Below are positions 1 through 32,000 of a DNA stretch of 32,000 bases, piece by piece (positions within the stretch are counted from its first letter, which is position 1; every line of letters begins with the position of its first letter). The notes under the pieces are model-generated. The model saw only the letters and a list, made by a program, of their open reading frames with translations. It did no database searches and was not told the origin of the DNA. The stretch is from positions 60,001 through 92,000 of the forward strand of contig JAEOUO010000002.1 of NCBI GenBank assembly GCA_016839265.1. Reading direction: 5' to 3'. The translations under genes and the position numbers were made by a program. Origin of the DNA: Candidatus Odinarchaeota archaeon. GTDB taxonomy: Archaea > Asgardarchaeota > Odinarchaeia > Odinarchaeales > Odinarchaeaceae.

Positions 1-1
1 A

Positions 2-124
2 GAGGGATCAGAGTTAGTTACTCCAATGGATTTAATAGAGAAGCGAATAATAAATATTTTTGATGATGATAAATCTCAGGGAGAAGCTGATTTATCCACT
101 CTTATAAATCATTTCACATTATAG
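2..124 (+). CDS. 3' end of a gene truncated by the window edge; possibly an NAD(P)-dependent oxidoreductase (HIBADH/6PGD-like C-terminus)
   Basis: Open frame from 2 to TAG at 122-124 (EGSELVTPMDL...QGEADLSTLINHFTL*), abutting the next gene. The GEADLSTLI tail weakly resembles the G-x-x-D-x-S-x-I tail of beta-hydroxyacid dehydrogenases. The product call is weak. Confidence 0.45.
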   Translation, partial: EGSELVTPMDLIEKRIINIFDDDKSQGEADLSTLINHFTL

Positions 125-133
125 GTGTTAAAA

Positions 134-958
134 ATGATTCAAGTCGCTTTCCAAGGTGAGAAAGGCGCCTATAGTGAAGAAGCTGCTTTACAGTATTTCG
201 GTGAAAATATTGCATTTAAACCATGTTACAGCTTTCAGGAAGTTTTTGAATATGTTACTGATAGGAAGGTTGAATACGGGATTGTACCAGTGGAGAACTC
301 TTACACTGGAAGTATCGTAGACACCTTTGATCTTTTATTAAATTATAATGTGAATATAGTCGGTGAGAAGATTCTGCGAATAAAACATAATCTGATAGCA
401 AATAAAGGAGTCTCATTACCAGATATAAGTGAAGTCTATGCGCATCCTCAAGCTATAGCTCAATGTGATGTTTTTCTTAAAAAAATAGGTAAAAAGATTA
501 CCCCATTCTACGATACAGCTGGCAGTGTTAAATATATCAAAGAGAAAAAATTAAGAAACGCCGCTGCTATAGCTAGCCGTTACGCTGCTGAAATATATGA
601 TATGAATATTCTAGCTGAATCTATTGAAAGTTTCTCTAGTAATTACACTCGATTCTATATTATTTCTCTTAAAGAATCTGTTAAAGGCTTGAAAAATAAG
701 ACTACAATTGTTTTCTCAATTAAAAATATTCCAGGTTCTCTTTATAATTGTTTAAAACCGTTAGCTGAAGCTGGTTTAAACTTAAGTAAAATAGAGTCAA
801 GACCTGATAGAAAGAAACCGTGGGAGTACATTTTCTACCTTGACTTTGAAGGTGTTAAAGACGATCCGATTGTAAAACAAGCTTTAATAAAGCTTGAAGC
901 TGAAACTTCATTTCTAAAGATTCTAGGTTCATACCCTGCTGATACTTTAATAATATAG
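134..958 (+). CDS. pheA: Prephenate dehydratase (PDT + ACT domain)
   Basis: Motifs VAFQGEKGAYSE, VPVENS, YAHPQAIAQC, NYTRF, and the ACT-domain GSLY / SKIESRP / YIFYLDFEG. ATG at 134 follows AGGTG; the ORF track starts at GTG 125. Confidence 0.94.
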   Translation: MIQVAFQGEKGAYSEEAALQYFGENIAFKPCYSFQEVFEYVTDRKVEYGIVPVENSYTGSIVDTFDLLLNYNVNIVGEKILRIKHNLIANKGVSLPDISEVYAHPQAIAQCDVFLKKIGKKITPFYDTAGSVKYIKEKKLRNAAAIASRYAAEIYDMNILAESIESFSSNYTRFYIISLKESVKGLKNKTTIVFSIKNIPGSLYNCLKPLAEAGLNLSKIESRPDRKKPWEYIFYLDFEGVKDDPIVKQALIKLEAETSFLKILGSYPADTLII

Positions 959-962
959 TGAA

Positions 963-1811
963 TTGTATATGTATCCTATTAAATGCTTAATCACGGGTGG
1001 TACAAGTGGATTAGGGAAGGCTACAGCGCTTAGTTTAGCTAAACTACCGTCTTCACATATTATAATTTTAGGTCGTGATAAAAACCGTTGCGAAGCATCA
1101 GTATCGGATATAATTCACGCTACCGGTAATAATTTAGTGGAATACAGATTAGCAGATTTATCTTCTCAAGATAGTATTAGAAGGTTTGTTTTAAAATTTA
1201 AAGAAGATGGAGCATTTATTAATTTACTTATAAATAACGCAGGTGTCATGTGTCAAAAAAGAATTTTAACAGCAGATGGATATGAGATGACGTTCGCTGT
1301 TAATTATCTAGCTCCTTTTCTTTTAACAAATCTTTTAATAGATTCATTAAAAATAAATACACCCGCCCGTATAATAAACGTGGCCTCCGATTTTCACAGT
1401 CAAGAAATAGACTTTGATAATCTTAACGGTGAAAAGAATTTCTCCCCTTTCAACGCTTACAAACTCTCTAAACTTGCGTTAATCATCTTTACATTTCAAC
1501 TTTCTAAAAAACTGTTAAACTCAAATATTACAGTTAACTGTTTTCACCCTGGTTTTCTTAAAACAAATATCAGTCGAGGCTTAGCAGGTCTGTATAAAAT
1601 CGGATTTAAAGCCGCCTCTTTTATATTCGGTAAACCAGCTGAAAAAGCTGCATCTGATTTAACATATTTAGCGGTCTCCCCTGATTTAAATAACGTGACC
1701 GGTAAATATTTTAAAGGCCGTGTTGAATCTAAACCCGCTGCAATCGCATATAATAATCAAATAAGTGAAAAACTATGGGATTTAAGTTTAAAGCTTACAG
1801 GTTTATCTTAA
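963..1811 (+). CDS. Classical short-chain dehydrogenase/reductase, retinol-dehydrogenase-like subfamily
   Basis: TGGTSGLG nucleotide-binding motif, NNAG, DGYEMTFAVNYLAPFLLT, catalytic YKLSK, HPG. Confidence 0.9.
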   Translation: MYMYPIKCLITGGTSGLGKATALSLAKLPSSHIIILGRDKNRCEASVSDIIHATGNNLVEYRLADLSSQDSIRRFVLKFKEDGAFINLLINNAGVMCQKRILTADGYEMTFAVNYLAPFLLTNLLIDSLKINTPARIINVASDFHSQEIDFDNLNGEKNFSPFNAYKLSKLALIIFTFQLSKKLLNSNITVNCFHPGFLKTNISRGLAGLYKIGFKAASFIFGKPAEKAASDLTYLAVSPDLNNVTGKYFKGRVESKPAAIAYNNQISEKLWDLSLKLTGLS

Positions 1812-1866
1812 CGTTTAATTAGTAAACTTAATATAACTCTCTTTCTCAAAAATCATAGTTTGCAGG

Positions 1867-2622
1867 TTGATATATATGGATTTTAATCGATTCTATATTA
1901 ATAAAATTATAAATAAGATAATAGATGATGATGTTCATAGACATCTTGTAAAATATAGTAGAGGAGAATTTCCTGGTCCGGACTTATTTATAAAAATTAA
2001 AGGCGATAAGATTACAATAACTTGTGACTACGAGTATACTAATTTTATAGAATTTTTATTTATCTCCACGATTGCTTCAGAAACTTTTAACGTTAAAGGT
2101 AAAATCTATGCTTTAAAAGATGTCACTGATTTTCTTAAAGATTTAGGTGTTTCTTCAATGAAAAAAACACCTCCTCTTTACTCTACAGATTTAACTGGCT
2201 GCTTTAATAAAGAGAGTTTACTTAAAATATTTAATAACGAGTCTATAACAGCGGTTCTGTTTAATATAAATCCTGGTAAAGATTTTTACTCAAATATTAA
2301 AACAGGGGCGCGTATACCTAAACCGAAAATAGAGCGTTCCGAAACCGCACCCTCCTTCACTAATATGAGACTTGATGTAAACGAGCTGGAAGATAAATCT
2401 GTTAACTTTTTAAAACTTTTAATCCCTGATTTACCTGAGGGGAGCGCAAGCTGTGATACTTTAAAAATTGAAAGCGATTTCACTATAATAGAGTTAGTAT
2501 TCCCAGAAAATAAAGAGGCGATACCTTCTTCTCAGTTAAGATATATGGTTAAAAGGCGAGGTTACTTAACTAGAAGAATAAAACTCGGGGACTCAACTAT
2601 AGAAAAAACATATAATTTTTAG
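1867..2622 (+). CDS. Hypothetical protein (251 aa; start may be ATG 1876)
   Basis: Long ORF with genome-typical codon use. The HRHLVKYSRGEFPGP N-terminus looks like a conserved archaeal uncharacterised family; no function recognised. Confidence 0.75.
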   Translation: MIYMDFNRFYINKIINKIIDDDVHRHLVKYSRGEFPGPDLFIKIKGDKITITCDYEYTNFIEFLFISTIASETFNVKGKIYALKDVTDFLKDLGVSSMKKTPPLYSTDLTGCFNKESLLKIFNNESITAVLFNINPGKDFYSNIKTGARIPKPKIERSETAPSFTNMRLDVNELEDKSVNFLKLLIPDLPEGSASCDTLKIESDFTIIELVFPENKEAIPSSQLRYMVKRRGYLTRRIKLGDSTIEKTYNF

Positions 2623-2796
2623 TAATTTTAATAGTATCCGCGGGCACTCCTAGGATAACAACTGGAGGTTCACAATAACATAACGCTTATATTCTAAATT
2701 AATCTTCGATTAGATAAGAGTACTCTAAAAGAGTTTAATAATAGATTTTATTATTCATTATTAAATATTAAAAGAATATCTTTGGGTGGATCTACT

Positions 2797-3450
2797 ATGA
2801 TAAACAATAACCAGTTTAAAACACCAGGTTTTCAGACCGGTACAACTACACTTGGACTAATATACAACACTGGAGTTATTTTAGCAAGTGAAAGCCGGGT
2901 TTCGGAAGGTTATTATGTGGCTAGTAAAACAGGTAAAAAAGTTTTAATGATAGATGATCATATAGGGATGACTATTGCAGGTTCAGTTGCAGACGCTCAG
3001 TCAATGGTGGATCAAGCTAGAGCGCTGGCTAAACTTTATTTTTACGATAAAGGGAGGAAGATACCTGTTAAAGCAGCAGCTAAACTTATATCAAATATTC
3101 TCTTCGGTCAAAGACCGTTATATTTAATGACCGCGCTTCTGATAGGAGGCGTGGACGATGAGGGGCCGCATCTTTACAGTTTAGACGCTGCTGGTTCACT
3201 TATACCTGATAAATACACTTCCACAGGATCAGGGTCAGTGATAGCTTACGGTGTTTTAGAAGACTCTTATAAAGAGGATATTAGTGAACGGGAAGCAATC
3301 GAATTGTCTATAAGAGCCATCTCAGCAGCTAAAAAAAGAGATGTTTTTTCAGGAAATAAGATAAGTGTAGCTGTAATAGACAGGGACGGGTTCAGGCTCC
3401 TCTCTGATAATGAAATAGAATCTGTTGAACGTAAACTTTCAGGTCAATGA
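2797..3450 (+). CDS. psmB: Proteasome beta subunit
   Basis: Short propeptide ending G|TTTLGL (catalytic Thr1), Glu17 and Lys33 equivalents (ASESR, GKKV), GSVADAQ, GSGS, RDVFSG. ATG at 2797 follows GGGTGG. Confidence 0.97.
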   Translation: MINNNQFKTPGFQTGTTTLGLIYNTGVILASESRVSEGYYVASKTGKKVLMIDDHIGMTIAGSVADAQSMVDQARALAKLYFYDKGRKIPVKAAAKLISNILFGQRPLYLMTALLIGGVDDEGPHLYSLDAAGSLIPDKYTSTGSGSVIAYGVLEDSYKEDISEREAIELSIRAISAAKKRDVFSGNKISVAVIDRDGFRLLSDNEIESVERKLSGQ

Positions 3451-3468
3451 GCTAAAATTAAACTATTT

Positions 3469-4254
3469 TTATTTCTCTATGTTTATAGTGATTTTTCCAT
3501 TTATATTTTCATCAACTTGTTTAAGCGTTGATATTAACGCTATGATCGTGTTTCTTATTATTTTAGCTGGGAATGATTTTAAAGGAAGTTTAACACCGTT
3601 AACTTTTATCTCTATTTTAAAAGTGTCATTTGAGAGCACCGGGCAGTCCGTTAAATTTCTCTCCCCTTTATATATTTTTTCAGCCATTTCAAAGCAATTA
3701 AAACCGCATTTTAGGCAGTCTAATCTAGGCAACAGCTTATAAAACTCGTAAACTGTTTTAAATTCTTCTATAAACTGTTCCACTCTCTTCATTAACTCGC
3801 TGAATTCAACGCCGCCTCCTTCAATATTATAAGTATAAAGTCCTAGGATAGGCGGTTTCACAGTGTTAAGATAATCTTTTAACTGCCCGCTTTCAGTGTA
3901 ACAGATGATTTTCCCCACACGATTATCTTTTTGAACAATTTCTGAAAAACCCTCTATGATTACAACATCTACTGGTATAATAATATTCTTTTCAATATCT
4001 TCTATTGAAACCGGTTTAATATAATCATTAACATATACTGTTATTCTCCCAGATGAGAATAATATGACTGGGTTTGCCCCTGATTTCTGAAATCTGTAAC
4101 TGTCAGTTCCCTTTGTATCTAATTCTAATTTATGAGTAGTATGCTTGACAGCTGCTACCCTAATTTTTCGATTAACTAGAGTAGCGATTATTCGTTCAGC
4201 TAACCCGGTTTTACCGGTATCTTTTTTACCTAATACACATATAGTTGGATGCAC
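3469..4254 (-). CDS. mobB: Molybdopterin-guanine dinucleotide biosynthesis protein MobB with C-terminal Fe-S domain
   Basis: GKKDTGKT P-loop, VAAVKHTTH, DTKGTDSYRF, VVIIEGF. C-terminal LPRLDCLKCGFNC...CPVL four-Cys cluster. Confidence 0.88.
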   Translation of the reverse strand: MHPTICVLGKKDTGKTGLAERIIATLVNRKIRVAAVKHTTHKLELDTKGTDSYRFQKSGANPVILFSSGRITVYVNDYIKPVSIEDIEKNIIIPVDVVIIEGFSEIVQKDNRVGKIICYTESGQLKDYLNTVKPPILGLYTYNIEGGGVEFSELMKRVEQFIEEFKTVYEFYKLLPRLDCLKCGFNCFEMAEKIYKGERNLTDCPVLSNDTFKIEIKVNGVKLPLKSFPAKIIRNTIIALISTLKQVDENINGKITINIEK

Positions 4255-4386
4255 TAATCTCCCCGTCCAGTTTATAATTTATGATACACTATGTTTCATA
4301 TAAATTTTAAAATAAGTTGTCTAACTCTATATAAAAACGTTAAAATTAAACTGAAACTATTATTCATATATGTTTAAAATAAATTA

Positions 4387-5145
4387 TTGGATGTGAAATA
4401 CTTTATGTCAATGTTAACTGCCGCTGATGCTTTAAATTCAGCTATTAATGAAAAAGACTCTTTGAAAAGATCTCAAAAGTTTTATGAAGCGTGTCTTCTT
4501 TTATTTAAAGCAGGTCGCTTTGATGAAGCGCTAAAATATATTGGGAACGTAACAGACGCTGAACAATTCATAAACCTTATTACAGATGAATATTTTAACT
4601 CGAAACTTTTTGAAATGAGCATGACTAAAACTCTTAAAGATTTACTTATTAAAGCGGAAGAAAAAATATTTTCGGTAAATAGATTAAGTGATAGGCTTCG
4701 CATGAATCTAAAAATTTCACTTTCATATTTCCGTATCGGATTAATTACAGACTCTCATAGAATAGTTAAATCAATTTTGGAAACTCTTAAAGATTATAAT
4801 GGTGAGGACCGGGATAGCCTGCTCTGCATGCTAGTTGAAGTTCAATCTAAGATTAGTAATTTAAAAGAAGCGCGGCAAATTATAACTGAAATAAAACAGC
4901 CGTATTTTAAATCTTTAGCCTTATTATATATAGTGAAGGCGTTTGCTTTTAAAGATAAAACTGATGAAGCTGTTTTAGTAGCTAATGAAATAGAAGATAC
5001 TATTCAAAGATCTAACGCGTTTACATATATAGCCGCGGCTTTGATCAGAAAGAAGAATTTTCACGAGGCTGAACTTATTTCAGCTCTTATAACTGTACCG
5101 GTTTGGAGGGAACGAATTAAACATTGGATTAATATTTACCGATGA
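4387..5145 (+). CDS. TPR-like alpha-helical repeat protein
   Basis: Repeated helical-hairpin pattern (FKSLALLYIVKAFA..DEAVLVANEIED..QRSNAFTYIAAAL..FHEAELISALI). Confidence 0.65.
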   Translation: MDVKYFMSMLTAADALNSAINEKDSLKRSQKFYEACLLLFKAGRFDEALKYIGNVTDAEQFINLITDEYFNSKLFEMSMTKTLKDLLIKAEEKIFSVNRLSDRLRMNLKISLSYFRIGLITDSHRIVKSILETLKDYNGEDRDSLLCMLVEVQSKISNLKEARQIITEIKQPYFKSLALLYIVKAFAFKDKTDEAVLVANEIEDTIQRSNAFTYIAAALIRKKNFHEAELISALITVPVWRERIKHWINIYR

Positions 5146-5245
5146 ATAAACCAATATCTTAATTTTTTTTAAAAAAAACTAGCTGTTTTATATTAAAATT
5201 TTTAAATAAAACTTATTATACTAAGAATAGTTAAACAATTAACTG

Positions 5246-5668
5246 GTGATTGTTTTGCCTCAGAGTATTCGTGTTCTTCAAAAAAATCTTAATAATGCTA
5301 GAGCTAAACTTGAAGAAGCTTTTAAAAATATTGTAGAGAAGGAAAAGATGGCTAATTTTTATAAATATTACGCAAATTATTACTGGGTTAAATCATCTGA
5401 TATCCAGATTCAACTCTGGTTGAAAGAATTTGAAGAACTTCAACACCAGAAATCTCTAGTAAACGATAAGACTTCTCTAGAAAACAGAATTAAAAGAGTT
5501 GAAAATGATATTGTTCACATATTATCTAATTTGAAGAAATGTGATGAAGAAGCTGTTCAGAAAAATTGGCGTGTTAGAATAAAATATAAGACTATCCACG
5601 ACTATATTCGCGATGTGTATGGTAAAGCAGCGGAGTTACGTCGTTTACTTAAAAAAATTAGGGTTTAA
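5246..5668 (+). CDS. Hypothetical coiled-coil protein
   Basis: 140-aa ORF with heptad-like charged helices, preceded by a TATA-like AT tract. Confidence 0.65.
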   Translation: MIVLPQSIRVLQKNLNNARAKLEEAFKNIVEKEKMANFYKYYANYYWVKSSDIQIQLWLKEFEELQHQKSLVNDKTSLENRIKRVENDIVHILSNLKKCDEEAVQKNWRVRIKYKTIHDYIRDVYGKAAELRRLLKKIRV

Positions 5669-6009
5669 TTTTTTATCGGAATCATACATAGAAATATTAG
5701 ATCCGTTTCCCCCGTGTTCTTATAGTAATGTGGCTCGTTTGGAGGTATGTATATAGCGGTGTTCTCTTCAACTTCATAAGTTTTACCCCCATTTTTGATA
5801 ATTCCTTTACCTTTTAATATGAAAATTTCATGCTCCCAGTTGTGATTGTGTAAACCTATCTCTCCTCCAGGCTTAACTGTGAAACGTCTCATTGCAAAGT
5901 TTTCCGCTCCGCAGTTATCCCTGTTTATTAGAACCTGGATATAAGTATCTTTAACCCCTTCCTGGGTGACTAATTCCATCTTCACTTCTTTAACCTTTTT
6001 AATATACAT
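5665..6009 (-). CDS. Cupin-domain protein (cupin_2)
   Basis: Cupin motifs GLHNHNWEHEIFILKG and IPPNEPHYYKN; GAGG RBS upstream. Confidence 0.92.
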   Translation of the reverse strand: MYIKKVKEVKMELVTQEGVKDTYIQVLINRDNCGAENFAMRRFTVKPGGEIGLHNHNWEHEIFILKGKGIIKNGGKTYEVEENTAIYIPPNEPHYYKNTGETDLIFLCMIPIKN

Positions 6010-6082
6010 GTTTAAGCCCTCGTTGAATAAATTTTTATATTGTCTATGTATTATAAGCTTAAAAACTATGTGAGGTTGTTTT

Positions 6083-6610
6083 TTGCCTCTTACCCCTTTA
6101 CATTATCCTATTGCATTTATAATTTATCACGTTTCCAAAAAAAATCTTAGTTTACCTGTTTTAGTTATATCTTCTATGATATCTGACTTAGAGGTGCCTT
6201 TCATATTTTTTTTAACGGGAGGGGTAATAGACCGCTTAATTCTTCATAGTTTAATAGGAGGAGTATTTTTAGGTGTTCCTTTAACTATACTTGTTTTTTA
6301 CCCTCTTTATAAACTGTTTTTTAAAAAAATCTCTGAAACTGCCTCGTTTAAAATTGAATCCTATAAAAATCTAGTTTTATCATCGGTGTTAGGTGTTTTA
6401 TCGCATATACTTATAGATTCAACTCAACACCCTTATAATCCATTGTTTTGGCCTTTATCCTATGAGTCTTTTTACGGTTTAATTTTATTCGGTGACTTGG
6501 TTATCGCTTCTAATCTCTTATATATGGTTTTCACAGTTTTTACTCTAATAATCATATTATATGCTTTATTGAATCGAAAAGGATTTTTAACTCAAATTTT
6601 CATTGAATAA
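6083..6610 (+). CDS. Membrane protein, DUF4184/metal-dependent hydrolase-like
   Basis: MPLTPLH N-terminus, SMISDLE, LHS, SHILIDS motifs, several hydrophobic segments; GAGG RBS. Confidence 0.7.
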   Translation: MPLTPLHYPIAFIIYHVSKKNLSLPVLVISSMISDLEVPFIFFLTGGVIDRLILHSLIGGVFLGVPLTILVFYPLYKLFFKKISETASFKIESYKNLVLSSVLGVLSHILIDSTQHPYNPLFWPLSYESFYGLILFGDLVIASNLLYMVFTVFTLIIILYALLNRKGFLTQIFIE

Positions 6611-7204
6611 TCTTAGAATAAGATATTTTTTCTTCTTCTTCGGGTTATCCGGGTTATCTATTATAATACCGCCTTTAAAGCCGTTTTTTTTAAATAATTC
6701 TGTTACAAGTTTAAACTCTTTTTCACTTTGAGGGTAAAACTGTATCCCTACACTGCCATCTAATTGAATTAATCTTTTAATCTCTTTAACCACGAGTGTA
6801 TATTTCTGTAACACTTGGTTGCGTGTGCTACCCCAAATCCATTGAAGAGATGAAATAGATATAATGTTTTTGAAAACTCTATCTCTGAATGGAATGTTTT
6901 TAAAATCAGCGTTTAAAATTTCAATATTTTTATTTTTAGCGTATTTTAACATTTCAACAGATATATCTACGCCTACTAGTCTCCCCTTTTTATTAAAATA
7001 ATTTGAGGCGAGCCCTGTTCCGCAACCTAATTCTAGAATAAGTTCATCTTCGAATAGTTGAATTAGTTCACTTATTCTTTCAGCTATTTTCAACTGTGTT
7101 TTAATAATATTTTTATTATACTCGTATGATTTCGCTTTCTCTTCGTTGAAGAAATCTGCAGCGTCTACACCTAGTTTATCCGGCATTTTTAAATCTACTC
7201 TCAT
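6587..7204 (-). CDS. bud23: Class I SAM methyltransferase, Bud23/WBSCR22-like (SSU rRNA guanine-N7 methyltransferase family); likely start ATG 7186
   Basis: ILELGCGTG, GVDIS, plus family-typical segments FFNEEKAKSY, IPFR...ISISSLQW, QFYP and GFKGGIIIDNPDNPKKKKKYLIL. These parallel yeast Bud23 as I recall it (FYND..A.KY; IPFR..FD..ISISAIQW; QFYP; GFSGGLVVDDP...KKYYLVL). Confidence 0.8.
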   Translation of the reverse strand: MRVDLKMPDKLGVDAADFFNEEKAKSYEYNKNIIKTQLKIAERISELIQLFEDELILELGCGTGLASNYFNKKGRLVGVDISVEMLKYAKNKNIEILNADFKNIPFRDRVFKNIISISSLQWIWGSTRNQVLQKYTLVVKEIKRLIQLDGSVGIQFYPQSEKEFKLVTELFKKNGFKGGIIIDNPDNPKKKKKYLILRLFNENLS

Positions 7205-7322
7205 AACTTATTATTTAAGATTCATACGATGTGCGTAAAACTCTAAACTAATATTCGTAGAAAAAGATTTAAATAATATTCGTATCATTATAGCTAAGAC
7301 TTTATTTAAAGTTAGGTTAGAA

Positions 7323-7937
7323 GTGGTTGTCGTGAGCGATATAAAACTGTTTAATAAATGGGATTATGATAGTCTCCAGGTGAATGATTTAGGTCTCCAA
7401 AGGTATATATCGCTGAAGCCGGTTGTTTTACCGCATACAAGTGGGAGACATGAGCATAAACGTTTCGGTAAATCAGAGGTTCCTATAGTAGAGAGGTTTG
7501 TTAACAGGCTTACCGCGCTAGGTTTAGCTAAAGGTAAGGGTGGTAAGCATATTAAGATGTGTGTCGCTACAGGTAAGAAACAGACGGCGATTAACATTGT
7601 TAAAAACGCTTTTGAAATAATTAATCTGAGAACCGGTAAAAATCCTATTCAAGTTTTAATAGATGCTATTATTAATTCCGCTCCACGCGAGGATACTACT
7701 AGAATAAGTTATGGTGGGGTGGTTTATCATCAATCTGTTGACATGGCTCCTCAGAGGAGAGTTGACATGGCTTTAAGATTTCTAGCTCAGGGAGCGTTAA
7801 AAGCGAGTAAGAAAAATTCTAGTACTATTGAAGAATGTGTAGCTGAAGAATTAATTGCTGCTTCTGAAAATAATCCTAAAAGTTACGCTGTTAGTAGAAA
7901 AGAAGAGCGTGAAAGGATAGCTGCAGCGGCTAGATAA
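7323..7937 (+). CDS. rps7: 30S ribosomal protein uS7 (archaeal/eukaryotic type)
   Basis: LPHTSGRHEHKRF, PIVERF, NPIQVLIDAIINSAPREDTTRI, VDMAPQRRVD, RKEERERIAAAAR. Confidence 0.98.
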   Translation: MVVVSDIKLFNKWDYDSLQVNDLGLQRYISLKPVVLPHTSGRHEHKRFGKSEVPIVERFVNRLTALGLAKGKGGKHIKMCVATGKKQTAINIVKNAFEIINLRTGKNPIQVLIDAIINSAPREDTTRISYGGVVYHQSVDMAPQRRVDMALRFLAQGALKASKKNSSTIEECVAEELIAASENNPKSYAVSRKEERERIAAAAR

Positions 7938-7938
7938 A

Positions 7939-7959
7939 CTTTTCTCTAATTATTTTTTT
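7939..7959 (+). terminator. Oligo(T) archaeal terminator after rps7
   Basis: CTTTTCTCTAATTATTTTTTT directly after the TAA at 7935-7937. Confidence 0.45.
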
Positions 7960-8254
7960 AACTTATATTCTTAGATAACTCTATAAGATCTGCGGCTACA
8001 CCTTCTCTTTCAATATAGAGTTTTAGATTTTCAAATCTTACCATTCTCGCTTTATAAGCGTCCACGATTATAGCGAGCTTCGTTACAACATTACATATCT
8101 TGTTTAATAATATGACGTTAACCATTCTTTTTTTGTTATTTATTATCTGCCAGACTTTATCGATGTGAACTTGTATTTCGTCTGCTTTAAACTTTTCTTC
8201 CTCTGATGTAGCTAGTATAGAGCTTATATGTTTCAGCTCTACGTCAATACTCAC
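7958..8254 (-). CDS. Hypothetical helical protein (98 aa)
   Basis: Third of three co-directional small ORFs with short gaps; GGGTG RBS before the GTG start. Confidence 0.65.
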   Translation of the reverse strand: MSIDVELKHISSILATSEEEKFKADEIQVHIDKVWQIINNKKRMVNVILLNKICNVVTKLAIIVDAYKARMVRFENLKLYIEREGVAADLIELSKNIS

Positions 8255-8292
8255 ATCTTACACCCATATTTAGTAGTTATACTATAATACTC

Positions 8293-8529
8293 TTAAAGAT
8301 GTATATATAGCTCGCATTCCCTGTTGTCAGCCACCCTCATAAAAGCTTTTATCCGATCTTCTGTGATCTTTTCTAGTATATTTAAAAATGTTTTAATAGA
8401 ATCTTTATCATAATCCGATTTTTTGAATACTAGTTTAAGTATTTCACACCCGTATCGGTCAACTAGTATATCGCCGTTTTGAACACCCTTAAGCAATTCA
8501 AAAATATTATTAAGCTGCTTCTCCCCCAT
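8293..8529 (-). CDS. Hypothetical protein (78 aa)
   Basis: ATG preceded by AGGGGCATAGGAG, 13 nt after the upstream stop. Confidence 0.7.
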   Translation of the reverse strand: MGEKQLNNIFELLKGVQNGDILVDRYGCEILKLVFKKSDYDKDSIKTFLNILEKITEDRIKAFMRVADNRECELYIHL

Positions 8530-8542
8530 CTCCTATGCCCCT

Positions 8543-8854
8543 CTAATTTATATTATCTAAATAATTCACCAGCTCGCTGAGTGTTTTGTTTTTTAAGATG
8601 TTTACGATAAGCTCCTCCTTTGTTATTGCACCTGCGAAGTATGCTTCTAAAGCTATAGACATATTTATAATGATCTCTGTTAGCGTTTTCGTTTCGACTG
8701 ATTGGAATTTATTTAAATATCTCCATATGTTACTTAATTCTTCATATACACGTCTGGTTTCATCGTGTGACTGTTTTGCTATAAGTTCTCTCGTTTTATC
8801 TGCTATGTTCATGATCTTTTCTTTCACATCGTTTAATATTATTAGCTGGTTCAA
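8543..8854 (-). CDS. Hypothetical helical protein (103 aa)
   Basis: TTG start preceded by a strong GAGGAGGAG RBS. Confidence 0.72.
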   Translation of the reverse strand: MNQLIILNDVKEKIMNIADKTRELIAKQSHDETRRVYEELSNIWRYLNKFQSVETKTLTEIIINMSIALEAYFAGAITKEELIVNILKNKTLSELVNYLDNIN

Positions 8855-9078
8855 TTTTTCTCCTCCTCACATTGGTGTGAATAGCCTTTTTTTATTCCTT
8901 TTTAAACACTTCTACTCATTTAAAAAATTATTATAAAATAAGCTTTAAGTTATCTATAAAGTTTTTCTTCTATCTTAATAGGTTTTTTTATTATTAAAAA
9001 AGCTTTTAATCGTTTTATTTGAATTAAATATCTTTTTTATCGTTTTATTCTATACCATATTGGACTCTTAGCATAATG

Positions 9079-9120
9079 TTTATATCGAACAATTGCACAA
9101 TTTTAATTATAATTATTGTG
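9079..9120 (+). promoter_or_regulatory. Putative promoter (TTTATAT box) and CACAAT-N13-ATTGTG inverted repeat upstream of the Lrp/AsnC-like gene
   Basis: TTTATAT at 9079-9085; CACAAT at 9096-9101 and ATTGTG at 9115-9120 straddle the expected transcription start. Confidence 0.35.
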
Positions 9121-9142
9121 TTTTTTTTCAGGTGAATTTTTT

Positions 9143-10738
9143 ATGCTGAAAGCGGATTCCCTGTCGATTATCGAAACAACAATTAACGGCTACCTTGATA
9201 AAGAGAATATTTGGGCTGAATTTTTAGATTCCCCAGTTATTTTTAATATGGAGCAGGCTCAATTAGCGCGTAGAATATTTAAAAAATATGTTTCAAAAAT
9301 AATTCCTGAGAGTATAATAGAAGATCTTGAATATCTTTTACTCTACAAATTATCTGATGCTACTTTCAGACAAAAATTATTGAAAGAATGGTGTGAGAAG
9401 AAAAATTCAGATGTAGAAGACGCTACTAAAATAACATACGAGTTTGAAGACGGATCCTGTTATAGAGCTGTTTACGATCTTATTCTTTACGATAAAATGA
9501 CTAGTGGCTTGTTTCTCCCCACTATTTTAGAAAACTTGAAAAAATTGGAAAAATATAATTATACTCTTAATCTAAAAGATGCATGTCACTATATTCGACT
9601 CCACTCACTTTTAACTTATATTGTTGAATTAGATACGACTGATATTAAAATCATAGAGTTACTGAGCAAGGACCCTCTTATCTCAAATAATGATGCTGCT
9701 ATTAGACTCGGATTATCTAGAAACACTTTCTCAAACCGTGTAATAAGACTTCAGAAACGTGGTTGTATCTTCTTTAACGGTAGGATAAATCTTGAAAAAC
9801 TTGGTTTAAAAATTTTAACGATTATGACTGATCAAATCCTACCTAAACTTCCTTACATGAGAATTGTACAGGAATTGAGAGGCGGTTCAACATTCTACCT
9901 TTATTCGTTTAATATTCCTGAAGAATTTTTAGTCGCATTCATTGAATTGGTTAAACCTTATATTCGAAACGCTGAATACTGGATTGATGAAGGACCTGGG
10001 CGTCACTCTCTCTCATTACGAAATTCTTACGACACTGTTAATAAAAAATGGGCTTTTAACTGGGAGAATTGGGCACTATGGGTAAGAAAGGTTTTAGACG
10101 AATCATGGCATACGCTTTATGTTTCAGGTGACGTTGAAGAAGCCGGTTTAGAGGAGACTTATGAAGTAGGGAAATTAGATTATGATCTACTAGATTTAGA
10201 GTTATTAAATCAATTAAGCTATGATTTCAAACAACCTATACGTGATATTTCACTTAAACTAAAGGTGTCACCGACTACTGTTTATGATAGAAAGACACGT
10301 TTAATTTCAAAAGGTGTTGTTAAACCAATTTTATTTGTGGAAAATATAGGATTAGACGAACATGTATTTATTAAAATTAAAGGATCTGATAAAATCATAA
10401 ACTCTGTTGAATCTGGTTTATTAGATCTACCGAGCGTCTACATTTTTCGAGTTAGAAATTTAAGAGGTGAAACAGCGCTTAACGCTTATCTTTTTCTACC
10501 TAAAGGTAGTCTTGTAATGGTTGATTACACGCTTAAAAACTATTTAGAAGATATAGGTGAAGAAGTTGATTTCAAACTTTTCTATAGGCTTAAACAAAAC
10601 TACCTCTCTCAAGGGCTCCCATTCACTTTCGAAAATACTTATTTATATAAAGAGAACTTTAAAAAATGGGTTTTTCCGCAAAAAACTATTATTAAAATAT
10701 TAAAAGAAAGTGGTGAACTCCATTTCAGCGGAGTCTAA
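9143..10738 (+). CDS. Large transcriptional regulator with two Lrp/AsnC-type winged HTH domains and an unknown N-terminal domain
   Basis: HTH1 DTTDIKIIELLSKDPLISNNDAAIRLGLSRNTFSNRVIRLQKRG and HTH2 LDLLDLELLNQLSYDFKQPIRDISLKLKVSPTTVYDRKTRLISKGVV, each followed by a beta-rich region. ATG 9143 follows CAGGTGA. Confidence 0.85.
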   Translation: MLKADSLSIIETTINGYLDKENIWAEFLDSPVIFNMEQAQLARRIFKKYVSKIIPESIIEDLEYLLLYKLSDATFRQKLLKEWCEKKNSDVEDATKITYEFEDGSCYRAVYDLILYDKMTSGLFLPTILENLKKLEKYNYTLNLKDACHYIRLHSLLTYIVELDTTDIKIIELLSKDPLISNNDAAIRLGLSRNTFSNRVIRLQKRGCIFFNGRINLEKLGLKILTIMTDQILPKLPYMRIVQELRGGSTFYLYSFNIPEEFLVAFIELVKPYIRNAEYWIDEGPGRHSLSLRNSYDTVNKKWAFNWENWALWVRKVLDESWHTLYVSGDVEEAGLEETYEVGKLDYDLLDLELLNQLSYDFKQPIRDISLKLKVSPTTVYDRKTRLISKGVVKPILFVENIGLDEHVFIKIKGSDKIINSVESGLLDLPSVYIFRVRNLRGETALNAYLFLPKGSLVMVDYTLKNYLEDIGEEVDFKLFYRLKQNYLSQGLPFTFENTYLYKENFKKWVFPQKTIIKILKESGELHFSGV

Positions 10739-10946
10739 TCATACATTTATTTTGAGTAACATACACGTGTACTGGTCTACTGTATTTCTCCTCTAGGTAA
10801 CGGGCTACTTTTTTAAGCTGATCTGATAACTTGAATCTTCTAAAATCTGGTATATACGCTTCAACCCAGTCGCTTGTATACTCTTTTATGACTATCCCGC
10901 TTGAAATAAGCTCTTTTAATTCGTTGAGATCACTGTACAAACTCAT
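10725..10946 (-). CDS. Hypothetical protein (73 aa)
   Basis: ATG preceded by a strong AAGGAGGG RBS; convergent 14-nt overlap with the regulator gene. Confidence 0.72.
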   Translation of the reverse strand: MSLYSDLNELKELISSGIVIKEYTSDWVEAYIPDFRRFKLSDQLKKVARYLEEKYSRPVHVYVTQNKCMIRLR

Positions 10947-10961
10947 ATATTACCCTCCTTT

Positions 10962-10988
10962 TTATCTCGGCCATCCGATAGGCACCAT
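10962..10988 (-). CDS. Putative 8-aa micropeptide/leader ORF MVPIGWPR
   Basis: ATG GTG CCT ATC GGA TGG CCG AGA TAA, preceded by GAGGGAGGG RBS 9 nt upstream and a TTTAAATA box at 11043-11036; followed by the RBS of the 73-aa gene. Confidence 0.4.
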   Translation of the reverse strand: MVPIGWPR

Positions 10989-11035
10989 TTAACTTTTCCC
11001 TCCCTCTTTTTTTTTAATATTAAAATATAGACTTT

Positions 11036-11043
11036 TATTTAAA
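11036..11043 (-). promoter_or_regulatory. Archaeal TATA box (TTTAAATA) for the micropeptide/73-aa transcript
   Basis: Consensus TTTAWATA located about 30 nt upstream of the GAGGGAGGG RBS. Confidence 0.45.
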
Positions 11044-11073
11044 AATTTAACTATCTACTATAACAAATAATTA

Positions 11074-11123
11074 ATTAGTTAACTAATAGACGAAATGTTA
11101 ATTTAACAACTAAAAGTTAACTT
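11074..11123. repeat. Array of AGTTAACT-type palindromes with 19-bp periodicity
   Basis: Perfect 14-bp palindrome ATTAGTTAACTAAT (11074-11087), degenerate TGTTAATT (11096-11103), 10-bp palindrome AAGTTAACTT (11114-11123). Core starts at 11077, 11096 and 11115. Confidence 0.55.
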
Positions 11124-11150
11124 AGAAGAAAAAAAAGAAAAAAAGAAAAA
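11124..11150 (-). terminator. Strong oligo(T) terminator of the AbrB-like gene
   Basis: The minus strand reads TTTTTCTTTTTTTCTTTTTTTTCTTCT immediately after the TAA at 11153-11151. Confidence 0.7.
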
Positions 11151-11657
11151 TTAGAGAATTTTGTCTAAAGCTTTCACAGCATAGTCTAGTTCGTCGCTTA
11201 ACCGTGTTAAATGGTATACTTTACTTGTTAAATGCGTACTATTCAAGAAGAGTTCTAAGTGTTTTTTAATGGTTGCGGCTATATTCCCGAATAATTCACG
11301 GGCAGCATCAGAGTCGTTTGTTTCTTCAGGGGAAGCTATAGATCTCTGCTCTAAAGCTTCGATAGCTATAAGTATTCTTTTTATATGTGTTTCTTTAACA
11401 CTTTCCAGACTGATGAGCTTCCCATTGCTATCTTTCAGAACCCCTGAAATCTGGTTTCTAACAAAGTTTATGAACGCTGGGAGCTTATGACCTATGAATA
11501 TAACTTCTAGTTTATTTTTATTTTCGACTAGAACCACCGGGCCCTTAGGGAAATTCAGAGAGTTTGGTATTAGAAGTCCCTTACTCCCACCCCAGTCTCT
11601 GATTCTGCTTTTAAAACACTGGTTCAATACTCTACTCTTATTCGAACTGTAAACCAT
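11151..11657 (-). CDS. Hypothetical protein with AbrB/MazE(SpoVT)-like N-terminal motif and helical C-terminus
   Basis: SRIRDWGGSKGLLIP resembles the swapped-hairpin start (K/R-I-x-x-W-G-N/G-S-x-G-x-x-I-P); AGGGAGGGAG RBS upstream. Confidence 0.6.
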   Translation of the reverse strand: MVYSSNKSRVLNQCFKSRIRDWGGSKGLLIPNSLNFPKGPVVLVENKNKLEVIFIGHKLPAFINFVRNQISGVLKDSNGKLISLESVKETHIKRILIAIEALEQRSIASPEETNDSDAARELFGNIAATIKKHLELFLNSTHLTSKVYHLTRLSDELDYAVKALDKIL

Positions 11658-11783
11658 TCACTCCCTCCCTTAGCTTGCACCCTCTCAACCCCCCATTTTA
11701 ATTAAATATATTAAAGTGGTTTCTTAATAAATTTACGCTTAAACCTTTAAAAATAAGTTTATGAGTATTAGAAAATCTTTAAA

Positions 11784-12683
11784 TTAATTTTCAACGCGAA
11801 TTAAATCTTTTCCAGCATTTTTAACAAATTCTAGTAGTTTATTATAATCTCTGAAGCGTATTTTTCCTTCTACGCTTAAATATAAGTCTCTTGTTTGTAT
11901 TTCACTCCAACTTCCAAGTTTACTTAAATCAATCTCCTGTCGTCTATTAAGCTCCGTTAATCCTTTTCCAACATTACTTCCATGGAAAACTATTTTTTCA
12001 ATACCCGCGGTGCCGCTTATTTCTCTTGAACATGTTAGGCTCGCTGTTAATACTTCTTCATGGCTTGAAACAAACTCTTTTATCACGTAAGCGGGGAAGA
12101 GAATTTTATATAATCTTATATTATAATTCTTAATTTCATCTAAAATTTCACTGTTTTCTTTAAAACTGTTCTTTATAACAGCTACCGCTTGTTTACCATC
12201 TAAAAACCCGATCATATTTTTGCAAGCTTCTTGAATAGTTGATTTAACGTTTAACTTTTCAATGTTAAATAAATAATATACGCCAGATTTCAGCGGTTTC
12301 TCGATCCATAGGTAAATTTTACCCTGATTTCTTAAATAATCTTGATTAAGCTTCAAACTGTAGTTTCCAGCTGCCTGTTCAATTTTGTAGAGTATCCACT
12401 CCTCCTCCCAGAAAATATTCTCAAAATTTAAAACTTTTTGTAAACCTAAATATAAGCTGATTAATCTAGGAAGCTTCTTATGGTCTAAGCCTGCTGCAAG
12501 TATTTCTTTTAGTTTAGAGCCTGTTAACCCTAGATACTTATAAAATTCTGTAAGTTCACTTTGACTGTACTGTTTCAATAATTTTATAAGCGGTGTTCTA
12601 TCCGTCGAAGTTAAAACGTTCACTTTTTTCATAACTGTTCTTCCTAATTCTTGATAATTAAAAATATTTAATATTACCTCCAA
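11784..12683 (-). CDS. Uncharacterised protein, candidate CENP-N/Chl4-like (probable start ATG 12632)
   Basis: CDS is secure. Family call by eye: N-terminal helical segment (LLKQYSQSELTEFYK...PRLISLY...EEEWILYKI) and C-terminal KIVFHGSNVGKGLTELNRRQEIDLSKLGSW resemble CENP-N/Chl4 segments as I recall them. Unverified; the confidence refers to the family call. Confidence 0.45.
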   Translation of the reverse strand: MEVILNIFNYQELGRTVMKKVNVLTSTDRTPLIKLLKQYSQSELTEFYKYLGLTGSKLKEILAAGLDHKKLPRLISLYLGLQKVLNFENIFWEEEWILYKIEQAAGNYSLKLNQDYLRNQGKIYLWIEKPLKSGVYYLFNIEKLNVKSTIQEACKNMIGFLDGKQAVAVIKNSFKENSEILDEIKNYNIRLYKILFPAYVIKEFVSSHEEVLTASLTCSREISGTAGIEKIVFHGSNVGKGLTELNRRQEIDLSKLGSWSEIQTRDLYLSVEGKIRFRDYNKLLEFVKNAGKDLIRVEN

Positions 12684-12731
12684 CTATATAAGCTATTATA
12701 AAAATTTGAATAGTTAATTAGAGGTTTTAGA

Positions 12732-13286
12732 TTGAATCACACATATAGCTTTAAAATTCTTTTACTAGGGGACCCCGCGGTTGGTAAAACATCACTCATC
12801 CACAGATTTATTCAAAACAGTTTTAACAGCGATTATAAAGCAACTATAGGTGTTGATATCATGAGTAAAACACTTCAAATAAACGAGGTCACGGTGAAAC
12901 TTTCATTATGGGATATTGCCGGACAGGATAAATTCCGACTTTTCAGAAATGTTTTTTACAGAGGCGCTTCAGCCGCCATCATCGTGTTTGATTTAACAAG
13001 AATTTCTTCTTTTAACAATTTAAATAACTGGGTTAACGAGCTTCATATGTATGTTAATGTTAAAATACCTTTCATTATTATAGGTAATAAATTAGACTTA
13101 GACTATATGAGAAATGTTGAGAGAGAGGCCGCTTTAAAATATTCTGAGGGATTAAGATCACCTTATTTAGAGACAAGCGCGAAAACAGGTAAAGGTGTAA
13201 ACGAGTGTTTCACCGCTATTTCAAGACAGTTACTTAAAGAAGCTTTAACCTCTACCCGCCACTTTGAAAACACTATATATAGTTAA
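12732..13286 (+). CDS. Rab-like small GTPase (Ras superfamily)
   Basis: G1 GDPAVGKTS, G2 YKATIG, G3 WDIAGQDKF, G4 NKLD, G5 ETSAK. RabF-like IGVDI, KLSLW, FYRGA, IVFDLT. No C-terminal Cys prenylation motif. GAGGT RBS. Confidence 0.95.
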   Translation: MNHTYSFKILLLGDPAVGKTSLIHRFIQNSFNSDYKATIGVDIMSKTLQINEVTVKLSLWDIAGQDKFRLFRNVFYRGASAAIIVFDLTRISSFNNLNNWVNELHMYVNVKIPFIIIGNKLDLDYMRNVEREAALKYSEGLRSPYLETSAKTGKGVNECFTAISRQLLKEALTSTRHFENTIYS

Positions 13287-13339
13287 ATTAATATTTTTTA
13301 ACATGTTATATTTATTTAAAAAGAATCGAGGAATCTATT

Positions 13340-13783
13340 TTGAAACTTGTAGAGTTGACTAGTAAAGTTGTAGATTGTCTCAAAAAATCATCTAAACCAC
13401 TATCTGCAGTTGAAATCACCCGTAAAATAAATTTGCCTATTGAAAAGAAGAGACGGATTTACGATGTCTTAGACGTGTTAGAAGTTTTAAATATGATAAA
13501 AATCTCTAGACGCGGTAATGAAAAACTAGCTCAATGGTTTTCGGCGGAGAAAACTGTTTTAAAAGAGTCTTTAACTGTTGAGAAAAAATTGGAAGATAAA
13601 CCTCACTGCGTGGTTAATGTTGATCTTGTTTTTCCCTCATCTGATTACAAGAATCTGAGTAATCAAACCTGGCAGGAAATGATGGTTAGGGATGTTAAAA
13701 GAAATATTAAAGGTTTATTAGATATAATTGTAAATGATATTAAATTAATGGAGGCTAAGAGAGTTTTAGCCACCAGTCAATGA
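13340..13783 (+). CDS. E2F/DP-like winged-helix DNA-binding protein
   Basis: KKRRIYDVLDVLEVLNMIK (RRIYD at 13451-13465) followed by QW, matching the E2F/DP signature RRxYDxxNVL...W. The N-terminal LVELTSKVVDCL fits helix 1. GAGGA RBS. Confidence 0.75.
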   Translation: MKLVELTSKVVDCLKKSSKPLSAVEITRKINLPIEKKRRIYDVLDVLEVLNMIKISRRGNEKLAQWFSAEKTVLKESLTVEKKLEDKPHCVVNVDLVFPSSDYKNLSNQTWQEMMVRDVKRNIKGLLDIIVNDIKLMEAKRVLATSQ

Positions 13784-13788
13784 AAAAA

Positions 13789-14163
13789 CTAGCTTTTATC
13801 ATCTGCTAATATTTTGGATATATCAGTTTCCTCTTTTCCCCTTCTCTTAATTTTAATTTCAGGTCCGCGTCCTTCTATTCTTCTTTCTAAAAGCATTATA
13901 TCTGTCTTAGATATTTTAGATTGAAGCCCATACTGGTTGACGATCATTATAAGTATATCCTCTATCTGCGCTGCTACCGCTGGTTTTAACTTATATATTT
14001 CGTTAAGATAGTTTAACGCGTCTTCTTCGCAGATCAATCTGAAGAATTTATCTTTCTCATGTTTCAGCTTCTCCCGGTATTCTTTTAATTTAACCTGTTC
14101 ATTGATTTTTTGAATCATTTCTTTCATTTTCTTAAGTCTTATACGCTCCAATTCATCCATCAC
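13789..14163 (-). CDS. PDCD5-like (double-stranded DNA-binding protein family), divergent member
   Basis: DELERIRLKKMKEM N-terminus, ALNYL...KPAVAAQIEDILI, KIS, C-terminal EIKIKRR; the overall PDCD5 pattern is present. Confidence 0.72.
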   Translation of the reverse strand: MMDELERIRLKKMKEMIQKINEQVKLKEYREKLKHEKDKFFRLICEEDALNYLNEIYKLKPAVAAQIEDILIMIVNQYGLQSKISKTDIMLLERRIEGRGPEIKIKRRGKEETDISKILADDKS

Positions 14164-14165
14164 TG

Positions 14166-14201
14166 TTCACCCGTATTTAAACCATAAATAGCCGCGGTGA
14201 A
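14166..14201 (-). promoter_or_regulatory. Inverted repeat/hairpin pairing the GGTGA RBS of the PDCD5-like gene
   Basis: Minus strand TTCACC-GCGGC-TATTTA-TGGTT-TAAATA-CG-GGTGAA-CAGTG-ATG: two 6-bp stems, the outer one including the RBS. Confidence 0.35.
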
Positions 14202-14440
14202 TATAAATATTCGCTTTACTTGAATTAGTAAAATAACTATCACCCTATTTAAAAAATATTGTACTCTAATATTTTTCTACAGGAAGAGTATTTTTAAGAA
14301 GCCGAGTGTTAAATAAATTTTCTCACGGTATTCTTACAATTTAGAGTACCGATTATTCACAGATTTACCTTTATTATGAATAAGGTTACGGGTTTAGCGT
14401 TATAAGCCGGTTCCCTCTTTATGACTTAATTTATAAAATT

Positions 14441-14668
14441 TTATGTCGACGGTAAACTCTGAATTTTATATACTAAACCGTTAGCTCTTTTTAACTCCGC
14501 GGCTAATCTAGCTGCTATAAATTTTTCTCTTACAGGCGCAGTATCTGGTATAGAAGTGTATACTACTCTTTTTTCTTGATCAAGAATGATTATACACGAG
14601 TTTTTATCAGCTTCAGCTACCGGCTTTAACTCCCCCTCTGTTGTCACGCAGTAAATTTGCTGAGTCAT
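14441..14668 (-). CDS. Single-domain gelsolin-like protein (Asgard ProGel-type)
   Basis: CIIILDQEKRVVYTSIPDTAPVREKFIAARLAAELKR follows the gelsolin-domain pattern (hydrophobic-D, beta strand, x-S/A-x-x-x-K-F-x-A-A-R-x-A helix). ATG 14668 follows GTGGT; the ORF track starts at 14677. Confidence 0.62.
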   Translation of the reverse strand: MTQQIYCVTTEGELKPVAEADKNSCIIILDQEKRVVYTSIPDTAPVREKFIAARLAAELKRANGLVYKIQSLPST

Positions 14669-14790
14669 GTTAACCACATTTTCGTAGTTTAACTACATAT
14701 AACCATAAATAATATTTATACTTTTCTACATTTCTATAATATAAAAATATATAAATACAGTGTCTTAAAAAATAAAAGCTGGTAATCATT

Positions 14791-15387
14791 ATGAAATTTA
14801 TTTTAACCGGTGTTCCAGGAGCTGGAAAATCTACTATTTGCAGTAAACTCGTTGAGAAAACCAGTGACATTCATATAGTTAATTATGGTGATATGATTTT
14901 TGAAGAAGCTAAAAAATTATACTCAAATATTATTCAAGCACGAGAAGACACGCGTAAACTTCCTAGAAAAAAATATAAAGATATACAGATTGAAGCGGCT
15001 AAAAAAATCAGTTTAATAGAAGGGAATGTGATAATAGACACGCATATGTCGCTTAAAACGCCCTACGGGTTTTACCCTGGATTAATCCCGGAAACACTTC
15101 ATATAATTCAACCTGATGGGATAATTATTTTAGAGTTTAATCCAAAGGATGTCATTACTAGAAGGGAGAGAGACAGAGCTACCGGTAAACGGCTTACACG
15201 CGACAGGGAGAGTGAAGATGAAATAGTTCTACATCAACAAGTGAATCGAATGTACGCTATCAGCTACTCTGCTATAAACCAGTGTTATATTAAAATAATA
15301 GATTTAACATGGCCTCAAGAATATGAGTTTCAACATACAGAGTTCGCTGCAGAAAAGATATTACAGCTTTTAAATTTTAGAATATAA
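14791..15387 (+). CDS. adkA: Adenylate kinase, archaeal type
   Basis: LTGVPGAGKST P-loop, VNYGDMIFEEA, RKL, IIDTHMSLKTPYGFYPGL. Confidence 0.92.
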   Translation: MKFILTGVPGAGKSTICSKLVEKTSDIHIVNYGDMIFEEAKKLYSNIIQAREDTRKLPRKKYKDIQIEAAKKISLIEGNVIIDTHMSLKTPYGFYPGLIPETLHIIQPDGIIILEFNPKDVITRRERDRATGKRLTRDRESEDEIVLHQQVNRMYAISYSAINQCYIKIIDLTWPQEYEFQHTEFAAEKILQLLNFRI

Positions 15388-15395
15388 TACAGGTT

Positions 15396-16964
15396 TTAGC
15401 TGGTAACTTTTTTGAGAAGTATATCCGGGCCAACATATTCTTTAACATACCCGTTTTGAATAGTGTTTTTCAGTTTATCCCAGGCCTCCTCGTTTCTTAC
15501 ACAACCCGGGTCAGGCGCTTTAAGATTTTTGAAATAATTAAAAGACCGTGCTCTACAGCCACCGCAATAGTATCTAAACTCGCAGCTACCGCAATTATCT
15601 TCTAGTATATCTTTATCTCTGCACTCTTTCAGAATCCGGTTATTAACCCATAAATCTTCGAAATCATCTCTGTAAATGTTTCCAACTAAAACTTCTTTTT
15701 CATGTGGGAAGAAGACACATGGATATAAGTCGCCGTTCGGTTCTATGGCCATGTAGAAGCGGCCGGCACCGCATCCGCCTATGAAAGAAGCGAGGTTTTT
15801 AAGTTTTCCTGAAAATGATGGATTATAGAAGTGTGTGGGAACCACAACTTGATTACATTCTTCTCCGCTTAGAGAAACACCCATCTCTCTCTCAGTTTGC
15901 TGTATTGCAACTCTCGCAAACTGGGGGGCGGTTGAAAGACAGTTAACTTTCACTTTTTTCTCCGCTAGGGAGCTCCATAAAGTTGTTAAAAGTTCCTCTC
16001 TCTCCTGGGGTGTGAGATCCTGCTCTATAATGTCTACCCCTCTCCCTGTCGGCACGAAATTGTAAACCATAAACCAGTTCGCTCCCAAATCGTCAACAAA
16101 TTTTATTAACTCAGGTATTTCCTTATAATTATAATGAGTGACTGTTGTAGCTACTTCTACGAATAAGCCTTCCGCTACACAGTTTTTAATACCTTCAACT
16201 GTTTTATTAAACGCTCCTTTAACACCTCTAAATTCATCATGTGTTTTAGGGTCTAAACCGTCTAAACTTATCTGCGCGAATTCTAAACCCGCGTTTTTAA
16301 ATTTTTTCACAACATCTCGATCCGCGAAAGTTAAAGCATTCGTAGCACAGGCTACATACATGCCACGGCGGTGAGCGTGTCTTATCAATTTTAATATATC
16401 CTTTCTTATAGTCGGTTCCCCGCCTGAAAAAGCCAGGATTATAACACCAGCATCCGCGAGTTTATCTATAACTTTTATCGCCTGCTCGGTTGTTAATTCA
16501 TCAGGATCAGCGACTCCTGCATTTTCATAGCAATGTTTACATTTAAGATTACATCTCCTAGTTACATTCCAGACGACTTGAAAAGGCGCCCCTGGGACAA
16601 AAGGTTTCTGGACGCCGAATTGGGCGATTCCTTTTATAACATTAGCTAATCCTCTCCGCCAGTAAATATCTGAGAATCTTTCTTTCAAATCTTGAGCGGT
16701 TACCCCGAATGAGGACCCCCCTAATTTAAGTATAGGTGTTAAGATTTTAGCTGCAATTTTACACCAAGGACAAGCTTTATCTCTCTGCCCTGTATAAATT
16801 TGTAACGCTACATCCAGCCGATTATCTTTATCAAATTTACAGTATTTAGAAATACCTTTAAGAATTCTTCTAACCAGAATATTCTCAGTTACACCTTTGA
16901 ATACTTCTATCATCGAGCCTGTGTCCACTGTAGTTTTAACAGCTTGATTATCTTCCTCAACCAT
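15396..16964 (-). CDS. Radical SAM protein with SPASM domain and N-terminal extension
   Basis: CNLKCKHC, FSGGEP, QISLDG; SPASM GCGAGRFYMAIEPNGDLYPC and CGSCEFRYYCGGCRAR...DPGC. Confidence 0.93.
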   Translation of the reverse strand: MVEEDNQAVKTTVDTGSMIEVFKGVTENILVRRILKGISKYCKFDKDNRLDVALQIYTGQRDKACPWCKIAAKILTPILKLGGSSFGVTAQDLKERFSDIYWRRGLANVIKGIAQFGVQKPFVPGAPFQVVWNVTRRCNLKCKHCYENAGVADPDELTTEQAIKVIDKLADAGVIILAFSGGEPTIRKDILKLIRHAHRRGMYVACATNALTFADRDVVKKFKNAGLEFAQISLDGLDPKTHDEFRGVKGAFNKTVEGIKNCVAEGLFVEVATTVTHYNYKEIPELIKFVDDLGANWFMVYNFVPTGRGVDIIEQDLTPQEREELLTTLWSSLAEKKVKVNCLSTAPQFARVAIQQTEREMGVSLSGEECNQVVVPTHFYNPSFSGKLKNLASFIGGCGAGRFYMAIEPNGDLYPCVFFPHEKEVLVGNIYRDDFEDLWVNNRILKECRDKDILEDNCGSCEFRYYCGGCRARSFNYFKNLKAPDPGCVRNEEAWDKLKNTIQNGYVKEYVGPDILLKKVTS

Positions 16965-17153
16965 TCTATAACACCGTATCTGAAAATTTAAAATTTCAAA
17001 ACTTGATTATTCCCTTATAAGTTTAATTATAAAAAGATTATCTTATATTTCAACATATAAAAAGTATATAAATCCCGTTTAGTTAAACACCGAAATTATT
17101 TTTTTCAGTTAAATATTTAAACAGATATTAATCCTTTTAAAATAGGTGGAATT

Positions 17154-18248
17154 ATGACTAAAGTTACACTGATACCTGGAGATGGGATAGGCCCTGAAAT
17201 AACAGAGGCTACTTTGAAGTGTGTTGAAGCGGCAGGAGCGAATATTCAATGGGAGAAGATGTTAGCTGGTTCAACCGCTCTAGAAAAATATGGGACCCCC
17301 CTACCGGATGAGACTGTCAATTCTTTTAGGGAAACCCGGGTTCTCCTTAAAGGTCCGATAACTACTAGTTTCGGCACCGGATTCAGATCAGTTACCGTAG
17401 CGTTAAGACAAACCTTTGATTTGTACGCTAATGTTAGACCAGCTAAATCTATTGAAGGAGTAGAATCACGGTTTAAAAACGTGAATCTCGTTATTATAAG
17501 AGAGAACACTGAAGGCGCATATGCGGGTATAGAATTTCAGAAAGGTTCACCTGAGTTAAAAGAGCTAATAACGCTTCTTAAACGAACTCATAATATAACA
17601 CTGGATGAGAATACCGCTATCTCTCTTAAGAAAATATCTGTACACGCCTCTCAGAGAATTGTGAAATTCGCCTTCGACTATGCTGCTCAAAATAATAGAA
17701 AAAAAGTGACATGCGTTCATAAAGCTAACATTCAAAAGTTTAGCGATGGCCTCTTTCTTGAAGAGGCTAGAAAAATAGCTCAATCTTATCCTGATATCAT
17801 ATATGATGAAAAAGTTGTGGATAATATGGCGATGCAGCTTGTTATGAAACCTGAAGAGTACGATGTGATTGTAACCCCTAACCTTTACGGAGATATACTC
17901 TCAGATTTAGCTGCAGGTTTAGTTGGTGGTTTAGGTCTTTTAGCCGGAGCTAACATTGGCTCAGAGTACGCTATGTTCGAGCCGGTTCACGGATCAGCGC
18001 CTAAATACACAGGGTTGAATAAAGTTAACCCTACAGCTATGATTAACGCAGCTGTTATGATGCTTAAACATCTTAAAATGTTTCATGAAGCTGAATTACT
18101 AGAGAAAGCCACCTTAAAAGTTATTAGGGAAGGTGTTCAAGTAACATATGATCTTTATAAAAAACCTGTAGGTTCCCCGGTTGGAACAATGGCGATGGCT
18201 GATGAGATAGTCCGTCAAATAGAATTATTGAAGAATGAAGGTGAATGA
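17154..18248 (+). CDS. Isocitrate/isopropylmalate dehydrogenase family enzyme (IDH-like)
   Basis: IPGDGIGPEI, LRQTFDLYANVRP, RENTEG, VHKANI, VTPNLYGDILSD, FEPVHGSAP, NPTA. Confidence 0.92.
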   Translation: MTKVTLIPGDGIGPEITEATLKCVEAAGANIQWEKMLAGSTALEKYGTPLPDETVNSFRETRVLLKGPITTSFGTGFRSVTVALRQTFDLYANVRPAKSIEGVESRFKNVNLVIIRENTEGAYAGIEFQKGSPELKELITLLKRTHNITLDENTAISLKKISVHASQRIVKFAFDYAAQNNRKKVTCVHKANIQKFSDGLFLEEARKIAQSYPDIIYDEKVVDNMAMQLVMKPEEYDVIVTPNLYGDILSDLAAGLVGGLGLLAGANIGSEYAMFEPVHGSAPKYTGLNKVNPTAMINAAVMMLKHLKMFHEAELLEKATLKVIREGVQVTYDLYKKPVGSPVGTMAMADEIVRQIELLKNEGE

Positions 18249-18252
18249 GTAA

Positions 18253-19500
18253 TTGGAAATAGAGATACCTTACGGTTCAACCTCTCAGAAAGTATCTGTA
18301 AACGAAGATAATATTCTAAAAGTAGTCTACCCTAATAGTGTTAAAAAACGTGATGAAATGCATGTTCTCGAGCAGGCTTTTAACAACCCGGTTGAAAGCC
18401 CCAAGTTCTTTGAGTTTCTAGATGCAGTTGACCGTTTTATTATAGTAGTTAACGACGCTCAAAGATCCACTCCCACGTCTAAAATATTAAACTATATTGA
18501 GCCGCAGTTAGATGGCAGAGAATTTATTTTCCTAGTAGCTACAGGAGATCATAGACCTCCGACTGAGTCTGAGCTTAAACAAATTTTAGGTGATAAAGTT
18601 TATGCTAAATACCGTGATAGAGTAAAATATCATGATAGTAAAAACTCGCAGTTATATTATTTCGGTAAAAGTAGTAGGGGAACTGAAATATATTTGAATA
18701 AACTGTTAGCTGATTACGGTGCTATTATCGCTATTAACTCTCTTGAACCTCATTATTTCGCAGGGTACACTGGTGGAAGGAAAAGTCTTGTACCCGGAGT
18801 GGCTGGATATAAGACTATTTCTCAGAATCACTCGTTATCCTTATATAGAGAAGCCCAGTTAACGCGGCTTAAAGGTAATCCTGTTCACGAAGACTTCGAG
18901 GATATAGCTAGAATCGTTTTAGAAAAGATTAAAATATTCGCGGTCAACGTGGTTATTGACGGTGACGGGGATATATACGCTTGCGCTACAGGTGACATAT
19001 TAAAATCTTTTCACAGGCTTGTCGAAGCTGCTGAAGAAGTGTACTGTGCTAAAATACCTTGTAAAACTGAAATAGTGGTTACAGTAGCCCGCCCCCCTCT
19101 TGACTTGAATCTTTATCAAGCTCAGAAAGCGATTGAATCAGCTAAAATAGCTGTTAAAGATAAAGGAGTTATAATACTGGTGGCTGAATGCCGTGAAGGA
19201 ATAGGACCGCCTGATTTTTACAATTTATTAAAGGAATCAAGTGCTCCTGAAGAAGTATTCGCTAAAATAAAAAACAATTATAAGCTAGGTTACCATAAGA
19301 CAGCTAAGCTTATAGAAACCGTTATGTTCTCTAATATTTTTATAGTCTCTAGCATAAATCCTGAAGTATTTGAAGCAACATTTATAAAACCCTTCTCAAA
19401 CATTGAGACCGCTATTCAGGAAGCTTTTAAAATAACAGGCTCATCTTCGAAAATACTCTTTTTAATGGATGGTGGCACCGTCGCTCCGATAATTAAGTAA
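18253..19500 (+). CDS. larA: LarA-family nickel-pincer-dependent 2-hydroxy acid racemase/epimerase
   Basis: VNDAQRSTPT, ATGDHR, EPHYFAGYTGGRKSLVPG, LNLYQAQK, AECREGIG. Confidence 0.88.
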   Translation: MEIEIPYGSTSQKVSVNEDNILKVVYPNSVKKRDEMHVLEQAFNNPVESPKFFEFLDAVDRFIIVVNDAQRSTPTSKILNYIEPQLDGREFIFLVATGDHRPPTESELKQILGDKVYAKYRDRVKYHDSKNSQLYYFGKSSRGTEIYLNKLLADYGAIIAINSLEPHYFAGYTGGRKSLVPGVAGYKTISQNHSLSLYREAQLTRLKGNPVHEDFEDIARIVLEKIKIFAVNVVIDGDGDIYACATGDILKSFHRLVEAAEEVYCAKIPCKTEIVVTVARPPLDLNLYQAQKAIESAKIAVKDKGVIILVAECREGIGPPDFYNLLKESSAPEEVFAKIKNNYKLGYHKTAKLIETVMFSNIFIVSSINPEVFEATFIKPFSNIETAIQEAFKITGSSSKILFLMDGGTVAPIIK

Positions 19501-19522
19501 ACTGTAATTTAAGGGAGTTTAA

Positions 19523-20653
19523 ATGAACCCGTTTTTAGAAGGAAAACGTGCTCTCATCTGTTTTTTAAAGAAGAATCCTCATGATCATAAAATTTATAAA
19601 CTTAAACTAGATGAGTTGGTGAGCCTTGTTAAATCTTTGAATATTAAAATAGTTGATACTATTATTCAAACCAGGCTTAAACCCACTTCAAACTATTATT
19701 TCGGTAAAGGCAGAGTAATGGCGGTTAAAGAACAGGTTAACGCTAACAATATTGATCTTATTATCTTCTATAATCGTTTAAGTAGTAAGCAGAGATTAAA
19801 TTTAACCAGGTTTTTAGCCCGCCCGGTTATAGATAGAAACGATGTTATCTTCGAATTATTCAGAAGAGGAGCATCTGATAAACTGTCTCTTCTACAAATA
19901 GAATATGCGGAAACATCTAGAATGCTGCCATACTATAAATTAATTGTTAAAGAAAAATATATGAGTGATAGAGCTTTTCTCGGTTCAAGCGGGGAATACG
20001 GGTATCATAATACTCTTAAAGCGTATACCCGTAAACTCTGTAAAATTAAAGAAGAGATGGATGCTTACTTCCAGGATAAATTATTGCAGATTGAGAAAAG
20101 AAAAATTTTAAGTAAACCCACCGTATGCATATCTGGATACTATAATGCTGGTAAAACCACGCTTTTCAATTTTCTAACCGGTGAAAACAAGACTGCTAGC
20201 AGTAAACCCTTCACTACGTTAGTAAGCAAGTATCAGGCATGTAAATCTGATAAAGATATACTCTTCATAGACACCATCGGGTTTGTAGCTGACATGGATT
20301 TAAACATGTTAAAATCTTTTTCACTTAACATGTTAGATATTATAAACGCGGATCTTATTCTCTTCGCAGTGAGTTTAGATGATGATCTTGAAGCTATTAT
20401 ATTTAAAATTCATCAAGGGTTTGAAATATACCGTGAACTTCAAATCGACTTTGATAAAATTATACTTGTTTTTACAAAAATAGATCTTCTCGACGATGAG
20501 GCTTTCAAAAATTACAGTTCTAGGTTATCCGAATTATACCCATTAAATAAAACAGTTTTTATCTCTGTTTTCAACGGCACCGGCTTAAATGAATTAATGG
20601 AGAAAATTAAGTTAAATTTAAAACCCTCGGTTAATCATATGAAAATCTTTTAA
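19523..20653 (+). CDS. hflX: HflX-family GTPase
   Basis: N-terminal ELVSLVKSL / YYFGKGR / IDRNDVIFELF, G1 GYYNAGKTT, FTTL, DTIGF, TKID. Confidence 0.88.
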   Translation: MNPFLEGKRALICFLKKNPHDHKIYKLKLDELVSLVKSLNIKIVDTIIQTRLKPTSNYYFGKGRVMAVKEQVNANNIDLIIFYNRLSSKQRLNLTRFLARPVIDRNDVIFELFRRGASDKLSLLQIEYAETSRMLPYYKLIVKEKYMSDRAFLGSSGEYGYHNTLKAYTRKLCKIKEEMDAYFQDKLLQIEKRKILSKPTVCISGYYNAGKTTLFNFLTGENKTASSKPFTTLVSKYQACKSDKDILFIDTIGFVADMDLNMLKSFSLNMLDIINADLILFAVSLDDDLEAIIFKIHQGFEIYRELQIDFDKIILVFTKIDLLDDEAFKNYSSRLSELYPLNKTVFISVFNGTGLNELMEKIKLNLKPSVNHMKIF

Positions 20654-20733
20654 TCTACTTTTATTTAAGCTAAGCTTTTAGGGTCTACCTATAAACTAGC
20701 TAAAACTTTGATTTAAAATAAAGATTATCACCG

Positions 20734-21336
20734 TTAACAAGATGATTGTTCATAACACCATGGAGCGTTTTTAAAAACTATTTTCAAATTCTCATCTTCT
20801 TTAAAAAGTTGAATATACCTGTCTCTTCTAAGAGTCTTCAGTAAACTTATCAACTTTAAACTTGAAATCCTGATTTTAGCTTTCAATGTTTTTAAATCAG
20901 TTTCCTTATACTCTTCTAATAACGCTAATATTTTAAATTTAGGTTCTTTAACCAATATTTTTTTTATCAACGCGTTTTTATCTGCTAAAATTTTATTCAA
21001 ATATTTTTTCTCATCTTCTAATCTATTTTTAAACTCATTTAAAGACAACTCTAAACTGTTGCTTAAAACTTCAATGAATCTTATAACAGTTTTAATACTC
21101 TCTTTTAATAGTGAACTCGTTAAATCTTCTATTATCTTCTCTGAAATTTTTTCACTATAAATCATTTGTTGAGCTGACTCTGAATCTGATTTAAAAGAAC
21201 TTGGAAACCTAGCCTTCTTATCGTTTTTAAAAATTATTGACAGTTTTTTCAAAAAATCTTCTTTTATCTCATAGAAAACACCGCTTAACTGTAAAACTAG
21301 TTTGCGAATTCTCTCATCATTATTCATTTTCAACAA
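20734..21336 (-). CDS. Hypothetical protein, coiled coil plus probable C-terminal winged helix
   Basis: Helical heptads, then PKFKILALLEE...DLKTLKAKIRIS...LLKTLRRDRYIQL, a wHTH-like pattern. Confidence 0.6.
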   Translation of the reverse strand: MLKMNNDERIRKLVLQLSGVFYEIKEDFLKKLSIIFKNDKKARFPSSFKSDSESAQQMIYSEKISEKIIEDLTSSLLKESIKTVIRFIEVLSNSLELSLNEFKNRLEDEKKYLNKILADKNALIKKILVKEPKFKILALLEEYKETDLKTLKAKIRISSLKLISLLKTLRRDRYIQLFKEDENLKIVFKNAPWCYEQSSC

Positions 21337-21338
21337 CT

Positions 21339-22016
21339 CTATATATGATAAGTTTTCAAATCATAAAGTTCGAAACCGTTTAAAAAATTATTTAACTTGT
21401 AAACCGGTATTATCGGAACTCCGTTATGAAATTCTATGTTTTCATCATATAACGTTATTATTAACGGTGTTACATGTTTTACAGGTAGTTGAATGTAATC
21501 TTCTTTAAATTTTAAAGATTGGATTAACGCTTTTACCCTAAAATCCTGTTTCTCAGCGTATTCTATGAGCCGCTTTCTCTTACCTTGTCTAGCTGACCAG
21601 TGTTTAACATCAGCTGCGAGGATAACTCCGCTTCTATAACCTAAAATATCTATTTCGAAACGTTTACCCCCCTCTCTGAAACAATAATGTATTTTATAAT
21701 CGAATTCATTTAACTCGAATATTCTCGCACATAAATATTCAAATTGAACCCAGTTTAAAACCTCGCTTAAACATTCTATAGAAAGATTCTCCTCAATAAG
21801 GTTTATTATAATCTTGCTTAACAACTCTTTATCTTTAAGATCAATCCACCCTTCCCATTCTTCATCTCTTTCGAGACTCCTATTTATAAATCTTATAATC
21901 TCCTCTTCTATAATTTTTTTATTCAAAATTATTCTACCCGAGTTTTCCCCTATCAAATTTCTAGAAATGAACTTCCAGACTTTTGAAGGTAGATTAGTCT
22001 CATCCATTTTAATCAA
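21339..22016 (-). CDS. PD-(D/E)xK restriction-endonuclease-like protein (Mrr/NERD-like)
   Basis: LNWVQFEYLCARIF, FEIDILG...AADVKHW catalytic pattern. Confidence 0.78.
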   Translation of the reverse strand: MIKMDETNLPSKVWKFISRNLIGENSGRIILNKKIIEEEIIRFINRSLERDEEWEGWIDLKDKELLSKIIINLIEENLSIECLSEVLNWVQFEYLCARIFELNEFDYKIHYCFREGGKRFEIDILGYRSGVILAADVKHWSARQGKRKRLIEYAEKQDFRVKALIQSLKFKEDYIQLPVKHVTPLIITLYDENIEFHNGVPIIPVYKLNNFLNGFELYDLKTYHI

Positions 22017-22150
22017 ACCTAAACTATTCTTACAAAAAATGAATTTAAAATTAACCGCTTATAAGCTCGAGTTTAGATATCAGCTTAATAGAATTTTAAG
22101 CTGTTTAAAATTATTTAGTATAAGAAAATTTTAGCTAGTCTGGAAGGTGT

Positions 22151-24094
22151 TTAATGTTCTTCTTTATGTATGTTTAACCGTTTCTCAGCGGCTTCTAATA
22201 TCCCCCCTAACATCATTGAATATGATAAGCCTGCGAACTTAGCCATTTTAGCTAGATGCCCATCCCAACACCAACCTGGGTTAGGGTTAACCTCTAGAAG
22301 CTTCGGAACACCGTTCTCATCTAATCTCCAATCGAACCTAGCGTAGTCTCTGCACTCTAATCTTGTAAAAAGTTTAACACACCATTCAACTATAATATTA
22401 TATGTTTCTGTAGGGATATCTGCAACTATTGTTTTAATATCCCAGTAAGGCGAATCAGGTAACCATTTAGCTTCATAACCGCATATTTTAGGTAACCCAT
22501 CCGGTATAGTGCTATAGTCTTCCTCAGTTATAGGTAGAACTGTATACTCCGGCGGGTTTCCGATTATTCCTACGCTGAGATCCTTCCCTGTGAGAAATTC
22601 CTCTACGAGAATATGCTTGTCATATCCAAATTTATCTCTTATCTCCGATACCGCCGCGATAAACTCTTCTCTATTATAAGCGACGCTTCTCTGAGTTATA
22701 CCGAAGCTAGAGTCTCCGAAATTCGGTTTCACAATCACAGGGAAGTCGAAGCTGATTTCAAAAGTTTTATCCTCAGGTTTAATGAAAACAGCTTCAGGCA
22801 CCGGTATACCCATTTCTCTTGCTACACCTCTTACAAGAGACTTATCATAGCAAATGGCTAAACATTGCGGGCCTGCTCCAGTATAGGGAATACTTAGCAT
22901 TTCAAGTAAAGCTGGCACATGAAGTTCTTTACGCGGATCATTAAAGTAACCTTCATCACATAGATTTAACACTAAATCTATTTTATCCTTTAACTTTATA
23001 AGATCGCTGATAAGCGTGTCATGATCGTTTAGATAAGTGAAATTATAACCTTTTAACGCTCTTAAAGCATCTTTCATCTGGTCTACAGTGTAAATATCAT
23101 CATCATCGAATACAGTAGCAGGTTTCACAGGGTCTCTCTTAGTCGGGTCTCCTAGAATTACAACCACGTTTTTAACTTCAGCTTTAGTTTTTCTTTTAAC
23201 AGGAGACCACTCTTTTTTAACTATCGCGGTTAAAACTATTCTCTGCTCCATCATTCCAAGATCCTGTTTCCTCTTAGAGTCGGTTTCTATCTCTCCTTCA
23301 AAAACCAGCTCAGTGAAACCTGCGGCTGTTAAGAACTTATTTAAATTATCTTTAGTGTAAAGTCTTTCAGCGTAGAATTGATCAGCTAAAACACCTTTAT
23401 TAACATGAGCTACTACTTCTCTGCAAATTAAACGCTGCTCATCTACTGAAAGCGTTCTCTCCCTGCACACATAATGTTTTTTATCAATCCACTCCCATGA
23501 TCGTGGTTGAAAATTCTTTTTCACGTATTCCCCGTCAGCTACATCTATAAGCAGCTTACCCCAAGGTTTTAAAACTCTGAATACTTCTCTTAAAACTTTC
23601 ATATCATCTTCAACAGTTTCAAAGTAGCCGAAACTGTTACCTAAAATCATAACAGCGTCGAATGTATCCGCCGGATAAGGAAGCTTCCTAGCATCCCCCT
23701 CCCTGAATTTCACAGTTAAATTCTCTTTTTTAGCTGTATGTCTAGCTTTTTGAATAAGATAGGAAGAGCGGTCTAATCCCTCCACATTTTTAAACCCGCG
23801 TCTAGCTAATTCAAGCGAATGCCGTCCATGTCCGCAGCATAAATCTAATATCCTATCATCTGGTTGAAGCTTCAAAATTTCAACGAATAAATCAATCTCT
23901 TTAGAAGTGATACTCTGATCTTCAACGACATCTGCATCTGTTTTAAGATATAGCGAAGTGAACAGATTCTTCCACCAGTCAGGTCTCACATACTTCGCTA
24001 AATCATCTATAGGACCTAAAACTTTCACAGGTTTTTTACCGTTCTTCAAAGACTTAGACGGTTTAATTTCTAATTCTTTTTTCATAGACTCCAC
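22151..24094 (-). CDS. Fusion of class I SAM methyltransferase and D-Ala-D-Ala-ligase-like ATP-grasp domain
   Basis: N-half LDLCCGHGRH, GLDRS, GDAR. C-half PYTGAG, DKSL, PVIVKPNFGDSSFGI, LVEEFL, ARFDWR, LEVNPNPG. Confidence 0.9.
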   Translation of the reverse strand: MESMKKELEIKPSKSLKNGKKPVKVLGPIDDLAKYVRPDWWKNLFTSLYLKTDADVVEDQSITSKEIDLFVEILKLQPDDRILDLCCGHGRHSLELARRGFKNVEGLDRSSYLIQKARHTAKKENLTVKFREGDARKLPYPADTFDAVMILGNSFGYFETVEDDMKVLREVFRVLKPWGKLLIDVADGEYVKKNFQPRSWEWIDKKHYVCRERTLSVDEQRLICREVVAHVNKGVLADQFYAERLYTKDNLNKFLTAAGFTELVFEGEIETDSKRKQDLGMMEQRIVLTAIVKKEWSPVKRKTKAEVKNVVVILGDPTKRDPVKPATVFDDDDIYTVDQMKDALRALKGYNFTYLNDHDTLISDLIKLKDKIDLVLNLCDEGYFNDPRKELHVPALLEMLSIPYTGAGPQCLAICYDKSLVRGVAREMGIPVPEAVFIKPEDKTFEISFDFPVIVKPNFGDSSFGITQRSVAYNREEFIAAVSEIRDKFGYDKHILVEEFLTGKDLSVGIIGNPPEYTVLPITEEDYSTIPDGLPKICGYEAKWLPDSPYWDIKTIVADIPTETYNIIVEWCVKLFTRLECRDYARFDWRLDENGVPKLLEVNPNPGWCWDGHLAKMAKFAGLSYSMMLGGILEAAEKRLNIHKEEH

Positions 24095-24411
24095 TTCTCT
24101 TCAATAATCTTAACTCTTTTAAAAATAAATTTGAAATAATTAGAAAACAAGTAAAACAGATTATTAAATAGAGAACTAAAGTTTGCTTCTATTTTTGGTA
24201 GTTTAAAATAAGAGATTATTTTAGAATCGTTTATTATATAAGTTCTTTGAAGTGTATTCACTTTAATTAAGCTCCATGTTTAATCCTTGGGTTAACATCA
24301 TCAAGTTTAACGATAACTAACATAGACCTTAATAAATATATCGCTGAATTTCTATTAAAGAAAATAAATATTATTATGATTAAAACATTCTAAACTGTTC
24401 ACATATACTCG

Positions 24412-25245
24412 GTGTTAATAATGCGTAATAATAGACCATCCTACCTGTTTAAGTCTTGGAGTGAAATAGAGAAAAGAATAAGAGAAGCGGAGAGAATAAT
24501 TTTATTCCTAGACTATGATGGTACACTCACCCCTATAGTTGAGCGGCCTGAAATGGCTGTAGCCGATGAAGAGTTAAAAAACCTTTTAAATACTCTCTCC
24601 GCTAACCCTAAGATTGAAATAATAATCACTAGCGGTAGAGCTATTCAAACATTAAAACAATTAATTCCATTAAGAAACATAGTATACGCTGGGGACCATG
24701 GCATAAACATTGAATTCCCTTCAGGGGAAAGCTTTACATGGCATAAAGCTAAACAAGTTAACCCTATTATAAATAAAATCTATAATGAACTATCCCAGTA
24801 CTTTAAAAGTGAACCTAGAGTAATACTAGAAAAAAAGAACTCTAATCTAAGCGTACACTACAGACTTTTAGAAGATGTTAATAAAATTAATGAAACAATC
24901 CAAGCAACTTATAAAATAGTTAAAAAACATGATAAAAGCAGTCTACTTCAAATATTTACAGGCTCTAAAATCGTTGAAATAAGAGCTAAAGGATGGGATA
25001 AAGGTAAAGTAGTTGAAATAATAAGCAAAAAATTGAAAACAACTAACCGCGACCTCATGTTTTTCATAGGCGACGATATAACCGACGAGGACGGTTTTAA
25101 AAAAATTAAATCAACAGGTATACCTATACTAGTGAAAAACGATAATAACCGTGAAACATTCGCTGACTATTTTCTAAACAATCCCCTACAGGTTCGACAA
25201 TTCCTATCCTATTTAATTTCAAAACATGTAAACTCTGATATTTGA
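24412..25245 (+). CDS. otsB: Trehalose-6-phosphate phosphatase (HAD superfamily); likely start ATG 24421
   Basis: LFLDYDGTLTPIVERPE, TSGR, YAGDHG, SVHYR, WDKG, IGDDITDEDGF. Confidence 0.93.
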   Translation: MLIMRNNRPSYLFKSWSEIEKRIREAERIILFLDYDGTLTPIVERPEMAVADEELKNLLNTLSANPKIEIIITSGRAIQTLKQLIPLRNIVYAGDHGINIEFPSGESFTWHKAKQVNPIINKIYNELSQYFKSEPRVILEKKNSNLSVHYRLLEDVNKINETIQATYKIVKKHDKSSLLQIFTGSKIVEIRAKGWDKGKVVEIISKKLKTTNRDLMFFIGDDITDEDGFKKIKSTGIPILVKNDNNRETFADYFLNNPLQVRQFLSYLISKHVNSDI

Positions 25246-26946
25246 AACATTATAAACTAGGCTGAAAGACGGATCCCCCTCTAATAAACTAGTTAAATTA
25301 GGATAATCATTCGCATTAACTATCAGATAATGATATTCGCTGGTTAAAAGCTCTGATAAAATCGCACCGTTAATAACGGTTTCATTAAAAATATGCGTTG
25401 AATTTGTTCCAACAATTCTAGGGTTTAACAATGCTCTGGATGGTAGTATAATAGGCGGATAAACTAGCACTCTCTCAGAGTAGTCCGCGTGGTCGTTTAA
25501 CCATGTCACAGCCTGATACTCTTTTCTGTTAATAGCGAAATCCCAGTATCCATTTCCTACGAGCGCAGTTAAACCAATAGAGGATTGGAATATAACTGTG
25601 CCTATTATAAAAAATGGAATCATATATTTAGAATAACTCTTGTTTTTGCCAAATTTTTTAATTATATTAACCGCTTTCTTCATTCCGAAACAACCTGTTA
25701 TGCTGCTAGCTATACTCATATACATAATGTATCTTATCGGAGGCCAGGGTACGCCTATAAACCCTGAGGGTAAAAAAGTGAAAACTGTGGATACAACTAA
25801 TAGTATAAAGAATATTTTCAGCAAGGGAGCTCCGCCTTTCATAGAGAATACTCCTCCTAGAAATGCTAGAGTATAAGTTAATATTCCTGCCGAGTAAAAC
25901 AAATAATGTATTGGCTGAGCTCTAATGCTTGAAGAATAAGTGAATTTTATAAAGTACTCTATGATAAAAGGGAAGAATAATTTAACCACTATTATAGATA
26001 ATAAAGCCAGTGATAGAATAGATGCTATTATTATTTTACTCTCTCGGTAGTGGATTGCCTCTCTATGGGTTAGCAGGTAGTATAATCCATACAATGAAAG
26101 AGTAATTAAAATTATTAGAGCAGTGGGGCTGTGAATAATGTAAACTCCAGCTATTAGAAAAACACCTACCAGTTTTTTTACACTTCTCTGAGTTGTAAAT
26201 AACAGGCAGGCTGGTAGAATGGCGAAAGCCAGGTTTTGTGGTAATCCTAGCATACCATAACTAGCTAAAAAATATGATCCTGAAAAGACTAATCCTGCGA
26301 ATAAAGAATAAACTTTGTTATATCCTAGCACTCTGTTAGCTAAAGATATGACGGCAATCACGCCTATTGAAAAATATAATCCTACAGATATTAGCTGAAT
26401 AAATAAATATGTAAGATTAAGATCGATTAGACATGATATCCCTGTTATATATGCGTATCCGCTTGGATATAAAGGTTTAAAAGATATAAGCGAGTGCCCG
26501 TGATAGACGACATTTTTAGCGATATTCAGCCAATACCACGGGTCCCAGGCCATTAAAATCTCGTTAACTAAGGGTACAGTGACTCTTATAATTAACCCGA
26601 ATGTTAAAACTAATATTATAAATATTAAATTTTTATTTTCATCTAACCGTTGAGGTTTAATCTGTTGTACAATGTATTTTCTTCGTAGGATGAAAGCGGT
26701 TAAAATAATGGCTAAAGTTGGGATTATAACATTAATGAATGTTACTCCAACAGTCCAGTCTAAGATAAATCCTAAAATAGCTAAGTAAGCTGCTCCTAAA
26801 CAAAAAGAATATGCAAATATTTCAAGATCGTTAAATTCGCTTCTAGGATTTTTATATGCTATAAGTATTAAAGCCCATCCTGAAATTAAGTTGATAAATA
26901 TAATCCATAGAATCCATGCTACTATTATGCCTGCTGCAGGGATCAT
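25219..26946 (-). CDS. Multi-pass membrane protein, probable GT-C fold glycosyltransferase-like
   Basis: About 13-15 hydrophobic segments, WDPWYW in an early loop followed by GH, YPSG, and a soluble C-terminal domain (EYQAVTWLNDH). Confidence 0.65.
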   Translation of the reverse strand: MIPAAGIIVAWILWIIFINLISGWALILIAYKNPRSEFNDLEIFAYSFCLGAAYLAILGFILDWTVGVTFINVIIPTLAIILTAFILRRKYIVQQIKPQRLDENKNLIFIILVLTFGLIIRVTVPLVNEILMAWDPWYWLNIAKNVVYHGHSLISFKPLYPSGYAYITGISCLIDLNLTYLFIQLISVGLYFSIGVIAVISLANRVLGYNKVYSLFAGLVFSGSYFLASYGMLGLPQNLAFAILPACLLFTTQRSVKKLVGVFLIAGVYIIHSPTALIILITLSLYGLYYLLTHREAIHYRESKIIIASILSLALLSIIVVKLFFPFIIEYFIKFTYSSSIRAQPIHYLFYSAGILTYTLAFLGGVFSMKGGAPLLKIFFILLVVSTVFTFLPSGFIGVPWPPIRYIMYMSIASSITGCFGMKKAVNIIKKFGKNKSYSKYMIPFFIIGTVIFQSSIGLTALVGNGYWDFAINRKEYQAVTWLNDHADYSERVLVYPPIILPSRALLNPRIVGTNSTHIFNETVINGAILSELLTSEYHYLIVNANDYPNLTSLLEGDPSFSLVYNVSNIRVYMF

Positions 26947-27386
26947 CCTCTAAGCCTCTTAGTGTTTTGATTAAAGAAGTTATTATAGTTCTCTAGTAAT
27001 CTATGACAATGTGAACCGAATAAAGCTGAAGCGAATATAATAGATATTACTGCAAGTTTAGCAGTTAACGGAAACTGAAGCCAGCCGTTTAAAAAAACAC
27101 CGCAAATCATAATCGTCGTCACTATGATAATGGATGCTTCCACCGCTGTTTTACCAGTTTTTAACAAATAACCGGCAACCCCGGCTGAAAGAGCGGAGGC
27201 TGTGCAGTATGTGATAAAAGTGTAAATATTAAATGGTTCGATCATTATCATCGTGTTTAAACTGAGTATTAGATGTTCTAAACCATATGCGGCAATCATG
27301 GGAACAAAATTCAAAGGTATTAGAATTAAAAAATAAATCGTTATGAAATAAACGATATTCTTTACATCTTTTTTTAAACTCTTCAT
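26943..27386 (-). CDS. Small membrane protein (about 4 TM)
   Basis: Four hydrophobic segments; ATGA overlap with the downstream membrane gene. Confidence 0.7.
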   Translation of the reverse strand: MKSLKKDVKNIVYFITIYFLILIPLNFVPMIAAYGLEHLILSLNTMIMIEPFNIYTFITYCTASALSAGVAGYLLKTGKTAVEASIIIVTTIMICGVFLNGWLQFPLTAKLAVISIIFASALFGSHCHRLLENYNNFFNQNTKRLRG

Positions 27387-27463
27387 CTAAGCTCACTTAA
27401 AAATAAATTTTTAATGATAATTCTCACAATCTAATATTATACATTTAGTGATATTTATTTCAA

Positions 27464-28639
27464 GTGGTGAAATTATTGAATTTACTTATGGTTGCAAATA
27501 TTTCTCTACCTCCATCTACAGGGGATGCAGTTCACTTCCTAGAGCTAGCCAGACATCTTAGTGAATATAACGTGAATGTTACAGTAGTGACGCCTAAACC
27601 TTTAAAAGAATTTAAAAACGATTCGAAAATTAAATACTATTTTTACCACCGTTTTGCTTATCATAGATTCGGTAATTTTCTCAGCTTACTGGTTATGGCT
27701 TTAACTGTTTTAAGAATTTGTGTTACTAGGAAATTTAACGCAATCTACCTAAGACAGTCCACATTTTTTTTCATAATCAACTTTATAGCTAAATTGTTTA
27801 AGCTCCCTGTTTTCCTAGAAGTAAACGGATTATACTCTTATGAAGAGAAAACCAGAGGCGGAGGCGCTTTTAAAATATGGTTTTATAGAATTATAGATAA
27901 TCTAGCGATAATCAACGCTGACGGTGTAATATGTGTAAGTTCTGGATTATATAATTACGCGCTTACTATAAGGGGGAGCGCTAAAAATATTTTATCTTCC
28001 TCTAATGCTGTAGATCTTAGATTATTCAATAAAAGCTTTGACAATTTAAAAATCAGGGAAAAATATAGGCTGGGTGGGAACCCTATTCTAATTTTTATAG
28101 GTAATTTAACCCCTTGGTATGATTTTGAAAACATACTTGAAGCTATGCGAATTATTAGAAGCCGTCGCCCTGACATCAGATTGCTTATAGTAGGGGAGGG
28201 CGAACTTTGGAAAAAGATTGAAACATCTATTAAGGAAATGAAGTTAGATAATGTTATCATGCTTGGAGCTGTCCAACACTCTGAAATACCGGAATTATTA
28301 AGTATAGCTGAAGTTGGATTACTGCCTTTAAAACAAATACCCCATAATTTATTTGTAGATATTCCAGTAAAAGTATTAGAGTACTTTGCAGCTGGTAAAC
28401 CAGTGATCTCATATAACATAGGCGGGGTCTCGAAGATAGTTATTGACAACTATACAGGTTATCTTATTTCTAATAGCTCTCCTCAAGCTTTAGCTGAGAA
28501 AATACTTGATCTTTTCAAACACCCTGATAAAACACGTGATCTTGGTTTAAATGGAAAGGTTATTTGCGCTGAAAAATACTCTTGGAATACTATTTCTAAG
28601 CAAATCGCAGATTTTATTAACTCAATTATACAGAAATAG
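27464..28639 (+). CDS. Glycosyltransferase family 4 (GT-B)
   Basis: IFIGNL, IVGEG, PVKVLEYFAAGKPVI (E-x7-E-type motif region). Confidence 0.92.
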   Translation: MVKLLNLLMVANISLPPSTGDAVHFLELARHLSEYNVNVTVVTPKPLKEFKNDSKIKYYFYHRFAYHRFGNFLSLLVMALTVLRICVTRKFNAIYLRQSTFFFIINFIAKLFKLPVFLEVNGLYSYEEKTRGGGAFKIWFYRIIDNLAIINADGVICVSSGLYNYALTIRGSAKNILSSSNAVDLRLFNKSFDNLKIREKYRLGGNPILIFIGNLTPWYDFENILEAMRIIRSRRPDIRLLIVGEGELWKKIETSIKEMKLDNVIMLGAVQHSEIPELLSIAEVGLLPLKQIPHNLFVDIPVKVLEYFAAGKPVISYNIGGVSKIVIDNYTGYLISNSSPQALAEKILDLFKHPDKTRDLGLNGKVICAEKYSWNTISKQIADFINSIIQK

Positions 28640-28698
28640 TTTTAAATAATTTTTTTAGTAAGGTATAAATTATTAAATTTGTTTACGGGTGCCTCTGA

Positions 28699-29817
28699 GT
28701 GAAAATTCTTCAAGTTTCAGCTTACCCCCCCGGCCGTTACGGCGGGTCTGAGCGGTTTGCAATACAGTTATCGGAGCGGTTAGCTGAAAAAGGTCATGAT
28801 GTGACGCTTGTTACATCTAATTTTGATAAACAGGTATTCTACGAAGAGGTAAAAGGGGTTAAAATTTATCGTTATAAGTGTATAAATAATGTTTGGAATG
28901 TGAATCCTTTAACGATAATTTTACCTAGACTACTCAGATATGGGGATGAATATGACATAGTTCACGCTCACGGTCATATATTCTTCACCTCTAACCAAGT
29001 GGCGTTCGCTAGAAAAATTAAAAAATTTAAGTATGTTCTCCATCTTCATGGTGGAATTATTCCTGAAATGAATAGCGAGCGAGAGAAGCGTTTTTTGATC
29101 AAAAAATGGTTATATGACCCAACTCTCGGAATGTTTACTGTGAAGGCGGCTGATATAATTGCTTCTGTTTCAAAACGTGATATTGAGAGTGCGATCCGCA
29201 TATTTAGATGTGAACGTGAGAAATTTGTTTGGATTCCCCCCGCTGTTGATGTAACAAAATTCTGTAACAATCATCATTCTAACAACGGGGTTAGTAATAT
29301 AACTTTTATCGGGCGGCTGGAACCTTGGAAGGGAGCTGACTTATTTATTAATATTGCTAAAAAAATCTATAAAATCAACCCGGGTGTTCGATTCACTATT
29401 GTTGGAGACGGGTCTTTAAAACATGAGTTAGTTAAATCAGCTGCAGGTTATCCTATCAGATTTTTAGGGGCTGTAAATCACGATAGTATCCCTAGCATTT
29501 TATCGGAGAGCATAGCGTTAATTTTACCTTCAAGACTAGAGGGATTACCAACGGTATGTATCGAAGCTTTAGCCTGCGGTGTACCCGTTATCGCTTCTGA
29601 TGTAGGTGGAACATGTGAGATAATACAACATGGTCGAACAGGGTTTATTTTTAATCTTCATGAATTAGATAAAGCTGTTGACTACGTTTTAAATTTAATA
29701 AACCATCCTGATTTGAAATTGAAAATGGGGTTAATGGGTAGTAGAATTGTTGAAAAAATGTTTTCATGGAATGAAATAACTAGGAAGGTTGAAGAATTAT
29801 ATTATAAGATTATTTAG
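28699..29817 (+). CDS. Glycosyltransferase family 4 (GT-B)
   Basis: GGSE, DIVHAH, FIGRLEPWKG, EGLPTVCIEALACGVPVI. Confidence 0.94.
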   Translation: MKILQVSAYPPGRYGGSERFAIQLSERLAEKGHDVTLVTSNFDKQVFYEEVKGVKIYRYKCINNVWNVNPLTIILPRLLRYGDEYDIVHAHGHIFFTSNQVAFARKIKKFKYVLHLHGGIIPEMNSEREKRFLIKKWLYDPTLGMFTVKAADIIASVSKRDIESAIRIFRCEREKFVWIPPAVDVTKFCNNHHSNNGVSNITFIGRLEPWKGADLFINIAKKIYKINPGVRFTIVGDGSLKHELVKSAAGYPIRFLGAVNHDSIPSILSESIALILPSRLEGLPTVCIEALACGVPVIASDVGGTCEIIQHGRTGFIFNLHELDKAVDYVLNLINHPDLKLKMGLMGSRIVEKMFSWNEITRKVEELYYKII

Positions 29818-29997
29818 TTTTTAAATATCACGATCTGAAATAAGTAAATAACAGTCAACTCCTCGAATTCTAAAATAAAATAGTTTACAGTCTCCTGGCG
29901 ATTTAAAAATCCGTTTTCCAATTAAAATAATATGATAACTTAACTTGGCTGTCTCTTTATTTAAAACCGTGTTCTCGTATTAGATTTTTATAAAATT

Positions 29998-31161
29998 TTA
30001 TGTTTTAATGATAACTGCATATTTATTACGGACCGCGGAGACACTGAAATCCTTTTCAAAAATTTCTTGAAATCTTTTAACGCAGTTAACAGATATTTTC
30101 TCTCTAAGATTTTCATTATCCAATAATTTTTTAATCAAATCTGCAAGTTTATGTGTCTCACCCGGATTGAAAAGAAATCCGTTATAGCCGTCGGTGATAA
30201 GGTAGGGCACACCTCCAATTTTAGAGGCGATTACCGGAACCCCGCACGCCATCGCCTCCAAGATTATATTCGGCATTAACTCTAAATATGAGGTGTTAAC
30301 TAAAACATATGTTTTTCTTAAAATTTTAATGAGTTCTCTATGAGGCACCGTCGGAATTATTTTAACAATTTCTTGAAGTTTATTTGCGTCTACAAATTTT
30401 TTAATTACATTCTCTAAGCTACCGTTGCCTATAATTAAACTTTTAAAATCACTTCTAATTTTTGAAATATCTAGTATGGACTTCAAAAAACTTAACGGCC
30501 CCTTCTCTAATTCCAATCTCCCAGCAAATAATATATTTTTTTCACCAAATTTTTCTCTAGCATCCCCAGGAATCTCATCTATAATATCGGGGATGAAAAC
30601 TGTTTTATATTCAAATCCTTTAAGTTTTTGATAATATTTTGGCGGCGATACTGAAATAATTCTATTCGATAATTTGAACACTGCTTTCTCTAATATTGAG
30701 CAAATTTCGTATACTACTCTGTTCAGTAATCTAGATATACAACCTTTATTTTTATATGAGAATAGAGCCACGTCTACACTCTCAGTGACTCTTAGAAAGT
30801 TTTTTCTACCTGTTACTATAGCGGCTAATACATCTACTAATCCTAGGGTGAAGTGTCCTGAGACATTTGTAATGAAAAAAATTTGCGGGTTCTTCTTTAT
30901 AACGTCAACTGTTTTTTTAAATAATCTGATTAGAAATATTAGATGATATAATAAACCAGTTGTATTCTTATAAATAATATTTTTAACAGGGTGTTTCACC
31001 GCTTCTTTTAAACTGGAGTTAACATAATAATTTTCATCGCATATTACATGAATGTTTTTAACTAAACCTTGAACTCCGTTGATTATTTTCTTTAGTTTAT
31101 TATCAGCTAATATTATAAAATGCCGGCTGGGTGTTTTCTCATTCACTATAATTAAATCCAT
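29998..31161 (-). CDS. Glycosyltransferase family 4 (GT-B)
   Basis: FAGRLELEKG, IGNG, ELMPNIILEAMACGVPVIASKIGG. Confidence 0.92.
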   Translation of the reverse strand: MDLIIVNEKTPSRHFIILADNKLKKIINGVQGLVKNIHVICDENYYVNSSLKEAVKHPVKNIIYKNTTGLLYHLIFLIRLFKKTVDVIKKNPQIFFITNVSGHFTLGLVDVLAAIVTGRKNFLRVTESVDVALFSYKNKGCISRLLNRVVYEICSILEKAVFKLSNRIISVSPPKYYQKLKGFEYKTVFIPDIIDEIPGDAREKFGEKNILFAGRLELEKGPLSFLKSILDISKIRSDFKSLIIGNGSLENVIKKFVDANKLQEIVKIIPTVPHRELIKILRKTYVLVNTSYLELMPNIILEAMACGVPVIASKIGGVPYLITDGYNGFLFNPGETHKLADLIKKLLDNENLREKISVNCVKRFQEIFEKDFSVSAVRNKYAVIIKT

Positions 31162-31295
31162 TAAAAAACCAACCTCTTACAATAATTGTTTCATGTTCTT
31201 CTCTTTCTAATACTATTTTATTAAATTGCTTAAAGAAATTGCTATAAATTAAATATATTTTTATATTAATACTTATTATAAATTTGTAAATTTAG

Positions 31296-31634
31296 GTGGT
31301 TGACATGGAAACAAAATTAAGTTTCACACATATTCCTGGAAGGAGAAATACTTGTAAAATAACTGTTTACGCGCTGTCTACTTGCGGGTTTTGTAGACGT
31401 GCTTTAAATTTTTTGAAGGAGAATGAAGTAGAATTCGAATATATATATGTGGATCAGCTTCCTTTAAATGTTCAAGAAGAGCTTGTAGCTAAACTAGAGA
31501 AGGAATTTAATAGACATGTCGCTTTCCCCTTTCTGGTTGTCGACGGGCGGGAGTGTTATGTGGGTTTTGATCTAGAAAAATATCAGCGGATTTTAGAGGA
31601 AATCGATCTTAAAGAGGCTTTTAAAAATGCCTGA
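31296..31634 (+). CDS. Glutaredoxin-like protein
   Basis: YALSTCGFC redox motif, FP (cis-Pro), VGF. Confidence 0.9.
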   Translation: MVDMETKLSFTHIPGRRNTCKITVYALSTCGFCRRALNFLKENEVEFEYIYVDQLPLNVQEELVAKLEKEFNRHVAFPFLVVDGRECYVGFDLEKYQRILEEIDLKEAFKNA

Positions 31635-31965
31635 AATAAAATCTAATAAAACGACTGCGGATACTGAGAAATATGTTAAAATGGTAGCTTCCCATAGAGG
31701 TTGGGTGCTTAACTGGGATAATGAATTAATGAGCTTTCTTATAGAAGGGCTCACCGCTAATTGGAATAAATACGGCTACTATAACTGTCCTTGTAGGCTG
31801 TCTAAAGGGGATCGAAATAAGGATAGAGATATTATATGTCCTTGTGTATACGCGGAGGCGGATATTAAACAGTACGGTCACTGTTACTGTGGTTTATACT
31901 TGTCTAAAGAATTTTATGATTTGAAAAAACCTGTCTCCCCTATACCTGACAGACGCTACCTGTAA
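31627..31965 (+). CDS. ftrC: Ferredoxin:thioredoxin reductase catalytic subunit
   Basis: CPC...CPC...HCYCGLY motifs; overlaps the glutaredoxin gene by 8 nt. Confidence 0.93.
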   Translation: MPEIKSNKTTADTEKYVKMVASHRGWVLNWDNELMSFLIEGLTANWNKYGYYNCPCRLSKGDRNKDRDIICPCVYAEADIKQYGHCYCGLYLSKEFYDLKKPVSPIPDRRYL

Positions 31966-32000
31966 ATTTTATAATTACAGATGCTCGGTGTTCTAAAATG

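Follow-up and report, generated by a model that had tools for sequence, protein, structure and literature searches.

A short, tail-less Bud23-family methyltransferase in Odinarchaeum, encoded at a labile place beside rps7

The closest described counterparts of the protein discussed here are Bud23 of Saccharomyces cerevisiae (4QTT, 4QTU) and human BUD23-WBSCR22 (6G4W, 7WTW), the N7-methyltransferases of guanine 1575 and 1639 of 18S rRNA, respectively (K19306). Normal 40S synthesis in eukaryotes requires Bud23. In bacteria, RsmG carries out the same chemistry on small-subunit rRNA (16S m7G527) and is dispensable, and archaea possess Trm112-activated methyltransferases, among them Trm9, Mtq2 and Hvo_0019 of Haloferax volcanii and Trm11 of Archaeoglobus, which have the class I fold and the Trm112 platform in common with Bud23. 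The pocket of human BUD23 accommodates G1639 (PMC9723619), and mutations of residues G63 and D82 of this enzyme abolish catalysis (PMC4472018). According to two papers from the field (PMC5372719, PMC6144793), archaea have neither Bud23 nor m7G at this position. In a profiling study, strict filtering assigned BUD23 to the LECA stratum; looser filters led to LUCA, on which the study does not comment (PMC8481954, Table S5). Our literature search, with subscription papers and most supplements lying outside it, returned no report of Bud23 in Asgard or DPANN archaea; the automatic annotation of IMG already names some archaeal members Bud23.

The window, that is the whole stretch of 32,000 nucleotides analysed here (G000:C2:60001-92000), belongs to an Odinarchaeum genome of 1.35 Mb that is 97% complete. 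An open reading frame of 205 codons on its minus strand (6587-7204) had been predicted to encode an archaeal orthologue of Bud23 that shares a divergent promoter region with rps7, the gene for uS7. The upstream ATG at 7204 is not conserved among relatives; because three of them (P0002, P0003 and L154) open with MPDKLG, the ATG at 7186 is the likely start (Table 1). The closest named relative is that of Candidatus Odinarchaeum yellowstonii, at 76% identity. The sequence blocks on which the original prediction was built are present, namely FFNEEKAKSY (residues 18-27), ISISSLQW (115-122) and QFYP (155-158), and so is the C-terminal block GFKGGIIIDNP...KKYLIL (175-197), where the gap after the proline is five residues and not three as first described. 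The long eukaryotic C-terminal tail is missing, as had been noticed: the protein does not match PF12589, which one eukaryotic homologue does match. The head-to-head layout was equally borne out, with 118 bp to the GTG at 7323 and a spacer of probably 145 bp once the starts are refined. uS7 itself is identified by 286 bits against an NCBIfam cut-off of 225, and its gene is the sole copy in the genome, detached from uS12. Rfam RNAs were not found in the window. Downstream of rps7 (7958-10738) lie three small minus-strand genes without a Pfam match and a gene for a 540-residue protein with two AsnC-type HTH domains, all conserved in Odinarchaeia. Further along (22151-24094), a 647-residue fusion appears, as read from its sequence, to join an N-terminal SAM methyltransferase to a D-Ala-D-Ala-ligase-type ATP-grasp domain.

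Table 1. Features at and around the methyltransferase gene, in window coordinates
Feature	Position	Strand	Remarks
Bud23-family class I SAM-dependent methyltransferase	6587..7186	-	199 aa, catalytic domain alone
rps7 (uS7)	7332..7937	+	ORF opens with GTG at 7323; likely start GTG at 7332
TATA-like stretch CTTAAATAAT	7210..7219	-	about 26 nt before the 7186 start; read from sequence
BRE and TATA-like element, GAAAAAG ATTTAAATAATAT	7260..7279	+	oriented to rps7; invariant in three genomes
YdjM/DUF4184 membrane protein gene	6083..6610	+	convergent with the methyltransferase gene, 24-bp overlap
Cupin gene	5665..6009	-	head-to-head with uS7 in the sister family within this order

We compared the protein with Bud23 by sequence, profile and fold. 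The top five chains of a PDB sequence search are all Bud23 or Bud23-like (human, yeast and one other; E 6.5e-27 to 1.8e-19), and the first match after them reaches only E 2e-7. An HMM made from 26 eukaryotic homologues gives 160 bits for the Odin protein, 35 for the next protein of its own genome and 17-71 for the 14 nearest generic methyltransferases. The AlphaFold model (pLDDT 93) has the Bud23-type fold with N-terminal helices and a C-terminal hairpin. Bud23 structures occupy ranks 1-8 of a Foldseek search with this model (TM 0.75-0.86, rmsd about 2 Å; next TM 0.61), and in a VIA structure comparison BUD23 scores Z 25.8 (rmsd 2.1 Å, 194 aligned) against 20.7 for the next chain. The SAM-binding residues are kept, with G62 and D80 aligned with human G63 and D82. 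Residues Tyr-27, Gln-37, Ser-116, Ser-118, Gln-121, Trp-122, Gln-155 and Tyr-157 do not vary in any of the 26 eukaryotic or 3 Odin rows, whereas in the outgroup other residues lead at the positions of Trp-122, Gln-155 and Tyr-157. Gln-37, Ser-118, Gln-121, Trp-122, Gln-155 and Tyr-157 correspond to Gln-32, Ser-118, Gln-121, Trp-122, Gln-157 and Tyr-159 of yeast Bud23, residues around the active site that reportedly take part in guanine binding (Letoquart 2014). That the open reading frame encodes a short but genuine Bud23-family protein is confirmed by sequence, profile and fold, and the topology of the best trees agrees. At the positions of yeast E18, K21, R27 and D112, the Odin protein has K, S, N and K, so that its RNA and Trm112 contacts differ from those in yeast.

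A search of the genome for Trm112, the activating partner of Bud23, found a single gene on contig C1 at about 340.3 kb, unlinked to the methyltransferase gene. It encodes a long form of 171 residues with two CxxC pairs and matches the Pfam model with 38 bits (cut-off 22). For the complex of the two proteins, modelling predicted the β-zipper interface seen in solved complexes, with methyltransferase residues 95-100 lying against Trm112 residues 134-139. The complex scores 0.89, a mark that 58 of 80 solved pairs and 2 of 110 mismatched pairs attain, and the best control 0.01; because one complex of this kind (4QTT) is already solved, the model shows likeness only. Contact agreement between runs was 94% or more and the partner pLDDT 86 or more. 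Co-occurrence with Trm112 is unspecific, since Trm112 matches are present in 199 of 251 Asgard genomes and the protein is a platform for many methyltransferases.

Which guanine could such an enzyme modify? The 16S gene carries a G at the position aligned with E. coli G1338 (G1349, C1:581606, in CATGGAATCCCTAG), which we take to be the position of yeast G1575. To our knowledge this base is universal in small-subunit rRNA, and its presence therefore discriminates nothing. In the archaeal 16S rRNAs studied, which come from organisms without the gene, m7G is unreported at this site (PMC6144793). Elsewhere in the same 16S gene, the E. coli 160 region is extended by about 30-45 nt that form a hairpin whose AT-rich loop varies (L032:1645-1683; G000:C1 about 580402-580440). 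This insertion recurs with differing sequence in two further genomes (G001 and G024) and may be either an expansion specific to Odin or a small intron of the hairpin type.

We propose that this minimal archaeal Bud23 would bind SAM and pair with the Trm112 of its genome through the modelled β-zipper, that its basic surfaces would dock it on the head of the immature 30S subunit, and that G1349 would there be flipped out and methylated at N7. The modification would be an accessory, dispensable tuning beside the P site, and not an essential assembly checkpoint. We consider this reading probable, with considerable room for doubt. The strongest competitor is that the protein is a true guanine-N7 methyltransferase of the Bud23 family which acts on another RNA, either a different rRNA guanine or a tRNA position. 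Identity to eukaryotic Bud23 is only 30-35%, N-terminal basic positions are changed, archaeal Trm112 serves many partners, and the pocket can shift within the family, as the second paralogue of Lokiarchaeia illustrates. However, the Odin copy retains the eukaryote-type pocket column for column, and the genes that recur beside members of the family encode head proteins of the small subunit and initiation factors. We therefore judge another RNA target to be unlikely, although it deserves to be taken seriously.

These neighbours were found in other lineages. Paralogue A of Lokiarchaeia lies head-to-head with eS25 in 26/26 loci of family f9 and in 62/80 GTDB loci, the latter counting as kin because all are Loki-type, with a spacer of about 120-160 bp. 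Paralogue B precedes uS10, and in one genome eS25, A, B and uS10 stand together. On the ribosome, eS25 belongs to the 30S head and is close to the P site (PMC11698992). Copies of the Aenigmatarchaeota type separate aIF2-alpha from Nop10, one copy in Iainarchaeum comes after aIF5A, and the copy of another archaeon lies between uS7 and EF-2. Several relatives have unrelated neighbours and no translation gene nearby, and the placements beside translation genes amount to a handful of independent ones, not dozens. Such neighbours favour a translation-related substrate but do not thereby show co-regulation; those with eS25, uS10, aIF2-alpha/Nop10 and aIF5A are better support for an rRNA target than the pairing with rps7. 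Paralogue B (L033:7081-7887, L034:6221-6859, L035:4821-5456, L036:4535-5197, L046:4700-5359) has an altered pocket, with N121/F122/E155 for Q/W/Q, together with W32 and N36, and may act on another substrate.

The original prediction saw in the rps7 pairing a sign of co-regulated head assembly, to be checked by the synteny in other Asgard genomes. The pair is confined to three genomes (G000, G001 and G024), all of them Odinarchaeum. In the fourth congener (G013), a pseudogene lies between intact ydjM and rps7 (L139:945-1420, on G013:C33); it contains many frameshifts and stops and has lost most of its 5' third. An intact methyltransferase gene (L154; 51% identity, 215 bits) stands beside ydjM without uS7 upstream, and a further locus (L156) has the order cupin, ydjM, uS7 with no methyltransferase at that place. 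Three sister-family genomes (78-91% complete) have the cupin gene facing uS7 directly and yielded no full-length methyltransferase homologue. Synteny of Bud23 with rps7 across Asgard archaea was rejected, as uS7 is absent within 5 kb in all 80 GTDB loci; uS12 and uS7 are still adjacent in one Loki genome. ydjM is a steadier neighbour of the methyltransferase gene than rps7.

The intergenic region was examined for promoters. The BRE and TATA-like element is kept in the fourth congener, where the methyltransferase gene is a pseudogene, and a TATA core is also found upstream of uS7 at the locus without the methyltransferase (L156). The TTTAAA core of the element is palindromic, whereas the BRE-like A-run is on the rps7 side only. 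A single bidirectional promoter for both genes is not supported, as the conserved element faces rps7 and survives beside the pseudogene. From the sequence we infer that the TATA-like stretch ahead of the methyltransferase start is a candidate promoter of its own, which would give a nearly leaderless transcript; AT stretches in two congeners are similar but not identical to it. On this view the place between ydjM and rps7 is a labile one, and the gene there probably has a promoter of its own, back-to-back with that of rps7.

These data bear on the idea of a vertically inherited 30S head factor that is co-regulated with uS7 by a bidirectional promoter and is the direct forerunner of eukaryotic Bud23. 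Three genomes with the head-to-head pair, the palindromic core and the similar spacing at which the Loki copies face eS25 are in its favour, as is the fact that AU tests reject neither monophyly of Odin, Hel and Loki-A (p 0.065) nor that of Odin and Loki-A (p 0.14). However, either gene occurs without the other, the congener pseudogene lies beside an intact promoter, the BRE-like run serves one side alone, the eukaryotic tail is missing, the GC content of the gene ranks at the 3.5th percentile within its genome, and sisterhood of the Odin copy with eukaryotes is rejected (p 0.014). We give this idea little credence. The predicted orthology to a eukaryotic factor stands at the level of the family but not as sisterhood to the eukaryotes, with kin across DPANN and Loki lineages. 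The back-to-back placement with rps7 is local and unstable, and offers no evidence of co-regulated ribosome assembly. The simplest reading of its history is a gain, probably horizontal, in the ancestor of Odinarchaeum and the one close lineage represented by L154, followed by loss in the fourth congener, which fits the low GC of the gene; repeated losses are the alternative.

The distribution of the family among Asgard archaea was surveyed with a 64-row archaeal profile, to which full-length matches scored 150-249 bits and generic enzymes under 92. Full-length matches are present in 3/4 Odinarchaeum genomes, in the Loki families f9 (53/54) and f23 (5/5), often as two paralogues, and in f18; matching contigs connect f9 with Lokiarchaeia. 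The remaining Asgard families searched, among them f6 (0/60), f12 (0/19) and f21 (0/16), gave none. When 1.84 billion representatives were searched, many short archaeal proteins ranked above eukaryotic Bud23 or were interspersed with it, the named carriers being Aenigmatarchaeota, Micrarchaeota, Iainarchaeum and Helarchaeota. The archaeal Bud23 family is patchy, occurring in Odinarchaeum, Lokiarchaeia, Helarchaeota and DPANN.

In three trees the family stands apart from generic methyltransferases with support of 89/97, 98/97 and 99/98. The best trees side with Bud23, as predicted. Trees in which the Odin rows were forced into generic outgroup clades, however, passed the AU tests made on 198 columns (p 0.16 and 0.135); family membership therefore rests mainly on profile, motifs and structure. 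The Odin clade falls among Aenigmatarchaeota-like and Helarchaeota rows on a poorly supported backbone. One locus (L066) has both ydjM and Bud23, and its Bud23 is near Odin in two trees (82/56 and 92/80). A joint transfer of both genes from an Aenigmatarchaeota donor was considered but not accepted, because the ydjM of L066 is only 28% identical (others reach 40-58%) and the third tree drops the grouping.

Some records in this collection have features of their own. A Bud23-like gene on a contig labelled Candidatus Deferrimicrobium (L076) groups with Helarchaeota (100/100), and the contig is probably a misbinned archaeal one. Nine loci titled Hermodarchaeota, Hodarchaeota or Odinarchaeota (L084, L085, L089, L092, L098, L115, L116, L124 and L133) have a Loki-type gene facing eS25 at Loki spacing, and their NCBI labels are probably wrong. 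P0010 (412 aa) and P0025 (382 aa) each contain two matched stretches and are possible tandem fusions of methyltransferase domains. In archaeon UBA543 (L135:4179-5458), two Bud23-like genes lie in tandem; one of them groups with type B, the other with type A.

Two further readings fare worse. The protein might be a catalytically marginal relic that is being lost in Odinarchaeum, as decay in the fourth congener and a four- to fivefold higher dN/dS than in uS7 (0.03-0.04) would suggest. But three genomes, as well as L154 and the partial L158, have an intact gene that retains every SAM and pocket residue, and the dN/dS of the intact Odinarchaeum copies (0.14-0.19) is well below 1, indicating purifying selection, and similar to that of neighbouring ydjM, so that we find a relic very improbable. 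Least credible, and already largely refuted, is a generic small-molecule methyltransferase of the BioC/UbiE kind that bears Bud23-like strings by chance: Pfam gives only generic Methyltransf_11/25 matches, NCBIfam too has generic methyltransferase models alone, and the outgroup positions pass the AU tests, but the curated NCBIfam cut-offs are missed for BioC (53.8 against 184.95 bits) and UbiE-MenG (39.7 against 158.35), the gap to generic methyltransferases extends over full-length sequence, profile and structure, and the protein has a pI of about 9.4 and a KKKKKY loop.

For the methyltransferase on the 30S head that we prefer, the new observations are that the rps7 pairing is labile and that the gene has decayed in an Odinarchaeum congener. 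The pseudogene argues against essentiality for small-subunit maturation in Odinarchaeum, and dispensability is also in line with the lack of full-length matches in most of the Asgard families searched. Intact and pseudogene congeners form a natural loss-of-function comparison, which suggests that it was eukaryotes that made the enzyme essential for assembly. If the archaeal branch is real, the Bud23 enzyme is older than eukaryotes, and a specific m7G mark is predicted that is mappable in cultured Lokiarchaeia. More tentatively, and with doubts that outweigh our confidence, m7G at the P-site guanine, so far regarded as an invention of eukaryotes, might be an ancient archaeal mark made by a tail-less Bud23 of Asgard and DPANN archaea; its genes would recur near those of head proteins (uS7, eS25, uS10) through a role in head assembly, and eukaryotes would later have added the tail and the checkpoint.

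How does the Odin protein compare with the systems already described? RsmG is of a different family, has a different site (PMC5372719) and is absent from the matches of the Odin protein. Hvo_0019 and its kin are much weaker structural matches (Hvo_0019 Z 19.3, 14-18% identity), lack the Bud23 motifs and have other substrates. With yeast and human Bud23, on the other hand, the whole catalytic domain aligns, and the fold, the SAM residues, the S.S..QW and QFYP motifs, the C-terminal hairpin and the putative target G are the same; Trm112 is available in the Odin genome, and the same β3 zipper is modelled. The Odin protein differs in its archaeal host, in an activity that is predicted only, in several basic N-terminal and Trm112-contact positions, in the loss of its gene in one congener, and in being without the WBS_methylT tail. 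This tail is accessory to catalysis: the yeast crystal construct is without it, and among the rows of the eukaryote clade two (P0134 and P0151) end where the tail-less Odin protein ends.

Follow-up and report, generated by a model that had tools for sequence, protein, structure and literature searches.

A single-copy Asgard archaeal protein family with a predicted RdgC/CENP-L/CENP-N fold, a candidate homodimeric DNA clamp

We describe an unnamed protein family of Asgard archaea that is found as a single copy per genome, appears to have descended largely vertically and has a predicted fold of the RdgC/CENP-L/CENP-N type. We think it probable that its members are homodimeric clamps on double-stranded DNA and that the family is an unduplicated relative of the CENP-L/CENP-N pair. 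The member that we studied, P0002, is encoded in a 32,000-nucleotide stretch of DNA (the window) from the 1.35 Mb genome of an Odin-group Asgard archaeon. A reading of this window from the sequence only had proposed that the gene encodes a homologue of the kinetochore protein CENP-N/Chl4. That proposal survives in part. Membership of the fold superfamily and a C-terminal motif stand, but the core of the predicted structure is nearer to CENP-L/Iml3 and the protein family fails the Pfam threshold for CENP-N. In the literature library that we searched, no publication on kinetochores, CENP-L, CENP-N or RdgC in Asgard archaea describes the family.

The open reading frame was present as earlier described, with 299 codons opening with TTG at 11784-12683 on the minus strand. 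The ORF list and the translation bear out both the frame and all of the residues that had been quoted from it, including K230-W259 at 11907-11996 (in the numbering of the 299-codon ORF). The true coding sequence most likely starts 17 codons downstream of the TTG (Table 1). Four close homologues from Odinarchaeia (57-73% identity, each labelled 'hypothetical protein') start at a Met that corresponds to ORF residue 18, and no homologue reaches into the 17 codons ahead of M18. We place the start at M18 because the homologues all begin near this residue and because the TTG lies within an AT-rich, TATA-like stretch, in which we mark the AT-rich element as a putative promoter. Residue numbers are given for the 282-aa P0002, and adding 17 gives the numbering of the 299-codon ORF. 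The gene neighbours are ordinary or housekeeping genes, such as those for prephenate dehydratase, a proteasome subunit, ribosomal protein S7 and others.

Table 1. Positions in the window of the P0002 gene, its predicted parts and the adjacent features.
Feature	Position	Strand	Basis
CDS of P0002, 282 aa, stop codon 11784-11786 included	11784..12632	-	ORF list, translation, homologue starts
17 additional codons of the TTG ORF; probably 5' leader/promoter, non-coding	12633..12683	-	inferred
TATA-like AT-rich element (putative promoter) within the 99 bp between the P0002 gene and the divergent GTPase gene	12685..12703	-	read from sequence
N-terminal four-helix domain, residues 14-67	12432..12593	-	AF2; start point of CENP-N/Chl4 structural alignments
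Globular alpha/beta domain, residues 75-180	12093..12410	-	structural alignment to CENP-L, Iml3, RdgC
C-terminal beta-sheet/helix, predicted dimerisation domain, residues 181-282	11787..12092	-	AF2, structural matches, homodimer prediction
Most conserved family motif, residues 193-250, similar to Chl4 381-438	11883..12056	-	alignments, hhalign, Pfam, HMMER
Predicted homodimer interface, residues 206-239	11916..12017	-	complex prediction
Ras/Rab-like small GTPase, divergent from the P0002 gene, intact G1-G5	12732..13286	+	Pfam Ras 9.7e-53

Standard sequence searches did not place the protein. Neither Pfam and NCBIfam searches nor HMMER runs on the whole set of PDB sequences gave anything significant for P0002 or for profiles of 4 and 39 sequences, and no family member scored above any curated Pfam or NCBIfam threshold. 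A phmmer run over 1.84 billion representative proteins, which is our coverage beyond Asgard archaea, found 18 relatives, 16 of them 248-316 aa in length and two of them short fragments. Conservation among these relatives peaks in the C-terminal third. A word-indexed profile search found one more relative only.

A profile search of the Asgard phylum matched 108 of 400 genomes, with exactly one copy in each. The proteins are approximately 280-300 aa long, and their source labels are Odinarchaeia, Helarchaeota, Heimdallarchaeota and Freyarchaeum. (The contig of one member carries a bacterial MAG label.) Some GTDB families have the gene in nearly every genome (29/31, 21/22 and 11/12, for example), and several large Asgard families have no detectable copy or nearly none (for example 1 of 135 genomes in GTDB family f22). 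A maximum-likelihood tree splits the members into two clades, one Heimdall-labelled and the other Odin-, Hel- and Frey-labelled. The tree also sorts the members by GTDB family, with 13 label changes against 23.1 when the labels were shuffled, and none of 200 shuffles gave a count as low. Because the tree groups the members in this way, the sequences fit mainly vertical descent.

The single copy matters for comparison with the kinetochore. Each of the 108 positive genomes, the host of P0002 included, had a single match, and so no CENP-L-like paralogue. The CENP-N trait of an obligate heterodimer with such a paralogue is therefore contradicted by the genomes. The description of P0002 as a compact protein with no linker was borne out.

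The strongest sequence link of the family is to Chl4. Aligning the family profile with hhalign to one of Chl4, which was a shallow and yeast-only alignment of 11 full-length Saccharomycetaceae proteins retrieved via 51 Chl4 residues, gave a probability of 85.5% (P 5.8e-6, score 49.2) over 58 columns. Controls with reversed profiles and 130 column shuffles reached a probability of at most 1.6% and a score of at most 23.5. The register falls inside the C-terminal fragment of Chl4 that was crystallised with Iml3, and by this measure the CENP-L/Iml3-binding domain at the C-terminus of CENP-N/Chl4 is present in the family. The likeness is limited to these approximately 58 residues, which hold the invariant residues G207, G210, G218, R231 and G240 of the family alignments. 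The motif had originally been matched to Chl4 by eye. We conclude that the match is genuine, and the Chl4 string used for it agrees with the HMMER alignment printed for 4JE3 chain B.

That alignment comes from a search of 177,635 PDB sequences with a sub-clade profile, for which the Chl4 C-terminal fragment (4JE3 chain B) was the sole match at E 0.86. The match is not significant alone, because the Heimdall-clade profile gave a noise match to PLK2 at E 0.66. We also considered the Heimdall clade as the one nearest to Chl4 and rejected this, since its sub-profile reached only 6% against Chl4 in hhalign, with the register unchanged.

A lenient Pfam scan of 39 members against 24,736 models listed CENP-N first, with three members matching and a best E of 0.053. 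ApbA and RdgC came next with two of the 39 members each. The three CENP-N matches are below threshold, belong to one sub-clade and fall at positions 366-395 of the 410 in the Pfam model, which is the C-terminal motif. Formal membership of Pfam CENP-N did not hold up: the best family member scored 13.2 bits against the PF05238 gathering cut-off of 25, and P0002 itself had no match. When we scanned all 400 Asgard genomes with PF05238, none had a protein over the cut-off, and only two of the weak matches (G304 and G305) belong to the family of P0002. ORFs of approximately 295-313 aa that touch the N-terminal part of the PF05238 profile are unrelated proteins. The CENP-L model, PF13092, was absent from the best 25 of the 33 families listed for the 39 members, with E values up to 10. 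No member passed the gathering threshold of RdgC (PF04381) either, with a best E of 0.02.

RdgC is nevertheless within reach of the family profile. With hhalign and an RdgC alignment of nine proteins, family residues 137-208 aligned to RdgC 123-206 at a weak 17.7%. The score was 31.5, and none of 60 shuffles scored above 19.4. The Chl4 and RdgC profiles did not detect each other, with a mutual probability of 0.4%. As the Asgard family is linked to both of them, it behaves at the profile level as an intermediate sequence between Chl4 and RdgC.

Structure prediction depended on the depth of the alignment. AlphaFold with four Odin sequences gave an unusable model (pLDDT 35), while the 39-sequence alignment gave a confident one (AF2, pLDDT 81.4, pTM 0.78). 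The model has three parts, which are an N-terminal four-helix domain, an alpha/beta domain and a C-terminal sheet/helix domain. The N-terminal domain has helices at residues 15-19, 24-33, 38-47 and 56-67 with a pLDDT of approximately 80-87. Structural alignment makes the alpha/beta domain the equivalent of the centre domain of RdgC and of the CENP-L/N homology domain.

We searched structure libraries with this model. With Foldseek, the first PDB match was human CENP-L (E 4.8e-6, TM 0.50/0.47), followed by yeast Iml3 (7e-5), E. coli RdgC (5.5e-4) and human CENP-N (9.6e-3); TBP and unrelated chains appeared only from an E of approximately 0.1. VIA-align, an exhaustive search of 48,161 PDB representatives that is independent of Foldseek, found seven chains with a Z of at least 5. 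These were CENP-L (9.3), RdgC (8.3), Iml3 (7.6) and four CENP-N/Chl4 chains (6.8, 5.8, 5.8 and 5.7), and the first unrelated chain had a Z of 3.1. Comparison of an AlphaFold model with CENP-N, Chl4 and CENP-L structures had been proposed as a check on the sequence-only reading, and it came out in favor of the wider group, as all seven chains belong to RdgC, CENP-L or CENP-N. Re-aligning the top 1000 Foldseek matches agreed with VIA-align, with RdgC at 9.2 and CENP-L at 9.3-9.8.

Libraries of predicted structures gave a similar picture. Among the 30 rows from Swiss-Prot AFDB, 29 were CENP-L, RdgC, CENP-N or Iml3, with CENP-L/Fta1 at ranks 1-8, and the remaining row was AF_0896, an archaeal protein that is uncharacterised. 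The top TM-score in the ESM Atlas went to a fungal CENP-L cluster (0.55/0.62), and uncharacterised bacterial and archaeal clusters and RdgC followed. Apart from the family, the AFDB clusters returned entries under the names CENP-L or Fta1 and a number of uncharacterised proteins. CENP-L thus came first in all three of the named libraries (PDB, Swiss-Prot AFDB and ESM Atlas). Taken together, membership of P0002 in the RdgC/CENP-L/CENP-N fold superfamily is well supported by the model. The predicted core is structurally nearest to CENP-L/Iml3, with RdgC approximately equal by Z-score and CENP-N lower.

The relatives differ in where their alignments begin. Structural alignments to CENP-L and RdgC begin at model residue 65-77, whereas those to CENP-N/Chl4 begin at residue 11-15, opposite CENP-N residue 6-18. 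Because the CENP-N/Chl4 alignments start there, the predicted helical domain would occupy the place of the pyrin-like domain of CENP-N. The suggestion that the N-terminus is colinear with that of human CENP-N is thus in line with the structural alignments, but we found no sequence signal for it, as the alternative hhalign alignments reached at most 1.1%.

P0002 shares features with each of three known proteins. CENP-L/Iml3/Fta1 (PF13092; 7PKN_L, 7XHN_L, 4IT3) is similar in size, aligns at Z 9.3-9.8 over approximately 195 residues with the two-domain core in common, and shares the predicted dimerisation by a C-terminal beta-sheet. P0002 differs from it in being archaeal and single-copy, in having no PF13092 sequence match, in being predicted to pair with itself and not with a paralogue, and in its additional N-terminal helical domain. 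With CENP-N/Chl4 (PF05238; 6EQT, 6C0W, 4JE3_B), the C-terminal motif aligns and the N-terminal helices and alpha/beta core are colinear. However, the whole-chain Z is lower (5.5-6.8), P0002 is approximately 60-170 residues shorter and is without the long linker, and it has no CENP-A to read. RdgC (PF04381; 2OWL, 2OWY), a bacterial ring dimer that is associated with recombination and the nucleoid, has the same fold (Z 7.8-9.2), is also approximately 300 aa in length and encoded by a single gene, forms a homodimer as is predicted for P0002, and has the weak profile link through its centre domain. Set against RdgC, P0002 is archaeal and not proteobacterial, is below the Pfam threshold, has the extra N-terminal helical domain and has one predicted interface.

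We then come to how two copies of P0002 would pair. Predictions with two copies gave ipSAE values of 0.58, 0.49 and 0.59, where the highest value among three controls was 0.00, with at least 79% of contacts in agreement and a pLDDT of at least 79. In calibration, 20 of 30 known homodimers but only 1 of 23 monomers attained the mark for a homodimer, and the pass of P0002 may partly stem from the predictor's memory of solved relatives. The prediction supports a P0002 homodimer. A homodimer is expected rather than a heterodimer because there is no CENP-L-like paralogue. In the predicted dimer, strand 213-217 pairs with itself, antiparallel, over the two-fold axis, and the interface falls in the most conserved, Chl4-similar segment of the family. 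RdgC, RexA and Iml3-Chl4 dimerise by an antiparallel sheet across the interface (PMC11077077). Only this one interface was confident, and a closed ring of the RdgC kind would have two.

In the mechanism that we propose, two copies of P0002 would pair through strand 213-217 into a horseshoe- or ring-shaped homodimer, and this dimer would clasp double-stranded DNA with no sequence specificity. RdgC encircles DNA, and CENP-L/N forms a positively charged vault round one DNA duplex (Pesenti et al. 2022; PMC11077077). From the analogy with these proteins and from the median pI of the family, which is 9.16 (a few basic columns are conserved), we infer that clasping duplex DNA as a homodimer would be the most likely activity. 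The cellular role and the ancestry are proposals of the same kind. The sequence-only reading also suggested that the protein may bind complexes of archaeal histones with DNA and may be a precursor of the inner kinetochore, both of which we regard as conjecture.

There are other ways to read these results. P0002 could be an ordinary RdgC-like protein of prokaryotes that modulates recombination or associates with the nucleoid. It would then be no nearer to CENP-L/N than RdgC, RexA or similar families are, and its likeness to the kinetochore pair would reflect an ancient shared fold only. We take this account seriously and consider it rather unlikely. RdgC ties CENP-L by Z-score (9.2 against 9.3-9.8 in one comparison and 8.3 against 9.3 in the other), recurs among the sub-threshold Pfam matches and has its weak hhalign link, and uncharacterised bacterial and archaeal families are among the best AFDB and Atlas matches. 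RdgC-like folds are widespread in prokaryotes, and RdgC-like proteins have been reported beside histones, in Halobacteria and Bacillus only (PMC11390915). These proteins of the 'RdgC histone' operons and the AF_0896/MJECL33 family have the broad fold class in common with P0002, and some have extra terminal domains; unlike in those operons, no histone or transmembrane partner gene lies beside the P0002 gene, and we detected no sequence relation. What weighs against an ordinary RdgC-like protein is that CENP-L came first in three structure libraries, that the strongest profile link is to Chl4 (85.5% against 17.7% for RdgC), that structural alignments set the N-terminal helices against the first part of CENP-N and that the family, as far as sampled, occurs only in the archaeal lineage nearest to eukaryotes. 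A related idea is that P0002 is an RdgC/RexA-like part of a mobile system that defends against viruses or excludes them, which we think extremely improbable. Phage exclusion involves RexA and several other proteins of the RdgC fold (PMC11077077), and a feature search of the Atlas lists a GAPS4b_N cluster with a score of 0.89. However, the members have no consistent PADLOC or PHROGs family, the single-copy gene tracks taxonomy and sits among housekeeping genes, and lambda RexA (8TWQ) shares the broad fold class at a Z of only 2.7.

The divergent neighbour of the P0002 gene raises the question of whether the protein works with small GTPases. Of approximately 14 GTDB families examined, 6 have a GTPase gene next to the family gene. 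The two genes diverge in f1, f2, f17 and f19, and in f11 and f32 they run in the same direction, 8-38 bp apart. We considered whether the neighbour could be a CENP-M-like pseudo-GTPase and ruled this out, as all of the neighbours keep G1-G5. A reading in which P0002 works with Rab/Roc-like GTPases as their partner or effector, such as a scaffold for dimerisation, and has its main role off DNA, would draw on this adjacency, on the f17 and f19 neighbours being the best genome-wide matches to the Odin GTPase, and on weak structural matches to the COR dimerisation domains of Roco/LRRK2 (Z 2.4-3.0). We judge it quite improbable. The COR matches are at noise level. Orthology to the Odin GTPase holds in f17 and f19 only, and f11 and f32 have other paralogues beside the family gene. 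Within the host genus the neighbour is missing in one genome and apparently split in another, and eight other GTDB families have no GTPase within 6 kb of the family gene. Some adjacency is also expected by chance, because each genome encodes at least 21-68 GTPases of this kind. In our estimate the linkage exceeds chance, but it is loose.

This leaves the homodimeric DNA clamp as our preferred reading, with the question of how close the family is to the kinetochore pair. Pesenti et al. (2022) proposed that CENP-LN arose by duplication of an RdgC-related singleton that bound DNA as a homodimer. Tromer et al. (2019, PMC6601020) detected neither relatives of CENP-L/N by sequence nor, in Asgard genomes, a segregation system like that of eukaryotes. 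On our reading the family would be an unduplicated archaeal relative of the CENP-L/CENP-N pair that ties the pair to bacterial RdgC by profile. A special kinship with the kinetochore pair is not established, because RdgC ties CENP-L by Z-score and because other prokaryotic families (uncharacterised proteins of Bacillota, Thermoproteota and the AF_0896/MJECL33 group) have TM-scores comparable to that of CENP-L.

A stronger version would make the family the direct descendant of a single archaeal gene that was duplicated into CENP-L and CENP-N, with a role in chromosome organisation or segregation. In the human kinetochore CENP-L contacts the GTPase-fold protein CENP-M (PMC12046508), and the pairing with a GTPase gene would then foreshadow CENP-L/CENP-M. 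Direct CENP-L/N ancestry is plausible and unproven, and we hold this fuller account only tentatively, on the doubtful side of even. If it is true, the family would be the first component of the constitutive centromere network to be traced to Asgard archaea, whose chromosome segregation is essentially a blank according to a 2025 review (PMC12188315). With its profile bridge between RdgC and CENP-N and its predicted unduplicated homodimer, the family corresponds to the ancestor that Pesenti et al. (2022) had postulated, and the origin of one inner-kinetochore module becomes testable by biochemistry and phylogeny.

In six GTDB families, the family gene has as its neighbour a gene for a Ras/Rab-like GTPase whose G1-G5 motifs are intact (the window and the compared loci L039, L040, L041, L022, L047 and L048). 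The GTPase genes occur in two different orientations relative to the family gene, and between some of the six families the GTPases differ in paralogue. Within the genus of the source, the GTPase is missing from one genome (L004), and in another (L006) the match comes as two overlapping pieces, which is possibly the result of a frameshift.

The gene for an E2F/DP-type winged-helix protein lies beside the GTPase, an arrangement that is conserved within the Odin order. The next gene encodes a PDCD5-like protein; at L047 and L048, which represent two distant Asgard families, a gene of this kind likewise adjoins the GTPase. Elsewhere in the window there is a protein with two AsnC/Lrp-type domains, which is exceptionally long for this class of regulator.

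Some genes in the window other than the family gene
Feature	Position	Strand	Evidence
540-aa protein, two AsnC/Lrp-type winged-helix HTH domains	9116-10738	+	Pfam HTH_24, E 6.5e-17, two stretches
Ras/Rab-like GTPase	12732-13286	+	G1-G5 motifs intact
147-aa protein, E2F/DP-type winged-helix domain	13340-13783	+	Pfam E2F_TDP, E 6.4e-9, over cut-off
PDCD5-like double-stranded-DNA-binding protein	13789-14163	-	Pfam dsDNA_bind, E 3.2e-9
78-aa ORF	14441-14677	-	

In Roco/LRRK2 proteins, a dimerisation domain called COR adjoins a Roc GTPase domain. Residues 73-282 of the AlphaFold model of the family protein (med7c273a134b) gave weak structural matches to this COR domain at noise level (Z 2.4-3.0), a resemblance that is curious in view of the GTPase neighbour.

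One family member (P0018, HUY00733.1; locus L002) was deposited under the name of a bacterial MAG, Candidatus Deferrimicrobium sp. The genome belongs to the Asgard phylum set, and the contig is probably mis-binned or mislabelled.

The RdgC-like fold also appears in the uncharacterised archaeal and bacterial MJECL33 / AF_0896_M family (Foldseek E 2.7e-3), seen as Swiss-Prot O29366 (AF_0896, Archaeoglobus) and as an Atlas cluster with PF25924/PF27341; in bacteria this family includes helicase-fused versions. The RdgC-like fold is spread more widely among prokaryotes than one would judge from the RdgC Pfam family.

Follow-up and report, generated by a model that had tools for sequence, protein, structure and literature searches.

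An E2F/DP-family winged-helix protein of Odinarchaeia with a C-terminal module predicted to homodimerise

The locus and its neighbours

Within the window (the whole 32,000-nucleotide stretch of DNA that was analysed, from a Candidatus Odinarchaeota archaeon), we focused on a gene for a small E2F/DP-like protein (hereafter, the E2F-like gene) and on the features next to it (Table 1). The reading frame given in the preliminary description of this DNA was borne out by the ORF list and the translation, and the four peptides quoted there (LVELTSKVVDCLKK, AVEITRKI, KKRRIYDVLDVLEVLNMIK, and AQWF) were all present in the translated protein. The published gene call for the same protein likewise has an rbs_motif of GGAG/GAGG with a spacer of 5-10 bp (Eme et al. 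2023, PMC10307638). Identity to its orthologues in three further Odinarchaeia genomes is 73-84%, in line with that of the genes around it. With this identity and a ribosome-binding site in place, the ORF is a real gene under constraint.

Table 1 Coordinates of the E2F-like gene, its domains and its neighbours in the window
Feature	Position	Strand	Details
Ras/Rab-like small GTPase gene, upstream and co-directional	12732..13286	+	Pfam Ras, 178.5 bits
TATA-like AT-rich stretch, putative own promoter	13308..13322	+	within the 53-bp gap after the GTPase gene
GAGG ribosome-binding site	13328..13331	+	8 nt 5' of the TTG start; read from the letters
E2F/DP-like gene	13340..13783	+	147 aa, TTG start, TGA stop; from the ORF list and translation
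Winged-helix DNA-binding domain, E2F_TDP family	13340..13546	+	residues 1-69; helices 3-16, 23-29 and 34-49, strands 53-58 and 61-66
RRxYD recognition-helix motif, K37-R38-R39-I40-Y41-D42-V43	13448..13468	+	aligns to RRIYD (E2F4/E2F8) and RRVYD (DP2)
Trp66 in the wing	13535..13537	+	invariant; aligns with the W of E2F4 (IQWKG) and DP2 (IKWIG)
Variable linker	13547..13606	+	residues 70-89; monomer pLDDT 33-41; low conservation, length varies
Odin/Hermod-specific C-terminal module	13607..13756	+	residues ~90-139; strand, helix with RDxKR, strand
PDCD5-like dsDNA-binding protein gene (PF01984), convergent	13789..14163	-	Pfam dsDNA_bind, 37.4 bits

The two flanking genes differ in how well they are kept. 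The Ras/Rab-like GTPase gene is found upstream in the Odinarchaeia loci L033-L036 and is missing from L032 and from the Hermod loci; it is a context gene and no obligatory partner of the E2F-like gene. Since L032 keeps the E2F-like gene without the GTPase gene, a promoter of its own is plausible, and the AT-rich stretch in the gap between the two genes may provide it. The 3' end of the PDCD5-like gene lies 5 bp from the stop codon of the E2F-like gene, and Odinarchaeia have retained this tail-to-tail pairing, as have 14 Hermodarchaeia-type loci in which the PDCD5-like gene is the sole neighbour from the window still conserved. No PDCD5-like gene was seen in the 1.5-kb flanks of the long-form E2F-like genes of other Asgard archaea (described below).

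The literature check for earlier Asgard reports, suggested in the preliminary description, found the identical protein in the E2F/DP table of Eme et al. 2023 (Nature 618:992, PMC10307638), under arCOG02749. The table entry ('Odinarchaeia_J65_bin_29', 73340-73783, start TTG) matches the position of the window on contig 2 (60001 + 13339), and the same table lists the orthologue of Ca. Odinarchaeum yellowstonii LCB_4 and 17 Hermod-type sequences (PMC10307638). Supplementary section 4.1.5 of that study reports E2F/DP homologues in most Asgard groups, states that the Asgard proteins lack a dimerisation domain, and proposes that eukaryotic E2F/DP stem from duplications of a homologue inherited from Asgard archaea (Eme et al. 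2023, PMC10307638). E2F homologues in Asgard genomes are also covered in a 2024 review (PMC7617429), and the NCBI name of the LCB_4 orthologue is 'E2F family transcription factor'. As Asgard E2F/DP domains are published and the identical protein is in the published list, the E2F/DP assignment itself adds nothing new. The additions made here are modest, namely a subfamily module predicted to homodimerise, the conserved gene pair with the PDCD5-like gene, and a conserved word upstream of orc1/cdc6; of these, the module and the word are possibly new. No biochemical characterisation of any archaeal E2F/DP member was found in the literature searched.

E2F/DP family membership and the Asgard subfamilies

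Judged by sequence profiles, the 147-aa protein is a genuine E2F/DP-family winged helix, and we consider the family assignment secure. Pfam E2F_TDP (PF02319) matched residues 3-55 with 35.9 bits (6.4e-09; gathering cut-off, 25.7), and the rival families all stayed under their own cut-offs (TFIIE_beta, 15.8 bits, cut-off 28.1; WH_Rok, 15.6 bits; TrmB, 13.1 bits, cut-off 25.6). The comparison of E2F_TDP with generic winged helix-turn-helix (wHTH) families (TrmB/ArsR/TFE), proposed earlier as a check, thus came out in favour of E2F_TDP. No NCBIfam model matched the protein. An exhaustive phmmer search of 1.8 billion representatives returned only five relatives at E <= 0.001. These five distant homologues (P0006-P0010) each independently exceeded the E2F_TDP cut-off, with 31.5-48.4 bits, and one of them (P0010) additionally reached the TrmB cut-off with 27.5 bits.

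The profile of the Odin/Hermod subfamily was compared with 177,635 distinct PDB sequences and gave only four matches at E <= 10. The top three were E2F4 (8.5e-06), E2F8 (1.9e-05), and DP2 (0.0038), with the E2F4 DNA-binding domain aligned end to end on residues 3-68, and no TrmB, TFIIE, or MarR/ArsR family was among the matches. The AlphaFold2 (AF2) model has the corresponding fold, a winged helix made up of a beta hairpin and three helices, the third of them long, at a pLDDT of 84-93 for residues 1-69. When the winged helix was used as a structural query (in Foldseek, against PDB and AFDB-SwissProt, and in a wide VIA-align search), dozens of unrelated wHTH families came back with scores close together, and for the long form E2F4 ranked no higher than 18th. 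We relied on the sequence profiles because the winged-helix fold alone does not discriminate between wHTH families.

The recognition helix holds an intact RRxYD motif, which we take to be the base-contacting element seen in the E2F4-DP2-DNA structure (PDB 1CF7). Nine residues (K37, R38, R39, Y41, D42, V43, V46, L47, and W66) were invariant in 22 Odin/Hermod-type sequences, and R38, R39, Y41, and D42 were invariant too among 25 sequences of mixed Asgard origin and 91 of the long form. A motif that varied among the archaeal homologues had been named beforehand as an outcome that speaks against the family assignment; the motif was conserved in all of them. The original claim of an E2F/DP-like winged helix with both RRxYD and the wing Trp agrees with these residues, with the E2F_TDP score, and with the PDB matches. 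That Asgard E2F/DP homologues keep the base-contact residues has been reported (Eme et al. 2023, PMC10307638).

The Asp at the position where E2F and DP proteins usually have Asn, also pointed out in the preliminary description, was confirmed (YDVLDVL). The Asn of eukaryotic YDxxNVL is thus Asp in this protein, and as the position varies across Asgard, the DNA specificity may differ from that of eukaryotic E2F/DP. The mixture of E2F and DP features claimed for the protein stood only in part; the features are there but rest on a few residues only, and the profile scores are 28.9 bits for E2F4 versus 20.3 bits for DP2. In the large databases, scores of about 19-20 bits such as those of DP2 would fall far short of significance.

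To profile the distribution of the family, a six-frame search with PF02319 was performed. Matches above the E2F_TDP cut-off came from 136 of the 400 Asgard genomes (40 genera out of 85), from none of 14 control genomes, and from 2 of 401 genomes of another archaeal phylum (that of a MAG labelled Bathyarchaeota). The Asgard proteins have at least three layouts (long, short, and Odin/Hermod). The long form, the commonest at about 165-190 aa, consists of a winged helix, a heptad-rich helix, and a beta-rich tail, and is present in Thor-, Hel-, Jord-, Baldr-, and other Asgard classes. The short form has about 120 aa and no coiled coil. The Odin/Hermod form and the long form have only the winged helix in common (hhalign, 98.9% probability over 69 columns).

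The long form, predicted from 91 sequences (mean pLDDT, 82), has the winged helix followed by a helix at 74-115, four strands at 132-165, and a terminal helix. Its search against AlphaFold DB clusters gave two Asgard entries, and most named matches after them were models of eukaryotic E2F-family proteins, aligned over residues ~1-171 with E of 2e-05 to 1e-03, TM of 0.30-0.43, and a high rmsd. An ESM Atlas search concurred, with full-length E2F models among its matches. In the searches against solved structures (PDB sequence, Foldseek/VIA), the lists were filled by winged-helix matches. At the sequence level no match of the long form to E2F_CC-MB was found, so the full-length likeness is to be read as no more than an architectural resemblance of predicted models.

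In a tree of 67 domain columns, the Odin/Hermod type formed a clan of its own with support of 100/97. The tree, whose eukaryotic members were three ciliate E2Fs and one atypical E2F, had three clans whose mutual order was not resolved. When eukaryotes and Odin/Hermod were joined in a single clan, the AU test returned p = 0.04; as this grouping had been named post hoc and a short Asgard form clings to the eukaryotes, we place no reliance on the value. The sister Odinarchaeia family has both the Odin/Hermod form and the long form, and the genus of the window and the Hermod genomes have the Odin/Hermod form only. The 147-aa protein, which belongs to this divergent subfamily, is better described as a derived Odin/Hermod paralogue than as a generic form close to the pre-duplication E2F/DP ancestor, as proposed in the preliminary description.

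The C-terminal module and the predicted homodimer

The protein stops at residue 147, a few residues past the conserved part of its C-terminal module. Seven residues of the module (L106, M114, R117, D118, K120, R121, and L136) do not vary across Odinarchaeia and Hermodarchaeia, two groups whose E2F-like proteins have an overall identity of ~26%. In the monomer AF2 model the module reached a pLDDT of only 60-75, and no coiled coil was present in the model of the 147-aa protein.

Searches with this region found no relative. Residues 80-147 had no Pfam match at E <= 10, and the module had none in the PDB profile search or in the ESM Atlas (features, two orthologues). No relation to the tail of the long form was found by hhalign, and the comparison with a small alignment of the eukaryotic coiled-coil/marked-box (CC-MB) gave E 0.58 over 6 columns. 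No family in Pfam matched the tail, and no transactivation or pocket-protein-binding (Rb-type) region was found there. These Pfam, PDB, and hhalign searches bear out the earlier remark that the C-terminal ~70 aa are unlike the coiled-coil/marked-box or Rb-binding regions.

Dimerisation was assessed by complex prediction. Two copies of the protein gave a score of 0.48 (range, 0.44-0.49), and three controls gave 0.00-0.01. For calibration, 20 of 30 proteins whose solved structures are homo-pairs came up to this mark, against 1 of 23 whose structures are single chains; these counts hold only roughly here because our own alignment was used in the prediction. The runs had at least 71% of their contacts in common, and the pLDDT of the partner was at least 67. 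The predicted interface consists of residues 87-139 only, with strand 91-98 of each chain paired both with strand 91-98 and with strand 125-139 of its partner. As the model has no confident contact between the two winged helices, the spacing of the half-sites is not predictable from it. The homodimer proposed in the preliminary description is thus favoured by the controlled prediction (0.48 vs 0.01), but the predicted interface is the C-terminal module, unlike the winged-helix contact of E2F-DP. A module predicted to homodimerise is a modest addition to the published account.

The six-frame search of the protein's own genome (97.3% complete) gave a single E2F_TDP match at E <= 1. The E2F-like protein is the only family member, and a heterodimer partner of the other subfamily is absent from the genome. 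Since each chain has a single domain and each genome a single gene, the two reading heads of E2F-DP or E2F8 would have to be mimicked by a pair of chains.

We consider it likely, at roughly 65%, that the protein is a small sequence-specific DNA-binding protein of the E2F/DP winged-helix family that forms a homodimer through its C-terminal module and probably regulates transcription. The fold and the homodimer are those predicted by the models, and DNA binding, GC-core specificity, and a regulatory role would be expected by analogy with the family. Each chain would carry one E2F-type winged helix, with KRRIYD in the long recognition helix and the conserved Trp in the wing, and KRRIYD would read the G/C core of the site as in E2F4-DP2 and E2F8. 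A flexible linker of ~20 residues would join this head to the subfamily-specific strand-helix-strand module, through which two chains probably intertwine their strands. The homodimer would offer a pair of identical E2F-type reading heads, one for each of two GC-core half-sites, would stand in for the E2F-DP heterodimer and its coiled-coil/marked-box, and would most likely act as a transcriptional regulator. The single domain and single gene, the controlled complex prediction, and an interface confined to residues 87-139 make dimerisation by the C-terminal module the most likely mechanism.

Candidate sites, alternative readings, and known systems

The origin of E2F/DP is part of the question of eukaryogenesis. 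In eukaryotes, E2F/DP together with Rb drives the G1/S transition, and E2F controls ORC1/CDC6. To seek candidate sites of the Odinarchaeia protein, for which the preliminary description had suggested a palindromic GC-core site, we surveyed the intergenic DNA for E2F words, and no canonical word was enriched. TTTSSCGC occurred 6 times (6.1 expected) and GGCGCC 5 times (4.4 expected), and TTSSCGC, GCGCGC, and SGCGCS were likewise without intergenic enrichment against uniform or shuffled expectation. A surplus of the short words SSCGC/CGCG is probably due to unmasked RNA genes. With regard to autoregulation, a GC-core word was absent from the 48-bp region upstream of the GTPase gene and from the 53-bp region upstream of the E2F-like gene.

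A conserved element was detected upstream of the main orc1/cdc6 gene, where all four genomes of the genus share a block of ~35 bp. At its centre, at about -153, stands an invariant AAGCGCCA (reverse complement, TGGCGCTT), and the DNA around it has otherwise diverged and has 23-28% GC. In genome G000 the block lies at about 509,700-509,740 of contig 1. In the sister family, the region upstream of orc1/cdc6 has a perfect E2F word, TTTGGCGCG, conserved in 3 of 3 genomes, a GGCGCC with inverted TTCACA/TGTGAA arms, also in 3 of 3, and GCGCCAA in 2 of 3. The TGGCGC word upstream of orc1/cdc6 is conserved in seven Odinarchaeia genomes. The composite word TGGCGC-N2-8-TGAAW occurs in intergenic DNA only once genome-wide, so no regulon is visible; nine of ten intergenic TGGCGC sites resemble tRNA or other RNA genes or are without the composite word. 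A candidate site at ftsZ was rejected. In this genome AAAGCGCCATA precedes one ftsZ, but its three congeners do not have it there, and the ftsZ matches of the sister family resemble coding sequence (ATGGCGCC at the likely start), so the signal was not replicated.

By the resemblance of words, orc1/cdc6 is a candidate target of the E2F-like protein, and we treat it as a lead only. Archaeal replication origins usually lie in an AT-rich region upstream of orc1/cdc6, and the region in question probably also holds the origin. With an origin expected there, the element could equally be an Orc1 box or the operator of another factor. If the TGGCGC block were a target, it would parallel the eukaryotic control of ORC1/CDC6 by E2F. 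A bolder reading goes further: an ancestral coiled-coil/marked-box-like region would have been replaced in the Odin/Hermod paralogue by the hitherto undescribed strand-helix-strand homodimer module, the homodimer would bind TGGCGC upstream of orc1/cdc6, and the circuit from E2F to the replication initiator would predate eukaryotes. We think this unlikely.

The same element bears on the first alternative to transcriptional regulation, in which the DNA-bound homodimer would be a structural or replication-linked protein that sits on a few GC-core elements near the orc1/cdc6 origin, perhaps with the PDCD5-like protein, and organises the origin or chromatin. The sole conserved intergenic TGGCGC element that was found does lie in the AT-rich region upstream of orc1/cdc6, the usual site of origins, no motif enrichment on the scale of a regulon was found, and the E2F-like and PDCD5-like genes stay paired in both Odinarchaeia and Hermodarchaeia, between which the E2F-like proteins are only ~26% identical and other synteny is lost. 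However, to our knowledge all characterised E2F/DP family members are transcription factors, convergent genes form no operon and their adjacency alone is weak evidence of a joint function, and the link from the protein to the orc1 element is word resemblance only. We regard a replication-linked role as a minority possibility.

The homodimer itself could also be questioned. The protein may be a monomer or act with an unrecognised partner, its C-terminal module binding a ligand or another protein and the predicted dimer being a modelling artefact. The complex score is after all the model's own confidence, one of the 23 single-chain proteins reached the mark, the module has no known relatives that could indicate its role, and E2F7/8 work without a DP partner, with two domains in one chain (PDB 4YO2). 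Against this, the score of the pair (0.44-0.49) stands far from that of the controls (0.00-0.01), and the contacts are consistent across runs. Moreover, every E2F/DP site that we know of is read by two domains, whereas here each chain has only one and each genome only one gene. We regard this reading as quite doubtful.

Least probable by far is that RRxYD arose by chance in an ordinary archaeal winged-helix regulator of the TrmB, MarR, or ArsR type, or that the gene was recently transferred from a eukaryote. Structure searches do return many unrelated wHTH families among which E2F4 is not outstanding, and some Asgard homologues (P0010) reach the TrmB cut-off. The reading is nevertheless effectively refuted by the profile scores (E2F_TDP 35.9 vs TrmB 13.1 bits), by the E2F_TDP scores of the five distant homologues, by the invariance of the motif over deep divergence, and by E2F4, E2F8, and DP2 as the top three of four PDB matches, and recent transfer is argued against by the spread of the family over 40 of 85 Asgard genera, its several own architectures, and its stable synteny.

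A regulator that probably acts as a homodimer can be set beside the known members of the family. With eukaryotic E2F1-6/DP1-2 (PF02319 with PF16421 E2F_CC-MB or PF08781 DP; PDB 1CF7) it shares the winged-helix DNA-binding domain, the RRxYD of helix 3, and the wing Trp. Unlike them, it has no coiled-coil/marked-box, no Rb-pocket-binding/transactivation tail, and no DP partner, it has Asp for the Asn of YDxxNVL, and its wing is three residues longer. As the protein starts at helix 1, it also lacks the N-terminal arm of E2F4. Its predicted dimerisation is through an unrelated, flexibly linked module. It is now directly testable whether its RRxYD head recognises the GC core that eukaryotic E2F reads, and a 147-aa protein from a thermophile, encoded by a single gene per genome, would be a convenient test object.

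The atypical E2F7/E2F8/DEL proteins (PDB 4YO2) are likewise without DP and without a coiled-coil/marked-box and use two E2F-type domains per site. E2F8 was the best PDB sequence match both of the single protein and of the long-form profile. E2F7/8 have their two domains in tandem on one chain, whereas the E2F-like protein has one per chain, two of which would be joined by the predicted homodimerisation.

In the long-form Asgard proteins a homologous winged helix is followed by a 42-residue helix and four strands. The Odin/Hermod C-terminal module has no detectable relation to this part, and the end-to-end match to E2F models is that of the long form, not of the 147-aa protein. Compared with the published statement that Asgard E2F/DP proteins have no dimerisation domain (Eme et al. 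2023), the Odin/Hermod module is predicted to homodimerise and the long form has a coiled coil and a beta domain; a homodimer through the subfamily tail, if true, would qualify that statement.

Conserved blocks upstream of orc1/cdc6

The conserved block upstream of the main orc1/cdc6 gene, located at about -153 relative to this gene, was kept in all four genomes of the window's genus. The block is enclosed by a 438-bp stretch of 21-25% GC, which is probably the replication origin. A second conserved block, closer to the orc1/cdc6 start, contains TATAGTAAATCTTTAATAAT and looks like the promoter.

Upstream of orc1/cdc6 in the sister Odinarchaeia family, the GGCGC-type sequence TTTGGCGCG and a GGCGCC placed between inverted TTCACA/TGTGAA arms were both kept in 3/3 genomes, and a third element, GCGCCAA, was present in 2/3. 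TGAAT follows two of the sister-family elements, and it also follows the block of the window's genus when that block is read as its reverse complement.

Features located in the compared genomes and loci (G000, the window's own genome)
Feature	Location	Strand	Occurrence
Conserved block, ~35 bp, with invariant AAGCGCCA	G000 contig 1, ~509,690-509,740 (L061:445-485), outside the window		Shared across the window's genus
GGCGC-type elements upstream of orc1/cdc6	L065:330-470, L067, L066		Sister Odinarchaeia family
GC-rich island, ~120 nt, intergenic, AT-rich flanks	G000 contig 2, ~116,000-116,130 (L076:900-1030), outside the window		
Short-form E2F_TDP gene, 50.3 bits	L037 / G400:C8:9577-9765		
Second E2F-like gene, long form, 193 aa	L052:1172-1753	(-)	Sister Odinarchaeia family genome G298

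GC-rich island and surroundings of the E2F-like gene

The GC-rich island on contig 2 carries TGGCGCTATGAAC and resembles a structured RNA gene that lacks annotation, not an operator.

A minus-strand T6 run comes straight after the PDCD5-like gene's stop, and the E2F-like gene's stop codon overlaps it (window 13781-13797). Transcripts of these two convergent genes probably overlap each other or have a common terminator region. Isolate RPA3, an Odinarchaeia relative, lacks the Rab-like GTPase gene; its CENP-N-like and E2F-like genes are separated instead by a 445-bp gap (L032:4556-5000).

Possible E2F_TDP genes outside Asgard, and long-form proteins

An E2F_TDP gene above the cut-off was detected in 2 of the 401 genomes from the phylum of a MAG labelled Bathyarchaeota (G400 and G407); the explanation is transfer, mis-binning or a genuine, if uncommon, occurrence beyond Asgard. 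A partial protein of 301 aa labelled Candidatus Dadabacteria (P0112) has a membrane-transporter-like region (PF01758/PF13593) fused to an E2F_TDP part, which corresponds to the first half of an Asgard short-form domain and sits at a contig end. The fusion probably arose as a chimera during assembly or binning.

The sister family has a long-form gene alongside the Odin-type copy; the window's genus has the Odin type only. The product of the long-form gene in G298 comprises a winged helix, a coiled coil and a beta tail. For the long-form Asgard E2F-like protein P0026 (model m181c0befe8d7), residues ~1-171 align with eukaryotic E2F-family models from AlphaFold DB clusters.
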